From an uncultured SAR86 cluster bacterium (GTDB lineage Bacteria; Pseudomonadota; Gammaproteobacteria; Magnimaribacterales; D2472), in contig CACOLO010000001.1 in NCBI GenBank assembly GCA_902628085.1, positions 153,403 through 217,402 on the forward strand: a stretch of 64,000 bases of DNA. Direction: 5' to 3'. Shown piece after piece: positions 1-64,000 of this stretch; positions within the stretch are counted from its first letter, which is position 1; the number at the start of each line of letters is the position of its first letter. The translations under genes were made by a program, and so were the position numbers. The notes beneath the pieces were generated by a model. That model was not told the origin of the DNA. It saw nothing but the letters and a program-made list of their open reading frames with translations, and did no database searches.

Positions 1-1
1 T

Positions 2-271
2 TTAAATACTGAATTTAATCCTGCAACATTAATCATTGAAAATGAAAGCTTCATGCATAACGTTCCAGAGAATTCAGAGAGTCATTTTAAAATTATTCTG
101 GCATCTGACTGTTTTAAAGACGTATCAAATGTTAAAAGACATCAATTGATTTATAAGAGTTTAGAAAATGTGATGAACAAAATACATGCGCTTTCAATTT
201 ATGCATTTGATCTTGACGAAATAGAAAAGAATCCTTCAGTAATAGATTCTCCAAATTGTGCAAATAAATAA
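2..271 (+). CDS. BolA family protein (5' end outside window)
   Basis: The frame is open from the window edge. ESHFKIILASDCF...RHQLIY...IHALSI matches the BolA signature. The listed ATG at 53 is internal. Confidence 0.8.
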   Translation, partial: LNTEFNPATLIIENESFMHNVPENSESHFKIILASDCFKDVSNVKRHQLIYKSLENVMNKIHALSIYAFDLDEIEKNPSVIDSPNCANK

Positions 272-2739
272 TGAGAATAGATATTAAAAACCTTGCATCT
301 TTTCTTTTAGAAAAGTATTTGCTTGTTCTCTTTATTACATTTTTGGTAACTATAACCTCGGCTGTTGGATTAAATAATTTTAAACTTGATGCTTCATCTG
401 ATGCTTTGGTTCTTGAAAGCGATGAATCATTAAAAACTTATAGAGAAGCAGAAGATGAATTTGGAGATTCAAGTTTTTTAATAGTTACATATGAACCAAA
501 TAAAGAATTATTTTCTGATTATTCTTTAAATAGAATTGCTAATCTAGAAAATGATCTTAAAAATATAGACGGTGTTGATTCTGTTTTATCAATTTTAGAC
601 GCTCCAATATTTTTTCAACCACGGGTAAGTCTTACTGAGGTTGCTGATAATTTAAAAGACTTAACCGATGAAAACATAAATCTCACTGAGGCTCGTGAGG
701 AAATAATAAATAATCCAATTTATAAAGAGCTTATTATTAGTAATGATGGAAAAGTGACTGCAATGCAGGTCGTATTGAGAGGTAACGATGAATATGATGA
801 GTTAATATCTCAAAGATATAATATTCTTGAAAAATTAGATTCTAAAGAAATTCTTACAAGTAAAAATAAGTCAGCTCTTTATGAAGAACTCAGCGAGATC
901 AATAAGAGAATTAGTCAACTAAACAATAATGAGTCTGAATTTAGCAAATCTTTAATTTCTGAAATTAGATTAATTTTAGATAAATATAGAGATGAGGCCA
1001 CAATATATTTGGGTGGCCCATCAATGATTGCTACAGATATGATGGATTATATTGAATCAGATTTGGTAGTTTTTGGTTCAGCGGTCGCATTAATATTTGC
1101 AATAATGCTTTATCTTTTCTTTGGTTCATTTTGGTTGGTTTTATTACCTTTATCAAATGCATTTATGGCAGCATTTATAACAGCTGGATTTTTAGGTTTT
1201 ATGGATTGGAAGATAAGTGTTGTGTCTTCAAATTTTATAGCTCTGTTGTTAATTCTTACAATTTCATTAACTGTTCATCTGCTTGTAAAGATTAATGAAA
1301 TAAAAAAGGAAGCTGATTACAAGGATGCAATAATCAAAGGTTATGATCAAATGTTTGCTCCATGCTTTTTTGCTGCATTGACTACTGCAGTGGCATTCCT
1401 ATCACTTACTTTTGGTGAGTTAAAGCCAGTAATTGAATTTGGAAAAATGATGGCTTTCGGTATAACAATTGCGTTTATTTTAACTTTTACCTTTCTTCCT
1501 TGTTTATTGTATTTAATTAAAAATATTTCTGGTAAAGATTATCTTTCGCTTTATAAGATCACAAACTTTCTCTTAAATTTTTCAAAAAAATATCAAAAAT
1601 CAATCTCTACAACATTCTTTTTAACGTTTGTTCTTTTGTGTTTTGGAATATCTAAATTAGAAGTTGAAAATAGATTTATTGACTATTTTGATAAAGATAC
1701 TGAAATTTATAAAGGGATGTTTGAAATTGATTCTAAGTTAGGCGGAACAGCAACGTTAGATATCATCATTTCACAACCAGAGGACGATTTTCAATCAATT
1801 GAAATAGAAGATGATATTTTTGACGATGATCTTTTTGAGGATGAAACTAGTTCTGCTGCAGGCTATTGGTGGAATATATATTCATTAAACGAATTAGAAA
1901 AAATTCATGATTATCTAGATTCAATTCCAGAAATTGGAAAAGTATTAAGTGTTGCAAGTGGAGTTAAATTAGCAAGAGAAATTAATAATGGCGAAGATCT
2001 CAATGATCTTGAGTTGGCACTTTTAAGATCTGTATTACCTGAAGATATTAGAGAGAGCCTTCTTTATTCATATATAAATAAAGATGATTCTGTTGTGAGA
2101 ATATCAACCAGGGTCAACGAATCAGCATCGGAACTTAATAGAAATGATTTATTGAAAAAGATAAACAATGATCTTCAAAATAAGTTCAACCTAGATCCTT
2201 CACAATTTGAAATTACTGGATTAGCAGTTTTATATAACAATATGCTTCAATCTCTATTTAAGTCTCAAGTAGGATCATTGATGATAGTATTTGCAGTAAT
2301 TTCGATCATGCTATTGATTATTTTTAGATCTCTAAAAGTAATGATAATTGGATTAATTCCAAATATTTTTGTTGCATCATCAGTAATGGGACTCTTAGGG
2401 TTATTAAATATTCCACTAGACATTATGACTATTACAGTTGCTGCAATAAGTGTTGGCATGGCTGTCGATAATACAATTCATTACATATACAGATATAAAA
2501 AAGAATTAAAAAATACTGGTTCAGTAAATGAAGCTTTGTACAATGCACATTCAACAACAGGCAGGGCAATATTCTATACAGCTTCTACGATATCAGCAGG
2601 ATTTTTAATTTTATCTCTGTCAAATTTCTTCCCAACAATTTTATTTGGATTTTTTACAGCAATAGCAATGATTCTTGCCTTTTTATCATCTCTTACATTA
2701 CTACCAAATCTATTAGCAAAACATAAAATTTTTCAATAA
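271..2739 (+). CDS. RND-superfamily exporter (COG1033/MMPL-like)
   Basis: 822 aa with two repeats of a large soluble loop followed by about 5-6 TM helices. The start overlaps the bolA stop (TAATG). Confidence 0.8.
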   Translation: MRIDIKNLASFLLEKYLLVLFITFLVTITSAVGLNNFKLDASSDALVLESDESLKTYREAEDEFGDSSFLIVTYEPNKELFSDYSLNRIANLENDLKNIDGVDSVLSILDAPIFFQPRVSLTEVADNLKDLTDENINLTEAREEIINNPIYKELIISNDGKVTAMQVVLRGNDEYDELISQRYNILEKLDSKEILTSKNKSALYEELSEINKRISQLNNNESEFSKSLISEIRLILDKYRDEATIYLGGPSMIATDMMDYIESDLVVFGSAVALIFAIMLYLFFGSFWLVLLPLSNAFMAAFITAGFLGFMDWKISVVSSNFIALLLILTISLTVHLLVKINEIKKEADYKDAIIKGYDQMFAPCFFAALTTAVAFLSLTFGELKPVIEFGKMMAFGITIAFILTFTFLPCLLYLIKNISGKDYLSLYKITNFLLNFSKKYQKSISTTFFLTFVLLCFGISKLEVENRFIDYFDKDTEIYKGMFEIDSKLGGTATLDIIISQPEDDFQSIEIEDDIFDDDLFEDETSSAAGYWWNIYSLNELEKIHDYLDSIPEIGKVLSVASGVKLAREINNGEDLNDLELALLRSVLPEDIRESLLYSYINKDDSVVRISTRVNESASELNRNDLLKKINNDLQNKFNLDPSQFEITGLAVLYNNMLQSLFKSQVGSLMIVFAVISIMLLIIFRSLKVMIIGLIPNIFVASSVMGLLGLLNIPLDIMTITVAAISVGMAVDNTIHYIYRYKKELKNTGSVNEALYNAHSTTGRAIFYTASTISAGFLILSLSNFFPTILFGFFTAIAMILAFLSSLTLLPNLLAKHKIFQ

Positions 2740-2748
2740 TATAAATAC

Positions 2749-3852
2749 ATGGGACCATTAAAAAATATAAAGATTTTAGAATTTTCAGGAATCGGTCCTG
2801 GCCCGTATTGTGGAATGTTATTAGCTGATTTGGGTGCTGATGTTATAAGAATTAGTCGAAAAGAGACACAAGGTCTTGAGAGTAAATACGACGTTCACAA
2901 TAGGTCTAAAAGAACAATCACTGCTGATTTAAAAAACAAAGCCACTGTTAATGAACTTCTTAGATTAATAAAACAAGTAGATGTTGTATTTGAAGGTTTT
3001 CGTCCTGGTGTAATGGAGAAGCTTGGTCTTGGACCGGAAGTTTGTTTAGAAGCAAATTCAAAATTAGTATATGGAAGAATGACTGGATGGGGTCAAGATG
3101 GACCAATGTCGCAACTAGCGGGTCATGACATTAATTACATCGGTCTTTCAGGAGCTTTAAATGCTATAGGAAGAAAAGATTCTACTCCAACACCTCCTTT
3201 AAATTTAATAGGAGATTATGGAGGAGGAGGTATGCATCTTGCTCTGGGAATTGTTTCGGGTCTGATTCATTCTATGAAAACAAATGAAGGACAAGTTGTA
3301 GACTCTGCAATGGTTGACGGTTCATTATCTCTCATGTCATTTTTTTACTCTCTTAAAGAAATGGGACATTGGCAAGATGGTAGAGAATCTAATTTATTAG
3401 ATGGCTATGCTCATTTTTATGATACTTATGAATGCAAGGATGAGAAATACATTGCTGTTGGTTCAATTGAGCCTCAGTTTTATTCTGAGTTACTTAAGAA
3501 ACTGGAAATTACCGACGAAATATTCCAGGATCAGCATAACAAAGATAATTGGCCAAAACTAAAAGAAATAATGGCTCAAAAGATAAAATTAAAAACAAGA
3601 TCAGAATGGGAAAAAATTTTTTTAGACAGTGATGCATGTGTAACGCCTGTTTTAGATATGTCAGAAGCTCAAACAAACATTCATAATTTGAGCAGAAATG
3701 CTTTTACTGAGATGGATGGCTTTAATCAACCAAGCCCATCACCAAGATATTCAAAAACAAAACCTGAAATCAGACATAATGCAAAAAAAATAGGCACAGA
3801 TTTAGAAGATGTATGTAAAGAGTTTGATTTATCAATTGATGTTTTTAATTAA
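2749..3852 (+). CDS. Family III CoA-transferase (CaiB/BaiF), alpha-methylacyl-CoA racemase-like
   Basis: The N-terminal FSGIGPGPYCGMLLADLGADVIRI and the 367-aa length are typical of the AMACR/CaiB family. Confidence 0.8.
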   Translation: MGPLKNIKILEFSGIGPGPYCGMLLADLGADVIRISRKETQGLESKYDVHNRSKRTITADLKNKATVNELLRLIKQVDVVFEGFRPGVMEKLGLGPEVCLEANSKLVYGRMTGWGQDGPMSQLAGHDINYIGLSGALNAIGRKDSTPTPPLNLIGDYGGGGMHLALGIVSGLIHSMKTNEGQVVDSAMVDGSLSLMSFFYSLKEMGHWQDGRESNLLDGYAHFYDTYECKDEKYIAVGSIEPQFYSELLKKLEITDEIFQDQHNKDNWPKLKEIMAQKIKLKTRSEWEKIFLDSDACVTPVLDMSEAQTNIHNLSRNAFTEMDGFNQPSPSPRYSKTKPEIRHNAKKIGTDLEDVCKEFDLSIDVFN

Positions 3853-4631
3853 GCATCAAAAAAATTTACACTATTCTCATAAGTTTCTTTTCTCAAAGAA
3901 TCTTCATCAACTTCCATAAGAGAAGCAATTTCATTGGCTATATGATTTAAATTTGATGGCTCATTTCTATTAGACTTATTTGGAAGATTTTTAGGAACAA
4001 GATATGGACAATCTGTTTCAATCATTAATTTAGAGAGAGGTATATTTTTTATAGCCTTACGAAGATCAATATTTCTTTTCTCATCACAGATCCAGCCTGT
4101 TAAGCCAACATAAAAATCTAGTTCTAGATAATCATCTAGCTGAGATTGAGTACCTGTAAAACAATGAACTACAGCCTTAGGAATTTCTGAGGAGTATTTT
4201 CTTATAATTTTCATAAACTCATCATGTGAATCTCTTTGATGCAAAAATAAAGGTTTATTTAATTCTATAGCTATTTTGATCTGCTCTTCAAATGCAAAAG
4301 TTTGTTCTTCATATGTTGAAAGATTTCTATAAAAATCAAGACCAGTCTCACCAATAGCATTTGGATTAAATTTTTTAATGAAATCATGTAAATTTTTAAG
4401 ACTAAATTCATTTATTTCATTTGAATTATGTGGATGAACTCCTAAAGTAAAATACATACTATGTGGGTACAAATCTTTAATTTCAATAATCCTCTGAACA
4501 TCTTTTAACTGACTGCAAATCAATCCAAACTTTGTAATATTATTATCAAAAGATCTTGAAATCACATCATTGAGGTCTTTATCAAACCTTTCATTAGTAA
4601 AATTGCAAGCAATGTCAAAGATAGTATGCAT
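3849..4631 (-). CDS. TatD family metal-dependent hydrolase/DNase
   Basis: Motifs GVHPHN, GETGLDFYR, HCFTG and ETDCPYL; 260 aa. Confidence 0.85.
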   Translation of the reverse strand: MHTIFDIACNFTNERFDKDLNDVISRSFDNNITKFGLICSQLKDVQRIIEIKDLYPHSMYFTLGVHPHNSNEINEFSLKNLHDFIKKFNPNAIGETGLDFYRNLSTYEEQTFAFEEQIKIAIELNKPLFLHQRDSHDEFMKIIRKYSSEIPKAVVHCFTGTQSQLDDYLELDFYVGLTGWICDEKRNIDLRKAIKNIPLSKLMIETDCPYLVPKNLPNKSNRNEPSNLNHIANEIASLMEVDEDSLRKETYENSVNFFDA

Positions 4632-4679
4632 ATATGAATATGTTTTTAAAAATAAGATTATGAACTAAAATTATACAAC

Positions 4680-5531
4680 ATGAATCATTTTGAAAAATTT
4701 CAACAAGCATTAGAGATTGAACAAAAAAGTGAAAATACCTTTACTCTAATTCCTAATACAAACTATTTTGTTGGAAATACACCACATGGTGGATATTTGA
4801 TGGCTGTAATGCACAGAGCCCTGACTAATGTTTTACCACACTCAACAGCAATCAGTTCTTCTGTCCAATACCTTGATCGAATTGATCCTGAGCCTATTAC
4901 TTTAGAGGTTGAGACATTCAAAGCTGGAAGAGGTAGTTCATCAGGAATTGTAAAATTGATCCAAAATAATAGAGTTTGTACAACTTTTACTGGAACATGC
5001 TCAGACTTTGATCATATGAAAGGTTTTGATGGCCTTGAAACAGTATTACCAAAAATATTTAATGATAAAGATAAAAGTGATTATGTAGCATTAAATTATG
5101 ACGAAATCACTAAAGGCTTCACCCCATCTTTTATTCATCAACTTGAATGTTCAATTCATCCAGATCATGTTTGGTGGAAAAGAAAAAAAAATACCGATTC
5201 TTCTCAATACGATGCAAGATGTTCAGCTTACTTAAAAATGGGTGGAGGTAAACCAGATCAATTTTGCCTTTCTTTTTATTCTGATATTTTACCTCCTGTG
5301 GTTTGTAATAAATACGGTGCATTGGGATGGGTTCCAACAATTACGTTAACCACTCATATTAGACAATTACCAACAACAGAAGATATTTATGCTGACTTTA
5401 AAGCAACTGATATAAATAAAGGATATTTTGAACAAGATTGTAATTTATGGGATTTAAATGGAAATTTAGTTGCTTCGAGCCGACAACTAACTAGAATACT
5501 AAAGTCAGAGGAAAAATTATCACAACAATAA
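4680..5531 (+). CDS. Acyl-CoA thioesterase-like (double hotdog, TesB-like) protein
   Basis: GNTPHGGYLMAVMHRAL near the N-terminus and the 283-aa length resemble the thioesterase-like superfamily. Family-level call only. Confidence 0.6.
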   Translation: MNHFEKFQQALEIEQKSENTFTLIPNTNYFVGNTPHGGYLMAVMHRALTNVLPHSTAISSSVQYLDRIDPEPITLEVETFKAGRGSSSGIVKLIQNNRVCTTFTGTCSDFDHMKGFDGLETVLPKIFNDKDKSDYVALNYDEITKGFTPSFIHQLECSIHPDHVWWKRKKNTDSSQYDARCSAYLKMGGGKPDQFCLSFYSDILPPVVCNKYGALGWVPTITLTTHIRQLPTTEDIYADFKATDINKGYFEQDCNLWDLNGNLVASSRQLTRILKSEEKLSQQ

Positions 5532-5540
5532 GGAAGTTAT

Positions 5541-6392
5541 ATGCAATTTAAAGGAACAAAAGACTATATATCGACTGATGATCTAAGTATGGCTGTTAAT
5601 GCTGCAAGATCTTTAGAAAGACCTTTATTAGTGAAAGGTGAGCCTGGAACTGGAAAAACATTGCTTGCCATAGAGGTTGCTAAAGCTTTAAAAATGAATC
5701 TAATTGAGTGGCATATAAAATCAACAACAAAAGCATCACAGGGTTTATATGAATATGATGCAGTAACAAGACTTAGAGATTCTCAATTAGGTGATGAAAG
5801 AGTTAAAGATATTTCAAATTATATAAAAAAAGGTAAGTTATGGGAGGCCTTTACATCCGACAAGCAAGTAGTTTTATTAATTGACGAAATCGATAAAGCT
5901 GATATCGAATTTCCTAATGACTTATTACAGGAATTAGATCGTATGGAATTTTTTTGTTATGAAACTGGAGAGACAATTAAGGCAAAACACAGACCATTAA
6001 TCATAATGACATCAAATAATGAAAAAGAATTACCAGATGCCTTTTTAAGAAGATGTTTTTTTCACTATATTCAATTTCCCGATCGTGAAACTATGAATCA
6101 GATCGTAAATGTACATTACCCAAAAATTAAAAAGAAGTTAGTAAAAGAAGCACTTGAGATATTTTTTGATCTTCGAAAAATACCTGGATTGAAGAAAAAA
6201 CCTTCTACGTCAGAGTTAATAGACTGGCTAAAACTTCTTTTATCAGATGATATGCCTGATGAAATTCTTAAAAATGCTGATTCATCAAAAGCAATTCCTC
6301 CATTGTATGGAGCATTGTTAAAAAATGAACAAGATGTTCAATTGCTAGAAAGACTAGCATTTATGTCTAGAAGAGAAGCTAATTCAAAATAA
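5541..6392 (+). CDS. MoxR/CoxD-like AAA+ ATPase
   Basis: Walker A GEPGTGKT and Walker B LLIDEIDK; 283 aa single AAA module. Confidence 0.8.
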   Translation: MQFKGTKDYISTDDLSMAVNAARSLERPLLVKGEPGTGKTLLAIEVAKALKMNLIEWHIKSTTKASQGLYEYDAVTRLRDSQLGDERVKDISNYIKKGKLWEAFTSDKQVVLLIDEIDKADIEFPNDLLQELDRMEFFCYETGETIKAKHRPLIIMTSNNEKELPDAFLRRCFFHYIQFPDRETMNQIVNVHYPKIKKKLVKEALEIFFDLRKIPGLKKKPSTSELIDWLKLLLSDDMPDEILKNADSSKAIPPLYGALLKNEQDVQLLERLAFMSRREANSK

Positions 6393-7568
6393 ATGTTAAT
6401 AAATTTATTTCAAACTATTCGATCTGCGGGTGTGCCGTGTACTCTAAGAGAGTTATTAGATCTGCTCGGAGCACTGGAAAATCAACTTGTATATGCTGAT
6501 TTAGATGATTTCTATTATTTATCAAGAGCTACATTAGTAAAAGATGAAAAACATTATGATAAGTTTGATAAAGCTTTTGATATCTACTTCAAAGGAATTG
6601 AAAAGTTAGAAGATGTATTTCAAGCACTAATTCCGGAAGATTGGCTCAGAAAAGCATTTGAAAAAGAATTAGATCCGGATGAGTTAAAAAAAATTCAGTC
6701 TTTAGGTGGCTTAGAAAAATTATTAGAAGAATTTAAAAAACGACTTGAAGAACAAAAAGAAAGACATGAAGGTGGCAATAAATGGGTTGGTACAAATGGC
6801 ACTTCACCATTTGGTCATGGAGGTCAAAATCCTGAAGGCATAAGAGTAGGTGGCGAAGGCGGTCAAAAAAAGGCAGTCAAAGTTTGGGAACAAAGACAAT
6901 ATTCAAATCTTGATGATTCAGTAATCATTGGAACAAGAGACATCAAGATGGCATTAAGGCGATTAAGAAAGTTTGCAAGGCAAGGCAATGATTTAGAGCT
7001 TGACATGGATGACACCATTAAATCTACAGCTAAAAATGCAGGTTATTTAGATATAAAAATGGTTCCTGAAAGACTAAATTCAGTAAAAGTTATTGTTATG
7101 TTCGATGTTGGTGGATCAATGGATCCATACGTAAAATTATGTGAAGAACTTTTTTCTGCAATTAAGACAGAATTTAAAAATTTAGAGTATTTTTACTTCC
7201 ATAATTGTATCTATGAGTCTGTTTGGAAAGACAATAGAAGAAGGACTCAGGAAAGATTTTTAGTGCAAGATATAATTAATAAATTTTCATCAGACTATAA
7301 AATTATTGTAGTCGGTGATGCAACAATGGCTCCTTATGAAATAACTAATGCTGGTGGAAGTATTGAGCACTGGAATGAAGAAGCTGGACATGTTTGGATC
7401 AAAAGACTGTCTGATCATTTTGAAAATATGGCATGGTTAAATCCTGTTCCAGACGACCACTGGGACTATACTTCATCAATATGCATATTAAGAGATCTAT
7501 TTGAAGACAGAATGTATCCTCTTACCCTAAAAGGATTAGAAGATGGTATGGCGGATCTGTCAAAATGA
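6393..7568 (+). CDS. VWA domain protein (CoxE-like)
   Basis: Starts immediately after the stop of the AAA ATPase gene. The C-terminal half has a MIDAS-like MFDVGGSM and a VVGDATMAP block typical of CoxE-type VWA partners. Confidence 0.7.
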   Translation: MLINLFQTIRSAGVPCTLRELLDLLGALENQLVYADLDDFYYLSRATLVKDEKHYDKFDKAFDIYFKGIEKLEDVFQALIPEDWLRKAFEKELDPDELKKIQSLGGLEKLLEEFKKRLEEQKERHEGGNKWVGTNGTSPFGHGGQNPEGIRVGGEGGQKKAVKVWEQRQYSNLDDSVIIGTRDIKMALRRLRKFARQGNDLELDMDDTIKSTAKNAGYLDIKMVPERLNSVKVIVMFDVGGSMDPYVKLCEELFSAIKTEFKNLEYFYFHNCIYESVWKDNRRRTQERFLVQDIINKFSSDYKIIVVGDATMAPYEITNAGGSIEHWNEEAGHVWIKRLSDHFENMAWLNPVPDDHWDYTSSICILRDLFEDRMYPLTLKGLEDGMADLSK

Positions 7569-8932
7569 ATGTAGAGCAAGTCAGGATAAATGGAATTAAA
7601 TGGGGGCCATTTAGACTAAGAATCCCTTTTATTCATATAAAATTTAGAACAGCTGAATTTCTTCAAGGAATGATTATTTCTGGAGCTACAGCTTTTGCAG
7701 GCATCCCAATTGCTATGGGTATGGGCTTATCTTTTGAAGAGGGTGTTGCATTATCTTTCATTTCAGGAACATTAATTGCTGCTGGTCCAATTGTTTTTGG
7801 TGTTCCATTTGCACCTGGCTGGATAACCCCAGCTTACCCAATAGTAATAGGTGTTTTTGCAACAATGGGATTTTACCTTCCTACAGGAGCTGAGTATCAA
7901 GTTGAAACCTTTCAGTTCATGGCAGCAATATGTATTGAATTTACTATTTTAGTTGCTTTTTTAGGCATGACTGGACTAAGTGAAAAGATTGTAAATAACA
8001 TTCCTAATGCACTTAAATCTGGAATTATTCTTGGAGCCGCTGTCGCAGCGTTTTATCAAGTCTTTTTTAAGGAATTTGATGCAAAATATATGGACCAACC
8101 AATTGCTATGACAATAGCAATAGTTCTTTGCATACTTACAACATTTTCAGATCCATTTAAAAAATTAGCAAGCAAGAATGTTTTCTTTCAAAAAATAAGT
8201 TCTCTTGGACTTTTACCAGGTTTTTTGATTGCTGCTGTTGTTGCATATTCAATAGGCGAAGCTTCTTTAAATGTTACATGGGGATTTGCATTTCCAGATG
8301 TAGTTACTTTATTTGAGAGAACTTCCCCATTTTCTATCGGCTTTCCATCACTTGGTATGTATCTAGACGCAATCCCATTAGTAATTATTGGTTATATTAT
8401 TTTGTTTGGAGATATCATTACTGGTCAGGAAATTCTGAATGATGCCCAAAAACAGAGGCCTGATGAGCCTTTAAAAGTTGATTCGAATAGGTTTCATCTC
8501 TCAATCGCAGTGAGAAACCTTATAGGTTTAATTTTTAATCCTAATTTTCCAACTCAAGGCGCATTATGGACAGGTGTTCATGTGGTAGTGGCGGAAAGAT
8601 GGAAAAAGGGACCAAATGAAATGCCATCAATATTTGATGGACTGGGCTCTTACTATCTTATGGCAATACCTTTTTTATATGTAACTTTACCTTTCATTAC
8701 TTTAATGGAACCGCTGATGAATATTGCACTTAACTTAACATTGGTACTTACTGGTTTTGCTTGCGCATATGTTGCATTGGCTATACCAAAAACGAATGCA
8801 GAAATGGCATCGGCATTGTTTATATCATTACTGATTGCATTTACCGGTGAATATGTATGGCTAGGTCTTCTTATTGGAATATTTTTGAGTATTTTTGTAG
8901 TTGGTAAACAAACATCTTCAAAACAGTCATGA
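7565..8932 (+). CDS. Polytopic membrane protein, putative permease (NCS2/AzgA-like, uncertain)
   Basis: 455 aa with at least 10 hydrophobic segments. ATGA overlaps at both ends couple it to the VWA and ABC genes. Family assignment is tentative. Confidence 0.5.
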   Translation: MNVEQVRINGIKWGPFRLRIPFIHIKFRTAEFLQGMIISGATAFAGIPIAMGMGLSFEEGVALSFISGTLIAAGPIVFGVPFAPGWITPAYPIVIGVFATMGFYLPTGAEYQVETFQFMAAICIEFTILVAFLGMTGLSEKIVNNIPNALKSGIILGAAVAAFYQVFFKEFDAKYMDQPIAMTIAIVLCILTTFSDPFKKLASKNVFFQKISSLGLLPGFLIAAVVAYSIGEASLNVTWGFAFPDVVTLFERTSPFSIGFPSLGMYLDAIPLVIIGYIILFGDIITGQEILNDAQKQRPDEPLKVDSNRFHLSIAVRNLIGLIFNPNFPTQGALWTGVHVVVAERWKKGPNEMPSIFDGLGSYYLMAIPFLYVTLPFITLMEPLMNIALNLTLVLTGFACAYVALAIPKTNAEMASALFISLLIAFTGEYVWLGLLIGIFLSIFVVGKQTSSKQS

Positions 8933-9840
8933 GTTACGCATTAGAAATCGATAATCTTAAAAAAATATATTCTGGTGGAACAGAAGCTCTAAAAGGCATA
9001 TCTTTAAAAGTCAATGAAGGTGACTTTTATGCTTTACTTGGTCCAAACGGTGCAGGCAAATCATCCACCATTGGAATAATAGGGACCTTAGTAACAAAGT
9101 CATCTGGTAATGTAAAAATTTTTGGGATTGATCTTGACGAAAATGTTGCACAGGCAAAATCAATGTTAGGAGTTGTATCACAAGAGATAAATTTCTCACA
9201 ATTTGAAAAAGTATTAGACATTGTTACAACTCAAGCAGGTTTTTATGGCATTAAAAAATCAATTGCTCAGCCAAAAGTAAAAAAAATGTTAAAAAGGCTG
9301 GGTCTGTGGGATAAGAGGCATGATCAAGCAAGAACATTATCAGGTGGATTTAAAAGAAGACTGATGATTGCAAAAGCCTTAATTCATGAACCAAAGTTGT
9401 TAATACTAGACGAACCCACTGCTGGAGTAGATATTGAATTAAGAAGAGAAATGTGGGATTTCTTGAAAGAAATTAATTCTAATGGAACAACCATCATTCT
9501 TACAACACATTACCTAGAAGAGGCTGAGCAGTTATGTAGAAACATTGGAATAATTGATCATGGGGAGATAGTTGTTGATACAAGTATGAAAGAGTTACTG
9601 AGAAAATTGGATGTTCAAGGTTTTGTTTTAGATCTTGAAGATCCATTAAAAGAAGTACCAACTATAAAAGACTATTCTTTAAGATTGGAAGATCCTTTGA
9701 CTTTAATTGCGGCTGTAAATAAAGAAAAGTCAATCAATAACTTATTTGATGAACTCAACATGTTAAACATAAAAGTTAAATCTATGAGAAATGAATCAAA
9801 TAGACTTGAAGAACTTTTTATTGAAATGATAAAAAAATAA
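8929..9840 (+). CDS. ABC transporter ATP-binding protein (ABC-2 type, YadG-like)
   Basis: Walker A GPNGAGKSS, signature LSGGFKRR, Walker B LILDEPT. Confidence 0.9.
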   Translation: MSYALEIDNLKKIYSGGTEALKGISLKVNEGDFYALLGPNGAGKSSTIGIIGTLVTKSSGNVKIFGIDLDENVAQAKSMLGVVSQEINFSQFEKVLDIVTTQAGFYGIKKSIAQPKVKKMLKRLGLWDKRHDQARTLSGGFKRRLMIAKALIHEPKLLILDEPTAGVDIELRREMWDFLKEINSNGTTIILTTHYLEEAEQLCRNIGIIDHGEIVVDTSMKELLRKLDVQGFVLDLEDPLKEVPTIKDYSLRLEDPLTLIAAVNKEKSINNLFDELNMLNIKVKSMRNESNRLEELFIEMIKK

Positions 9841-9841
9841 T

Positions 9842-10627
9842 ATGGATAAAGAAACTAATATAAATATCTCAGTTACGCTATGGACCTTAACATCCAAAGA
9901 AATCAGAAGATTTATGAGAATTTGGGTTCAGACCTTAGTACCTCCTGCAGTAACAATGACATTATATTTTGTAATATTTGGATCATTAATTGGTCCAAGA
10001 ATTGGCTCAATGGATGGTTTTGATTATGTGCAATTTATGATACCTGGATTAATAATGATGTCTGTAATAACAAACTCATATGCTAATGTTGTATCTTCTT
10101 TCTATTCTGTAAAATTTCAAAAATCAATTGAAGAACTTTTAATATCACCTATGCCAAATTGGACAATATTACTGGGATTTATTCTTGGTGGGGTCTGTAG
10201 AGGGGTTATGGTAGGAATTATTGTATTTTGTGTGAGCTTATTCTTTTATCCAGATTTTTCAATTGCTAATCCAGCCTTAACTATTTTAGTATTATTTTTA
10301 ACTTCAATATTATTTGCTTTGATGGGATTCATTAATGCAGTTTTTGCAGATAGTTTTGACGATATTTCAGTAATACCTACTTTTGTTCTCACTCCACTCA
10401 TTTATTTAGGTGGTGTTTTCTATTCGATTAACATCTTGCCTGAATTCTGGAGATCAATATCCCTAGCAAATCCTATGCTCTATGTGGTAAATACTTTTAG
10501 AGAAGGTATGCTTGGAATCAGTGATGTTTCTATATCATTTTCTCTCACAATGATATCGATTTTTATAATATTTTTTACTGTTAGCTCTTTATATCTGTTA
10601 AATAAGGGCATTGGCATAAGAGATTGA
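9842..10627 (+). CDS. ABC-2 type transporter permease (YadH-like)
   Basis: 261 aa with about 6 TM helices, directly after the ABC ATPase gene. Confidence 0.85.
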   Translation: MDKETNINISVTLWTLTSKEIRRFMRIWVQTLVPPAVTMTLYFVIFGSLIGPRIGSMDGFDYVQFMIPGLIMMSVITNSYANVVSSFYSVKFQKSIEELLISPMPNWTILLGFILGGVCRGVMVGIIVFCVSLFFYPDFSIANPALTILVLFLTSILFALMGFINAVFADSFDDISVIPTFVLTPLIYLGGVFYSINILPEFWRSISLANPMLYVVNTFREGMLGISDVSISFSLTMISIFIIFFTVSSLYLLNKGIGIRD

Positions 10628-11343
10628 AAACTTCAGCACTAGGTAAAAAAATAAATCCTCGTAAGAAGGGACTCAGCTTGTTGGATCCTATCAAAAGACA
10701 AAAGGATAATATTAAATATGGAATTGATATTTGGAATGTATATGATTTTATGTATCTTAACCATAATAAAATTCCCCAACTTGTAGTTCTAGAAATTGTA
10801 ATACCTTATGAATCAAATCTAATTATCGAGTCTAAATCATTAAAATTATATTTAAATGAGTTCTATAAAAAATCATTTTCAAACAAGGAAGCTCTAATTA
10901 AAAAGATAAAATCACAATTAGAATTAACCATTAAGCATCCTATTAAAATTAAAGTTCTAAAGAAATTCAGATCTGAACCAAAATATTTGGATTTAAATAA
11001 CACAAAATTAAAAAAAACTAAGCCAAACACAATAATCAAATTCAATGGATTTAGGTCTGTATGCCCAGTGACATCTCAACCAGATTTTGCAAACATTTAT
11101 CTTTATTTAGACAAGAGTATTGATGTAGGCTATCTCAATAAATATCTAATGTCTTATAAGGAACATGGAGGTTTTCATGAAAAGTGTATTGATAAAATTT
11201 TTATAGATCTGTATTCAAAGCTTAAGCCAGATCATATTGAGGTTTGTGGAAGATTTCAAAGAAGGGGAGGAATTGATATTAATCCAATTCGTGGTACAAA
11301 AAAAAAGATCTTATTCAATAATTTTAGAGAATTTAATCAATAA
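10624..11343 (+). CDS. queF: NADPH-dependent 7-cyano-7-deazaguanine reductase (type II QueF)
   Basis: IESKSLKLYLN, CPVTSQPDF (catalytic Cys) and GGFHEKC motifs. TTG start overlaps the upstream stop. Confidence 0.85.
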   Translation: MKTSALGKKINPRKKGLSLLDPIKRQKDNIKYGIDIWNVYDFMYLNHNKIPQLVVLEIVIPYESNLIIESKSLKLYLNEFYKKSFSNKEALIKKIKSQLELTIKHPIKIKVLKKFRSEPKYLDLNNTKLKKTKPNTIIKFNGFRSVCPVTSQPDFANIYLYLDKSIDVGYLNKYLMSYKEHGGFHEKCIDKIFIDLYSKLKPDHIEVCGRFQRRGGIDINPIRGTKKKILFNNFREFNQ

Positions 11344-11367
11344 AAAGATAATTTATTACTAAATTGA

Positions 11368-11455
11368 TGGCGGAGGAGATAGGATTCGAACCTACGGTGC
11401 GTTTCCGCACACGAGCTTTCCAAGCCCGCACCTTAAACCACTCAGACACTCCTCC
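11368..11455 (-). tRNA. tRNA-Ser (anticodon GGA)
   Basis: Hand-folded cloverleaf: acceptor GGAGGAG/CTCCTCC, discriminator G plus encoded CCA, anticodon loop TTGGAAA, long variable arm GTGCG-GAAA-CGCAC, T-loop GGTTCGAATCC. Confidence 0.9.
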
Positions 11456-11551
11456 GAGGCATGAATTATAACTCTTAATTGAGACTAATTTTGCAATAAC
11501 CTTTAAATAGGATTTAACAAAGTTTTATATCTTGTAACGCTCTATTTTCTT

Positions 11552-11857
11552 ATGTATTATTTAATAGTGCCTTCCAAATATACTAAAGATTTAACAAATA
11601 TTCTTGAGATGTTATGGAACATCGAAAAGGATTTAAATTTAGCCTCCTATAACGAAACAGAAAAAAAGGTCTATCATGTAATTGCTTGGCATTTATCTAC
11701 TTACGGAAACTGTAATATTACCGATGTTATTCAAAATTCAGGTTTTTCAAGATCAACAGTATATAAAACTATAAAAAAATTTGAACAAGCGAATTTAGTT
11801 TATATTCAGCAGTCACAAGGAGACAAAAGAGAGTTTAATTTAATTCTTGCAAATTAA
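11552..11857 (+). CDS. Small winged-helix (MarR-like) DNA-binding protein, orphan
   Basis: ITDVIQNSGFSRSTVYKTIKKFEQANLVYIQ looks like an HTH followed by a wing. 101 aa; no family recognised beyond the fold. Confidence 0.5.
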   Translation: MYYLIVPSKYTKDLTNILEMLWNIEKDLNLASYNETEKKVYHVIAWHLSTYGNCNITDVIQNSGFSRSTVYKTIKKFEQANLVYIQQSQGDKREFNLILAN

Positions 11858-11871
11858 TATCCCTAATTCTA

Positions 11872-12468
11872 ATGAAACATTTTATAAAAGTGTCAATAAC
11901 AGTATATGTATTTTCAATGTTTGTCTGGTCAATATGGTCATATTTACAAGTTGTAGATTTATTTAATTTAAATCCAGAGCGCGAGTGGCTGGGAAGTATA
12001 TGCTATCTTCCTCATGGCTCAAGAGTTTTAATGGTATGTTTCTTTGGATATTACGCAATACCAGCGTTATATTTGGCTGAAATTACTGGACCTGCTCTTA
12101 TCGATCCTCTCGGTTATGTAGATGGATGGAACTATGGTGCAGTTGGATCATTGATTGCTGTGGCAATCGCAGTAGAGCTGGTGAAATGGTCAAGAATTGC
12201 ACCTGGTAAATTTTCATTATTTAAACCAGTAAGCTTTAAAAATTATAAGTATCTTTTTTTAGTTATTGTAATCTCTGCTCTTTTAAATGGTGTTTTAGCT
12301 AATCTAATAGTGTCTATAGTTAATAGTTCAGTTATTGTCGATGTGAGTACTGTGTTTAGATTCACTATTGGCGATATTATAGGAGCATGTACTCTAGTTG
12401 CCGCCTTATGGATAATTTTTACAACACTTGTAGATACAAGGCTTATAGTATCACCTGAAGAAGAATAA
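11872..12468 (+). CDS. Hypothetical integral membrane protein
   Basis: 198 aa with about 5-6 hydrophobic helices, 14 nt after the wHTH gene. No recognisable family. Confidence 0.5.
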   Translation: MKHFIKVSITVYVFSMFVWSIWSYLQVVDLFNLNPEREWLGSICYLPHGSRVLMVCFFGYYAIPALYLAEITGPALIDPLGYVDGWNYGAVGSLIAVAIAVELVKWSRIAPGKFSLFKPVSFKNYKYLFLVIVISALLNGVLANLIVSIVNSSVIVDVSTVFRFTIGDIIGACTLVAALWIIFTTLVDTRLIVSPEEE

Positions 12469-12470
12469 AC

Positions 12471-12499
12471 TTTACTACTGTATAAATATACAGTATAAT
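12471..12499 (+). promoter_or_regulatory. Sigma70-like promoter with embedded LexA (SOS) box
   Basis: -35 TTTACT (12471-12476), 17-nt spacer, -10 TATAAT (12494-12499). TACTGTATAAATATACAGTA (12476-12495) matches the gammaproteobacterial LexA consensus TACTG(TA)5CAGTA at 19 of 20 positions. Confidence 0.7.
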
Positions 12500-12505
12500 T
12501 TGTTT

Positions 12506-12718
12506 ATGAATAAAATAGTTCACATTAACGATCCAGTATTAATTGAATATAATTCTTCTGTTGATAAAGAATCTGCAAAAAAAATGATTGCTTTCAAATA
12601 TTTTAGTAATGACATATGTCTTTTAGACAAATATTTAAAAGATAGAGACGCAATTGATAACAGCTCAATTGCTCATATAGCATTTGAACCTAAGTCGCAG
12701 CTAGAATTTTCATTTTAA
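12506..12718 (+). CDS. Hypothetical 70-aa protein downstream of the SOS box
   Basis: The open frame is listed from TTG 12500. The first ATG (12506) lies 7 nt after the -10 element, so the mRNA would be leaderless or nearly so. No Shine-Dalgarno and no recognisable family. Confidence 0.45.
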   Translation: MNKIVHINDPVLIEYNSSVDKESAKKMIAFKYFSNDICLLDKYLKDRDAIDNSSIAHIAFEPKSQLEFSF

Positions 12719-12767
12719 TATCATAAAAATAACTTTATTTACATAATTGAGTGTATATAATTAAGTT

Positions 12768-12970
12768 TGGTGTCTTGTTTAGTAATTTTTTAAGGGGATT
12801 GCTAGACATTTTATTACTACCCTGAACATGGAGGTGGTCCTATTAGTATTTATAAAACAACAGGAAACGGAGGATTTACCTTTTGACAGGGGTATGCTTT
12901 TGATTTCCGGCTAACAACTTGTTAGTAACAATAGTTAGTTAACCCCCAATTTAAATTGGGGGTTTTTTTT
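12768..12970 (+). ncRNA. Candidate structured RNA (sRNA or riboswitch-like leader), class unknown
   Basis: 262-nt non-coding gap with an extended -10-like TGTATATAAT at about 12752-12761. G-rich islands (GGGGATTGC, GGAGGTGGTCC, ACGGAGGA, CAGGGGTA) stand out from the AT-rich background. Local hairpins and a terminal intrinsic terminator are present. Confidence 0.4.
12943..12970 (+). terminator. Rho-independent terminator
   Basis: CCCCCAAT-TTAA-ATTGGGGG stem-loop followed by T8. Confidence 0.8.
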
Positions 12971-12980
12971 AATTTAAATT

Positions 12981-13862
12981 ATGGAATTAAGATATTGGGC
13001 ATTATTAACTTTACTTGGTGCTGTATGGGGTAGCGCATTCATTTTTATTAAAGTTGCAGCACCTGAATTTGGTGCAGTTCCACTTGTCCAGGCTAGATTA
13101 ATAATCGCTTCATTAATTTTCATACCAGTTTTGTTAAGAAAAAAATATCTCAATCAGTTAAAACCAATATGGAAGCACTCTATGTTGCTGGCTATTACTA
13201 ATAATGCAATTCCCTTTACTATGTTTTCTTTAGCGAGTTTTGGCTCAGATTCAAACATGCTTGCAATATTAAATGCAACTACTGCTTTTAATACTATGAT
13301 AATTGCATACTTTTGGTTAAAAGAAGATGTAACAATAAAACAATTGACTGGTTTAATAATGGGATTTATTGGAGTTATAATTTTGGTAAATCCTGAGTCA
13401 TCATCAACATCGATTATTTCTGCAGTTTTTTGTTTAATGGGTGCAGCCTGTTACTCATTCTCAACAGTTTTTATTCAAAAAAATTCAGCAAATACTAATA
13501 AGCTTGTGTTGATAGGTTGGTCAATAATCTTTAGTGCTTTTATTATGATGCCTGTTACTTTATTTTATTTACCGCCTGAGATGCCTTCATCAGATGCCTT
13601 CTTATCTGTTGCATGGTTAGGTGGTGTCTCAACTGGTTTAGCTTTTTTAGGATACGTGAGGTTAATTGAAAAAATCGGTGCTGTTAAAACATCAACAGTA
13701 GCATATTTTTTACCAGTTTTTGGTATCATTTGGGGAAATATCTTTTTAGATGAGCTAATAACTCTAAGTGTAATAGTTGGTTGCGCAACGATATTGATTG
13801 GAGTATTTTTAGCAACTTCTAAAAAAATTAAGAAGCTTGAGGGAGAAGCTCGTGCAAAATAA
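12981..13862 (+). CDS. EamA/DMT family transporter
   Basis: 293 aa with 10 TM helices as two EamA-like repeats. Confidence 0.85.
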   Translation: MELRYWALLTLLGAVWGSAFIFIKVAAPEFGAVPLVQARLIIASLIFIPVLLRKKYLNQLKPIWKHSMLLAITNNAIPFTMFSLASFGSDSNMLAILNATTAFNTMIIAYFWLKEDVTIKQLTGLIMGFIGVIILVNPESSSTSIISAVFCLMGAACYSFSTVFIQKNSANTNKLVLIGWSIIFSAFIMMPVTLFYLPPEMPSSDAFLSVAWLGGVSTGLAFLGYVRLIEKIGAVKTSTVAYFLPVFGIIWGNIFLDELITLSVIVGCATILIGVFLATSKKIKKLEGEARAK

Positions 13863-14238
13863 AAGTTTAGATGATTACCTAAAAGAAGCTAATGAACTAG
13901 TACCAAGACTTTCTTTTGAAGAAACAATAGCTTTAATTGGAAATAAAGAGACAGTTATTATTGATGTTAGAGAAGAATCAGAAGTTATTAATTATGGACT
14001 CATAAAAGAAGCTATTCATATTCCAAGAGGCCTTATTGAATTTAAATTATCACCAAATTCATCCAATAATCCTGTTGAAATAAAAGAGAGTACAAATATA
14101 TTAGTGTATTGTGCTGGTGGATATAGATCCGCCTTAGCTGGAAAAACACTTATAGAATTAGGATTCTCAAATGTATTTAATATTGGGGGTTTTGATGAGT
14201 GGATTAATTCTGGTGGAGAGATACAACCATACTTATAA
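13852..14238 (+). CDS. Rhodanese-like domain protein
   Basis: Active-site loop YCAGGYRS. I prefer GTG 13852, which is preceded by GGGAG, over the listed TTG 13837. Confidence 0.8.
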   Translation: MQNKSLDDYLKEANELVPRLSFEETIALIGNKETVIIDVREESEVINYGLIKEAIHIPRGLIEFKLSPNSSNNPVEIKESTNILVYCAGGYRSALAGKTLIELGFSNVFNIGGFDEWINSGGEIQPYL

Positions 14239-14274
14239 TTATGTATAATTGCATACAAAATCGGGGGATTTTAA

Positions 14275-16704
14275 ATGAATAAACACACTTATTTAAGCTT
14301 ATTTTTTTTAATTATTTTTTCAGTATCAATTTCTTCACAAGATAACACAATAGAGGAAGTAATTGTTACTGCGACTAAGACTGAGAAAACACTTCAAGAA
14401 GTTCCAGTTGCTGTATCAGTTGTTACATCTGATGTTATTGAGAAAGCTACAATATTAGATACATTTGATTTAAAGTCTGTCATTCCTTCATTGGACTCAA
14501 GACAATATCAATCTTCAACCAATGCTACATTTTTTATAAGAGGCTTTGGTAATGGATCTAACAATCCTGGAGTTGAACCATCAGTAGCATTATTTGTTGA
14601 TGGAGTTTATAGAAGCAAAACTCAATCACAGATATCAGATCTTCCAATGCTAGAAAGAATCGAAGTCTTGAGAGGTCCTCAAAGCACACTCTTTGGAAAA
14701 AATGCTTCGGCTGGTGTAATTAATATAGTCACTAAAAAACCATCATTTGAAGAATCGACAATGATATCAGCAGGTATCGGTAAATATAATTCAAGAGTTG
14801 GAAAAATTTATACAACTGGACCACTCAGTGACACAACTGCCTATAGCTTTAATGCAAACTTTAATAAGAGAGACGGGCACTCAGATAATCCAGTAACTGG
14901 TAATTCAGTAAATAATAGAGATAGGTTTGGAATAAGAGCGGAACTATTATTTGTTCCTGCAGATGATTTATCTATTAGAGTTACAGCAGATTATGATGAA
15001 TACGATGAAATTTGTTGTGCAGTTGGAAGCACAAGCTATGGAACAGCAAACGTTGTTACCGCCTTATTTGGTGGACAGATTATCCCTAATAATCCTTACA
15101 CAGAAAAAGCTTTCTTTGATTTTGATCCTATATCAGACGGAGATAACTCAGGAATATCAATATATATTGAGAAGAACTTAGAAAATATTAAAATTGAAAG
15201 TATTACCTCAAGTAGAAACTCTTACAATTTAGAGCTTCAAGATGTTGACTTTGAATCAGTTGATCAAATAGATGCAAATAGACTTGTTAAAGATCTAGAT
15301 GCGGTTACCCAAGAATTTAGAATCTTTTCTGAAGATAACGAAAATATTAATTGGTTGCTAGGTGCATACTATTATCAAGAAGATATGCATTATGATAACT
15401 CAATATACTTTGGTTCTCTCTGGAGAGCATATATTGATGCTCTAGCACCTGGTGCTCTTGCAGGAGTTGCTGCTGCGTTTGGTATTCCAAACTCAATGCT
15501 TTTTGCTGAAGGACAAGGTGTAAATGAGATCTCAAAACAAGATAACAAAACAACATCAATTTTTGCTCAGCTGGATATTAAAGTCACAGATAATTTAAAT
15601 GCATTAATTGGTGCTAGCTATATTGAAGATGAGAAGACAGTCTCAGTTAATCAAGTCAATACAGATGTATTTTCAAATCTTGATTTCGTTGGAGCAGGCA
15701 CATTGGGGCTTATTGCTGCTGGCATACCTCCTGCACAAGCGGCTGTTTTGGCACTTGATCCTGCTTTTAATCCTCTATTAGGATTGCAGGGCATTCAATT
15801 TTTACCACAATTTGTAAATTTTCCTAATGCTGCTCAAACTGGAAAAAGCTCCGATGATAATGTTGACTATACCTTTAAACTTTCATATCTATTAAATGAT
15901 AAAACTTCAATCTATGGAGGTATTTCAACTGGCTATAAAGCCACAGCTTGGAATATTTCCAGAGACTCATTGCCTGATGCTGTTGAAATTGCAGCTTTAG
16001 CTGCAGCAGGAACTCCTGTAGGAGCAAATACGGGTACTGGAAGGCGATATGCTGATCCTGAAGAATCTGAAGTATTTGAAATCGGTGCAAAAATCAAATT
16101 ACCAACCGGATATTTAAATATCGCAGTATTTGATCAAAAAATTGAAGGATTTCAATCTAATACTTTTGTTGGAACTGGATTCATTCTTGCTAATGCAGGA
16201 TCACAATCAACTGAAGGATATGAGTTTGATCTTGTAATGTCACCAACAGAGTCAATAGATCTTGCAGTTAGTGGTCTATTTATGGATCCAATATATGATT
16301 CATTTCCTAACTCAAGTGCTGGAGATCTTTCTGGCACAATGCCATCAAATGTTTCAAAAGATACTATTTCATCAACGGTCACTTGGAATTGGAATGTGAA
16401 TAACTGGGATGGATATTTTAGATTGAGTCATTTATATGCTAGTGAGGCTAAGATGCTTGAGAATCCAGCATGGCAGGCAATACTTGAAGCAGCAGGTAAT
16501 GGCATAAAAACACAAGATACCTTGAATTTCTCAGCGGGAATTGAGAAAGATAATTTATCAATTATGTTATGGGGCAAAAATATAAATGATGATAAGTACT
16601 TAATTTCAGCTTTCCCAGCAGTTGCTGATCCAACGTTTACTACTTTTTTTGGATATCCGAATGCATATTCATCATACGGACTAACAGTAAACTATAGTTT
16701 TTAA
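14275..16704 (+). CDS. TonB-dependent receptor
   Basis: Signal peptide, TonB-box-like EEVIVTATK, plug motif RGPQSTLFGKNASAGVINIVTK, long beta-barrel region, C-terminal aromatic F. Confidence 0.9.
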   Translation: MNKHTYLSLFFLIIFSVSISSQDNTIEEVIVTATKTEKTLQEVPVAVSVVTSDVIEKATILDTFDLKSVIPSLDSRQYQSSTNATFFIRGFGNGSNNPGVEPSVALFVDGVYRSKTQSQISDLPMLERIEVLRGPQSTLFGKNASAGVINIVTKKPSFEESTMISAGIGKYNSRVGKIYTTGPLSDTTAYSFNANFNKRDGHSDNPVTGNSVNNRDRFGIRAELLFVPADDLSIRVTADYDEYDEICCAVGSTSYGTANVVTALFGGQIIPNNPYTEKAFFDFDPISDGDNSGISIYIEKNLENIKIESITSSRNSYNLELQDVDFESVDQIDANRLVKDLDAVTQEFRIFSEDNENINWLLGAYYYQEDMHYDNSIYFGSLWRAYIDALAPGALAGVAAAFGIPNSMLFAEGQGVNEISKQDNKTTSIFAQLDIKVTDNLNALIGASYIEDEKTVSVNQVNTDVFSNLDFVGAGTLGLIAAGIPPAQAAVLALDPAFNPLLGLQGIQFLPQFVNFPNAAQTGKSSDDNVDYTFKLSYLLNDKTSIYGGISTGYKATAWNISRDSLPDAVEIAALAAAGTPVGANTGTGRRYADPEESEVFEIGAKIKLPTGYLNIAVFDQKIEGFQSNTFVGTGFILANAGSQSTEGYEFDLVMSPTESIDLAVSGLFMDPIYDSFPNSSAGDLSGTMPSNVSKDTISSTVTWNWNVNNWDGYFRLSHLYASEAKMLENPAWQAILEAAGNGIKTQDTLNFSAGIEKDNLSIMLWGKNINDDKYLISAFPAVADPTFTTFFGYPNAYSSYGLTVNYSF

Positions 16705-16721
16705 TTAAATTTTAAATAAAT

Positions 16722-16750
16722 AAAAGGGGGCATGTGGCCCCCTTTTTTTT
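16722..16750. terminator. Bidirectional intrinsic terminator
   Basis: AAAA-GGGGGC-ATGTG-GCCCCC-TTTTTTTT lies between the receptor gene (+) and tRNA-Arg (-). Confidence 0.8.
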
Positions 16751-16753
16751 GAA

Positions 16754-16830
16754 TGGCGCGCCCGGGAAGATTCGAACTCCCGACCCCTTGGTTCGAAGCC
16801 AAGTACTCTGTCCAACTGAGCTACAGGCGC
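16754..16830 (-). tRNA. tRNA-Arg (anticodon UCG)
   Basis: Hand fold: acceptor GCGCCTG/CGGGCGC, anticodon stem CTTGG/CCAAG, loop CTTCGAA, T-loop TTCGAAT, encoded CCA. Confidence 0.9.
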
Positions 16831-16948
16831 AGAGAAGCTATAGGTTAATTGAAAGTGATCTAAGTATCAAAATAAATTTTAGATTTTATTGTCATAAGAT
16901 TACTCATAATTTATTATGCAATCATAGATTTTTATAAAAAGGGGAGTT

Positions 16949-19096
16949 ATGAAGTATCTTAGAAACCTTATTATTCTTATAGTTGGGCTTTATGTTCTTA
17001 CGCTTGGTCTTGTATATGTTGATGTTTATGATAGCAGACCTATAATAAGTTTATTTAAAAAAATGCAATCAGATTCTGCTCTTGAAGTTATTGATTTTTC
17101 TGTAGATAGCTCAAAAAATTCTAATTCTAGACCTTTGCCAAATAAGGACAGAAATCCCTATTATGGTGATTTGCATGTTCATACAAAATATTCATTTGAT
17201 GCGTATGTATTTGGTGTAACAGCATCTCCAGATGACGCATACAGATATGCCAAAGGAGCAGCTGTGAAACACCCATTAGGATATGAAATGAAACTTCAAG
17301 AACCTTTGGATTTTTATGCTGTTACAGATCATGGTTTTTATATGGGTATGATCCAAGCATATGCTGACACCTCATCAGATATTTCTAAAAATGATTTTGC
17401 AGAACCTTTTCATAATCTTAATAGACTAGATAACTTAACGGTTGAATCAGCAGGCGAAAGGTCAAATATTTTTAGTTCTGTTTTGGGTGCTACAATTATT
17501 AAACCATATCCTGATTGGCATCCAAATTTACTTAAAGCATATTTTTCAAGAAATACACAAGGCGCCTTAAGATCTTTCGATTATGATATTCATAAATCAG
17601 CTTGGGCTGATGTAGCAAGATCAGCTAATGAACATAATGATCCTGGTAATTTTACTACTTTTATTGGCTATGAATTTACGACCTCAACAAATATCGAAGG
17701 AGGTAATTTACATAGAAATGTAATATTTGAATCGTCTAAAGCTTCAATTAGGCCATGGACAAGAATAGATTCTATTAATCCTGAAGATCTTTGGACATGG
17801 CAAGATAGACTAAGAGATAAAGGGGTCGACACAATTTCAATGCCACACAATTCTAATGGATCAAATGGTCAAATGTTTGAAATGGAAACATTTAAAGGAA
17901 ACGCTCTTGATGTTGAATATGCTAAGAAAAGAATGAGAAATGAGCCATTGGTAGAAATTACACAAGTAAAAGGAACATCCGAAACTCATCCATTATTGTC
18001 ACCTGATGATGAGTGGGCTGATTTTGAAATCATGGATGTTAGGGTTGGAAGTAGACCGCCAACATACAGTAAGCCATCTGGTTCATATGTAAGAGAGGCA
18101 TACTTAAACGGATTGACATTAGAGTTCACAAAACAAGGCAATCCATATAAATTTGGTCTTATTGGTTCCAGTGATACGCATGTTGTAGCATCTTCTTTGG
18201 ATGAATCTAATTATTGGTCAAAAGTAGGTCTTCTTGATGGTGATCCAGAGAATAGGGGATCAGTCCCATTAAAAGAAGAAAATATTGCAAGATTAGATGA
18301 ATACATGAGAGCTTTTAATCAACCAATAAGCACTGTTTCTCTAGAACAGGGAGAATATGCAAATACAGGATTTACACAATGGGGAGCATCGGGTCTTGCT
18401 GCTGCTTGGGCTGAAGAAAATACAAGAGAATCATTATTTGCAGCATTTAGGAGGAAAGAAACTTTTGCAACAACTGGTCCCAGAATATCAGTAAGATTTT
18501 TTGGCGGATATAATCTTTCGTCAATTGATCTCAATTCTGAATCTTTGGTAAGTGAAGCTTACTCAAAAGGAGTGACTATGGGAGCTGATCTTTTAAATAA
18601 TGACGACCAAATACCAGAATTTATTGTATGGGCACTAAGAGATAAGAATAGTGCACCTCTGCAGAGAATCCAAATCATCAAAGGTTGGATTGATGTGAAT
18701 AGCGGCAGGCCAAAAGAAAAGGTTTTTGATGTTGCATGTTCAGATGGCTTAGAGCCAGATCCAGTTACAAACAGATGCCCTGATAACGGAGCACGAGTAA
18801 ATATAAATGATTGTTCTATCACATCAAATGTTGGATCCTCCGAATTAAAAACTGTATGGAAAGATCCTGAATTTAAAGTTGATGACAAAACTTTTTATTA
18901 TGTAAGAGTGTTGGAAAATCCAACTTGTAGATGGAGTACATGGGATGCCATTAAATCAGGATTTAAACCACGAGAAGATCTTCATGAAACAATTCAGGAA
19001 AGAGCATGGTCATCTCCTATTTGGTATATTCCAAAACAGTCTGAAGTTGAAGTTATTCCTCTTGGCGGAACAATACAACTTAGAAATATAGATTAA
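16949..19096 (+). CDS. DUF3604-like exported protein with PHP-type metal-binding motifs
   Basis: N-terminal signal anchor, then YYGDLHVHTKYSFDA, AVTDHG, PHNSNGSNG and IGSSDTH, which resemble PHP-like HxH/DH metal ligands. 715 aa. Confidence 0.75.
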   Translation: MKYLRNLIILIVGLYVLTLGLVYVDVYDSRPIISLFKKMQSDSALEVIDFSVDSSKNSNSRPLPNKDRNPYYGDLHVHTKYSFDAYVFGVTASPDDAYRYAKGAAVKHPLGYEMKLQEPLDFYAVTDHGFYMGMIQAYADTSSDISKNDFAEPFHNLNRLDNLTVESAGERSNIFSSVLGATIIKPYPDWHPNLLKAYFSRNTQGALRSFDYDIHKSAWADVARSANEHNDPGNFTTFIGYEFTTSTNIEGGNLHRNVIFESSKASIRPWTRIDSINPEDLWTWQDRLRDKGVDTISMPHNSNGSNGQMFEMETFKGNALDVEYAKKRMRNEPLVEITQVKGTSETHPLLSPDDEWADFEIMDVRVGSRPPTYSKPSGSYVREAYLNGLTLEFTKQGNPYKFGLIGSSDTHVVASSLDESNYWSKVGLLDGDPENRGSVPLKEENIARLDEYMRAFNQPISTVSLEQGEYANTGFTQWGASGLAAAWAEENTRESLFAAFRRKETFATTGPRISVRFFGGYNLSSIDLNSESLVSEAYSKGVTMGADLLNNDDQIPEFIVWALRDKNSAPLQRIQIIKGWIDVNSGRPKEKVFDVACSDGLEPDPVTNRCPDNGARVNINDCSITSNVGSSELKTVWKDPEFKVDDKTFYYVRVLENPTCRWSTWDAIKSGFKPREDLHETIQERAWSSPIWYIPKQSEVEVIPLGGTIQLRNID

Positions 19097-19103
19097 GTTA
19101 AAC

Positions 19104-19898
19104 TTGAAAAATAAAATTTTTGTATTTTTTATTATTGGTTTTATTTTGTATCTTATTGATATAGGGTTAAATAATTATGATGATAAAGAAATCTTCATTA
19201 GCGACAGCGAAATTACAAGCTTAATTACTGCATGGCGATCTCAAGTAGGTAGAAACCCTAATGATGACGAAGTTGCAAGGATAATCAACGATCTAGTCCA
19301 AGAGGAAATTTTATACAGAGAAGCATTAAAGTTGGGTCTTGATCAAGACGATAGAATTATTAAAAGGAGACTAGCTCAAAAATTATCATTTTTAAAACAA
19401 GAATCAGTTGAAAAATTACCATCAAGTCAAGAATTAAAAGATTTTTTTAATGATAATAAAGAAAAATATTATATAGAACCTGAATATACATTTACCCACT
19501 ATTTTTTTTCTTCTGAAAACAACTCTTTTGATAGATCAAATAAAGCAATAAAAGATATTTACGGAAATAAACAAATTAATGCTGATCCTTTTCTATTAGG
19601 CAAAAATTTTGTTGATGTTAATCTTAATAAAATTAAAAATGATTTTGGAGAAAGTTTTACTCAGTCTATTAAAAATATGGAGTTAAATAAATGGGAAGGA
19701 CCCATTAAATCACCTTATGGGCATCATATAGTTTTTATTTCGAATTATAAGAATGGCTATTTTCCAGAAATATCTATGGTATTGAAACAAGTTGAAATTG
19801 ACTTACTCCAATTAAGAAGAGATAGTGCAATTCAAGAATATTTAGAAGAAATACAGTCAGAATATAAGATTTACATAAATCCAGAGTTAACATTTTGA
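19104..19898 (+). CDS. Membrane-anchored parvulin-like peptidyl-prolyl isomerase family protein
   Basis: N-terminal TM helix, a SurA_N-like helical region (EILYREALKLGLDQDDRIIKRRL) and a C-terminal GPIKSPYGHHIVFI parvulin-like block. TTG start. Confidence 0.65.
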   Translation: MKNKIFVFFIIGFILYLIDIGLNNYDDKEIFISDSEITSLITAWRSQVGRNPNDDEVARIINDLVQEEILYREALKLGLDQDDRIIKRRLAQKLSFLKQESVEKLPSSQELKDFFNDNKEKYYIEPEYTFTHYFFSSENNSFDRSNKAIKDIYGNKQINADPFLLGKNFVDVNLNKIKNDFGESFTQSIKNMELNKWEGPIKSPYGHHIVFISNYKNGYFPEISMVLKQVEIDLLQLRRDSAIQEYLEEIQSEYKIYINPELTF

Positions 19899-20851
19899 TA
19901 AAGAAGCTTTATCTTGTTTTATTTCTTTTTGCCATAACACATGTTAGTGCACATGAATTTAATCCGGCACATCTAGTTATTAATGAATTAAATGATGAAT
20001 TAAATACATACGAAGCAACCTGGATGTATCCATATAAAAATATAGGAACAAGAGGCGAAGTAATCTTCCCAGATTTTTGTTCAGTAGAATCAAAAGATTT
20101 ATATTACCAAGGGAAGTATATTAATGAGGAGTTAGATTTGACTTGCTCTTCAACAATTAAAGGATCCTTAATTGAGATTACAAAATTAAGTGTTTTAACA
20201 GATGCATTAGTAACAATCAATTTCTCTAATGACGAAACATTCGAGGGATTAGTTAATAATAAAAATACATCTATATTAGTCCCAAATAAGAACGAATATT
20301 TGCCAACTTCATACATTTATCTCGGTTTTGATCATTTATTAAATGGACTAGATCATATTTTATTTGTGGTTGGCCTTATGTTCTTAGTTGCAGGAACTAT
20401 AAATCTTATTAAAACAATCACCGCATTTACTATTGCACATAGCATTACTCTTGGATTATCAGTTTTTAATGTAATCAAATTACCACAAGCTACAATTGAG
20501 ATAATGATTGCATTGACGATAGTCTACTTGGCAGCAGAAATAAAAAATTCAAAAAAATATGAATTTACTCCTTGGAATTTAGCTTTTGGATTTGGTTTAT
20601 TGCATGGTTTGGGTTTTGCAGGCGCTTTGTCTGATATTGGCATAGAAAATAATGAAATACTTTTATCTTTATTATTTTTTAATATAGGCATAGAAATAGG
20701 ACAGTTGGTTCTCATACCCTTTATATGGATATTTATTTTTATTGCAAATAACTATAATTTTTATAAAAAAAGTGTTGTCTTTAGCTCATATTTTGTTGGA
20801 TCAATGGGCGCATATTGGGTTATAAGTCGTTTTATTAATTTATTTTATTAA
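19895..20851 (+). CDS. HupE/UreJ-like membrane protein with N-terminal periplasmic domain
   Basis: Signal peptide ending VSA|HEF, a soluble region of about 140 aa, then 6 TM helices with GFDHLLNGLDHILFVVGL and LLHGLGFAGAL motifs. TTGA overlap with the upstream gene. Confidence 0.65.
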   Translation: MIKKLYLVLFLFAITHVSAHEFNPAHLVINELNDELNTYEATWMYPYKNIGTRGEVIFPDFCSVESKDLYYQGKYINEELDLTCSSTIKGSLIEITKLSVLTDALVTINFSNDETFEGLVNNKNTSILVPNKNEYLPTSYIYLGFDHLLNGLDHILFVVGLMFLVAGTINLIKTITAFTIAHSITLGLSVFNVIKLPQATIEIMIALTIVYLAAEIKNSKKYEFTPWNLAFGFGLLHGLGFAGALSDIGIENNEILLSLLFFNIGIEIGQLVLIPFIWIFIFIANNYNFYKKSVVFSSYFVGSMGAYWVISRFINLFY

Positions 20852-20859
20852 TTTAATAT

Positions 20860-21768
20860 ATGAAAATGTATAAATATTTCGTTACATCTATTTGTTTATT
20901 TTTTTCATTATCCTTAATTTCTGAAACTACATTAATAATTCTTGGTTCAGGAACTCCTAATCCAAACCCTGAAAGATATGGATCAAGTTATGCCGTTGTT
21001 GTTGATGATAAAGCTTATATAGTAGATTTTGGTCCTGGTTCAGTCAGACGCATGGCCGCAATGTCAAAAACTTGGGGTGGAGAATTTGAACAGCTTGAAT
21101 TACAAAATATTTCGATTGCTTTTTTAACACATATTCATAGTGATCATTCAGCAGGACTGTCAGATTTAATACTTACGCCTTGGGTGATGGGTAGATCAAC
21201 TGAATTAGAACTGTTTGGTCCTCCTGGTTTACAAAAAATGGCAGAACATGTAACTAAAGCATATGAAGACGACATTAAGTATAGATTATATGGATCTCAG
21301 CCCGCTAATAATAAGGGTTATATATCTATAGTTGAAGAGATTGAAAATGATGGATCTATTTACAAAGATAAAAATGTTGAAGTCATTGCATTTAAAAACG
21401 ATCATGGAGACTTTGAAAATTCTTTTGGCTTTTTATTTATTACAAAAGACAAACGAATTTTATTTTCTGGAGATACTGGCGTAAGTGATAATTTAATGAA
21501 TTATGGAGAAAATTTAGACATACTAGTCCATGAAGTCTATTCAAGTGAGACTTTTAAAAATAAAACAGATGATTGGCAAATCTATCATAATGCTCATCAT
21601 ACATCTTCAATCGATCTTGGGATTATTGCTAATAAACTCAAGCCAAAAAAATTAGTTCTTTCCCATATATTATTCTGGGGGGCAACAGAGGAGTCACTTC
21701 TTGATGATGTAAAGTCTAATTTCGATGGCAACGCGATTATTGCTAAAGACCTAATGGTTATAAGATAA
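20860..21768 (+). CDS. Exported MBL-fold metallo-hydrolase
   Basis: Signal peptide and the HxHxDH motif (THIHSDHSAG); 302 aa. Confidence 0.8.
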   Translation: MKMYKYFVTSICLFFSLSLISETTLIILGSGTPNPNPERYGSSYAVVVDDKAYIVDFGPGSVRRMAAMSKTWGGEFEQLELQNISIAFLTHIHSDHSAGLSDLILTPWVMGRSTELELFGPPGLQKMAEHVTKAYEDDIKYRLYGSQPANNKGYISIVEEIENDGSIYKDKNVEVIAFKNDHGDFENSFGFLFITKDKRILFSGDTGVSDNLMNYGENLDILVHEVYSSETFKNKTDDWQIYHNAHHTSSIDLGIIANKLKPKKLVLSHILFWGATEESLLDDVKSNFDGNAIIAKDLMVIR

Positions 21769-21912
21769 AGTAAGTTTCTCCAATAATATAACCGCACATA
21801 AAAAATGCAAAAGCCCAAAGTGGCTCTGTTTTACAAAAGTGTATAACTCTTAAAATATAGTCAGTCATAACTATATTAAAGCAATTTATATGCCAATTAT
21901 GATTATATAGAA

Positions 21913-21990
21913 TGGCGCGCCCGGAGAGATTTGAACTCCCGACCTCTTGGTTCGTAGCCAAGCACTCTAATCCAACTGAGCTACGGGCGC
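21913..21990 (-). tRNA. tRNA-Arg (anticodon ACG)
   Basis: Hand fold: acceptor GCGCCCG/CGGGCGC, anticodon loop CTACGAA, T-loop TTCAAAT, encoded CCA. Confidence 0.9.
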
Positions 21991-21994
21991 GATT

Positions 21995-22165
21995 TTATAG
22001 TTTTCTTGCTTCCTCTGGCAACATAACTGGAATACCATCTTTGATAGGATAAGCTAAGCCAGACTCTTCACAAATGAGCTCATGTGTATCTTCATTCAGA
22101 TACAGTGATTTTTTTGTTACAGGACATACTAGAATATCTAGTAATTGTTCATCTATAATTGCCAT
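21995..22165 (-). CDS. Trm112/YcaR (UPF0434) family small protein; not in the ORF track (56 aa)
   Basis: My translation is [56 protein letters not shown]. The LLxILxCPxxK...AYPIxDGIPVML pattern is the family signature. Confidence 0.75.
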
Positions 22166-22239
22166 AGCCGGAAAGTATACATGATGAAAGAAATTTTGTT
22201 TATATATGTTTCTTGTTACCCTAAAAATACTTTAAATTT

Positions 22240-22998
22240 ATGAATTCACTTAATTTAATCGCATTAGAAGATATTCCTTTTATCAAACCTGGGGATGACA
22301 TTGCTGAAATCATTTTTAATTCAATAAACAAAAATAAAGTTGCAGTCTCTGATGATGATATTTTTGTTATTGCACAAAAGATAATTTCTAAATCTGAAAA
22401 CAGGTATATGAATTTAGACGAAGTGGAGACAACTAAAAATGCTGAAAAAATTGCTCTAAAGTTAAACAAAGATCCTAGATTAGTCCAAACAATAATTAAT
22501 GAATCTAATAAAATTATTTCAATAGAAAAAAAAATACTTATAGTTGAACACAAGCTTGGGCATGTATGCGTAAATGCAGGAGTTGATCAATCAAATATAG
22601 CAAATGACAACTCAGTACTTTTACTACCTGAGAATCCATCAGAATCTTCAAAACAGCTTCAGGTGAAATTGTCACATTTACTTAATAAAAATATTTCTAT
22701 TATTATCACTGACTCTATGACAAGACCTTTCAGGTATGGTGTTATAAACTTTGCATTATCTAGTTCAAAAATTCAAAGTCTAATTGATCTAAAGGGAAGT
22801 AATGATATTTATGGTAATAAAATAAAAGGAACAGAAGTAGCACTAGCAGATGAATTAGCAGCAGCTGCAGGTTTATTAATGGGGCAAAGTAATGAAAAAA
22901 AGCCTGTTGTAATTATTAAAGGTTATCAAGGTATTAATGAAATTGATAAAGATGCTGTAAATTTGATTGTTAAAGACGATGATGATTTATATAGATAA
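22240..22998 (+). CDS. CofE-like protein (F420-0:gamma-glutamyl ligase family)
   Basis: 252 aa with the NAGVDQSN motif and a C-terminal VVIIKG block, as in the CofE/FbiB N-terminal domain. Confidence 0.65.
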   Translation: MNSLNLIALEDIPFIKPGDDIAEIIFNSINKNKVAVSDDDIFVIAQKIISKSENRYMNLDEVETTKNAEKIALKLNKDPRLVQTIINESNKIISIEKKILIVEHKLGHVCVNAGVDQSNIANDNSVLLLPENPSESSKQLQVKLSHLLNKNISIIITDSMTRPFRYGVINFALSSSKIQSLIDLKGSNDIYGNKIKGTEVALADELAAAAGLLMGQSNEKKPVVIIKGYQGINEIDKDAVNLIVKDDDDLYR

Positions 22999-23013
22999 AT
23001 TTATAATTATTTT

Positions 23014-23757
23014 ATGAAATTAAGTATTAATTTAAATAAAATTGCACTATTAAGAAATGCAAGAGGTGAGAATTATCCAAATCTTGAACTTTATGCAAAT
23101 AAAGCAATTGACTTAGGTGTAGACGGTTTAACTCTTCATCCAAGACCAGATCACAGACATGCTACCAGTAATGATGTTATCAATTTAGCTCAAATTGCCA
23201 AAAATCGATCCGTAGAATTCAATATTGAAGGTAATCCATTTTCTAAACCAAATAATTCTTTTCAAGGATTTTATGAACTAGTTAAAATTATTACTCCAGA
23301 TCAAATCACCTTAGTTCCAGATAATGTAGATCAAATAACATCCGATCATGGATGGTCAAGCGGGGATCATGATATTGATTTAAAAAATATTATTATGAAA
23401 TTAAGAGATGTATCCAATAAATCTCAAATTAGCTTGTTTATTGATAATTTAAATGGAATTGAATATGCATATGAAATGGGAGTCGATTTAATAGAGATTC
23501 ATACAGGAGAATTCTCAAAAGGAATTGAAAAAAATGACATGTCTGTTCTAACAAATATTCAAAATATGATAAATCTTGCAAATGAATTGGGTTTGAAAAT
23601 TAATGCAGGTCATGATTTAAATCTAGATAATCTGAAATATCTAGTCGACATGGGAAACATAAATGAAGTGTCTATCGGACATGCTATTATAGTAGACTCA
23701 TTAAACTTTGGTTTTGAAACAACCATAAAAAAATATTTGGATATTATTAGGAATTAA
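23014..23757 (+). CDS. pdxJ: Pyridoxine 5'-phosphate synthase
   Basis: LRNARG, HPRPDHRH, EGNP, HTG and NAGHDLN motifs; 247 aa. Confidence 0.85.
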   Translation: MKLSINLNKIALLRNARGENYPNLELYANKAIDLGVDGLTLHPRPDHRHATSNDVINLAQIAKNRSVEFNIEGNPFSKPNNSFQGFYELVKIITPDQITLVPDNVDQITSDHGWSSGDHDIDLKNIIMKLRDVSNKSQISLFIDNLNGIEYAYEMGVDLIEIHTGEFSKGIEKNDMSVLTNIQNMINLANELGLKINAGHDLNLDNLKYLVDMGNINEVSIGHAIIVDSLNFGFETTIKKYLDIIRN

Positions 23758-23758
23758 T

Positions 23759-24073
23759 ATGAATATAGAAGAAAAACTGAGAGAACAAATTAAAGAAAAT
23801 AATATATTAATATATATGAAAGGTACTCCCTATGAGCCAAGATGTGGCTTTTCGGCCAGAACTGTGCAGATATTAATTGAATGTGACTCAGAGTTTAGCT
23901 ATGTTGATATTCTTGAAAACAATGATGTAAGAACAACACTTCCTAAAGTCTCTGATTGGCCAACATTTCCTCAGGTATTTATTAAAGGTGAGCTAATAGG
24001 TGGCGCAGATATAATTGCTCAAATGCATGAGAGCGGTGAACTGAAGAAACTTATTGATTCAATAAACGCCTAG
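23759..24073 (+). CDS. grxD: Monothiol glutaredoxin (Grx4 family)
   Basis: CGFS active site and WPTFPQVFIKGELIGG; 104 aa. Confidence 0.9.
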   Translation: MNIEEKLREQIKENNILIYMKGTPYEPRCGFSARTVQILIECDSEFSYVDILENNDVRTTLPKVSDWPTFPQVFIKGELIGGADIIAQMHESGELKKLIDSINA

Positions 24074-24654
24074 TTATCAAAATCATTTACAATTTTACAA
24101 AAAACCTCTGCTGTAACTTTTGTGTCATAGGCTGCAGAATGTGCCTCATTGTTGTCATATTCTATTGATAATTCATCACAAATTCTGGCTAAAACAGTTT
24201 GACCGGTGGCAAGGGCGCCCAATGATACAGTATCAATTACTGAAAATTTGTGAAATGGTGTTTTTTTTATATTATTTCTTTCAACAGCGGCATCAAGGAA
24301 AGATTTATCAAAATGAGCATTATGTCCAACTAAAATTGCTCTAGAACATTCGTATTTATTCTTTGTTTTATTAATTATTTTAAATAAGTCATCAAGAGCT
24401 TCAATCTCATTAATGGCATTTCTCAAGGGATGATCTAATTTTATTTTAGTAAATTCAAGAGACTCTTTCTCAACTATAGAATCTTGAAAGGGTGCTATAT
24501 GATGTCTGATAGTCTCACCAGGTATTATATTTCCATTCTCAAACTCAATTAAAGTTATAGCAATTTCTAGAATGGCATTCTTTTTTGGATCAAAGCCTCC
24601 TGTTTCAATATCAACAACGACTGGAAGGTATTTTCTAAATCTATTTTTTAACAC
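24070..24654 (-). CDS. rnt: Ribonuclease T
   Basis: DEDDh exonuclease motifs VVVDIETGGF, VGHNAHFD and HSAAYD. Convergent with grxD, as in E. coli. Confidence 0.85.
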   Translation of the reverse strand: MLKNRFRKYLPVVVDIETGGFDPKKNAILEIAITLIEFENGNIIPGETIRHHIAPFQDSIVEKESLEFTKIKLDHPLRNAINEIEALDDLFKIINKTKNKYECSRAILVGHNAHFDKSFLDAAVERNNIKKTPFHKFSVIDTVSLGALATGQTVLARICDELSIEYDNNEAHSAAYDTKVTAEVFCKIVNDFDN

Positions 24655-25678
24655 CTAATTTTTCTTGAAGTTTTGAATTTGAAGTAGTGTATCCAAATGG
24701 AACTCTTTCACCGGGATATATTCGCTTATAAGCCTCTTGAACCGCAAGAGTTGTTTCATGAAATCCTGAAAGTATTAAATCTAATTTGCCTGGATAATCA
24801 TTAATATCACCTACTGCAAAAATACCATCTTTATTTGTTTGATAGTTTTCAGTATTTACTTTTATTTTTTTACCATTTAGGTCAATATCCCAATCTAAAA
24901 TTGGACCAAGTTTTTTATTTAATCCAAATAGAAATAATAATTCATCAGCTTCATAATCTTCAATTTCATTTGATTCAAAATTTTTTAATGTAATTGACTC
25001 TACGATGTCATCTCCTTCGATTGAGTTTATAAGGTAAGGCGTTAATAAATTAACTTTTCCTTTTTCTACCAATGCACGCATTTGCTCTTCGGTATGCTGT
25101 GCACCTCTAAAAGCATCTCTTCTATGAACTAATGTCACTAATTTAGCAACTTTAGATAACTCTACTGTCCAATCAAGTGCAGAGTCACCTCCACCAAATA
25201 TTACGACATTCTTATTTTTATATTTATCAACTGAGCGAACAGCATATTCCACACCTTTGCCAAGATATTTATCTGGATCTTCAATATTTGGTGGTCGTCT
25301 AGGCTCAAATGATCCTGCCCCTGCAGCAATAAATATATTTTTTGATATAAATTCTTTGTCTTCTGTTGTTTTTACTTTCCAAAAAGATTCATTTTCAAGA
25401 GTAATCTCTTCAATCAAATCAACTCTCTCAGATAAATGAAGATCATAATTAAAGGGTTTGATTTGCTCTAATAAAGCATCTACATGCTCTTGCGCTGTTT
25501 GAAAGGGTACTCCCGGAATATCGTATATTGGTTTTTCAGGATACAACTCAGCACACTGACCACCTGGCTTATCAAGATTATCAATCAGTGTACAATTTAA
25601 ACCGAGTAAGCCGGCCTCAAATACAGTAAATAATCCTACTGGCCCAGCACCAATAATTAATATGTCTGTTTTATTCAT
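24641..25678 (-). CDS. Ferredoxin-NADP+ reductase (thioredoxin-reductase-like type)
   Basis: IIGAGPVGL FAD-binding motif and a second GGGDSALD dinucleotide motif. 345 aa with no CxxC. Confidence 0.8.
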   Translation of the reverse strand: MNKTDILIIGAGPVGLFTVFEAGLLGLNCTLIDNLDKPGGQCAELYPEKPIYDIPGVPFQTAQEHVDALLEQIKPFNYDLHLSERVDLIEEITLENESFWKVKTTEDKEFISKNIFIAAGAGSFEPRRPPNIEDPDKYLGKGVEYAVRSVDKYKNKNVVIFGGGDSALDWTVELSKVAKLVTLVHRRDAFRGAQHTEEQMRALVEKGKVNLLTPYLINSIEGDDIVESITLKNFESNEIEDYEADELLFLFGLNKKLGPILDWDIDLNGKKIKVNTENYQTNKDGIFAVGDINDYPGKLDLILSGFHETTLAVQEAYKRIYPGERVPFGYTTSNSKLQEKLGVKK

Positions 25679-27633
25679 TATCTTACCTTCATTCCTGGTT
25701 CAGCACCTTCATCAGGTGAAACTAAATAAATACCATCGTCATTGCTTGAAGCTAGAACCATTCCCTCAGATATTCCAAATTTCATTTTTCTTGGCTCCAG
25801 ATTATTTACAAGAACAACTAATCTGTCAGTTAACTCGTCTGGCTTGTAAGCACTTTTAATACCCGCAAAAACATTTCTTGTTCCAAGGTCACCAACATCA
25901 AGAGTTAGCTGTAGTAGTTTGTCAGCACCTTCAACATCATCGGCTTTAGTGATTTTAGCTACTCTTAAATCAACTGATGAAAAATGATTAATATCAATTA
26001 AATTTACGTTATCCATATCTTCTTCCTCTGGAATTATTATTTTTTCAAGTCTATTTAGCAATGGTTTGTAATTATTTATTTTTTTAGTTAAGGGTTTTTC
26101 AATGCTATCAAATGTAAAGTCAATAATATTTAAAAAATTAAATGCCTCATTTGTTAAATTTGGTATCACTGGATGAAGATAAATCGATAAGATTTTAAAT
26201 GCATTAAGTGCGGTAGTGCTTATTTTTACGGCTTCATCTTCATCTTTTTTCCAAGGCGTTTCTTCGTTAATATATTTATTGACATAATCAGCTAAATCCA
26301 TAATTAATCTTATTACTTTTGAGTATTCTCTTTTTTCATATAAATTAATTATTTCATCTTTTTTATTAAGCAATGAATTAATTATTTCTGCATTTATGTC
26401 ATCTGATAAGTTATTTTTATTTTTCTTTAAAAAAGAAGCTGATCTCGATGCTATATTGAGATACTTGCCCACTAAATCAGAATTTATTCTTTGTACATAA
26501 TCATCAAAATTTAGATCGATATCTTCAACCTTATTATTAAGTTTTGCTGCGAAATAATATCGTAATGTTTCTGGATTGGTAATCTTTGCAAAATCCTTTG
26601 CTAATATTCCAGTTCCAAGAGACTTTGACATCTTTTCTCCATTTATAGTTAAAAAACCATGAACATTAATACCACTTGGAAGTTTCAATTTTGCTGAGCT
26701 TAACAAAGCTGGCCAAAAGAGCCCATGAAAATATGCAATATCTTTTCCAATGAAATGATAAATTTCATATGATGAGTTTTCAGACCATAGATCCTCCATC
26801 TCAATTTGATTTGAATTTGCCCAGTTAGAGATCGAGGCGATGTATCCTATTGGTGCATCCACCCAAACATAAAAGAATTTATTATCTTCACCAGGAATTT
26901 CAAAACCAAAATAAGGTGCATCTCTTGAGATATCCCACTTTTTTAAATCATCGCCAAGCCATTCTTTTAACTTATTTTTCATAGATTCTTGAATATCGAC
27001 TTTCTCTATAAATTCCTTGAGCATATCTCTCTTTGCTGGCAGATCAAAAAAAATATGCTCACTTTCTTTTTTAACAGGTTTTGTATTTGAAATTGTAGAA
27101 ACTGGGTTTTCAATTTCTAGAACATTGTAAGATGCGCCACATACTCCACAGTTATCACCGTGTTGATTTTCAGCACCACATTTTGGGCACGCACCTTTAA
27201 TAAATCTATCCGAAAGAAACATTTTTTCTGTTTCATCAAAGTATTGTTCTACTACTGATTTTGAAATTAGTTTGTTTTTTTTTGCACATTTATATATAAA
27301 TTCAGAATATTTTTTATTTTCATCGCTGTGAGTTGAATAAAAATTGGCAAAATTAATATCATAAAGTTCATAAGTAGATTTATGGTCTTGATATACATCT
27401 TCAATTAATTTCTCAGGCGTAATACCCATTTCATTTGCTTTAAGCATCACAGGTGTTCCGTGAGTATCATCAGCGCAGAAAAAATGACATTCATTGCCAT
27501 TAAGATTCTGGAATCTTGTCCAAATATCTGTTTGAACTGCTTCTAGAATGTGCCCAAGATGCAATGGCGCATTTGCATAAGGTAAGGCCTGTGTAACAAG
27601 TATTTTTCTATTATTTTTTATAGGTATGTCCAT
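25678..27633 (-). CDS. metG: Methionine-tRNA ligase
   Basis: HLGH and KMSKS motifs, a Cys-rich zinc knuckle, and a C-terminal Trbp111-like tRNA-binding domain. Confidence 0.95.
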
Positions 27634-27668
27634 CTAATAAATGTATTATATGTGAAATATTAATTGAT

Positions 27669-28349
27669 ATGTCCATTAAAAATATTATCGCAATTTGTTC
27701 TGCTAAGGGCGGTGTAGGCAAAAGCACAATTACGGCTGCTATTGCACTTAGCATATCAAAACATTATCAAGTCGGTATCTTAGATGCTGATGTTTATGGA
27801 CCGAATCAACATATACTATTTGATATAAAGGATAAGCCTCATTTCATAACAAAGAATGATGATAAGTACATAAAACCATTTATAAGTAAAAATATTGAGA
27901 TTATGTCTATGGGTTTAATGACTGAATCTGACGAAGCTGTTGCATGGAGAGGCCCAATGTTAAGCAGCGCTGTTAGACAACTTTCGAAGTCTACTAAATG
28001 GAGTAATTTAGATTTCTTATTTATAGATATGCCACCTGGCACTGGTGATACTTACCTAACTATTTTTAAGGAATTAAATTTATCAAATGTAATTCTTGTT
28101 ACTACACCAAATAAGCTTTCATATGCAGACATTAAAAAAACTATTAATTTAGTTAATAAGTTTAATGTTCCCATTATGGGCTATATTGAAAATAATATAT
28201 TTAATCAAGATAAAGATACTTTCTCAGAAAAATTAAGTATTAATAAATTAGGGAAATTTAATTTCTCTGAAAAAATGCTGAATTTTGATTTAGATAACGA
28301 TATTGAAGATGCAGACCTTATCTCTGAGAAAATTATTGCACATGTATAA
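27669..28349 (+). CDS. Mrp/ApbC-family P-loop ATPase (short form)
   Basis: Deviant Walker A KGGVGKST and FIDMPPGTGD. Divergent from metG, as for E. coli mrp. Only 226 aa. Confidence 0.8.
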   Translation: MSIKNIIAICSAKGGVGKSTITAAIALSISKHYQVGILDADVYGPNQHILFDIKDKPHFITKNDDKYIKPFISKNIEIMSMGLMTESDEAVAWRGPMLSSAVRQLSKSTKWSNLDFLFIDMPPGTGDTYLTIFKELNLSNVILVTTPNKLSYADIKKTINLVNKFNVPIMGYIENNIFNQDKDTFSEKLSINKLGKFNFSEKMLNFDLDNDIEDADLISEKIIAHV

Positions 28350-28356
28350 TTTATAT

Positions 28357-29058
28357 ATGAAGTTTCCATTTTTATTAACAACTATAATTTTGAGCTTAAA
28401 TGTGTTTTCTGATGAGGTGAACGATCCTTTTGAGGATTTCAATAGAAAAACATTTGAATTTAATGAAAAGTTAGATGAAAAAATAGCAAAACCAGTTGCT
28501 GAAAAATATGCAAAACTTCCACCTAAAATAAAAATTGGAATTTCTAATTTTTTTAATAATCTTGAAGAGGTTGAAACATTTGTAAATCAAATACTTCAAG
28601 GTAAACCAAAAAAATCAATTAATGATCTTACAAGATTTGTAATAAACACAACTATTGGCATAGGCGGCTTTATAGATGTTGCATCTAAAATTGGCCTTGA
28701 AAGACATGAAGAGGATTTTGGTCAAACTTTAGCTGTTTGGGGAGTTGGACAAGGGCCCTATATAATGCTGCCTGTTCTTGGTCCTTCAACACTTCGCGAT
28801 ACTTTTGGCCGTCCAGTTTCCTCATATTTATCTGTAACATTTCATATGACGGAAACTGATGTAAATATTGCTTTAAAGGGTATTGATGCTATTGAAACAA
28901 GAGAAAAACTTTTGGGTATTGAAACACTCCTTTCTGGAGACAAATACTCTTTTGTAAAAGATGCATATATCCAATCAATCTATTATGAGATCAAAGATGG
29001 TATTGATGTTGAGGATGAATTTATTGACGATATGGATGATTTTTTAATAGACGAGTAG
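28357..29058 (+). CDS. mlaA: MlaA/VacJ family lipoprotein
   Basis: DPFEDFNRKTFEFNEKLD and the following conserved core. I start at ATG 28357 (MKFPFLL signal peptide) rather than the listed 28303, which overlaps mrp. Confidence 0.8.
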   Translation: MKFPFLLTTIILSLNVFSDEVNDPFEDFNRKTFEFNEKLDEKIAKPVAEKYAKLPPKIKIGISNFFNNLEEVETFVNQILQGKPKKSINDLTRFVINTTIGIGGFIDVASKIGLERHEEDFGQTLAVWGVGQGPYIMLPVLGPSTLRDTFGRPVSSYLSVTFHMTETDVNIALKGIDAIETREKLLGIETLLSGDKYSFVKDAYIQSIYYEIKDGIDVEDEFIDDMDDFLIDE

Positions 29059-30015
29059 ATCCTCAAGATCATTTCTAACACTTGTTACTTCGTTATTTTT
29101 CATGGCTTCAATTATTTTTAATCTAAAGCTTTTAGCATTCTTGTCACCTTTCGAAAGACCAAATAAATGTTTGAGCATTTTTGATAGGTTATGACCTTCA
29201 GATACTTTTATTTCAACATAGTCTAAATATTTATTAAGTATTTCCTTTTTTGATTTAACTAAAGGTTCTTCGTTGAATATAATCTTTTCGATATCTTTTA
29301 ACATAAACGGGTTGTCATATGCTGATCTACCGATCATAACTCCATCAACATACTTTAGATGCATTTGCGATTGTTCAAGATTCTTAATACCACCATTGAT
29401 AACAATATCTAATTCAGGAAAATCTTGTTTGAGCTTATACACATAATCATATTTAAGCGGGGGGATATTTCTATTTTGTCTTGGACTAAGACCTTTCAAG
29501 ATTCCATTTCGAGCATGAATGATAAAAGTTTTAATTCCTGATTTTTTTACTGTAGAAATAAAGTTATGAATAAACTCATAAGATTCATGATGATCAACGC
29601 CTAATCTACATTTTATTGTAACCGGGATCTTTACTGCATTTTGCATCTCAGCTAAGCAATTGGCAACATGTTCAGGTTCCAGCATTAAACATGCACCAAA
29701 TCTACCTTTTTGAACTCTGTCTGATGGACAGCCGCAATTCAGATTAATTTCATCATAACCATATTCTTCACATTTTTTTGAGCACTCAATGAGATCATTA
29801 ATGTTTGAACCTCCTAATTGGACACCTACTGGGTGTTCCTCATTATTAAATTCAAGCTGTTCAAAACATTTTCCATGGACTAAAGAACCTGTAGCAATCA
29901 TTTCTGTGTAAAGAAAAACTTTTTTTGATATCAACCTCAATAGATATCTGTCATGCATATCTGTATATTGCATCATTGGAGCAATGCAAAGTTTATGACA
30001 CTGTTCTCTTGGCAT
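29044..30015 (-). CDS. dusA: tRNA-dihydrouridine synthase A
   Basis: CIAPMMQYTD and NLNCGCPS motifs; 323 aa. Confidence 0.85.
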   Translation of the reverse strand: MPREQCHKLCIAPMMQYTDMHDRYLLRLISKKVFLYTEMIATGSLVHGKCFEQLEFNNEEHPVGVQLGGSNINDLIECSKKCEEYGYDEINLNCGCPSDRVQKGRFGACLMLEPEHVANCLAEMQNAVKIPVTIKCRLGVDHHESYEFIHNFISTVKKSGIKTFIIHARNGILKGLSPRQNRNIPPLKYDYVYKLKQDFPELDIVINGGIKNLEQSQMHLKYVDGVMIGRSAYDNPFMLKDIEKIIFNEEPLVKSKKEILNKYLDYVEIKVSEGHNLSKMLKHLFGLSKGDKNAKSFRLKIIEAMKNNEVTSVRNDLEDLLVY

Positions 30016-31520
30016 TAAAGGATGTTAGCAATAGAGATATAACCTACAATTGAAAGGATAATCGTATATGGGAGTGCCATATATACCATTCTTAAGTACG
30101 ATAAATTAATTAATGGAGCAAGGGCAGAAGTAAGCAAGAAAAGAAATGCAGCTTGACCATTTGGTGTAGCTATACTTGGAATATTAGTACCAACATTAAT
30201 AGCAATTGCTAAATTATTAAATTGATCTGTTCCAACTGGAATTTTTTCTGCAACTTGACCAATATAAATTGTTGCAACAAATACGTTATCACTTACAGCA
30301 GATAAGAAACCATTAGCTACGTAAAATAAAGATGGTTGAACAGCTTCAGGTTGAGCCAATACATATAAGATAACTGGTTCAAAAAGTTTTTGATCATAAA
30401 TAACACTTACGATTGCAAAGAATACAGCTAAAAGAGCAGTAAAAGGAAGAGCTTCGTGAAATGCTTCACCTAATTTATGTTCGTGAGTTATTCCTTTAAA
30501 TGCAGTAAGAAGCACCATTACACTTAAACCAATTAAACCAACAGCTGCAATGCTAAAGGCAAGAGCAAAAACAAGAAAAACCAAAACAACTGACTCAATT
30601 AATAATTCAGCTTTGTCTTTTGTCGTAATATTATCTTCTCTGTATTTTGAATAATCATTGAAAACATTTCTGACATTTGATGGTAATTGATTACCAAAAC
30701 CAGCAATTGAAAATTTTTCAACTAATATGCAGGTTAATAATCCAGTAATTAAGATAGGCATTGTAATTGGAGCCATTTGGATAAAAAATTCCATGAAATC
30801 CCATCCAGCTTTACCAGCAATCAGTAAGTTTTGTGGCTCACCAACAGTTGTACATACACCTCCAAGAGCGGTACCAACCGCACCATGCATTACAAGATCT
30901 CTTAAAAAACCTTTGAAGTCTTCAAGCTCACTTGCGTTAAGACTATTAATATTTGAGTTATCTTTATAGTTATGATCTTGATCAGTGAAGCTGTTTCCAG
31001 ACACTACGGCATGATAAATTCTATAGAAACCTATCATTACACCAATAAGAACAGCAGTAACAGTTAACGCGTCCAGGAATGCAGATAATACAGCTGCGGA
31101 GATACAGAACAAAAATGATAATAATGTTTTAGATCTAATACTAAGTAATAATTTTGTAAATATTGTTAACATCAAATTTTTCATAAAATATATACCAGCA
31201 ACCATAAAGACTAATAACAAGATCACTTTTAAATTCTGTTGAATTTCGTAATAGACGGTATCTGTTGATGTAAGCCCAAGTATAAGTGCTTCTATTGCTA
31301 GTAGACCACCCGGTTGGAGTGGATAACATTTTAAGGCCATTGCTAATGTAAAAATAAATTGAAGCAAAAGAATCCATCCCAAAACAAATCCTGCATTGCC
31401 TGGCGATGTTATATTTAATATTAACAATAATAATGGATTAAATATGAGGAACCCTATTATGGTAGACTTATACCAACCGGGAGCATCACCAAGAAATAGT
31501 TTTTGAATTTCATTTAACAT
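30015..31520 (-). CDS. nhaB: Na+/H+ antiporter NhaB
   Basis: 501-aa polytopic protein with an N-terminus ([21 protein letters not shown]) like NhaB. Confidence 0.85.
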
Positions 31521-31542
31521 TTTTTTTACAATTTGAATTTAT

Positions 31543-32355
31543 ATGCATTTTAAAAGATTTTTTGACATTAAGGGCACAAATAATAATATTTTAATTATTT
31601 TTAAAAATAATAAAATTTTATATGAGCCAAATTTAAAAACATTTTTACTAGAAGAAAATCTATTAGATATTAATCTTAAAGATCATTTATTTGTTGGTAT
31701 TGCTAATGATGGTAAAGACATTTACGCAGTTGATGCTTCAAATTCTACAAATGATTTCAATATAGGTTATGAATCTCTTATTGAGTATGATTTAAGGCAT
31801 TTATTAGCAATATCTCAACCAAATGATATTGTACTAATGGGAAGAGCAAATCAATTACTTCATTGGGTAAGAAGCAATAAATATTCAGGATATTCAGGCA
31901 AATTAAATAGATTTAATGAAAAAGAACAAGCAATGTATTGTACAGCAACCTCGTCAATGATTTATCCACAAATATCTCCATGTGTCTTGGCAATGATTAT
32001 TAAAGGGGACGAAATCTTATTAGCTAGAAATAACTTATTTCCAGAAGGTCTTTTTAGTGTATTAGCTGGATTTGTTGAGGTTTCTGAATCAGCTGAGGAA
32101 ACAGTTGAAAGAGAGGTTATGGAAGAGGTTGGAATAAAGGTTAAAAATATTGAATACGTTGGAAGTCAACCTTGGCCTTTTCCATCACAGTTGATGCTTG
32201 GATACAAGTGCGAATATGAATCTGGTGAAATAGTTATTGATGAGAATGAAATTGTAGAGGCAAACTGGTATAAAGTGGATAATTTACCCTATGTTCCTCC
32301 AACAACAAGCTTATCCGGTAAGTTAATTAACTTGTTTGTCGAGGATCATTCTTAG
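31543..32355 (+). CDS. nudC: NADH pyrophosphatase-like Nudix hydrolase
   Basis: Nudix box GFVEVSESAEETVEREVMEEVGI and a downstream SQPWPFPSQLM (NudC-type) motif. The zinc-ribbon cysteines appear incomplete. Confidence 0.7.
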   Translation: MHFKRFFDIKGTNNNILIIFKNNKILYEPNLKTFLLEENLLDINLKDHLFVGIANDGKDIYAVDASNSTNDFNIGYESLIEYDLRHLLAISQPNDIVLMGRANQLLHWVRSNKYSGYSGKLNRFNEKEQAMYCTATSSMIYPQISPCVLAMIIKGDEILLARNNLFPEGLFSVLAGFVEVSESAEETVEREVMEEVGIKVKNIEYVGSQPWPFPSQLMLGYKCEYESGEIVIDENEIVEANWYKVDNLPYVPPTTSLSGKLINLFVEDHS

Positions 32356-34327
32356 CCCTTGTAGGAATCTCTTTTTTTACCTTTTTTTCTTTAACTATTT
32401 CTTTAATTGGAGATTTTTTCTTGTCATCAACATTGAGTTGTTCATTATTTTTCTTTACTGGCTTAGTATTTTTTATATCCTTTGAAACATTTTTATTATC
32501 ATTTTTATTAAAATCTTTTTGTTTTGATTTTTTCTGATTTATTCGTTTCTTAGAGATAGGTTTTTTATTAGGTTTTGTTTTAACGTTCTCATTATTTTTT
32601 TGATAATTTTTTCTAGCTTTACTATTATTTTTTTGTTTATTTTGAGGTTTTCTTCTTGACCTTCTTTTTATTGATTTCTTTTTTGATGTTTTTTCATCAA
32701 CCTCGATGCCAGTGATTGTTTTTAACCACTTAACAATTCCAGCCTTTCTTCTTTTAGGCATTTTTGGTGGCTTTACACCATCTACTAGTGGTTTAACATT
32801 CTTTGATGAATTTTTATTGTCTCTCCAATTTGTATCAGGTTCTGGACTAGAAGGAGTTAATGAATATGAACTAATGTCCTTAACATCAGACTTTTTAACT
32901 CTTACAACCTTGTAATAAGGTCTTGTTTTATATGGATCAGCAATTATTAAAACTTTAATGTTATTGGTTTTTTCTATGTTAATAATGTCATATCTTTTTT
33001 CATTTAATAGATAACTTGCTACATCAGCAGGAACATAAACTTGTATTTCACCAGTATTATCTTTAGCAGCATCCTCACCTACAATTCTTAGTATTGATTG
33101 ACCTAGAGACCTTGGTCCTCTGACTAAAACATGTTCAATATCATATGACTCGTTTAAAGATGGTCTTAATCTTTGTCTAGACACTTCAAGAAGACCAAAT
33201 CTGGATATACCAGAAAATTGAACTCTTGCTCTATCAGAATAAACTGCTTTTCTAAAGGCTGACTCAACCTTATTTTGATTATCTTCATCAGTCATATCTA
33301 TAAAATCAATTACTACAAGTCCACCAACATCTCTTAATCTCAACTGACGAGCAATCTCGCCAGCTGCCTCTAAATTTGTTTTAAAAGCAGTTTCTTCAAT
33401 ATCTTTTCCTTTTGTTGACCTTGCTGAGTTTACATCTATTGTTGTCATCGCCTCTGTAGGATCAATAACAATTGATCCGCCAGAGTTAAGTGAGATTTCT
33501 CTTTGAAATGCCAACTCAATTTGAGATTCAATTTGATATCTGTTGAAGAGAGGTATATCTTCATCATAGAATTTCACCTTATCTGAATGATCAGGGATAA
33601 CAGCTTCAATAAATTCTTTTGCTTCAGTAAATATATCTTTGTCATCTATTAATATTTCTTCAATATCTTCTTTGAAGTAATCTCTAACAACTCTAACAAT
33701 CAATTTATCATCTCTAAAAATTAATGATGGAGATGTTGCATTTGGAGTTGTATTGTTTATTTCCTCCCATAAGGCAAGCAAATACGATAGATCAAGACTT
33801 AATTCTTCAACTGTTCTACCAAGTCCGTTTGTTCGAACAATTGCGCTCATATTCTCAGGAATGTTTAATTTTTCTAGTGCAGCTTTTATTTGATCTCTTT
33901 CATCACCACTTATTCTTCTTGAAATACCACCTGATCTAGTTGAATTTGGAATTAAGACTAAGAATCTTCCGGCGAGACCAATTTGTGTTGTTAAAGCAGC
34001 TCCTTTAGTTCCTCTTTCTTCTTTTGTTACTTGAACAATAATTTCTTGACCTTCTTCTAAAGTACAAACATATTTTCCTTTCTTATCCTTTTTATAAAAT
34101 TCTTTTGAAAGGTCTTTGAGAGGTAAAAATCCATGCCTATCAGAGCCAAAATTTACAAAAGCAGCATCTAGACTTGATTCAATGCGTGATACGGTAGCTT
34201 TATAAATACTACCTTTTAAAAGAGTTCTTTCAGGCGATTCTGTATCGAAATCATAAAGTTTAGCTCCGTCGACTAGAGCAACTCTCAGTTCATCTCCATA
34301 AGATGAATTAATTAAAATTCTTTTCAT
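32327..34327 (-). CDS. rne: Ribonuclease E
   Basis: S1 domain (GSIYKATVSRIESSLDAAFVNFG), catalytic IDVNSARSTKG block, and a Lys/Asn-rich C-terminal tail. Divergent from rluC, as in E. coli. Confidence 0.9.
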   Translation of the reverse strand: MKRILINSSYGDELRVALVDGAKLYDFDTESPERTLLKGSIYKATVSRIESSLDAAFVNFGSDRHGFLPLKDLSKEFYKKDKKGKYVCTLEEGQEIIVQVTKEERGTKGAALTTQIGLAGRFLVLIPNSTRSGGISRRISGDERDQIKAALEKLNIPENMSAIVRTNGLGRTVEELSLDLSYLLALWEEINNTTPNATSPSLIFRDDKLIVRVVRDYFKEDIEEILIDDKDIFTEAKEFIEAVIPDHSDKVKFYDEDIPLFNRYQIESQIELAFQREISLNSGGSIVIDPTEAMTTIDVNSARSTKGKDIEETAFKTNLEAAGEIARQLRLRDVGGLVVIDFIDMTDEDNQNKVESAFRKAVYSDRARVQFSGISRFGLLEVSRQRLRPSLNESYDIEHVLVRGPRSLGQSILRIVGEDAAKDNTGEIQVYVPADVASYLLNEKRYDIINIEKTNNIKVLIIADPYKTRPYYKVVRVKKSDVKDISSYSLTPSSPEPDTNWRDNKNSSKNVKPLVDGVKPPKMPKRRKAGIVKWLKTITGIEVDEKTSKKKSIKRRSRRKPQNKQKNNSKARKNYQKNNENVKTKPNKKPISKKRINQKKSKQKDFNKNDNKNVSKDIKNTKPVKKNNEQLNVDDKKKSPIKEIVKEKKVKKEIPTRAKNDPRQTS

Positions 34328-34521
34328 TTTTTTCTCCCTATTATTAGGAAGATAATTCAGCAGTACGCTATTTTAAGCTTTAATCATCAAGTCTTATGTA
34401 TATTTGCTTAACGATTGACTCCAGTAGGAGCCGTAATTAGTAACTGTTGTATTTATCTTACTTTTATATTTATTTACTAGTTTTACTAGTTATTTAAAGT
34501 CATATCCTATAGATTTATCAA

Positions 34522-35406
34522 ATGTCTGTCAAAATTGTTGAGGTTGATGTTGATAATGAAGGTAGGAGACTAGATAACTACTTAATATCTTATTTAAAAG
34601 ATATTCCTAAAAGCAAAATATACAAAATCATAAGAAAAGGTGAAATTAGAGTAAATTCATCAAGAGCTAAACCTGATAGAAAGATCAAGAATGGAGATCT
34701 GATACGAATACCACCAAACTTAAATATTACGAAAACATCAATAAAATCAATACATATAAAACAACTTGAAAATTTAAAAGAAAAAATTATATACGAAGAT
34801 AAAAATTATATTGTAATCAATAAAGACGCAGGTATAGCTGTACATGGCGGTTCAAAAAACTACATAGGCATTATTGATATTGCTAGAAAAATATATGGAA
34901 GAAACATAGATTTATGTCATAGGTTAGATAAGAATACTTCTGGTTGTTTGGTTTTAGCAAAAAATAAACAATCAGCAAAACATTTTAATAATTTAATAAA
35001 AAATAGATTAGTACAAAAGACATATGTGTGTGTTTTAAAGGGCAATATTAGAAAATCTATTGTTGTCAATCGCCCTGTTTATAAAACTAAAAACTCAAAG
35101 TCAAAAGATGCACATTCAAAATTTGAGAAAATAAAGAATTTAAAAGGTTTTTCTGTTGTTAAAGTTAAAATCTTTACGGGTCGGACTCATCAAATCAGGA
35201 TTCATGCAGCAATGATTGGTCATCCGATTATTTTTGATAACAAATATGGTGATAGAGTACTTAACAACAATCTTGATAATAAATTGAAAAGAAGAATAGC
35301 TTTACATTCTCATCATGTGAGATTCAAAGATCAAGACTCAAAAATAATTGATATTAAGTGTAAAAATCCACTTGATATTGATATTCTCATCAAATCTTTG
35401 CATTAG
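34522..35406 (+). CDS. rluC: 23S rRNA pseudouridine synthase (RluC-like)
   Basis: N-terminal S4 domain, HRLDKNTSG catalytic motif, GRTHQIRIH. Confidence 0.8.
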   Translation: MSVKIVEVDVDNEGRRLDNYLISYLKDIPKSKIYKIIRKGEIRVNSSRAKPDRKIKNGDLIRIPPNLNITKTSIKSIHIKQLENLKEKIIYEDKNYIVINKDAGIAVHGGSKNYIGIIDIARKIYGRNIDLCHRLDKNTSGCLVLAKNKQSAKHFNNLIKNRLVQKTYVCVLKGNIRKSIVVNRPVYKTKNSKSKDAHSKFEKIKNLKGFSVVKVKIFTGRTHQIRIHAAMIGHPIIFDNKYGDRVLNNNLDNKLKRRIALHSHHVRFKDQDSKIIDIKCKNPLDIDILIKSLH

Positions 35407-35461
35407 TTTTGTTTGAATATTTATTTAATTTTGATAGGATACGCTTTTTTAGGGCTTAATT

Positions 35462-35671
35462 ATGGCAGTACAGAAAAGTAAAGTTACCAGATCTAGAAGG
35501 GGTCAAAGAAGATCTCATGATGCTTTAAAATCAAAAACTCTATCTGTTGATCCGGTCTCTGGAGAGAAACATTTAAGACATCAGATGACCAAAGATGGTT
35601 TTTATAAAGGTAGGCTTGTAAAAGATTTAAGAAAACCTATTAAAGAAGAGACAGAAGAAGTAACATCTTAG
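35462..35671 (+). CDS. rpmF: 50S ribosomal protein L32
   Basis: [23 protein letters not shown]. Confidence 0.95.
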
Positions 35672-35673
35672 TT

Positions 35674-36594
35674 ATGCCTAGGCATATCAGTTTTGTTTTC
35701 CCAGGACAAGGTTCTCAATTTGTTGGGATGCTTGATAACATAGATAGCTCGTTAATAGCCACCATTAAAGAAGATTTAGCAAATCAATTTGATTTTGATC
35801 TAATCGATATTATTAATAATGGTCCTGAAGAAGTCTTAAATAAGACATCTATCACTCAACCTGCAATTCTTTTAGCGTCGTGTTTAGCATATAAACAATT
35901 ACAACTTGAGATGGATATTAAGCCTGATCTAATGTGTGGTCATTCTCTTGGTGAATTCTCAGCACTTGTTGCAAGTGAATCAATAGATTTAGTTAATGCG
36001 CTTAAATTGGTACATAAAAGAGGTATTTTTATGGAAAACTGTGTGAATGGTTCTATGTATGCAATTTTGAATGCTAATTTTGATGATATTTTGAGAGTCT
36101 GTAATGAAGTTGAAAATAGTTTAGGTCAAATAGTATCACCCGCTAACATAAATGCGCCGAATCAAGTTGTTATTGCTGGAGAGGTTGAATCCGTTGAAAG
36201 TGTTATTAAAAACTTGAATGATATGGGTGTTAAGAGATGCATAAAACTAAAAGTATCAGCTCCATCACATTGCAAATTAATGAATGATGCTGCAAAAAAA
36301 TTTGAAAGTCTTTTGCATGAAACTGAATTTAAAAATCCAAGCTGTCAGATTATTCATAATTACAATGCCAAAACTTCTTCTGATATTGACAATATGAGAA
36401 CTAATTTAGTAGAACAGTTAACAAACCCTGTTCAGTGGATAAAAACAATGAACAACTTAAAATCATTTGAAGGAATAATTATCGAATGTGGTCCAGGTAA
36501 GATTTTAAAAGGTCTAGGTAAGTCAAATGATATAAATGATATTATTTCAACATCAGAAAATGATCATGTTGAAAGAATAAAAGAAATGTTATGA
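35674..36594 (+). CDS. fabD: Malonyl CoA-ACP transacylase
   Basis: GQGSQ and GHSLGE motifs. Confidence 0.9.
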   Translation: MPRHISFVFPGQGSQFVGMLDNIDSSLIATIKEDLANQFDFDLIDIINNGPEEVLNKTSITQPAILLASCLAYKQLQLEMDIKPDLMCGHSLGEFSALVASESIDLVNALKLVHKRGIFMENCVNGSMYAILNANFDDILRVCNEVENSLGQIVSPANINAPNQVVIAGEVESVESVIKNLNDMGVKRCIKLKVSAPSHCKLMNDAAKKFESLLHETEFKNPSCQIIHNYNAKTSSDIDNMRTNLVEQLTNPVQWIKTMNNLKSFEGIIIECGPGKILKGLGKSNDINDIISTSENDHVERIKEML

Positions 36595-37304
36595 AAGAAA
36601 TTATATTTGTATCAGGTGCATCTAGAGGAATTGGGAACAGTATTGCAAAATATTTTGCTGAAAAAGGTCATACTGTTTTAGGTACATCAAGAAGTAAATT
36701 TAAATTTGATACACAGTCAGATAAATTAATACCTATACAATTAGACATAACCTCTAGAGAAGATGTAAAAAATTGTTTTAAATACCTCAAAGAACAGAAT
36801 CTACTTCCATCAGTTTTAGTTAATAATGCTGGCATTACATCAGATCAATTATTTTTAAGAATGAAAGATTCTGAATGGGATGATGTTTTATCAACAAACT
36901 TAACTGGTGTTTTTAACTTAACAAAAGTATTTATTAAACACATGATAAAAAACAAATATGGAAGAATCATTAATATTTCTTCAGTTTCAGGACTCATGGG
37001 TAACCCTGGCCAAGTTAACTATTCATCATCAAAAGCAGCGTTGAATGGATTTACTAAATCATTAGCAAAAGAGGTTGGTTCTAGAAATATTACTGTTAAC
37101 AATGTTGCGCCAGGATTTATTGAAACAGATATGACTTCATTTATTGATGCAGATAAAAAAGATGAAATTATTAATACAATTCCATTAGGAAGATTTGGTA
37201 ATGCGGATGATGTTTCAGAACTTGTTTATTTTTTATCATCAAATGAAGCTGCATATATAACAGGTCAAACTATATCCGTTGACGGTGGATTATTGATGAA
37301 TTAA
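36591..37304 (+). CDS. fabG: 3-oxoacyl-ACP reductase
   Basis: GASRGIG, NAG and YSSSKAA motifs. ATGA overlap with fabD. Confidence 0.9.
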   Translation: MKEIIFVSGASRGIGNSIAKYFAEKGHTVLGTSRSKFKFDTQSDKLIPIQLDITSREDVKNCFKYLKEQNLLPSVLVNNAGITSDQLFLRMKDSEWDDVLSTNLTGVFNLTKVFIKHMIKNKYGRIINISSVSGLMGNPGQVNYSSSKAALNGFTKSLAKEVGSRNITVNNVAPGFIETDMTSFIDADKKDEIINTIPLGRFGNADDVSELVYFLSSNEAAYITGQTISVDGGLLMN

Positions 37305-37370
37305 ATATGTGCATCTTTGAACTATTGCATGTAAAATGTGTCAAATCTCAATATAGGTAATGGAGTAATT

Positions 37371-37601
37371 ATGAGTGTTGAAGACAGAGTTAAGAAAATA
37401 GTTAGCGATCAACTAGGAAAATCTATGGACGAAATACAAAGTGATTCATCGTTTGTAGATGACTTAGGCGCTGATTCACTTGATACTGTAGAGCTTGTTA
37501 TGGCTTTAGAAGAAGAGTTTGATCTTGAAATTGCTGATGAGGATGCTGAGAAAATTTCTACCGTTAATGAAGCAGTTGAATATATAAATTCAAATTCATA
37601 A
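37371..37601 (+). CDS. acpP: Acyl carrier protein
   Basis: [12 protein letters not shown] phosphopantetheine site. ATG 37371 is preceded by GGAG. The listed GTG 37338 adds an unlikely 11-aa extension. Confidence 0.95.
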
Positions 37602-37635
37602 CAAATTCTTCCGAATAGTTAATCAAAGCGTTTAA

Positions 37636-37663
37636 AATATTTACAGATTAATCTGTAAATATT
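37636..37663. repeat. Perfect 28-bp palindrome abutting the mltG start codon
   Basis: AATATTTACAGATT|AATCTGTAAATATT is followed directly by ATG 37664. Confidence 0.6.
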
Positions 37664-38617
37664 ATGAATTTGTTTAAATATACCGCTTTTATCTTAATAT
37701 CCCTTATTTCGGTATATGCTCCTTATGTTGCATATCTAAATCACTCACCAAATACAGTTATTGAAAATATAGATATTGAAATCGGTGAATCTATAAGTCA
37801 AGTTGCTTTTGAATTATCAGATCATAACTTCCTAGATAAACTATTTTTAAGATATTTTATTTTTTCAAATAAAATTGACTCATTTAAAGCTGGTGAATAT
37901 TCAATTAACAATAAGTCAATGAAAGAAATTTTTGTTGATTTTAGTTCTGGTAATACTGTCACACACAAACTAGTTATAAAAGAAGGTACTAATATTTATG
38001 AATTAAATGAGGTTATCAATCAATCTCAACTTAATAATGACTGTATTATGTTAAGTTGCATTCAATCAGACTTCGAATATCTAGAAGGAATTTTATATCC
38101 TGACACATATTTTTATAAAAAGGGTATGAAGGCATCTTCTATTTTAAATCTAAGCTACAACAGACTTAAATCTTCTTTAGATGAAATGCATTCGAGTTAT
38201 CCCAAAAACAACAACCTCAATAACAGTGAAATCTTGATTCTTGCGTCAATTGTTGAGAAAGAAGCTGGAAACGATCAAGAAAAAGATTTAATTGCTGGTG
38301 TTTTTTTAAATCGACTTAATTTAAATATGCGACTTCAAGCTGATCCAACAATAATATATGGGCTTCTTCCTAATTTTGATGGCGATATTAAAAAATCTGA
38401 TATTCTTGATAAGAATAACAAGTACAATACCTATATGATTAATGGACTGCCACCATCACCCATAGCTGTTTCTTCTCTTTCATCTATAAAATCTGTTTAT
38501 GAAGGTGTTCCAAGTGATTACTTGTTTTTTGTCGCTGATTCTAAGAATTCACACTATTTTTCTAAAACATATAAAGAACATTTGAACAAAATAAAAGAAC
38601 TTGGTCTTGATAAATGA
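37664..38617 (+). CDS. mltG: Endolytic murein transglycosylase MltG (YceG)
   Basis: N-terminal TM helix and a YceG-like domain (ASIVEKEA, LQADPTIIYG). Position before tmk, as in E. coli. Confidence 0.85.
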   Translation: MNLFKYTAFILISLISVYAPYVAYLNHSPNTVIENIDIEIGESISQVAFELSDHNFLDKLFLRYFIFSNKIDSFKAGEYSINNKSMKEIFVDFSSGNTVTHKLVIKEGTNIYELNEVINQSQLNNDCIMLSCIQSDFEYLEGILYPDTYFYKKGMKASSILNLSYNRLKSSLDEMHSSYPKNNNLNNSEILILASIVEKEAGNDQEKDLIAGVFLNRLNLNMRLQADPTIIYGLLPNFDGDIKKSDILDKNNKYNTYMINGLPPSPIAVSSLSSIKSVYEGVPSDYLFFVADSKNSHYFSKTYKEHLNKIKELGLDK

Positions 38618-39204
38618 AAATAATAAGCTTTGAAGGCATAGAAGGGGTTGGAAAATCGACTCAAATAAATTTACTGCAAAGTTTCTTAGAAAAACAAGAT
38701 TTTACTGTCGACGTTCTAAGAGAGCCTGGCTCAACGACTTCCGCAGAACATATAAGAGAAATACTTTTAAACAAAGAAAATGATATCTCAAAAGAAACAG
38801 AGTTATTACTTATGTTTGCAGCAAGATCTGATTTAATCAATAAAAGAATTCATAATAATGATTCAGACTTTATCCTTCTTGATAGATATTACGATGCATC
38901 AATAGCTTATCAGGGGTATGGCAGAGGTATTCCATTAGATTTTATTGAAAATCTCATTAAGCTAATTCAATGCCCAAAACCAGATGTTAGTTTCTTGTTT
39001 GATTTGAGTGTTGAAGATAGTTTTAGTAGAAAAAAACTTGATGTGAAAGATAGAATTGAATCATCTGGAAATAGTTTTTTTGAGAGAGTAAAAAATGGTT
39101 ATTTAGAGATTGCCAAAAATCAAAATGAAAGATTTCACATAATTGATGCTACAAAAGAAATCAATGAAATTCACAACATCATTAAAAAGGTACTAGAGTT
39201 TTGA
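38614..39204 (+). CDS. tmk: Thymidylate kinase
   Basis: P-loop EGIEGVGKST and DRY motif. Confidence 0.9.
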   Translation: MKIISFEGIEGVGKSTQINLLQSFLEKQDFTVDVLREPGSTTSAEHIREILLNKENDISKETELLLMFAARSDLINKRIHNNDSDFILLDRYYDASIAYQGYGRGIPLDFIENLIKLIQCPKPDVSFLFDLSVEDSFSRKKLDVKDRIESSGNSFFERVKNGYLEIAKNQNERFHIIDATKEINEIHNIIKKVLEF

Positions 39205-40169
39205 TAGATATTTCATTAAATTGGCTAGATAAGATAATTGAGTCAATTAATTTTGAAAAATTACCACATGGAATGATAATCAATGGTCCTGACGGTATAG
39301 GAAAGGAATTTCTTTCTAGAGAAATTGCAAGCAGGTTATTGTTAAACAAAACAACTAAAACTTTAGATAAAGAATTATTTAATTCTAATAATCATCCTGA
39401 TTTTTTTATTTTGGATAAAGATAAAATCCTTATTAATCACATTACATTAAGAGAAGATAAATGGGATGACGAATTAGGACAGAGAAATGTTAATGATTTT
39501 TTGTCAGTGACACCCTCAGTTGCAATCAACAAAGTTGCTTTAATTTTAAATGGTCAAACTATGAATAAACAATCTCAGAACGCTTTGCTTAAATCTCTTG
39601 AGGAACCAGCCCCAAATACATTCATAATAATAAATACCAATCGGCCGAGGTCACTATACAAAACTATTTATAGTAGATGCCAAATTATAAATATACCTCC
39701 GTTATCAAATGACGATTTAAATGAATGGCTTTTAGCTAACGGTATTACAGACTTCAAATCACATGATTTTCCAAGCTATAAAACGCCTTTGAGAATAATT
39801 GATGACATCTCAAACGATCAACAATTTAAATTTAAGGACTTTATAAAAGTTCTCACTAATTTTCTTAATAACAATTCTGATCAACTCGCTGTAATAAAAA
39901 GTTTTAACAATCTTGATATTGATAAAATTTCAAAATTAAACTTCATGGTTGAGTTTTTAAAAATTGTCTTAAAATCTAAATTACTTTCTGAAAATTTATC
40001 AGGTATATATAAGGACTTTAATAATGCTAAATTTAATAATTTGAAATTATCAAATATATTAAATGATATAAATAATACTAGAGCAAAATATTATGAAGTT
40101 CCTCAAATAAATGAAGATCATGTACTGAACTATTATTTAAGTGAATTAAAGAACTCTATTAAGATATAG
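39201..40169 (+). CDS. holB: DNA polymerase III subunit delta'
   Basis: Degenerate P-loop region, NALLKSLEEP and SRCQ motifs. Follows tmk. Confidence 0.8.
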   Translation: MIDISLNWLDKIIESINFEKLPHGMIINGPDGIGKEFLSREIASRLLLNKTTKTLDKELFNSNNHPDFFILDKDKILINHITLREDKWDDELGQRNVNDFLSVTPSVAINKVALILNGQTMNKQSQNALLKSLEEPAPNTFIIINTNRPRSLYKTIYSRCQIINIPPLSNDDLNEWLLANGITDFKSHDFPSYKTPLRIIDDISNDQQFKFKDFIKVLTNFLNNNSDQLAVIKSFNNLDIDKISKLNFMVEFLKIVLKSKLLSENLSGIYKDFNNAKFNNLKLSNILNDINNTRAKYYEVPQINEDHVLNYYLSELKNSIKI

Positions 40170-40926
40170 TTGTACCACCATCAACCACAATTGTTTGACC
40201 ATTAATATAATTACCTGCATCTGAAGCTAACATAACTGCAACTCCTGCAATTTCTTCTGGCTCTCCTATCCTCTTCATTGGAGTAGTCCCTAGGACAGTT
40301 TTTAAAATATCTGGATTTTCCCATAATGCTTTAGCAAAATCTGTTTTTATTAGGCCCGGTGCTATAGAGTTAGCTCTTATATTTTTATGTCCAAATTCTG
40401 TAGCAATATTTTTAACTATCATTACATCAGCAGCCTTACTAATATTATAAGCTCCAAGAATAGGACTACCTTTTATAGCTGCAATACTTGAAATTATTAT
40501 GATGCAACCATCTTCGCGTTCAATCATTTCAGGCAACACCAAATTACATAAAATTTGATTAGATTTGATGTTGTTATTCATTACTTTATCGAATTTTTCA
40601 CTCGGCATATCTAACATAGATCCCATAAATGGATTAGTGGCAGCATTACAAACAAGAACATCTATTTTTCCAAGCTTTTCTCTAGTTTTTTCTACAAGAA
40701 CTTTTAATTGACTCTCATCACTTATATTTGCAGGTACAGAAAATGCTGACTCAGTGCCAACATCATTGTTAATTTCATTAGCAGCTTCGATACACATATT
40801 TTCTTTTCTGCTAGATATGATTACTTTTGCACCATGCAATGCACACTGATGTGCAATTGACTTGCCTATTCCCCTTGAAGAACCAGTAATTAAAATTGAT
40901 TTATTTTTTAGGTTAAATAATGACAT
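40159..40926 (-). CDS. SDR family oxidoreductase
   Basis: TGSSRGIG, NAA and YNISKAA motifs. Confidence 0.85.
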   Translation of the reverse strand: MSLFNLKNKSILITGSSRGIGKSIAHQCALHGAKVIISSRKENMCIEAANEINNDVGTESAFSVPANISDESQLKVLVEKTREKLGKIDVLVCNAATNPFMGSMLDMPSEKFDKVMNNNIKSNQILCNLVLPEMIEREDGCIIIISSIAAIKGSPILGAYNISKAADVMIVKNIATEFGHKNIRANSIAPGLIKTDFAKALWENPDILKTVLGTTPMKRIGEPEEIAGVAVMLASDAGNYINGQTIVVDGGTTIS

Positions 40927-40946
40927 ATTTTCATTATAATTAATTT

Positions 40947-41177
40947 ATGGATAAAAAAGTTGAAATATATTCAAGATCAAATTGTTCATATTGCGACATG
41001 GCTATGAATTTTTTTGATTCTAAAGGCATAAAATATGAAGTTTATGATGCTGATGACCCAAAAATATTTAACGAGATGCTTAAGCGAAATCCAGCAGCTA
41101 GAACAGTGCCGCAAATTTTTATAGATGATGACTTAATCGGTGGGTATACTGATCTAATCGATAAATACTCAGAATAA
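40947..41177 (+). CDS. Glutaredoxin (dithiol, GrxC-like)
   Basis: CSYC active site and TVPQIFIDDDLIGG. Confidence 0.85.
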   Translation: MDKKVEIYSRSNCSYCDMAMNFFDSKGIKYEVYDADDPKIFNEMLKRNPAARTVPQIFIDDDLIGGYTDLIDKYSE

Positions 41178-41181
41178 TCAT

Positions 41182-42879
41182 ATGGAACAATTCAATAACT
41201 TTTTAGTTTTATTAGACAGTAATTTAAGTGGATCATGGTGGTTTCCAGCTTTATTGATTGGAACCGGTATATTTTTTACAATTTATCTGGGATTTCCTCA
41301 ATTTAAATACTTTCGAAGTGCTCTAAAAATTGTTTCTGGAAAAAATACTAATTCTGATGCTGAAGGAGAAACAACCGGTTTTCAAGCCCTTACTACTGCC
41401 ATGTCAGGTGCTGTTGGTACTGGTAATATCGGTGGTGTTGCTCTTGCAATCTGGACTGGCGGACCAGCTGCAATTTTTTGGATGTGGATCACAGCTATTT
41501 TTGGTATGACAACAAAATATGTTGAAGTAACTTTAGGCCACAAATATAGAACCAAACTTAGTGATGGATCTATTTCAGGAGGCCCAATGTACTATATTGA
41601 ACAAGGTCTTAATGTTAAGTGGTTAGGAGTAAATTTACCCGCTAAATCTATTGCAGTTTTATTTGCATTTTTCATGATGATTACTGCTATAGGTTCAGGA
41701 AACATGCCGCAAATCAATAATATTGCACTTGTAATGAATACAGAATTTTCTGTTCCAAAGCTATTTACTGGATTATTCCTGGGTGTGTTACTTTGGATCA
41801 TCATAATTGGTGGCATTAAAAGAATAGCATCTGTAGCAAGTAAAATTATTCCAATAATGGGATTAATTTATTTCGGTGGTGCACTAATAATACTTGTTGA
41901 AAACTACCAAAATGTCATTCCTTCTTTTAACGCAATTTTTTCTCAAGTCTTTACTGGCTCAGCTGCTGTAGGTGGATTTCTTGGTGCTAGCTTTGCCATG
42001 AGTTTGAAATATGGTGTAGCTAGAGGTCTTTATTCTAATGAAGCAGGACAAGGTTCTTCGCCAATTGCACATGCTTCTTCAAAAAATAAATCAATTGATC
42101 AAGGAGTAGTTTCAATTTTAGAACCTTTCATTGATACCATCGTTGTATGTAGTGTTACTGCACTGGTAATTTTATCTAGTGGTGTGTGGACTCAAAAATT
42201 TGATACTACATTTTCAAAAACAGATATGGTAATTCTTGAGGGTGTCTATAGTGATGAGAAAGATATTGAAGGAATGTATTTATATCCAGATGATATTTTT
42301 CAACTTACAAATTATGTTCAGTCTATAGATTCAAATGTTAAAGAGTTTAATGGAACTATAAATGTTGAAGATGGCCAGATAAAAAATAAAAATATTACTG
42401 TTCTTCATTCAAGATCTATTGCTGAAAATGTTCAAGTTTCAATGAATGATAATCTTGATAATCTATATTCAGGATCTTTAAATGTTGCAAACGGTAAAGT
42501 GACTGATCAAGTTACAATTAAAGGTAAGTCATTAGTAAGTTCCGCAGAGTTGACTGCAAAAGCATTTTCACAAGGAATACTTGGTCAATATGGTGGAAAG
42601 TTAGTTGCAATAGCTTTATTGCTATTTGCATTCTCAACATCAATAACCTGGTGCTATTATGGTGATAGATCAACAGCCTATATTTTTGGTGAAAAAGGCG
42701 TCATTTGGTATAGAAATTTTTATGTTTTATGCTTTATTTTAGCTGCTGTTATTGATACAACCGTTGTTTGGAACATTGCATATGTTGTTGTTGCTTTAGT
42801 TTCAATTCCAAATCTAATTGCAATGTTTTTCCTTAGAAAGGAAATGAAATTATTATCAGATGAATTTGAAGTAAGATAA
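41182..42879 (+). CDS. Sodium:alanine symporter family (AGCS) protein with a large insertion
   Basis: Conserved AGCS blocks (GFQALTTAMSGAVGTGNIGGVA, YSNEAGQGSSPIAHA, FAFSTSITWCYYG). 565 aa. Confidence 0.85.
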   Translation: MEQFNNFLVLLDSNLSGSWWFPALLIGTGIFFTIYLGFPQFKYFRSALKIVSGKNTNSDAEGETTGFQALTTAMSGAVGTGNIGGVALAIWTGGPAAIFWMWITAIFGMTTKYVEVTLGHKYRTKLSDGSISGGPMYYIEQGLNVKWLGVNLPAKSIAVLFAFFMMITAIGSGNMPQINNIALVMNTEFSVPKLFTGLFLGVLLWIIIIGGIKRIASVASKIIPIMGLIYFGGALIILVENYQNVIPSFNAIFSQVFTGSAAVGGFLGASFAMSLKYGVARGLYSNEAGQGSSPIAHASSKNKSIDQGVVSILEPFIDTIVVCSVTALVILSSGVWTQKFDTTFSKTDMVILEGVYSDEKDIEGMYLYPDDIFQLTNYVQSIDSNVKEFNGTINVEDGQIKNKNITVLHSRSIAENVQVSMNDNLDNLYSGSLNVANGKVTDQVTIKGKSLVSSAELTAKAFSQGILGQYGGKLVAIALLLFAFSTSITWCYYGDRSTAYIFGEKGVIWYRNFYVLCFILAAVIDTTVVWNIAYVVVALVSIPNLIAMFFLRKEMKLLSDEFEVR

Positions 42880-42900
42880 CTTTTCATTTTTCATTTAGTA

Positions 42901-43884
42901 ATGCAATATCCAATAATATTTTTTTTATTTTTCTTAGTTTCATGTGGAGGAGGGAGTGGAGATCTTGAAGTCAACTCTAATAATTCAGATCCAATAAGTG
43001 GATATAAATATGTTCCACCATCTGGAACTTCTAATGATAATTGCGTTGCACGAACTTCAAATGTTATTTGGTCAGAAGATTTTGATAACAATAATTTAGA
43101 TTTATCAAAGTGGGTTTATGATGAGGGCTGTAATGATAATGGTGGTGGATGTAATGGTAATAATGAACTGCAAAACTATACATCTAATGATACAGATAAC
43201 TTATTTATAGAAAATGGGTATCTTAAAATTCAACCAATATTTGAAAATAATATTGGAAGTGACAATGTTCAACAGAACTTTACTTCTGCAAAAATAATGA
43301 CGAAAGATAAGTTTGCAATTGATGTAAATAGTCGTATTTCTGTTTGTTTTCGTTTGCCAGAGGGAACTGGAATGTGGCCTGCAATATGGATGCTCCCATA
43401 CGATGGAACACCATGGCCGAGTGGCGGAGAAATTGATTTGCTTGAGGCTAAGGGCAGATCTTACCCAATTGATGGATCGCCAGCACAAGACAATATCGTG
43501 AGTTCTGCAGTTCATTTTGGAACACAATGGCCAGATAATAGATACATTGTTGGTGAATTCTATTCTTCAAATGAAAATACTTTCCAAAATAAGTTCCATT
43601 CCATTACATTAATTTTTCAGGAAAATAACATTAATTTTTATATCAATGACGAAGTAACTCCTCATTTGAGTATTAATCCAACCATTTTTCCTCTCAATCA
43701 ATATCAGTACCCATTTAATAGACAATTTTATTTGATTTTAAATGTTGCTGTTGGTGGCAATTTTGATTCGGGGAGATTCAATTCTTCTGATTTTTGCATA
43801 GATTCAGTTTGTTCTAACTTTTCTGATAATCCTGATAAAAAAAGACTCTTGATAGATTGGATTGAATACGAAAAGATTAACTAG
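42901..43884 (+). CDS. Glycoside hydrolase family 16 lipoprotein (laminarinase-like)
   Basis: Lipobox LVSC and catalytic ExDxxE (GEIDLLE). Confidence 0.85.
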   Translation: MQYPIIFFLFFLVSCGGGSGDLEVNSNNSDPISGYKYVPPSGTSNDNCVARTSNVIWSEDFDNNNLDLSKWVYDEGCNDNGGGCNGNNELQNYTSNDTDNLFIENGYLKIQPIFENNIGSDNVQQNFTSAKIMTKDKFAIDVNSRISVCFRLPEGTGMWPAIWMLPYDGTPWPSGGEIDLLEAKGRSYPIDGSPAQDNIVSSAVHFGTQWPDNRYIVGEFYSSNENTFQNKFHSITLIFQENNINFYINDEVTPHLSINPTIFPLNQYQYPFNRQFYLILNVAVGGNFDSGRFNSSDFCIDSVCSNFSDNPDKKRLLIDWIEYEKIN

Positions 43885-44878
43885 CTTCTAAAAGAGATAC
43901 TATTTCTAAATGCTCTGTATTTGGAAACTGATCAAAAATTTCCACATTTTTTAATTTATGATTTTTTAATTTTTTAATATCTCGTAAAAATGTTTCTGGA
44001 TTACATGAAATATAAATAATATTTTTAAAATTTTTGATAAGATCAATGACCTCATTAGTTAATCCTGATCTTGGTGGATCAACTAGAACGTGTGATATGT
44101 CTAAGTTATTAATATCAATTTCGTTTAATCTAAAGAATTTTTTGCCATGAAAAGCATCACAGACTTCTTCTGCTGATAATCGAGCATGCATAATATTATG
44201 TATTTGATTTTTATACATTGCTTTTTTAAGACATTTAATAGCACTTCTATTATTTTCTGTTGCAAAAACTTTTGAAAAAATTTTGGATAGCGGAAGGGTA
44301 AAAGTTCCTACGCCACAATAAATTTCAAGCAAATCCTTTGGGTTTATAACCATTTCTGAAACTTTTTCTATCATCATTTCTAGTAAGAATTTATTGGGCT
44401 GATAAAAACAGTTATCTGTTTGATAATTTATATAACCATCAATTAAATTATCTAAATACATTTGATTAGTTGAATATACGAAATTTTTTGATCTTGCTAT
44501 TAACAAAAGATCATATTTTTTTGAAAGGTTATTAATAAGAGCGATTAGACTTTCATTAATTTTCTTATGGTAAATAAGCGTTACCATTACTTTATTATCT
44601 TTATTAGATCTAAAATTGATTTGAAATAATTTTTCGTTTAACTCAGAAGAATTATTAATTTCTTTTATCAAACGAGGCATTACTTTTTTTATGCAACTTG
44701 CAGCCAAGGGAAAACTTTTAAGTAGTAATTTTTTATTGGGGCCATGCATAGCATAATGGTTATCGTGATATGAAAATTCACATCTACTTCTGTGAGAAGT
44801 TGATGGGCTTAAGTTTGTTACAACTTCAGATCTGAAATACGTTTTTATTTCGTTATTAAATTTTTCAAACTTATTCAT
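43877..44878 (-). CDS. trmA: tRNA (uracil54-C5)-methyltransferase
   Basis: SAM-binding region, VDPPRSGL, and ISCNP with the catalytic Cys. Confidence 0.8.
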   Translation of the reverse strand: MNKFEKFNNEIKTYFRSEVVTNLSPSTSHRSRCEFSYHDNHYAMHGPNKKLLLKSFPLAASCIKKVMPRLIKEINNSSELNEKLFQINFRSNKDNKVMVTLIYHKKINESLIALINNLSKKYDLLLIARSKNFVYSTNQMYLDNLIDGYINYQTDNCFYQPNKFLLEMMIEKVSEMVINPKDLLEIYCGVGTFTLPLSKIFSKVFATENNRSAIKCLKKAMYKNQIHNIMHARLSAEEVCDAFHGKKFFRLNEIDINNLDISHVLVDPPRSGLTNEVIDLIKNFKNIIYISCNPETFLRDIKKLKNHKLKNVEIFDQFPNTEHLEIVSLLEAS

Positions 44879-45039
44879 ACAAATATTCTAGTTATTGTTA
44901 GGACAAATGATATAAAGAAAATATTTAGTGCTATAAACAGAATAATTAATTTAAATAAATTTACATTTTTAAGATCCTTTTCAAGATCATTTTTTTTTCT
45001 AATTCCAAAAAAAGAATTTATAATTCTTTTAAACCACAT
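44875..45039 (-). CDS. Candidate 54-aa single-pass membrane protein; not in the ORF track
   Basis: My translation is MWFKRIINSFFGIRKKNDLEKDLKNVNLFKLIILFIALNIFFISFVLTITRIFV. Its stop overlaps the trmA ATG (ATGA). Confidence 0.3.
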   Translation of the reverse strand: MWFKRIINSFFGIRKKNDLEKDLKNVNLFKLIILFIALNIFFISFVLTITRIFV

Positions 45040-45044
45040 AAGTT

Positions 45045-45632
45045 ATGAGTGAAATTATAAAAATAACCAAATCAGCTGAGGAATATTTAGCCAAGTTGAT
45101 ACAAGATAAAAATGAAACTGATCTTTCTATAAGAATTTTCATTTCTGATCCTGGTACTCCGAAGGCTGAAACATGTTTGGCTTATTGTAAACCAGATGAG
45201 GCAATGCCTGATGATTTAGTTTTAAACTTAGATTTAATTAATGTTAATCTTGAAAAAAGAAGTTTACCTTTTTTACAAGATGCTGAAGTGAATTTTGATA
45301 AAGATAATTTTGGTGGTCAACTTACAATAAAAGCACCTAATGCTAGACTTCCTAATATCTCTCCAGAAAGTCCTGTAGAAGATAGAATTAATTATGTTAT
45401 CTATAATGAAATTAATCCTATGCTTGAATCTCACGGCGGTGAAGTATCTCTAGTCGAGTTTAATGATAAAGGTGAAGCAGTTCTTCAATTTGGTGGGGGT
45501 TGTCAAGGTTGTGGAATGGTAGATGTTACACTTAAAGATGGTATCGAAAAGACATTGGTTGAACAGATACCTGAAGTCACAGGCGTTAAGGATATGACCG
45601 ATCACAGTATCGATGATAACGCATATTATTAA
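45045..45632 (+). CDS. nfuA: Fe-S biogenesis protein NfuA
   Basis: N-terminal degenerate A-type domain plus an Nfu domain with GGGCQGCG. Confidence 0.9.
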   Translation: MSEIIKITKSAEEYLAKLIQDKNETDLSIRIFISDPGTPKAETCLAYCKPDEAMPDDLVLNLDLINVNLEKRSLPFLQDAEVNFDKDNFGGQLTIKAPNARLPNISPESPVEDRINYVIYNEINPMLESHGGEVSLVEFNDKGEAVLQFGGGCQGCGMVDVTLKDGIEKTLVEQIPEVTGVKDMTDHSIDDNAYY

Positions 45633-46480
45633 ACTTTGATTATTGATACCAAGACCCCAAAGTATGGGTGGTCAAACAAATAAATTTCCTCATTAAAAAC
45701 CCTTTGTTCTATATCGATAAATTTATCTAATCTTGAAGGACTTTTTTTTACATTCGAACTCGTTTGATTATTTTTAATTTCAATTTTATCTGATTTGTTT
45801 GGTAAATATATTTGTAAATCAATATCATTACTATCAACTATGTTCTTCTTAATCAATGCATCGTATTCATTTCGATATTTTTTTGTAGATTCAAGCTGAA
45901 GATCGTTAACAATTCCAAGATATGCTTTAAGGTCTATATGCATAAATCTTTTTTTATAAAGCTTTAAAAAATAACCATATTCTTGATCACTATTTTCTAG
46001 AAAAACAAATTTACTGCCATCTAATTCATCAATACCTTGAACCCATGAGAATGATCCTAAAAACTGCACATCATTACTTTTAATTATTTTTTTTTGATAA
46101 TCATCAAGATATGTAACTTTATTATTTTTTCTAAACCAATTTTTTGGGTTTACTACATTCTTATTTTTGTCAGATAAATTTTCAGAAGAAGTATTATTAA
46201 TTGGCTTTAGATTTTTTAGCAAATTTTGAAAAAAAGAATCATTTTTGGGAAAGCTATTTAATGCTGTCTCGTTTAAATATAGCTTTGGCTCAACTAGAGT
46301 TATAACTGATTTTGAAGGTATGGTCAGTTCTTCAACAAAATTTTCACTTGTTGATACTTCTTTAAATTTAAAAATAATGATTTCAACTCTATACTCATCA
46401 ATAATACTATTTTCTTCATTAGCATTAATAATAAAGCTACTAAATGTTATGAGTAAAATAAATATTTTATAAAAGGGCAT
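45629..46480 (-). CDS. Exported hypothetical protein, possibly CsiV-like
   Basis: Signal peptide, YRVEIIIFKF near the N-terminus, and FDHPYFGVLVSI at the C-terminus. Lies immediately downstream of mfd. The family call is from memory only. Confidence 0.45.
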   Translation of the reverse strand: MPFYKIFILLITFSSFIINANEENSIIDEYRVEIIIFKFKEVSTSENFVEELTIPSKSVITLVEPKLYLNETALNSFPKNDSFFQNLLKNLKPINNTSSENLSDKNKNVVNPKNWFRKNNKVTYLDDYQKKIIKSNDVQFLGSFSWVQGIDELDGSKFVFLENSDQEYGYFLKLYKKRFMHIDLKAYLGIVNDLQLESTKKYRNEYDALIKKNIVDSNDIDLQIYLPNKSDKIEIKNNQTSSNVKKSPSRLDKFIDIEQRVFNEEIYLFDHPYFGVLVSIIKV

Positions 46481-49400
46481 TAAGAAAATCTGTAACTTTT
46501 TGTCTCCTAGTTATAGATTCTAATTCATTCAATTTATAAATAAACTTATTTTCTTGATCAATAGCGAATTTTTGAGGGTCAGATTTAACCAGGCTAATTA
46601 ACTTGTCAAACTTGCTCTCGCTAAAATCAGAAGTGATGAGGAAAGATGTATTTAATTTATTTGATTTTATACTTTTGATACCGATACTTCTTGCAATAAT
46701 TTCAAGCTTTTTGTTTTCAATGATATTTTTTGTTTCTGGTGGCATTTTACCGCATCTATCAATAAGGTTATTTTTAATTTCAATTAAATCGGCTGAAGAT
46801 TTAATTTTATTAATTTTTCTATAAATCTTTAATCTTTCAATGGCTGATGGCAAATAATTATTATCAATATAAGCTGAATCATAAAAATTAATTTCTATAT
46901 CATTAATTGTGGTGCTTTCTTGTGTGTTATCTAATGCGGATTTAAGCATTGACAAATACAAACTCATACCAACATTTTCAACATGTCCACTTTGCTTATC
47001 TCCTAGCATTTCTCCTCCACCTCTTATTTCTAGGTCCTCTTGAGCTATTAAGAAACCCTCACCAAGTTTTGAATTTTTAATTACAGAAGCTAATCTATCT
47101 TTTGATAACTTAGGTATATCCATGTTTGGTACCAAATAATAACAGTATCCTTGTCTTTCAGATCTTCCAACTCTACCTCTAAGTTGATGTAGTTGAGCTA
47201 AACCAAAATTTTGTGAATTAATTACAATCATTGTATTTGCATTAGGTATATCTAAACCCATTTCTACTATTGTTGTACAAATTAATCCATCAAGATTACC
47301 GGCATGAAAAGATGACATAACTTTCTGAATATCTGCTTTTTTTAATTTTCCATGCGCAATACCGATTCTAAATTCTGGTAACAATTGGTTAATTTCATTT
47401 TTTAAGTTTTCCATTTTATTTATATCATTTTGAACAATAAAACATTGTCCATTACGTGACTTTTCTCTCACTAATGCTTCTTTTAATAGTTGATTTGTAT
47501 GAGTTTTTAAAAAAGATTTAATGTTTAATCTATTCGATGGCGGTGTTTGAAGAAAAGAAAAATCTTTTAAACCTGCATATACCATATTCATAGTTCTTGG
47601 AATTGGGGTAGCAGATAAATAGAGGATATGGATATTACTCTGTTTATCTTTGATAAAGTTTTTTTGTTTTATGCCAAATTTATGTTCTTCATCGATTATT
47701 AAAAGACCCGTTTGTTGAAACTCCACTTCATTATTAAAAATAATATGTGTTGTTATAAGAATATCTATTTTATGGTTATTGAAATCATTAATAATTTCTT
47801 TTTTATTTTTAAGAGTGGTATGTCTGTTAAGTTTTTTTATTGATACTGGAAAATTCATAAATCTTTTAACAAAAGAATTAAAGTGTTGATCACACAAAAT
47901 TGTGCTTGGCACAATTAAAACAACTTGTTTTCCTGAAAAAGCACTAATATATGCAGCTCTCATTGCTACTTCGGTTTTACCAAAACCTACATCTCCACAA
48001 AGGACTCTATTCATTGGTTTAATTAAACTTAAATCTTTTTGAATAGAATTAAATGAAACAACTTGATCATGTGTTTCAGTAAAGGGAAATTCGTCATTAA
48101 ATTCCTGTAGAGATTTATCATCTATTCTTAGTGAAAAAGATGATGATTTTTGTCTTCTTGATTCGATATCTAAAATTTCTGCTGCATGATCAATAGATCT
48201 CTTAATAGCTCGATCTTTTTTTTGTTTCCATTTAGTTGAAGAAAGTGAATCTAAAGCAATACCTTTATCAATATTTTTTTTATGATACGAAGTGATTTTA
48301 TTTATATTTGAGAGAGGAACGTATAGATTTTCATTATCTGCATAAATAATTTTAATGTATTCATTGTTAGTATTATTAGCATCAACAGTTTCTAGACCAC
48401 TATAAATTCCTAATCCATAATTTTCATGAATTACATAATCATTTTCTTTAAAAAGTGAGAAATCATTATTTTTAATTATATTCATATCATCTTTTTTCAC
48501 TGATGGTGTAAATGAATAATCTTTATCAATAACTTCTTTATGAAAGATATAGGTATTATTTCTCTCATCAAAAAATGGAGTTACTGGCTCGCCATACATT
48601 AATGAGATTCCATTGTTATGTTCTGAGAAATCTGAAATTATTTGCGTTTTATGGTGAATTTTTTTACATAGTTCCTCTATCTGATCTGCAAAAGATGTGA
48701 CGATAAGGAGATTTTCTTTAAAACTATTTTTGTTAATCAGATTAATTAAATCATCAAAATTCTCGGGCTGAAGATTAATTTCTTTTATATTAATATTTTT
48801 AACATTCTTCAGTATTTGCTGTAATTCGTCTTTTTTTATATAAAGTTTATCTGGTTTTAATAAGGGTCTTTTATGATCAATATTTTCATCATTGAATCGT
48901 TGCTTAATAAACTCATCATATATGTCTATCTCATGAAATAAATTCAATGATGAATATATGTCATGATGATTAAACAATTCAAAAAAATTGACTGTATTTT
49001 TAAATAAAAGTGGTAGATAAATTTCAATACCTTCTGGAATATTGCCATTTTTTATTTTTTGAAAAATATCACAATATCTTTCATCATCATTTATAAAATA
49101 ATTTCTCCATCTGGATATAAACGTTAATATTTTTTGTTCATTTAAACTAAATAAAGATCCTTTTGATAGAAAAAATTTATCAATGTTTTCAATTGAAAGT
49201 TGTGTTTCCGAATCAAAGAATCTTATAGATTCAATAGTATCGTCAAAAATTTCAATTCTTAATGGATTTTCATACATTGGTGAAAATATATCTACAATTC
49301 CACCTCTTACTGCATAATCATTAATAACCTCAACATTAGTTTTCTTAACATAATCTAAAGATTCTATTACTTTAACTAAATTTAAAACTGAAATTTTATG

Positions 49401-49751
49401 TCCCAACTTAAAGGTCTCAAATGATTTGAAATACTCAATTTCGGGATATCTTTCAAAAATATTCTTTATAGAAGTAATTAAGATATTCTTTGATGAATAT
49501 GCTTCATTAATAATTTGAAATCTATTTTGAATAACCCTTTCTGGACTAGAGAAATGATCATATGGTAGAACTTCAGTCTCTGGAAAGAGTTTTAAGCTAT
49601 CTTCGTCAAAAAAATATTTAAGTCCATTGTAAATATAGATTGATTCCTGATTATTTTTTGTAATTAAACATATAGATTGATCAGAAATTTGAAATTGTTC
49701 GAATATTTCATATATCAAATTTTGATACTTATTGTATTTATTTTTGAACAT
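46467..49751 (-). CDS. mfd: Transcription-repair coupling factor
   Basis: Superfamily 2 helicase motifs GDVGFGKTEVA and DEEHKFG, plus a TRG region. 1094 aa. Confidence 0.95.
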   Translation of the reverse strand: MFKNKYNKYQNLIYEIFEQFQISDQSICLITKNNQESIYIYNGLKYFFDEDSLKLFPETEVLPYDHFSSPERVIQNRFQIINEAYSSKNILITSIKNIFERYPEIEYFKSFETFKLGHKISVLNLVKVIESLDYVKKTNVEVINDYAVRGGIVDIFSPMYENPLRIEIFDDTIESIRFFDSETQLSIENIDKFFLSKGSLFSLNEQKILTFISRWRNYFINDDERYCDIFQKIKNGNIPEGIEIYLPLLFKNTVNFFELFNHHDIYSSLNLFHEIDIYDEFIKQRFNDENIDHKRPLLKPDKLYIKKDELQQILKNVKNINIKEINLQPENFDDLINLINKNSFKENLLIVTSFADQIEELCKKIHHKTQIISDFSEHNNGISLMYGEPVTPFFDERNNTYIFHKEVIDKDYSFTPSVKKDDMNIIKNNDFSLFKENDYVIHENYGLGIYSGLETVDANNTNNEYIKIIYADNENLYVPLSNINKITSYHKKNIDKGIALDSLSSTKWKQKKDRAIKRSIDHAAEILDIESRRQKSSSFSLRIDDKSLQEFNDEFPFTETHDQVVSFNSIQKDLSLIKPMNRVLCGDVGFGKTEVAMRAAYISAFSGKQVVLIVPSTILCDQHFNSFVKRFMNFPVSIKKLNRHTTLKNKKEIINDFNNHKIDILITTHIIFNNEVEFQQTGLLIIDEEHKFGIKQKNFIKDKQSNIHILYLSATPIPRTMNMVYAGLKDFSFLQTPPSNRLNIKSFLKTHTNQLLKEALVREKSRNGQCFIVQNDINKMENLKNEINQLLPEFRIGIAHGKLKKADIQKVMSSFHAGNLDGLICTTIVEMGLDIPNANTMIVINSQNFGLAQLHQLRGRVGRSERQGYCYYLVPNMDIPKLSKDRLASVIKNSKLGEGFLIAQEDLEIRGGGEMLGDKQSGHVENVGMSLYLSMLKSALDNTQESTTINDIEINFYDSAYIDNNYLPSAIERLKIYRKINKIKSSADLIEIKNNLIDRCGKMPPETKNIIENKKLEIIARSIGIKSIKSNKLNTSFLITSDFSESKFDKLISLVKSDPQKFAIDQENKFIYKLNELESITRRQKVTDFLNALL

Positions 49752-49810
49752 ATTGTTGTGTATAATGAGGCACTTATTCTATCAATCAAATTATATTTTA
49801 AAAGAAAATT

Positions 49811-50980
49811 ATGGATATAAACTTTACAAAAGAAGATATTGCTTTTAGAGATGAGGTTAGAGAATGGCTAGCTAATGATTATCCTAAGCATGTTAAAGAA
49901 AAAACTGATAATGGTATTGCCTTAACTAGGCAAGACATGGTCGACTATCACAAAGCTCTTTCAAAAAAAGGTTGGATGGGTTACAACTGGCCTGAAGAAC
50001 ATGGTGGAACAGGGTGGTCATCTACTCAACTATATATCTTTAATAAAGAGTTTGGCTTAGCTGGTTGCCCACCTTTACTTGCATTTGGAGTTAGCATGGT
50101 TGCTCCAGTAATCTGGACTTTCGGAAATGAAGAACAAAAGAAAAAGTTTTTGCCAGATATTCTTAATTTTGATTCATGGTGGTGTCAGGGTTATTCCGAA
50201 CCTGGATCAGGCTCTGATCTAGCATCATTAAAAACGAAAGCTGTATTAGAAGGTGATCATTACATAGTTAATGGCGCTAAAACATGGACAACTCTTGCTC
50301 AAAATGCAGATTGGATATTTTGTCTTGTTAGAACTGATAATAGCGGAATTAAACAAGAGGGTATTTCATTCCTATTAATAGACATGAAAACTCCTGGTAT
50401 AGAGGTTAAACCTATCATAACGATTGATGGAGAACATGAAGTTAACTCTGTTTTCTTTACTGATGTTAAGGTGCCTGTAGAAAATCTTGTTGGTGAAGAA
50501 GGTAAAGGATGGACATACGCTAAATTTTTGTTAGCCCATGAAAGATTTGGTATCGCAGGCGTTGGCGCCTCAATGAGACAGTTAAATAGACTTAAAGGAA
50601 TTATCTCAAAATTAGATAATTCTGAATTGCAGAAAAAAGTAAATGAACTAGAGGTTGCATTATCTGCAATTGAAATAACGGAACTAAGGCTTTTATCAGC
50701 ACTAGAAAACGGAGGACACCCCGGTGCAGAATCTTCAATTCTTAAAATAAAAGGCACTGAGATGCAACAAAACTTATCTGAGTTATTTGTAGAAGCTGCT
50801 GGAGAGTATGCATTAATGTATCCAGGGCCTCATGGATATGAGAGTAATGATAAGCCAGCTGGACCAGAATATGCTGCTGAGGGTTTATCTGGATTTCTCA
50901 ATTTAAGAAAAACATCAATATACGGCGGAAGTAACGAAATACAAAAAAATATATTATCTAAATTTGTACTAGGCGTATAA
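49811..50980 (+). CDS. Acyl-CoA dehydrogenase (catalytic-type subunit)
   Basis: GYSEPGSGSDL and NGAKTWTT blocks. Glu in LLAHERFGIAG aligns with the IVD/LCAD-position catalytic base. C-terminal IYGGSNEIQ. Confidence 0.85.
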   Translation: MDINFTKEDIAFRDEVREWLANDYPKHVKEKTDNGIALTRQDMVDYHKALSKKGWMGYNWPEEHGGTGWSSTQLYIFNKEFGLAGCPPLLAFGVSMVAPVIWTFGNEEQKKKFLPDILNFDSWWCQGYSEPGSGSDLASLKTKAVLEGDHYIVNGAKTWTTLAQNADWIFCLVRTDNSGIKQEGISFLLIDMKTPGIEVKPIITIDGEHEVNSVFFTDVKVPVENLVGEEGKGWTYAKFLLAHERFGIAGVGASMRQLNRLKGIISKLDNSELQKKVNELEVALSAIEITELRLLSALENGGHPGAESSILKIKGTEMQQNLSELFVEAAGEYALMYPGPHGYESNDKPAGPEYAAEGLSGFLNLRKTSIYGGSNEIQKNILSKFVLGV

Positions 50981-50983
50981 AAA

Positions 50984-52075
50984 ATGAATCTAAATTATAG
51001 CGAAGAACAAACAATGCTTCGCGAGCAAATCCAAAAGTTTTGCGAATCTGAATATGACTTCTATAAAAGAGAAGATATAGTCAAATCTGACAGTGACTTT
51101 GATCCAAATGTATGGAAACTTTTTGCTGAACAAGGCTGGTTATCTATGCCTTTTTCAGAAGATGCTGGTGGACTTGGCTTTGGTGCAATTGAACTATCAA
51201 TATTATTTGAAGAATTTGGTAAGTCACTAGTAATAGAGCCGTATCTAGCTACTGTGGTTCTTTCTGGATCAATTTTGGATAAATCATCCTATGAATCTAA
51301 AAATCAAATAATTGAACAGATATGCTCTGGAGAAATGCACGTCTCATTTGCATATGCAGAAGTTAATAAAAGCTATGATTATTCATCACCGAATACAACA
51401 CTTGATTCTGGTAACTGTTTAAATGGAACAAAAACCCTGGTTTTAAATGGTGCTAATGCACAAAAATTAATAGTTTCATGTTCAAAAGGGGATGAACTAA
51501 CTTTAGTTATACTTGATTCAAATACAAAAGGGGTATCTATTAATTCTTTTTCAACAATCGACGGCCAGTCATGCTCAGAAATATCATTTGAAAATGTTCA
51601 ACTAGATTCATTAAATATAATTGCAACCGCAGATGAAGCAAAAAGACTAATAGATGAATCAATTAATCTTGCGACTTTATGTGTAAGTGCTGAAGCTGTG
51701 GGTTGTATGGAATCTTGTTACTTAAAAACATTAGAATACACAAAAGGAAGAGAACAGTTTGGACAACCTATATCTAATTTTCAAGTATTACAACATAGAA
51801 TGGTAGATATGTTTATTGAGTCCGAGTTAGCAAAATCACTTCTAATTAAAGCTATGCTTGAAGTTAACAACAATTCAGATGATATGTTTAAACATGTATC
51901 TGCACTCAAGTCATATATTGGTAAATCTGGTAAGCTTTCAGCAAAAGAAGCAGTCCAACTTCATGGCGGCATGGGTGTAAGTGAAGAAATGATGATAGGT
52001 CATTACCTCAAAAAAATGATATCCATTGATGCCCTTTTTGGAAATGCTGATTATCATCTTAAGAAAATGTCCTGA
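50984..52075 (+). CDS. Acyl-CoA dehydrogenase family protein (probable non-catalytic partner)
   Basis: ACAD fold blocks (REQFGQPISNFQVLQHRM, LHGGMG), but no Glu at either canonical catalytic-base position in my hand alignment. Confidence 0.8.
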   Translation: MNLNYSEEQTMLREQIQKFCESEYDFYKREDIVKSDSDFDPNVWKLFAEQGWLSMPFSEDAGGLGFGAIELSILFEEFGKSLVIEPYLATVVLSGSILDKSSYESKNQIIEQICSGEMHVSFAYAEVNKSYDYSSPNTTLDSGNCLNGTKTLVLNGANAQKLIVSCSKGDELTLVILDSNTKGVSINSFSTIDGQSCSEISFENVQLDSLNIIATADEAKRLIDESINLATLCVSAEAVGCMESCYLKTLEYTKGREQFGQPISNFQVLQHRMVDMFIESELAKSLLIKAMLEVNNNSDDMFKHVSALKSYIGKSGKLSAKEAVQLHGGMGVSEEMMIGHYLKKMISIDALFGNADYHLKKMS

Positions 52076-52117
52076 TTTCTCTTTTAGGTATTTAATAAAA
52101 ACATTTATAATTAAAGT

Positions 52118-53620
52118 ATGGGAGACGAGAGGGATATAAATTTTCAATCCACAGAGCGTCAGAAAAGAATCTTACCCGAAGATTCATTTGGTGATTGGAA
52201 ATGGAGAGAAGCGCTTGCAGAATTAATGGTTCCATTAATTGGTTCATTGTATAGAGATGGAGTTAATCTCATGATTTATGGAAAATCTCTAGTGAATGAG
52301 TCTCCAGTTGCAATAATGAAAGCACATAGGTTTGCAAGACAGTCTGATAATAATGAATTAAGTGAATTTGAAACTTATCCAATGATAGAGTACATAAGTA
52401 CACTAAATCTTCATGATTGTGAAATTGATATAGGCGAAATTGCAGTTAAGTGTCCTTTTTTTGATGAGATTAAAGAAGATCAATCAAAAATTAAAGATTA
52501 TTTGAATAAAGAGCTTGAATCTGTAATAGATGTAGAAACTGTTAGACCAGACGTACCAAAGTCAATAGTTCTTTATGGTTTTGGAAGGATTGGAAGACTT
52601 TTGGCAAGAATGATGACGCAAACTACTGGTCCAGGTAACTACTTTAGAATTAAAGCTATTGTAATTAGAAAAGCTTCTGATGATGATATTTTCAAAAGAG
52701 CAAGTCTACTTTCTCGAGATTCTGTTCATGGACCTTTTGACGGAACAGTTAGGGTTGATGAAGAAAATACATCATTAGTTGTAAATGGAAACGCAATAAA
52801 AGTAATTTATGCTTCAAGCCCAGATGAAGTTAAATATGCAGATCACAACATTATTGATCCAATTGTTATTGATAACACAGGTGTATGGAGAGATGAGGAC
52901 AGTCTTTCAAAACACTTAAAATCTGGAGCTAGCAAAGTTATATTAACAGCACCTGCAAAAGGTGATATTAAAAATATTGTTTTTGGAATCAACGATTATA
53001 TTTTAAATGATAATGATGCCATTATATCTGCAGCTTCATGCACAACTAATGCAATTGTGCCTGTTTTAAATGCCATAAATGATGAATACTCAATTGAAGG
53101 TGGACATATTGAAACAGTTCATGCTTATACAAATGATCAGAATCTTATAGATAACTTTCATAAAGGTGACAGAAGAGGTCGTGGCGCTCCTCTGAATATG
53201 GTGATTACTACAACAGGAGCTGTTAAAGCTGTTGCAAAAGCGTTGCCTGAACTTGAAGGTAAATTGACTGGTAATGCCATAAGAGTACCTACTCCAAATG
53301 TAAGTTTAGCAATACTATCACTTCAACTTAATAAAGAGGTAAGCGTAACTGATGTTAATAACTACCTCAGAACTGTAGCATTTCATTCACAATATAGAGA
53401 AATAATCGGGTATGTAAATTCATCAGAAATTGTATCAACTGATTTTTATTCTAGCCCTTTTGCTTCAGTAATTGACTCACAAGCGACAATTGCATCAAAT
53501 AAAAGCATAACTCTATATTGTTGGTATGATAACGAATATGGCTATTCAAAACAGGTACTTGGATTAGTTAAAAAAGTAGCTAATATTGAACTTCCAAGAT
53601 TACCTAAACCAATTGTTTAA
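52118..53620 (+). CDS. Glyceraldehyde-3-phosphate dehydrogenase, long form with N-terminal extension
   Basis: YGFGRIGR begins at about residue 150. Catalytic ASCTTNAIVP and WYDNEYGYS are present. 500 aa. Confidence 0.85.
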   Translation: MGDERDINFQSTERQKRILPEDSFGDWKWREALAELMVPLIGSLYRDGVNLMIYGKSLVNESPVAIMKAHRFARQSDNNELSEFETYPMIEYISTLNLHDCEIDIGEIAVKCPFFDEIKEDQSKIKDYLNKELESVIDVETVRPDVPKSIVLYGFGRIGRLLARMMTQTTGPGNYFRIKAIVIRKASDDDIFKRASLLSRDSVHGPFDGTVRVDEENTSLVVNGNAIKVIYASSPDEVKYADHNIIDPIVIDNTGVWRDEDSLSKHLKSGASKVILTAPAKGDIKNIVFGINDYILNDNDAIISAASCTTNAIVPVLNAINDEYSIEGGHIETVHAYTNDQNLIDNFHKGDRRGRGAPLNMVITTTGAVKAVAKALPELEGKLTGNAIRVPTPNVSLAILSLQLNKEVSVTDVNNYLRTVAFHSQYREIIGYVNSSEIVSTDFYSSPFASVIDSQATIASNKSITLYCWYDNEYGYSKQVLGLVKKVANIELPRLPKPIV

Positions 53621-53706
53621 AACCATAGAAACAAAGGCTTTTTAGCCGTATAATTCTATTGTTTTTAACAGTTTCAAAGTAACTTTATAAAGGCACACAA
53701 ATAAAA

Positions 53707-55014
53707 GTGATTAAAATATCAAAAGGTCTTGATTTACCAATATCAGGATCTCCATCTTTAGATATTAGTGATGAGCCAAAGGTCTCAAGCGTTGCTCTAT
53801 TGTCTAACGATTATGTTGGTATGAAGCCAACAATGTTTTTTAAAGAAGGTGATCATGTTAATTGTGGTGAAAAAATATTTGAAGACAAAAAAAACAAAGG
53901 TGTTTTTTATTGTGCTCCAGGGTCAGGATTAATCAAAGCCGTAAATAGAGGAGATAAAAGAAAATTTATTTCTATAGAAATAGATTTAGATAATGAGGAA
54001 GAGTTCATAGAATTTAATGATCAAGAGAATTTTATTAATCTGTTGCAAGAAACTGGTTTATGGAATTCTTTTAGAACAAGACCATTTAACAGAACACCTG
54101 CTATAAGTGATATTCCAAAGGGAATATTTATCAATTGTTGCGATACTAATCCTTTATCTGTAGATCCATATGAAATCATCAAATATGATCAAGATTTATT
54201 TGATTTAGGGCTAGAAATATTAGTTAAAAAATTTGAATGCGACATATACGTAAATTATCAAAATGATAAATTTGAGAAAAATAATAAATCTGTGACTTAC
54301 ACACAATTCTCAGGACCACATCCTGCTGGCTTGAGCAGTACACATATATCACAACTTTGCCCAGTGAATCTTAATAAAATAGTATGGACAATTGGTTATC
54401 AAGACATAATTTCAATTGGACATCTAATGCAATACAAAACATTACGTACTTCAAAAATCATAGCTATCGGAGGTCCTTCTGTGTATGAACCATCATTGAT
54501 TAGAACTCGAATAGCCGGAAATATTGATGAAATAACTGCCGGAAAGATTAACCCTAACTCTAGAATTATTTCTGGTTCAGTTTTACATGGGCATCAATCT
54601 GATGGTGTTATGAACTATTTAGGCATTTATGATAATCAAATTTCAGCAATACCTGATGAAGTGAATGAAATATTCATGAATTGGTTAATGCCAGGCAAGA
54701 ATTTACATTCTAAATTAAATGTATTTATTTCTTCATTTTTAAAACCTAAAGAATTTATTTTTAATACATCTATAGGAGGCGGGAATAGAGCAATTGTTCC
54801 TGTTAGTTCATATGAGGAAGTAATTCCTATGAATATTTTAGTTACTCAGTTATTAAAATCTTTAGTTGTTTCAGATACTGAAATGGCAATCGATTTAGGT
54901 ATGCTGGAACTAGTACCAGAGGACTTAGCATTATGTTCGTATGTATGCCCAAGTAAGTACGATTACTCTTCTATTTTAATGGATAATTTAAATAAAATTT
55001 TTAACGAACTATGA
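53707..55014 (+). CDS. nqrA: Na+-translocating NADH:quinone oxidoreductase subunit A
   Basis: The GTG start gives VIKISKGLDLPISG, like Vibrio NqrA. First gene of the nqr operon. Confidence 0.9.
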   Translation: MIKISKGLDLPISGSPSLDISDEPKVSSVALLSNDYVGMKPTMFFKEGDHVNCGEKIFEDKKNKGVFYCAPGSGLIKAVNRGDKRKFISIEIDLDNEEEFIEFNDQENFINLLQETGLWNSFRTRPFNRTPAISDIPKGIFINCCDTNPLSVDPYEIIKYDQDLFDLGLEILVKKFECDIYVNYQNDKFEKNNKSVTYTQFSGPHPAGLSSTHISQLCPVNLNKIVWTIGYQDIISIGHLMQYKTLRTSKIIAIGGPSVYEPSLIRTRIAGNIDEITAGKINPNSRIISGSVLHGHQSDGVMNYLGIYDNQISAIPDEVNEIFMNWLMPGKNLHSKLNVFISSFLKPKEFIFNTSIGGGNRAIVPVSSYEEVIPMNILVTQLLKSLVVSDTEMAIDLGMLELVPEDLALCSYVCPSKYDYSSILMDNLNKIFNEL

Positions 55015-56240
55015 AAATAATTAGAAATTATTTAAATAATGTTAAACCAAATTTTGTTGGAGAGGGTAAATATACAACTTGGTTTCCATTATTTGATGCA
55101 ATAGAGAATTTAGTATTTTCATATGGAAAGAAAACAAAAAATCCAATACATGTAAGAGATGCTGTTGATATACAAAAAGTAATGGTTACAGTATGGCTTG
55201 CTACTTTTCCAGCTATGTTTTTTGGGATGTATAATCTTGGAGCCAATTCATTAGAATATTTAGAATCTATTGGTCAACAAAATACTGGTGACTGGCATCA
55301 TTATTTTGTAAACATGGTGGGGTATGATGCTAATAGCTTTATTGCAAAACTATGGTTTGGTGCATGTTATTTTTTACCAATATATTTTGTTGTATTTACT
55401 GTTGGTATAGCTTGGGAGGCCTTATTTGCTGTTGTAAGAAAACATGAAATTAATGAAGGTGCATTTGTTTCAACTGTTTTATTTTCTCTAAGCTGTCCAC
55501 CAGACATACCTTTGTGGCAAGCTGCAATGGGTATATCGTTTGGTCTTGTAATTGGAAAAGAAATTTTCGGTGGAACAGGAAAAAACTTTTTAAATCCAGC
55601 ACTTACAGGTAGAGCATTTTTATACTTTGCATATCCAGCTCAAATCTCCGGTGACAAAGTTTGGGTTGCAGGTATATCAGATTACAATATTATCCCTGAG
55701 GGTTATAGCGGTGCAACAGCTTTAGGCATGGCTGCTGAGAGTGGTATGGCAGGTATTACAAATTCTTATACTTGGATGGATGCATTCTTAGGAAATATCC
55801 CAGGCTCAGTTGGTGAGACATCTATAATTGCAATATTAATTGGTATGGTTATTTTATTAATGACTAAAGTTGCTTCATACCGAATAATTTTAGGAACGTT
55901 TATTGGAATGATTCTTATGTCATCAATTTTAAATATTGTTGGTTCTGAGACTAATCAAATGTTTTACATTCCTTGGTACTGGCATGCGGTTATAGGTAGT
56001 TTTGCATTTGGCTTAGTATTTATGGCAACTGAACCTGTCTCAGGCTCAGGCACTAATACTGGTAGATGGATATACGGTATTGTTATTGGTGTTACAGTAA
56101 TTTTGATAAGAGTTATAAATCCAGCCTTCCCAGAGGGTATGATGTTAGCTATATTATTTGCAAATTTATTAGCTCCTGTAATAGATCATCTGGTGGTCAT
56201 GTCTAATATTAAAAAAAGAAAAGCTTTATATAATGAATGA
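55011..56240 (+). CDS. nqrB: Na+-NQR subunit B
   Basis: Polytopic protein with the FMN attachment region GYSGATALG. Confidence 0.95.
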   Translation: MKIIRNYLNNVKPNFVGEGKYTTWFPLFDAIENLVFSYGKKTKNPIHVRDAVDIQKVMVTVWLATFPAMFFGMYNLGANSLEYLESIGQQNTGDWHHYFVNMVGYDANSFIAKLWFGACYFLPIYFVVFTVGIAWEALFAVVRKHEINEGAFVSTVLFSLSCPPDIPLWQAAMGISFGLVIGKEIFGGTGKNFLNPALTGRAFLYFAYPAQISGDKVWVAGISDYNIIPEGYSGATALGMAAESGMAGITNSYTWMDAFLGNIPGSVGETSIIAILIGMVILLMTKVASYRIILGTFIGMILMSSILNIVGSETNQMFYIPWYWHAVIGSFAFGLVFMATEPVSGSGTNTGRWIYGIVIGVTVILIRVINPAFPEGMMLAILFANLLAPVIDHLVVMSNIKKRKALYNE

Positions 56241-57006
56241 ATCAATAATTAAAACACTAGCAGTAGCATTTTCAGTTTGTCTAGTATGTTCACTGATTGT
56301 TTCGGCATCTGCGGTTAGTCTTCGTGATTTACAAAAAGAAAACAAACTTAATGATAAAAGATTAAAAGTTCTGCAAGTTGCAGGAATATATGATCAAAAC
56401 ATATCTATTAGTGATCAGTTTAATCAGCTTGAATCAAAATTCATTGATTTTGACTCAGGAATGTTGATGGCTGAATATAATAATTTTAATATTGATGAAT
56501 ATGATCAAGTTGTTGTAACAAAAGATCCTGCTTTATCATCTGAAGTTCCTGCCTCCGAAGATATTGCAATAATAAAAAATCGTGAAAATGTTGGAAAAAT
56601 TTATATCTTAAGAGATGATCTAGATAATATAGAAAAATTAATTTTGCCAATTAGAGGCTATGGTCTTTGGGGTACCTTATATGGCTATATAGCAATTGAA
56701 AGTGATTTTAATACTGTATCAGGTATAGAATTTTATGATCATAAGGAGACACCCGGTCTTGGTGCAGAAGTTGATAACCCTCGTTGGAAATCGTCGTGGA
56801 AAGGTAAAAAAATCTATAACAATGATCAAGTAGCATTAGAAGTTATTAAAGGTAAAGTTGATACAGGCGATATAGAGTCTGAATATAAAATAGATGGTCT
56901 GTCTGGAGCAACTATTACAAGTAGAGGGGTTACTAATATGGTTTCATATTGGTTTAGTGACTCAGGATATGCAAATCTTTTGAAGGAATTAAATTATGAA
57001 TCTTAA
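56233..57006 (+). CDS. nqrC: Na+-NQR subunit C
   Basis: Single TM helix and the FMN attachment motif [13 protein letters not shown]. Confidence 0.9.
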
Positions 57007-57682
57007 ACGATATCAAGAGGTCATAATCAATCCTCTAATAAAAGAAAACCCTATTACACTTCAAATATTAGGTATTTGTTCTGCTTTGGCAGTCACAAAT
57101 AATTTATCAGTAACGATGGTGATGTGTGTCGCAGTAACTAGTGTTATATCTTTTTCAAATCTTTTTATCTCACTGATTAGAAACTATATTCCTACAAGTA
57201 TCAGAATTATTGTACAGATGACTATTATCGCATCACTTGTAATTGTTGTTGATGAACTTTTAAAAGCATATGACTATGAGACAAGTAAGAAATTATCAGT
57301 ATTTGTTGGATTAATAATTACTAACTGCATTGTAATGGGTAGGGCTGAAGCATTTGCAATGAAAGAAAAACCATTTGTTAGTTTTCTTGATGGATTAGGT
57401 AATGGAATTGGTTACAGTATTATTCTTATTGGAGTAGCTTTCATTAGAGAGTTATTTGGTTCAGGAACATTGTTTGGGTATGAGATACTGCCATTAGTTT
57501 CAAATGGTGGTTGGTATATGGGAAATAATTTACTACTTTTACCACCAAGTTCATTCATCATAATTGGTTTATTTATATGGCTAATTAGATCACTACAAAA
57601 AGAACAAGTAGAAGAAGACGACTTTGTTGTGTCAAAGCATTCTACATCTCCCGATCTAACAAAGAGAGAAATAAATGTTTGA
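56996..57682 (+). CDS. nqrD: Na+-NQR subunit D
   Basis: [11 protein letters not shown] and [12 protein letters not shown] motifs. Confidence 0.95.
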
Positions 57683-58286
57683 ACACTATTTAAATATATT
57701 TATAACAACTGTTTTTATTGAAAATATTGCATTGTCACTTTTTCTAGGCATGTGTACCTTTATCGCCATTTCAAAAAAAATAGATGCAGCTTTTGGTCTA
57801 GGTGTTGCTGTAATAGTGGTATGTTTATTAACTGTTCCTCTTAATAATCTAATATATAACTATATTCTTAGAGAAGATGCTTTAACGTGGTTAGGAATAG
57901 AGGGAACTAATTTAGAATTTGTAGAATTGATAAGTTATATAGGTGTTATAGCAGCTTCTGTTCAAATACTTGAAATGTTTTTGGATAAATATGTTCCAGC
58001 TTTGTATAATGCACTTGGTCAATTTCTACCACTTATCACTGTAAATTGCGCAATATTGGGAGCTTCATTATTTATGGTTGAAAAAGATTTATTATTTACT
58101 GAAAGTATTGTTTATGGTTTTGGTGCAGGATTTGGTTGGGCATTGGCAATTGTGGTACTCGCTGGTATTAGAGAAAAATTGAAATATTCAGACATACCTG
58201 AAGGTTTAAAAGGCTTGGGAACTACTTTTATTATTGTTGGATTAATGAGCTTTGGTTTTATGTCATTTGGAGGAATATCTTTGTAG
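57675..58286 (+). CDS. nqrE: Na+-NQR subunit E
   Basis: FLGMCTF and ITVNCAILG motifs. Confidence 0.95.
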
Positions 58287-58287
58287 T

Positions 58288-59514
58288 ATGAGTATTGATT
58301 TATTGTTAGGCGTCATTTCATTTAGTGGAATAATTCTTCTTCTTGTTTTTGTTATTATTATTGCAAGATCTCAATTAGTATCAACAGGAGATGTATCAAT
58401 TGAAATAAATGGAGATTCTCAAAACCCAATAGTTGTCCCAGCAGGTTCAAAATTATTAACTACTTTAGCTGATAACAATATATTTTTAGCTTCAGCTTGT
58501 GGAGGTGGTGGCACATGTAGTCAATGCAAATGTCAGGTATTTGAGGGCGGCGGTTCAATACTTGCCGCTGAAGAATCTCATTTTAATGCTACTCAAAAAA
58601 AAGATGGCTGGCGTCTATCATGTCAAGTTCCAGTTAAAAACGATTTAAAAATACAAGTTCCAGACGATGTTTTTGGTGTTAAAGAATGGGAATGTGAAGT
58701 AATATCAAATGATAACGTTGCAACCTTCATTAAAGAACTTGTTCTAAAACTACCTGAGGGAGAGAATGTTGATTTTAGAGCTGGTGGTTATGTTCAACTT
58801 GAAGCACCTGCCTATGATTTAGATTACAAAGAATTCGATATTTCAGACGAATATCATGAAGATTGGGACAGATTTAAAATCTGGGACAATAAATCAACTA
58901 CATCAGAGCCAGTTATAAGAGCATATTCAATGGCAAATTATCCCGAAGAAAAAGGAATAATAAAATTTAATATCAGAATTGCATCACCGCCTCCAGGTCA
59001 AGACGTACCTCCAGGTTTAATGTCTTCTTGGACTTTCAATCTAAAACCAGGCGATAAAGTTAAAGTTTTTGGCCCTTTTGGTGAGTTTTTTGCTAAAGAA
59101 ACTTCAGCTGAAATGGTTTTTGTTGGTGGCGGTGCTGGTATGGCACCAATGCGCTCTCATATATTTGATCAACTTTTAAGAATAAATACTGATCGTAAGA
59201 TAACTTTTTGGTACGGTGCTAGAAGTTTAAAAGAAATGTTTTATGTTGATGAATTTAATGAATTAGCTGATAAATATGACAATTTTGAATGGCACGTAGC
59301 TTTATCTGATCCATTACCTGAAGACGATTGGAGTGGTGATACAGGTTTTATTCATAATGTACTTTATGAAAATTATTTAAAGAAACATGATGCACCAGAA
59401 GATTGTGAATATTATATGTGTGGCCCACCTATGATGAATAAAGCTGTTATTGATATGCTGCTAAATCTTGGAGTTGAGCCAGAAAATATTGCCCTTGATG
59501 ACTTTGGTGGCTAA
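58288..59514 (+). CDS. nqrF: Na+-NQR subunit F
   Basis: TM anchor, 2Fe-2S ligands [12 protein letters not shown], and FAD/NADH domain RAYSMAN and [11 protein letters not shown] 58288 (MSIDLL) gives 408 aa. The listed 58252 start overlaps nqrE. Confidence 0.95.
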
Positions 59515-59522
59515 TCTATAGT

Positions 59523-60503
59523 GTGACAAGAAAACTTTTTTCAAAATTAATTGCGTTAGTAGCAGGTATTGTTTTAACAATAGTTGCATATAACCACAAT
59601 CAAACATCAATCTATCAAATTAATGGTCAAGCATATGGCACTTCATGGTCTGTTGTTTCTAGTCAGTATATCGGTGATCATCACAAAAATAATATTATTA
59701 ACATAATTAATAATATTGATTTTGTAGCTTCAAATTATAAAAATAATTCTGAAATTTCAATAATAAATAATTCTCCATTAAATAAAATATCAATTTCCAA
59801 TGATCTCTATAAAATCTTAAAGGTTGCTAAATATGTTGAAAATAACTCTGATGGATTTTATAACATTATGATGGCCAAGAAATCAGGTGAATTTGGATTT
59901 TCTCCTGACTTTGGTAACAAGAATATACAGTTAAATACTTCTACTTTTAGAATTGATAATAATGAGAAAATTCTTTATAAAAATTCGTCGAATTGGTTTG
60001 ACTTATCATCAGTTGCTAAAGGTTATGCTGTTCAAGTAATTCATGAATATCTTATAAATAACGATTTAATTAATCACATGATTGATATTGGTGGTGAAGT
60101 TATTATTAATGGAACAAAGCATGGTGATAGTTGGAATATTGGTATTCAAGATCCTTCTGTTATTCAAAACAAAGCTATTAAAGTAATATCTAATAATGAT
60201 TCAAAATTTTTGGCAATAGCCACATCTGGTGAATATAGAAATTTTAAGATTGATGATTCAGGCAACAGGATTTCACATACTATAAATCCAAAAACACTCA
60301 AATCAATTAATAATCAAATTAGTTCGGTGACAGTAATTCATGAGTCTTCAGCATCATATGCTGATGCTTTTGCAACTGCTTTTAATGCTATGGGCTTTAC
60401 TAATGCCTTCGATAAAGCAAATGAATTGAACATAGCTGCAATGTTTATTCTTAATAATAACGAAATCATTTATTCTAATAAATGGTATGATTTACAATCA
60501 TGA
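59523..60503 (+). CDS. apbE: FAD:protein FMN transferase
   Basis: ApbE-family length and its position after nqrF. GTG start and an N-terminal hydrophobic anchor. Confidence 0.85.
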   Translation: MTRKLFSKLIALVAGIVLTIVAYNHNQTSIYQINGQAYGTSWSVVSSQYIGDHHKNNIINIINNIDFVASNYKNNSEISIINNSPLNKISISNDLYKILKVAKYVENNSDGFYNIMMAKKSGEFGFSPDFGNKNIQLNTSTFRIDNNEKILYKNSSNWFDLSSVAKGYAVQVIHEYLINNDLINHMIDIGGEVIINGTKHGDSWNIGIQDPSVIQNKAIKVISNNDSKFLAIATSGEYRNFKIDDSGNRISHTINPKTLKSINNQISSVTVIHESSASYADAFATAFNAMGFTNAFDKANELNIAAMFILNNNEIIYSNKWYDLQS

Positions 60504-60676
60504 GTGAATTTATTTTAGGTTTTTTGATAATTGCTGTTGCTTTCATTGGATTAGCAACTAGTCTTTTTTTTAAAGGACAACCTTTAAAAGGATCTTGTGG
60601 CGGAATTGCAAATATGAAAGACGGCTCATCATGTGAAATATGTGGCAGAACCGATCCTGAGCAATGCAATAATTAA
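60500..60676 (+). CDS. nqrM: Na+-NQR maturation protein NqrM (DUF539); not in the ORF track (58 aa)
   Basis: My translation is MSEFILGFLIIAVAFIGLATSLFFKGQPLKGSCGGIANMKDGSSCEICGRTDPEQCNN: one TM helix plus four Cys. ATGA overlap with apbE. Confidence 0.75.
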   Translation: MSEFILGFLIIAVAFIGLATSLFFKGQPLKGSCGGIANMKDGSSCEICGRTDPEQCNN

Positions 60677-60680
60677 TTAA

Positions 60681-61886
60681 ATGGTCCAAGGCAATTACAA
60701 GCCAGAGTTTCAAAAAATATATGATATTTTTAACGATCAAGTAAATTCTGATTATGAGCTTGGGGCTGGCATTTCAATTGAATATAAAGGCGAATTGATT
60801 GTAGATCTATTTGGTGGCTTTAAATCAGAATCTAAAACAACAAAATGGACTAAAGATACATTGGTCAATGTATGGTCGGTGACAAAAGCAGTTACAGGTA
60901 TTTGTATTCTTAAATTGATCAGTGATGAAAAATTAGATGTTAATAAATTAGTATCTGATTATTGGCCAGAATATGGGTGTAATGGCAAAGAAGATACAAA
61001 AGTTATTGATTTACTTACTCATAGAGCTGGAATGTTTGGTTTCCAAAATGGATATCCACAATCAAATTGGAATGATTGGGATTTATATGTAGATGCACTT
61101 CAAAATCAAATGCCTTTTAGAGAACCAGGGACTACTCAAGGTTATCACGCTGTAACATTTGGGTGGTTAATAGGTGAATTGATAAGAAAAATTGATGGTA
61201 GAAGTGTAGGAAAATACTTTGAAGACGAATTCGCTAAACCATTAAATTTAGATTTTCATATAGGATTAAAAGAGGAGAATCTCAATAGATGTGCAGACGT
61301 AACATATAAAAAATTAGATTCAATACAACCTCCAATCGGATTTATAAAATACGTTCCAAATTTTATTCTTAATGATAGTCTTAAAAGTTTTAAAAACTCG
61401 ATAACATCAAATGATTTTTCTAAAGCGTTCAATTCTGAAAATTTTGATAAAAATAATCCAAATTCAGTCGATTGGAGAACAGCTGAGGTGCCCTCAGCTA
61501 ATGGACATGGCACTGCAAGGAGCCTTTCGAAACTCTTTGGAACTTTATCTAATCTAATTGAAGATAATGAAAGTATTATTGATAAGGATGTACTTAAAAC
61601 AGCAATTGAGGTTCATTCTTCTGGCCCTGATACAGTTTTATTTGGTGCTAATCTTAACTTTGGTTACTGTTTTATGGTTGAACAAAGTTTTAATCAAAAT
61701 ATTAACTTTGCACCAATTTTAAACACTCAATGTTATGGGCATGCTGGAATAGGTGGTTCAGTAGCATTTGGAGATCTCAAAAATAAAATTGGTTATTCAT
61801 TTGTCTGTAATAGACAACAAAAGATGAAAGATCTTTATAAAACATCTAATCTAATTACAAAAGCTCTTTACGAAATATTAGATTAG
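60681..61886 (+). CDS. Serine hydrolase, beta-lactamase (class C/EstB-like) family
   Basis: SxxK motif (WSVTKAV); 401 aa. Confidence 0.8.
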   Translation: MVQGNYKPEFQKIYDIFNDQVNSDYELGAGISIEYKGELIVDLFGGFKSESKTTKWTKDTLVNVWSVTKAVTGICILKLISDEKLDVNKLVSDYWPEYGCNGKEDTKVIDLLTHRAGMFGFQNGYPQSNWNDWDLYVDALQNQMPFREPGTTQGYHAVTFGWLIGELIRKIDGRSVGKYFEDEFAKPLNLDFHIGLKEENLNRCADVTYKKLDSIQPPIGFIKYVPNFILNDSLKSFKNSITSNDFSKAFNSENFDKNNPNSVDWRTAEVPSANGHGTARSLSKLFGTLSNLIEDNESIIDKDVLKTAIEVHSSGPDTVLFGANLNFGYCFMVEQSFNQNINFAPILNTQCYGHAGIGGSVAFGDLKNKIGYSFVCNRQQKMKDLYKTSNLITKALYEILD

Positions 61887-63463
61887 AACTGGTTCATTGT
61901 ATTATCTTCACCGGCTGCTTTAAGCGCTGCATCTCCTGCAAAGTATTCCTTATGATCGTCTCCCATATCTGATCCTGACATATTTTGATGTTTAACACAT
62001 GCTATGCCTTGTCTGATTTCTTTTCTTTGAACATTTGCAACATATCCAAGCATGCCTTCATCTCCAAAATATTCTTTTGCTAGATTATCTGTTGACAGTG
62101 CAGCAGTATGATATGTGGGTAGGGTGATTAAATGATGAAAAATACCTGCTTCTTTTGAAGCATCAGCTTGAAATGTTCTAATTTTATCATCAGCTTTCAT
62201 AGCTAATTCAGAATTATCATATTTTTCATTCATTAGATCATCTCTTTTATAATCTGATGTATCTTCTCCAGCTTCAGACATAGCGTCAAATACTTGTTGT
62301 CTAAAGTTTAATGTCCAATTAAAAGAAGGACTATTGTTGTAGACAAGTTTTGCATTTGGTATTACTTTTCTGATTTCATTCATCATTGAAGCAATTTGTC
62401 CAATATGAGGTTTTTCAGTCTCAATCCAAATAAGATCTGCTCCATTTTGAAGACTGGTAATTGAATCTAAAATACATCTTTCTTCACCAGTTCCTTTTCT
62501 AAATTGATACAGGTTTGAGGGGAGTCTTTTTGGTCTTACAATTTTACCTTTTCTATTAATCATTACATCACCGTGTTTCATATTAGTTTCATCGATTTCA
62601 TCAACATCTAGAAAAGAGTTATATTTGTCACCTAAGTCTCCTTCTTCATGAGTTATAGCTAATCTTGCTGTCAAGCCAGCGCCAAGGGAATCTGTTCTAG
62701 CGACTATTACACCGTCATCCACTCCAAGTTCCAAAAATGCATAACGAACAGCATTAATTTTTGCTAAAAACTCAGCATGTGGGACAGTTACCTTTCCATC
62801 TTGATGCCCACACTGTTTTTCATCAGAAACTTGATTTTCAATTTGAATAGCACATGCACCAGCTTCAATCATTTGCTTTGCCATTAAATAAGTAGCTTCT
62901 TCATTACCAAATCCAGCATCAATATCAGCAATAATAGGGACAATATGTGTTTCAAAATTTTCAATCTTATTAATCACCTCATCCTTTTTATTATCTGGTG
63001 CGCTATCAAGTTCTCTAAATAGACCACCTAATTCTCTTGCATCTGCTTGTTTAAGAAATGTATAAAGTTCTTTGATCAAACTTGCAACTGACGTTTTTTC
63101 ATGCATTGATTGATCTGGAAGCGGACCAAATTGTGATCTTAAAGCAGCGATCATCCAACCTGATAAATATAAATATTTCTTATCATTAGTACCAAAATGT
63201 TTTTTGATTGATATTAATTTTTGTTGTCCGATAAACCCATGCCAACATCCTAATGATTGAGTATATTTAGATGGATCATTATCATAATCATCCATATCTT
63301 TTCTCATAATGGAAGCCGTATATTTTGCTATGTCAATACCAGTTTTGAACTGATTTTGAAGCCTCATTCGAGCAACATATTCTGGATTAATTGATTTCCA
63401 GTTAGATGTGTTTATTTCAGGAATGTTGTTAGCACTCTCAATAGTATTGTTTAATTTTGACAT
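61883..63463 (-). CDS. aceA: Isocitrate lyase (long form)
   Basis: KQCGH catalytic motif and ICL-family blocks. 526 aa, like the Pseudomonas-type enzyme. Confidence 0.9.
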   Translation of the reverse strand: MSKLNNTIESANNIPEINTSNWKSINPEYVARMRLQNQFKTGIDIAKYTASIMRKDMDDYDNDPSKYTQSLGCWHGFIGQQKLISIKKHFGTNDKKYLYLSGWMIAALRSQFGPLPDQSMHEKTSVASLIKELYTFLKQADARELGGLFRELDSAPDNKKDEVINKIENFETHIVPIIADIDAGFGNEEATYLMAKQMIEAGACAIQIENQVSDEKQCGHQDGKVTVPHAEFLAKINAVRYAFLELGVDDGVIVARTDSLGAGLTARLAITHEEGDLGDKYNSFLDVDEIDETNMKHGDVMINRKGKIVRPKRLPSNLYQFRKGTGEERCILDSITSLQNGADLIWIETEKPHIGQIASMMNEIRKVIPNAKLVYNNSPSFNWTLNFRQQVFDAMSEAGEDTSDYKRDDLMNEKYDNSELAMKADDKIRTFQADASKEAGIFHHLITLPTYHTAALSTDNLAKEYFGDEGMLGYVANVQRKEIRQGIACVKHQNMSGSDMGDDHKEYFAGDAALKAAGEDNTMNQF

Positions 63464-63546
63464 TATTTTCCCCTGTTATGTAGTGAAGTTAATAATATTA
63501 GGAAAATTATGTCAATATGCTGATAAACGCACTATATAAAGGATTA

Positions 63547-63569
63547 TTTCTGTAGTAATACTACAGAAA
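63547..63569 (-). terminator. Hairpin between purB and aceA (possible terminator or processing site)
   Basis: TTTCTGTAGT-AAT-ACTACAGAAA is a 10-bp stem 10 nt after the purB stop. There is no clear U-tract, so function is uncertain. Confidence 0.3.
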
Positions 63570-63578
63570 AGACAAATT

Positions 63579-64000
63579 TTACAGTTTTTTAGCTAAACCA
63601 ATGTAATTAAAAGGCGTTAATTTAAGCAATTTATCTTTGGATGATTTTGATATTTTTAAATTAGTTACAAATTCAATATAAGTTTCTCTTGTAATCTTAC
63701 GACCTCGAGAAAATGATTTTAATTGTTCGTATGCATCATTTATATCTTCATATCTCATCACAGTTTGTACAGCTTCAGTAAGGACTTCCCAATTATCATC
63801 AAGCTCATTATTAATAACAGTTTTGTTAGGAGTTAATTTATTTAAACCTGTATTAAGTGACGATAAGGCTAAATGGGAATAACCATAAGCATTTCCAATA
63901 TTTCTTAAAACTGTACTATCTGATAAATCTCTTTGTAATCTAGATTTAGTTAATTTATCAGAAAAATGATTTGCTAAGGCATTTGAAAGACCAAAATTAC
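63579..64000 (-). CDS. purB: Adenylosuccinate lyase (C-terminal part; 5' end outside window)
   Basis: The frame stays open to the window edge. ...NWEVLTEAVQTVMRYEDINDAYEQLKSFSRG...LTPFNYIGLA matches the PurB C-terminus. Confidence 0.85.
   Translation of the reverse strand, partial: NFGLSNALANHFSDKLTKSRLQRDLSDSTVLRNIGNAYGYSHLALSSLNTGLNKLTPNKTVINNELDDNWEVLTEAVQTVMRYEDINDAYEQLKSFSRGRKITRETYIEFVTNLKISKSSKDKLLKLTPFNYIGLAKKL

Follow-up and report, generated by a model that had tools for sequence, protein, structure and literature searches.

A LexA-controlled small gene of SAR86 bacteria with a candidate clamp-binding C-terminus

A gene for a protein of 70 amino acids (aa) in an uncultured SAR86 bacterium is preceded by a LexA (SOS) operator and ends in a conserved peptide that resembles the motifs by which proteins bind the β sliding clamp (DnaN). 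This clamp-binding-like C-terminal motif is the most informative feature of the gene. With moderate confidence, we favour the reading that the product is a small clamp-binding SOS effector, repressed by LexA and probably translated from a leaderless mRNA, which would belong to the core of a minimal SAR86 regulon. The window, that is, the whole stretch of 64,000 nucleotides that was analysed, corresponds to positions C1:153403-217402 of the source assembly (1.22 Mb, 32% G+C, 17 contigs). An earlier reading of the window, made from its letters only (hereafter the sequence-only reading), had proposed a LexA-repressed promoter driving a small gene of an unfamiliar type; use of the motif elsewhere in the genome, conservation and coding signal all turned out favourable and support the proposal. 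The features of the locus are the following.

12471-12476, plus strand: -35-like hexamer TTTACT, whose final T also opens the LexA box; TTGTAT or TTGACT in relatives
12476-12495, no strand assigned: LexA (SOS) operator TACTGTATAAATATACAGTA, one mismatch to TACTG(TA)5CAGTA
12494-12499, plus strand: -10 hexamer TATAAT, sharing its first two bases with the end of the operator (promoter scan)
12506-12718, plus strand: 70-aa gene including the stop codon (12716-12718), with a predicted leaderless ATG (tblastn, pN << pS)
12506-12643, plus strand: N-terminal domain, residues 1-46 (alignment, AlphaFold2, pN/pS)
12644-12685 (residues 47-60), plus strand: variable low-complexity linker, about residues 47-62 (pLDDT, pN/pS)
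12686-12715, plus strand: C-terminal motif EPKSQLEFSF, residues 61-70, within which Q65-F70 correspond to 12698-12715
12719-12757, plus strand: spacer without a terminator, containing the start of the promoter of the RNA gene (TGTATATAAT, about 12752-12761)
12758-12972, plus strand: conserved structured RNA, unclassified, with a terminator (12941-12964) and a T-run at its end

LexA operator and the SOS regulon of SAR86

The operator is the only site in the window that matches TACTG(TA)5CAGTA with at most two mismatches, and none was obtained in 100 shuffled sequences. The shorter pattern CTGT-N8-ACAG likewise occurs once in the window, the sequence-only reading having noted it as the sole intergenic one seen by eye, a count which by itself is not significant (0.5 expected). 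The exact 20-mer TACTGTATAAATATACAGTA has just two further copies in the genome. One is located on contig C4, 39 nt ahead of the start of recA, the product of which matches its own Pfam model with an E-value of 1.7e-142; the other is found on contig C10, between the umuD-like gene and a divergently oriented gene. The lexA gene (C13), encoding a protein with an S24 domain (E=8e-30) and a LexA-like N-terminus, is preceded by TACTGAATATATATACAGTA, a one-mismatch copy of the box, 12 nt ahead of the ATG. The box had been rightly described as near-perfect, its exact copies at recA and umuD show it to be more than a chance occurrence, and the organism does use the motif at its own lexA and recA. Operators of the same CTGT-N8-ACAG type overlap the core promoters of recA, sulA, umuDC, dinI and yebG in Escherichia coli.

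The 1.22-Mb genome was screened for boxes with up to five mismatches, of which no more than one in the core. Five sites passed, the fifth having four mismatches to the consensus; good sites are confined to four genes, namely, the 70-aa gene, recA, umuD and lexA. The strict pattern CTGTAT-N4-ATACAG is present in one to four copies per genome in 136 of the 139 genomes of the family, while a control pattern yields approximately none. Given the four good sites in this genome and the one to four strict boxes in its relatives, the SOS regulon of SAR86 seems to be a minimal one, composed of lexA, recA, umuDC and the 70-aa gene. Compared to gammaproteobacterial SOS regulons it would be far smaller (about four operons), and the mRNA of its 70-aa member is predicted to be leaderless. 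It appears nearly certain from the sequence comparisons that TACTGTATAAATATACAGTA is a real LexA operator and that the 70-aa gene is under LexA control; actual binding of LexA at 12476-12495 and induction by damage are what we infer from them.

A conserved small protein and its C-terminal tail

The ORF was recovered by tblastn in 99 of the 139 genomes of the family, in nine out of ten genera and in 23 of the 26 high-quality genomes; counted over sampled genomes of the family, it is present in about 90 of 110. One genome carries a pseudogene with five stops. In those genomes that seemingly lack the ORF and were checked, the neighbouring EamA gene was unmatched too, and the absences are therefore uninformative. 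A large protein collection contained 103 matching proteins, none with a functional name and none with a Pfam domain. SAR86A supplies the nearest named record (protein identity 93%), and the remaining matches come almost entirely from SAR86-cluster genomes or from marine Gammaproteobacteria MAGs, with one contig labelled Flavobacteriales. The ORF had been called an orphan, which is correct insofar as it belongs to no named family, but misleading as to its distribution, since it is a near-core gene of SAR86.

Of 49 loci examined in nine genera, 48 have a perfect CTGT-N8-ACAG upstream of the ORF. Box and ATG are most often 10 nt apart (26 loci) or 11-13 nt apart (16 loci), and gaps of 2 nt and 6 nt were seen in four loci and one locus, respectively (the reading frames of all members were taken from an in-frame ATG, the sole start codon searched). 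An order-wide profile search additionally picked up a second family, f4, with weak homologues (E about 1e-4); all four loci fetched from it contain TACTGTATACTTATACAGTA, the last A of which is the A of the ATG. Box and ORF are therefore conserved together in relatives, both across nine genera and in the second family.

Selection on the protein was assessed using 13 members of the same length from one genus. The pN and pS values were 0.185 and 0.716 for the N-terminal domain (residues 1-46), 0.468 and 0.597 for the linker, and 0.062 and 0.833 for the last ten residues, a clear coding signal in both the N-terminal domain and the C-terminal motif. The ORF is thus almost certainly a genuine coding gene. 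As judged from these values, selection on it is modular: strongly purifying in the N-terminal domain and in the last ten residues, nearly neutral in the linker between them.

The same division is apparent from an alignment of 31 diverse members. Nearly invariant are residues D9, D20, K21, K26, A29, F30, K31, F33, Y43 and L44, all of which fall into the N-terminal block M-NN-I--LN--DPI--E----VDK-S-KKTIAFKYFN-D---L--YL; the linker differs in both length and sequence between genera, and the C-terminus is conserved and includes an invariant Q. AlphaFold2, run on this alignment, predicts a bundle of three helices (residues 10-17, 21-32 and 37-54); pLDDT is 87-90 in the core (residues 11-40) and 71 in the tail, and about 54 in the linker.

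Searches for more distant relatives of the family were made at several levels. Scans of the 31 members against Pfam, PHROGs and NCBIfam gave only scattered chance matches, each confined to one or two members, with no Pfam family at E < 0.02 in any of them. A profile search of PDB with the family returned nothing below E=0.78, and Foldseek comparison of the AlphaFold2 model to PDB and BFVD nothing below E=1.8. Among 1.84 billion representatives, a profile search retrieved only 60 clusters (50% identity); 34 of these were read, and all look like members or fragments of the same family. These searches thus offer no distant relatives from which a function could be borrowed. The sequence-only reading had found the product unlike DinI, SulA and YebG, and this agrees with the Pfam scans, which included those models and gave no match to the 70-aa protein with either SulA (PF03846) or DinI. 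A likeness to YebG that was considered by eye was rejected, the corresponding model (PF07130) finding nothing in the genome at E-values up to 10. In comparison with gammaproteobacterial SOS genes, then, the product stands outside the known SOS families, and on the evidence of these searches the protein is to be regarded as a new family within a known kind of circuit.

The last six residues, Q65-F70 (QLEFSF), which follow the low-confidence linker, fit the β-clamp-binding hexapeptide type Q-L-x-[LF]-x-[FL]; the sequence-only reading had passed over this motif. Among 53 genome-derived members, 51 have a tail of the form Qxx[LMFI][FLI] or QxxLxF in their last 13 residues. Their sequences are listed below by genus (g followed by a number).

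g1: QLEFSF, QLEFTF, QLELPFN
g9: QMEFSF, QLEFSF, QLELFS
g4: QLELFS
g6: QLAMF
g5: QLELFY, QPELLH
g7: QPELI
g10: QPELFSENRCS
g3: QLELL
second family: QKDLF, QKSLF

In the genome as a whole, only two of 2249 ORFs (at least 60 aa) end in a tail of the strict type, the 70-aa gene being one of them. In E. coli, the last residues of Pol II (QLGLF) and Pol IV (QLVLGL) form a clamp motif, and Hda has one (QLSLPL) at the N-terminal end. The UmuC of the SAR86 genome contains QYSLF at the expected place, and its Hda-like protein starts with MIKPKQLTFPW, in which QLTFPW represents a hexapeptide type close to QLEFSF. The clamp-binding consensus is QL(S/D)LF, which is often C-terminal and tolerant of variation (PMC9690074). 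A clamp motif predicts tails that drift in sequence but keep the pattern, and the tails of the two families fit this expectation. Proline at the second position of the motif (QPEL[FLI]), seen in three genera, is unusual. Two species of the second family lack a tail of this kind, their proteins terminating in ..EQKN, yet keep the N-terminal domain and the box. Clamp-binding motifs are short and degenerate, so that a match to the pattern falls short of proof. Taken together, these comparisons lead us to consider it reasonably probable that the 70-aa protein binds the β clamp through its tail.

The main alternative is that the gene is a real SOS gene whose product has another target: it would be a division inhibitor replacing SulA, or a modulator of RecA, LexA or UmuD'2C, and the tail would serve as a docking peptide or as a degron that keeps the effector short-lived. 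SulA (PF03846) was found in none of 41 SAR86 genomes, which leaves the role of a division checkpoint vacant, and in other bacteria the usual target of small SOS-induced proteins (YneA, SidA, SosA, DinI) is division or RecA. Furthermore, the N-terminal domain is as conserved as the tail and must bind something, and the two tailless species retain precisely this domain together with the box. On the other hand, the SulA-independent division inhibitors known to us are membrane-anchored, whereas the 70-aa protein looks soluble (three helices and a poorly ordered tail in the model), and the models of SulA, DinI and YebG reveal no similarity to it. The non-polar C-terminus could instead be a degron recognized by a protease, or some other docking peptide; a degron, however, does not predict that an invariant Q is kept together with a hydrophobic residue at +3 and at +4 or +5 while the remainder drifts from QLEFSF to QKDLF, as a clamp motif does. 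We consider a target other than the clamp unlikely, although it is the alternative to which we give most weight.

Promoter layout, translation start and downstream context

The operator fills the spacer of the promoter and overlaps both of its hexamers. TTTACT and TATAAT, separated by 17 nt, score 10 of 12 matches in the promoter scan, and the ATG at 12506 is located 6 nt beyond the -10 element, the intervening TTGTTT being without a Shine-Dalgarno (SD) sequence. This is the arrangement described in the sequence-only reading, where the box had been placed in the 17-nt spacer and the ATG close after the -10 without SD. Two layouts can be distinguished among the relatives. In the first (g1, g3, g4, g6, g8 and g9), CAGTATAAT or CAGTATATT is kept, and the box occupies the spacer between TTG(t/a)(a/c)T and TATAAT or TATATT; the ATG follows 6-9 nt beyond the -10, and a leaderless mRNA is consequently predicted. 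In the second layout (g5, g7 and g10), the near-consensus promoter TTGACA-17-TTAAAT has its -10 upstream of the box, which then covers the region of the transcription start, pointing to a short leader without SD. Leaderless translation of the gene would hence not be universal in the family, the latter three genera being predicted to make a short leader.

The distance from an exact TATAAT to the first ATG was determined for 1105 ORFs of at least 120 aa in this genome. The most frequent distances were 6, 7 and 8 nt (16, 8 and 8 cases, respectively, against two or three at other distances); an in-frame TAA within TATAAT may inflate the counts at gaps of 2, 5, 8 and 11 nt but cannot account for the peaks at 6 and 7. 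SD-like words form their own normal peak in the same genome. The TATAAT-N6-8-ATG layout is shared by about 30 genes of the 1.2-Mb genome, and its clear enrichment suggests that SAR86 commonly translates leaderless messages, in which respect it would be unusual among Gammaproteobacteria. Leaderless mRNAs are represented in E. coli by those of lambda cI and Tn1721 tetR and comprise many genes in Actinobacteria and Deinococcus; the 70-aa gene shares with them an AUG located at the usual start distance from the -10 and not preceded by SD. In Gammaproteobacteria leaderless genes are rare, whereas the genes with this predicted leaderless layout in the SAR86 genome number about thirty. We regard a leaderless start of the 70-aa gene in its own genus as likely, and slightly more probable than the clamp as its target. 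Short public contigs encoding the 70-aa protein were also examined for transcript-like ends; they proved to be ordinary contigs with flanking genes.

Downstream of the stop codon (12716-12718), no terminator was found before the strong hairpin at 12941-12964, which is situated in the downstream RNA and is the first terminator after the ORF, in keeping with the earlier remark that none directly follows the ORF. The RNA, which has a folding z-score of -3.1 and a P1 hairpin with compensatory changes, could be assigned to no Rfam family at either gathering or permissive thresholds, the only matches being sub-threshold and driven by the terminator. It adjoins the ORF in g1, g3, g4, g5, g8, g9 and in the second family, and is not adjacent to it in g6, g10 and most of g7. 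Downstream of the ORF there are accordingly three contexts: the structured RNA and an EamA transporter gene in g1, g3, g4, g5, g8 and g9; an alanine-dehydrogenase-like gene in g7 and g10, the start of which overlaps the stop of the ORF (TAGTG); and a convergent gene in g6. Since box and ORF occur together in all three, they constitute a conserved unit.

This bears on a further alternative, according to which the LexA promoter would mainly drive the downstream RNA and EamA (alanine dehydrogenase elsewhere), with the ORF acting as a leader peptide or being a mere passenger. The lack of a terminator between ORF and RNA, the adjacency of ORF, RNA and EamA in seven genera and in the second family, and the TAGTG overlap in g7 and g10 are all in line with such an arrangement. 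It is nevertheless hard to reconcile with the strong purifying selection on the protein in two separate modules, and with the persistence of box and ORF across the three downstream contexts. In addition, the RNA possesses a highly conserved promoter of its own (TGTATATAAT) and a strong terminator, and the transporter of g5 has approximately 100 nt more after the terminator, with its own promoter-like site. We therefore judge this alternative very improbable. The related idea that the RNA is an EamA riboswitch, which would make the ORF irrelevant, was set aside on account of the conserved promoter of the RNA and the promoter-like region that follows the terminator in g5.

Least probable of all is the origin of the gene as a remnant of a mobile element, either a domesticated phage antirepressor or an accessory gene. 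Some temperate phages place small genes under LexA, as with Tum of coliphage 186 and gp7 of GIL01, and a small unfamiliar gene whose promoter bears a LexA box is typical of their modules; a tRNA gene (11371-11455) also lies about 1 kb away. However, PHROGs and BFVD provided no sequence or fold match, the neighbours encode QueF, a MarR-like regulator, a membrane protein and the EamA transporter with no phage genes among them, and the 70-aa gene is single-copy and keeps its syntenic place in the chromosome throughout the order.

Proposed mechanism and its implications

The preferred reading, that of a LexA-repressed clamp-binding effector, can be developed into the following scheme, in which the transcription start, the binding to the clamp and the physiological outcome are what we infer from the features described above. 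In an undamaged cell, a LexA dimer would occupy the 20-bp operator and, as the latter takes up the whole spacer and overlaps both hexamers, would block RNA polymerase; the identity of the operator to those of recA and umuD suggests that repression is probably tight. Upon DNA damage, for which UV in surface water is the obvious natural agent, activated RecA would promote self-cleavage of LexA and the promoter would fire. Transcription would probably start at the A of the ATG at 12506, or 1-3 nt from it, and the message would be translated leaderless; the SOS transcript would run into the downstream RNA gene and end at its terminator (about 12972). The QLEFSF tail of the protein would then insert into the hydrophobic cleft of the β sliding clamp, where it would compete with clamp clients such as Pol III, Hda and UmuC. 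The outcome may be a damage-induced brake on replication, or the protein may act as an adaptor taking a partner of its N-terminal domain to the clamp; the domain would accordingly be either mere bulk or a recruiter of that partner. The absence of SulA, together with the fact that UmuC is the only Y-family polymerase in the genome, makes a replication-directed checkpoint or a role in polymerase traffic attractive. We propose more tentatively, with somewhat less than even confidence, that SAR86 mounts a four-operon SOS response in which a leaderless 'clamp plug' of 50-85 residues, anchored to the β clamp by its QLxLF-type tail, stalls or remodels the replisome until repair, instead of a SulA-like inhibitor acting on division.

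Parts of this scheme have counterparts in known systems. UmuD2C serves as a DNA-damage checkpoint that slows or remodels replication, an effect resembling the outcome proposed for the 70-aa protein. The E. coli polymerases Pol II, Pol IV/DinB and Pol V/UmuC are damage-induced and reach the replisome by a peptide of the QL(S/D)LF type, which is often placed at the extreme C-terminus (PMC9690074). Unlike these clamp-client polymerases and UmuD, the 70-aa protein has no catalytic domain and no homology to them, and its binding to the clamp is predicted. Another counterpart is SocB of the Caulobacter SocAB system, a small protein that blocks replication through the clamp cleft by means of a clamp-binding motif (PMC9690074), and a pneumococcal toxin/antitoxin system that targets the clamp provides another small inhibitor of this kind (PMC12795458). 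In contrast to proteins of the SocB type, the 70-aa gene is not accompanied by an adjacent antitoxin or adaptor gene, shows no detected sequence relation to them, and would be controlled by LexA rather than by proteolysis. Our literature searches, which covered SAR86 with LexA and clamp-binding motifs in small SOS proteins, turned up no description of the gene. A cultured SAR86 isolate, HIMB1674, now exists, and these hypotheses have thereby become testable; the paper on this first isolate makes no mention of SOS or LexA (PMC11582366).

Detailed work on SOS regulons has mostly been done in model bacteria that grow in culture, whereas SAR86 is a streamlined and extremely abundant marine lineage. 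It appears to keep four LexA targets, one of which belongs to a family named in no database. If the tail of the 70-aa protein binds the clamp, damage would be coupled to replication in a new manner, through a small dedicated competitor or adaptor and not through polymerases or a division inhibitor, and the tail would provide the clamp cleft with a natural ligand in the form of a simple peptide. Should the 'clamp plug' proposal be true, the 70-aa protein would be the founding member of a class of small dedicated SOS effectors acting on the replication clamp.

Genes adjoining the SOS gene

The 70-aa SOS gene is flanked in the window by two protein-coding genes on one side and an RNA gene on the other:

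window 11552-12468: MarR/TrmB-like regulator (101 aa) and membrane protein (198 aa) without family, just upstream of the SOS gene
window 12752-12972: RNA gene (~210 nt), conserved but not classified; it has a promoter of its own, and its terminator is strong

In genera g1, g9 and g4 of the SAR86 family, the regulator and the membrane protein are conserved together with the SOS gene; g3 has them too, but more distant. Both were sought upstream of the SOS gene in g5, g7, g8 and g10 and were not found, and in g6 the membrane protein had a weak distant match only.

In seven genera, and also in the second family of the order, the RNA gene stands next to the SOS gene. Its promoter, TGTATATAAT, is invariant and belongs to the RNA gene itself; the near-invariant cores are UAAGGGGA, UACCCU, GGAGGUGRUCYUAUUAGUAUUUAU, AGGAAACGGAGG and GCCUUUUGACA, and the first hairpin displays many compensatory changes. 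The RNA gene had no match in Rfam. Since several GGA-type motifs are present, it is a candidate CsrA/RsmA-sponge sRNA.

In g10 (loci L038-L040) and g7 (L045-L046) the SOS gene overlaps an alanine-dehydrogenase-like gene, whose product reads ..LIGVPKEIKNQEYRVGLTP..: the stop codon of the first and the GTG start of the second together form TAGTG. This overlap suggests that ald is co-transcribed from the LexA-controlled promoter in these two genera.

Variant members of the SOS gene family

Two species of genus g13, in the second family, f4 (L115 and L116), retain both N-domain and LexA box, but their C-terminus reads ..QQQNVEQKN, and the QK[DS]LF tail that their relatives L113 and L114 carry is missing; the putative clamp motif may thus have been lost naturally. 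In locus L030 (genome G126, g9), the first in-frame ATG lies 31 nt downstream of the box and the product misses the usual N-terminus, while the reading frame is open upstream of that ATG (..IVFNNFNKT..), which suggests either a mutated start codon or a non-ATG start.

Related features elsewhere in the genome

Two further features lie outside the window in the same assembly:

G000:C10:13654-13673 (locus L002, about 1926-1945): umuD LexA box
G000:C1:73548-73871: Hda-like ORF with N-terminus MIKPKQLTFPW and a weak Bac_DnaA-family match

The umuD box is common to umuD and a divergent 428-aa gene carrying the classical C5-cytosine methyltransferase motifs ELFAGVGG, GGFPCQDYS, ENV, QRR and GNA. As the box read on the + strand again ends in CAGTATAAT, this Dcm-type methylase may also be under SOS control. 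The Hda-like ORF is the sole Bac_DnaA-family match in the whole assembly, which is 83% complete and in which DnaA itself was looked for and not found.

Throughout the genome, exact TATAAT peaks sharply at 6-8 nt before start codons: 32 genes carry it at these distances, where the background is 2-3 per position. This peak points to leaderless mRNAs being frequent in this SAR86 bacterium.
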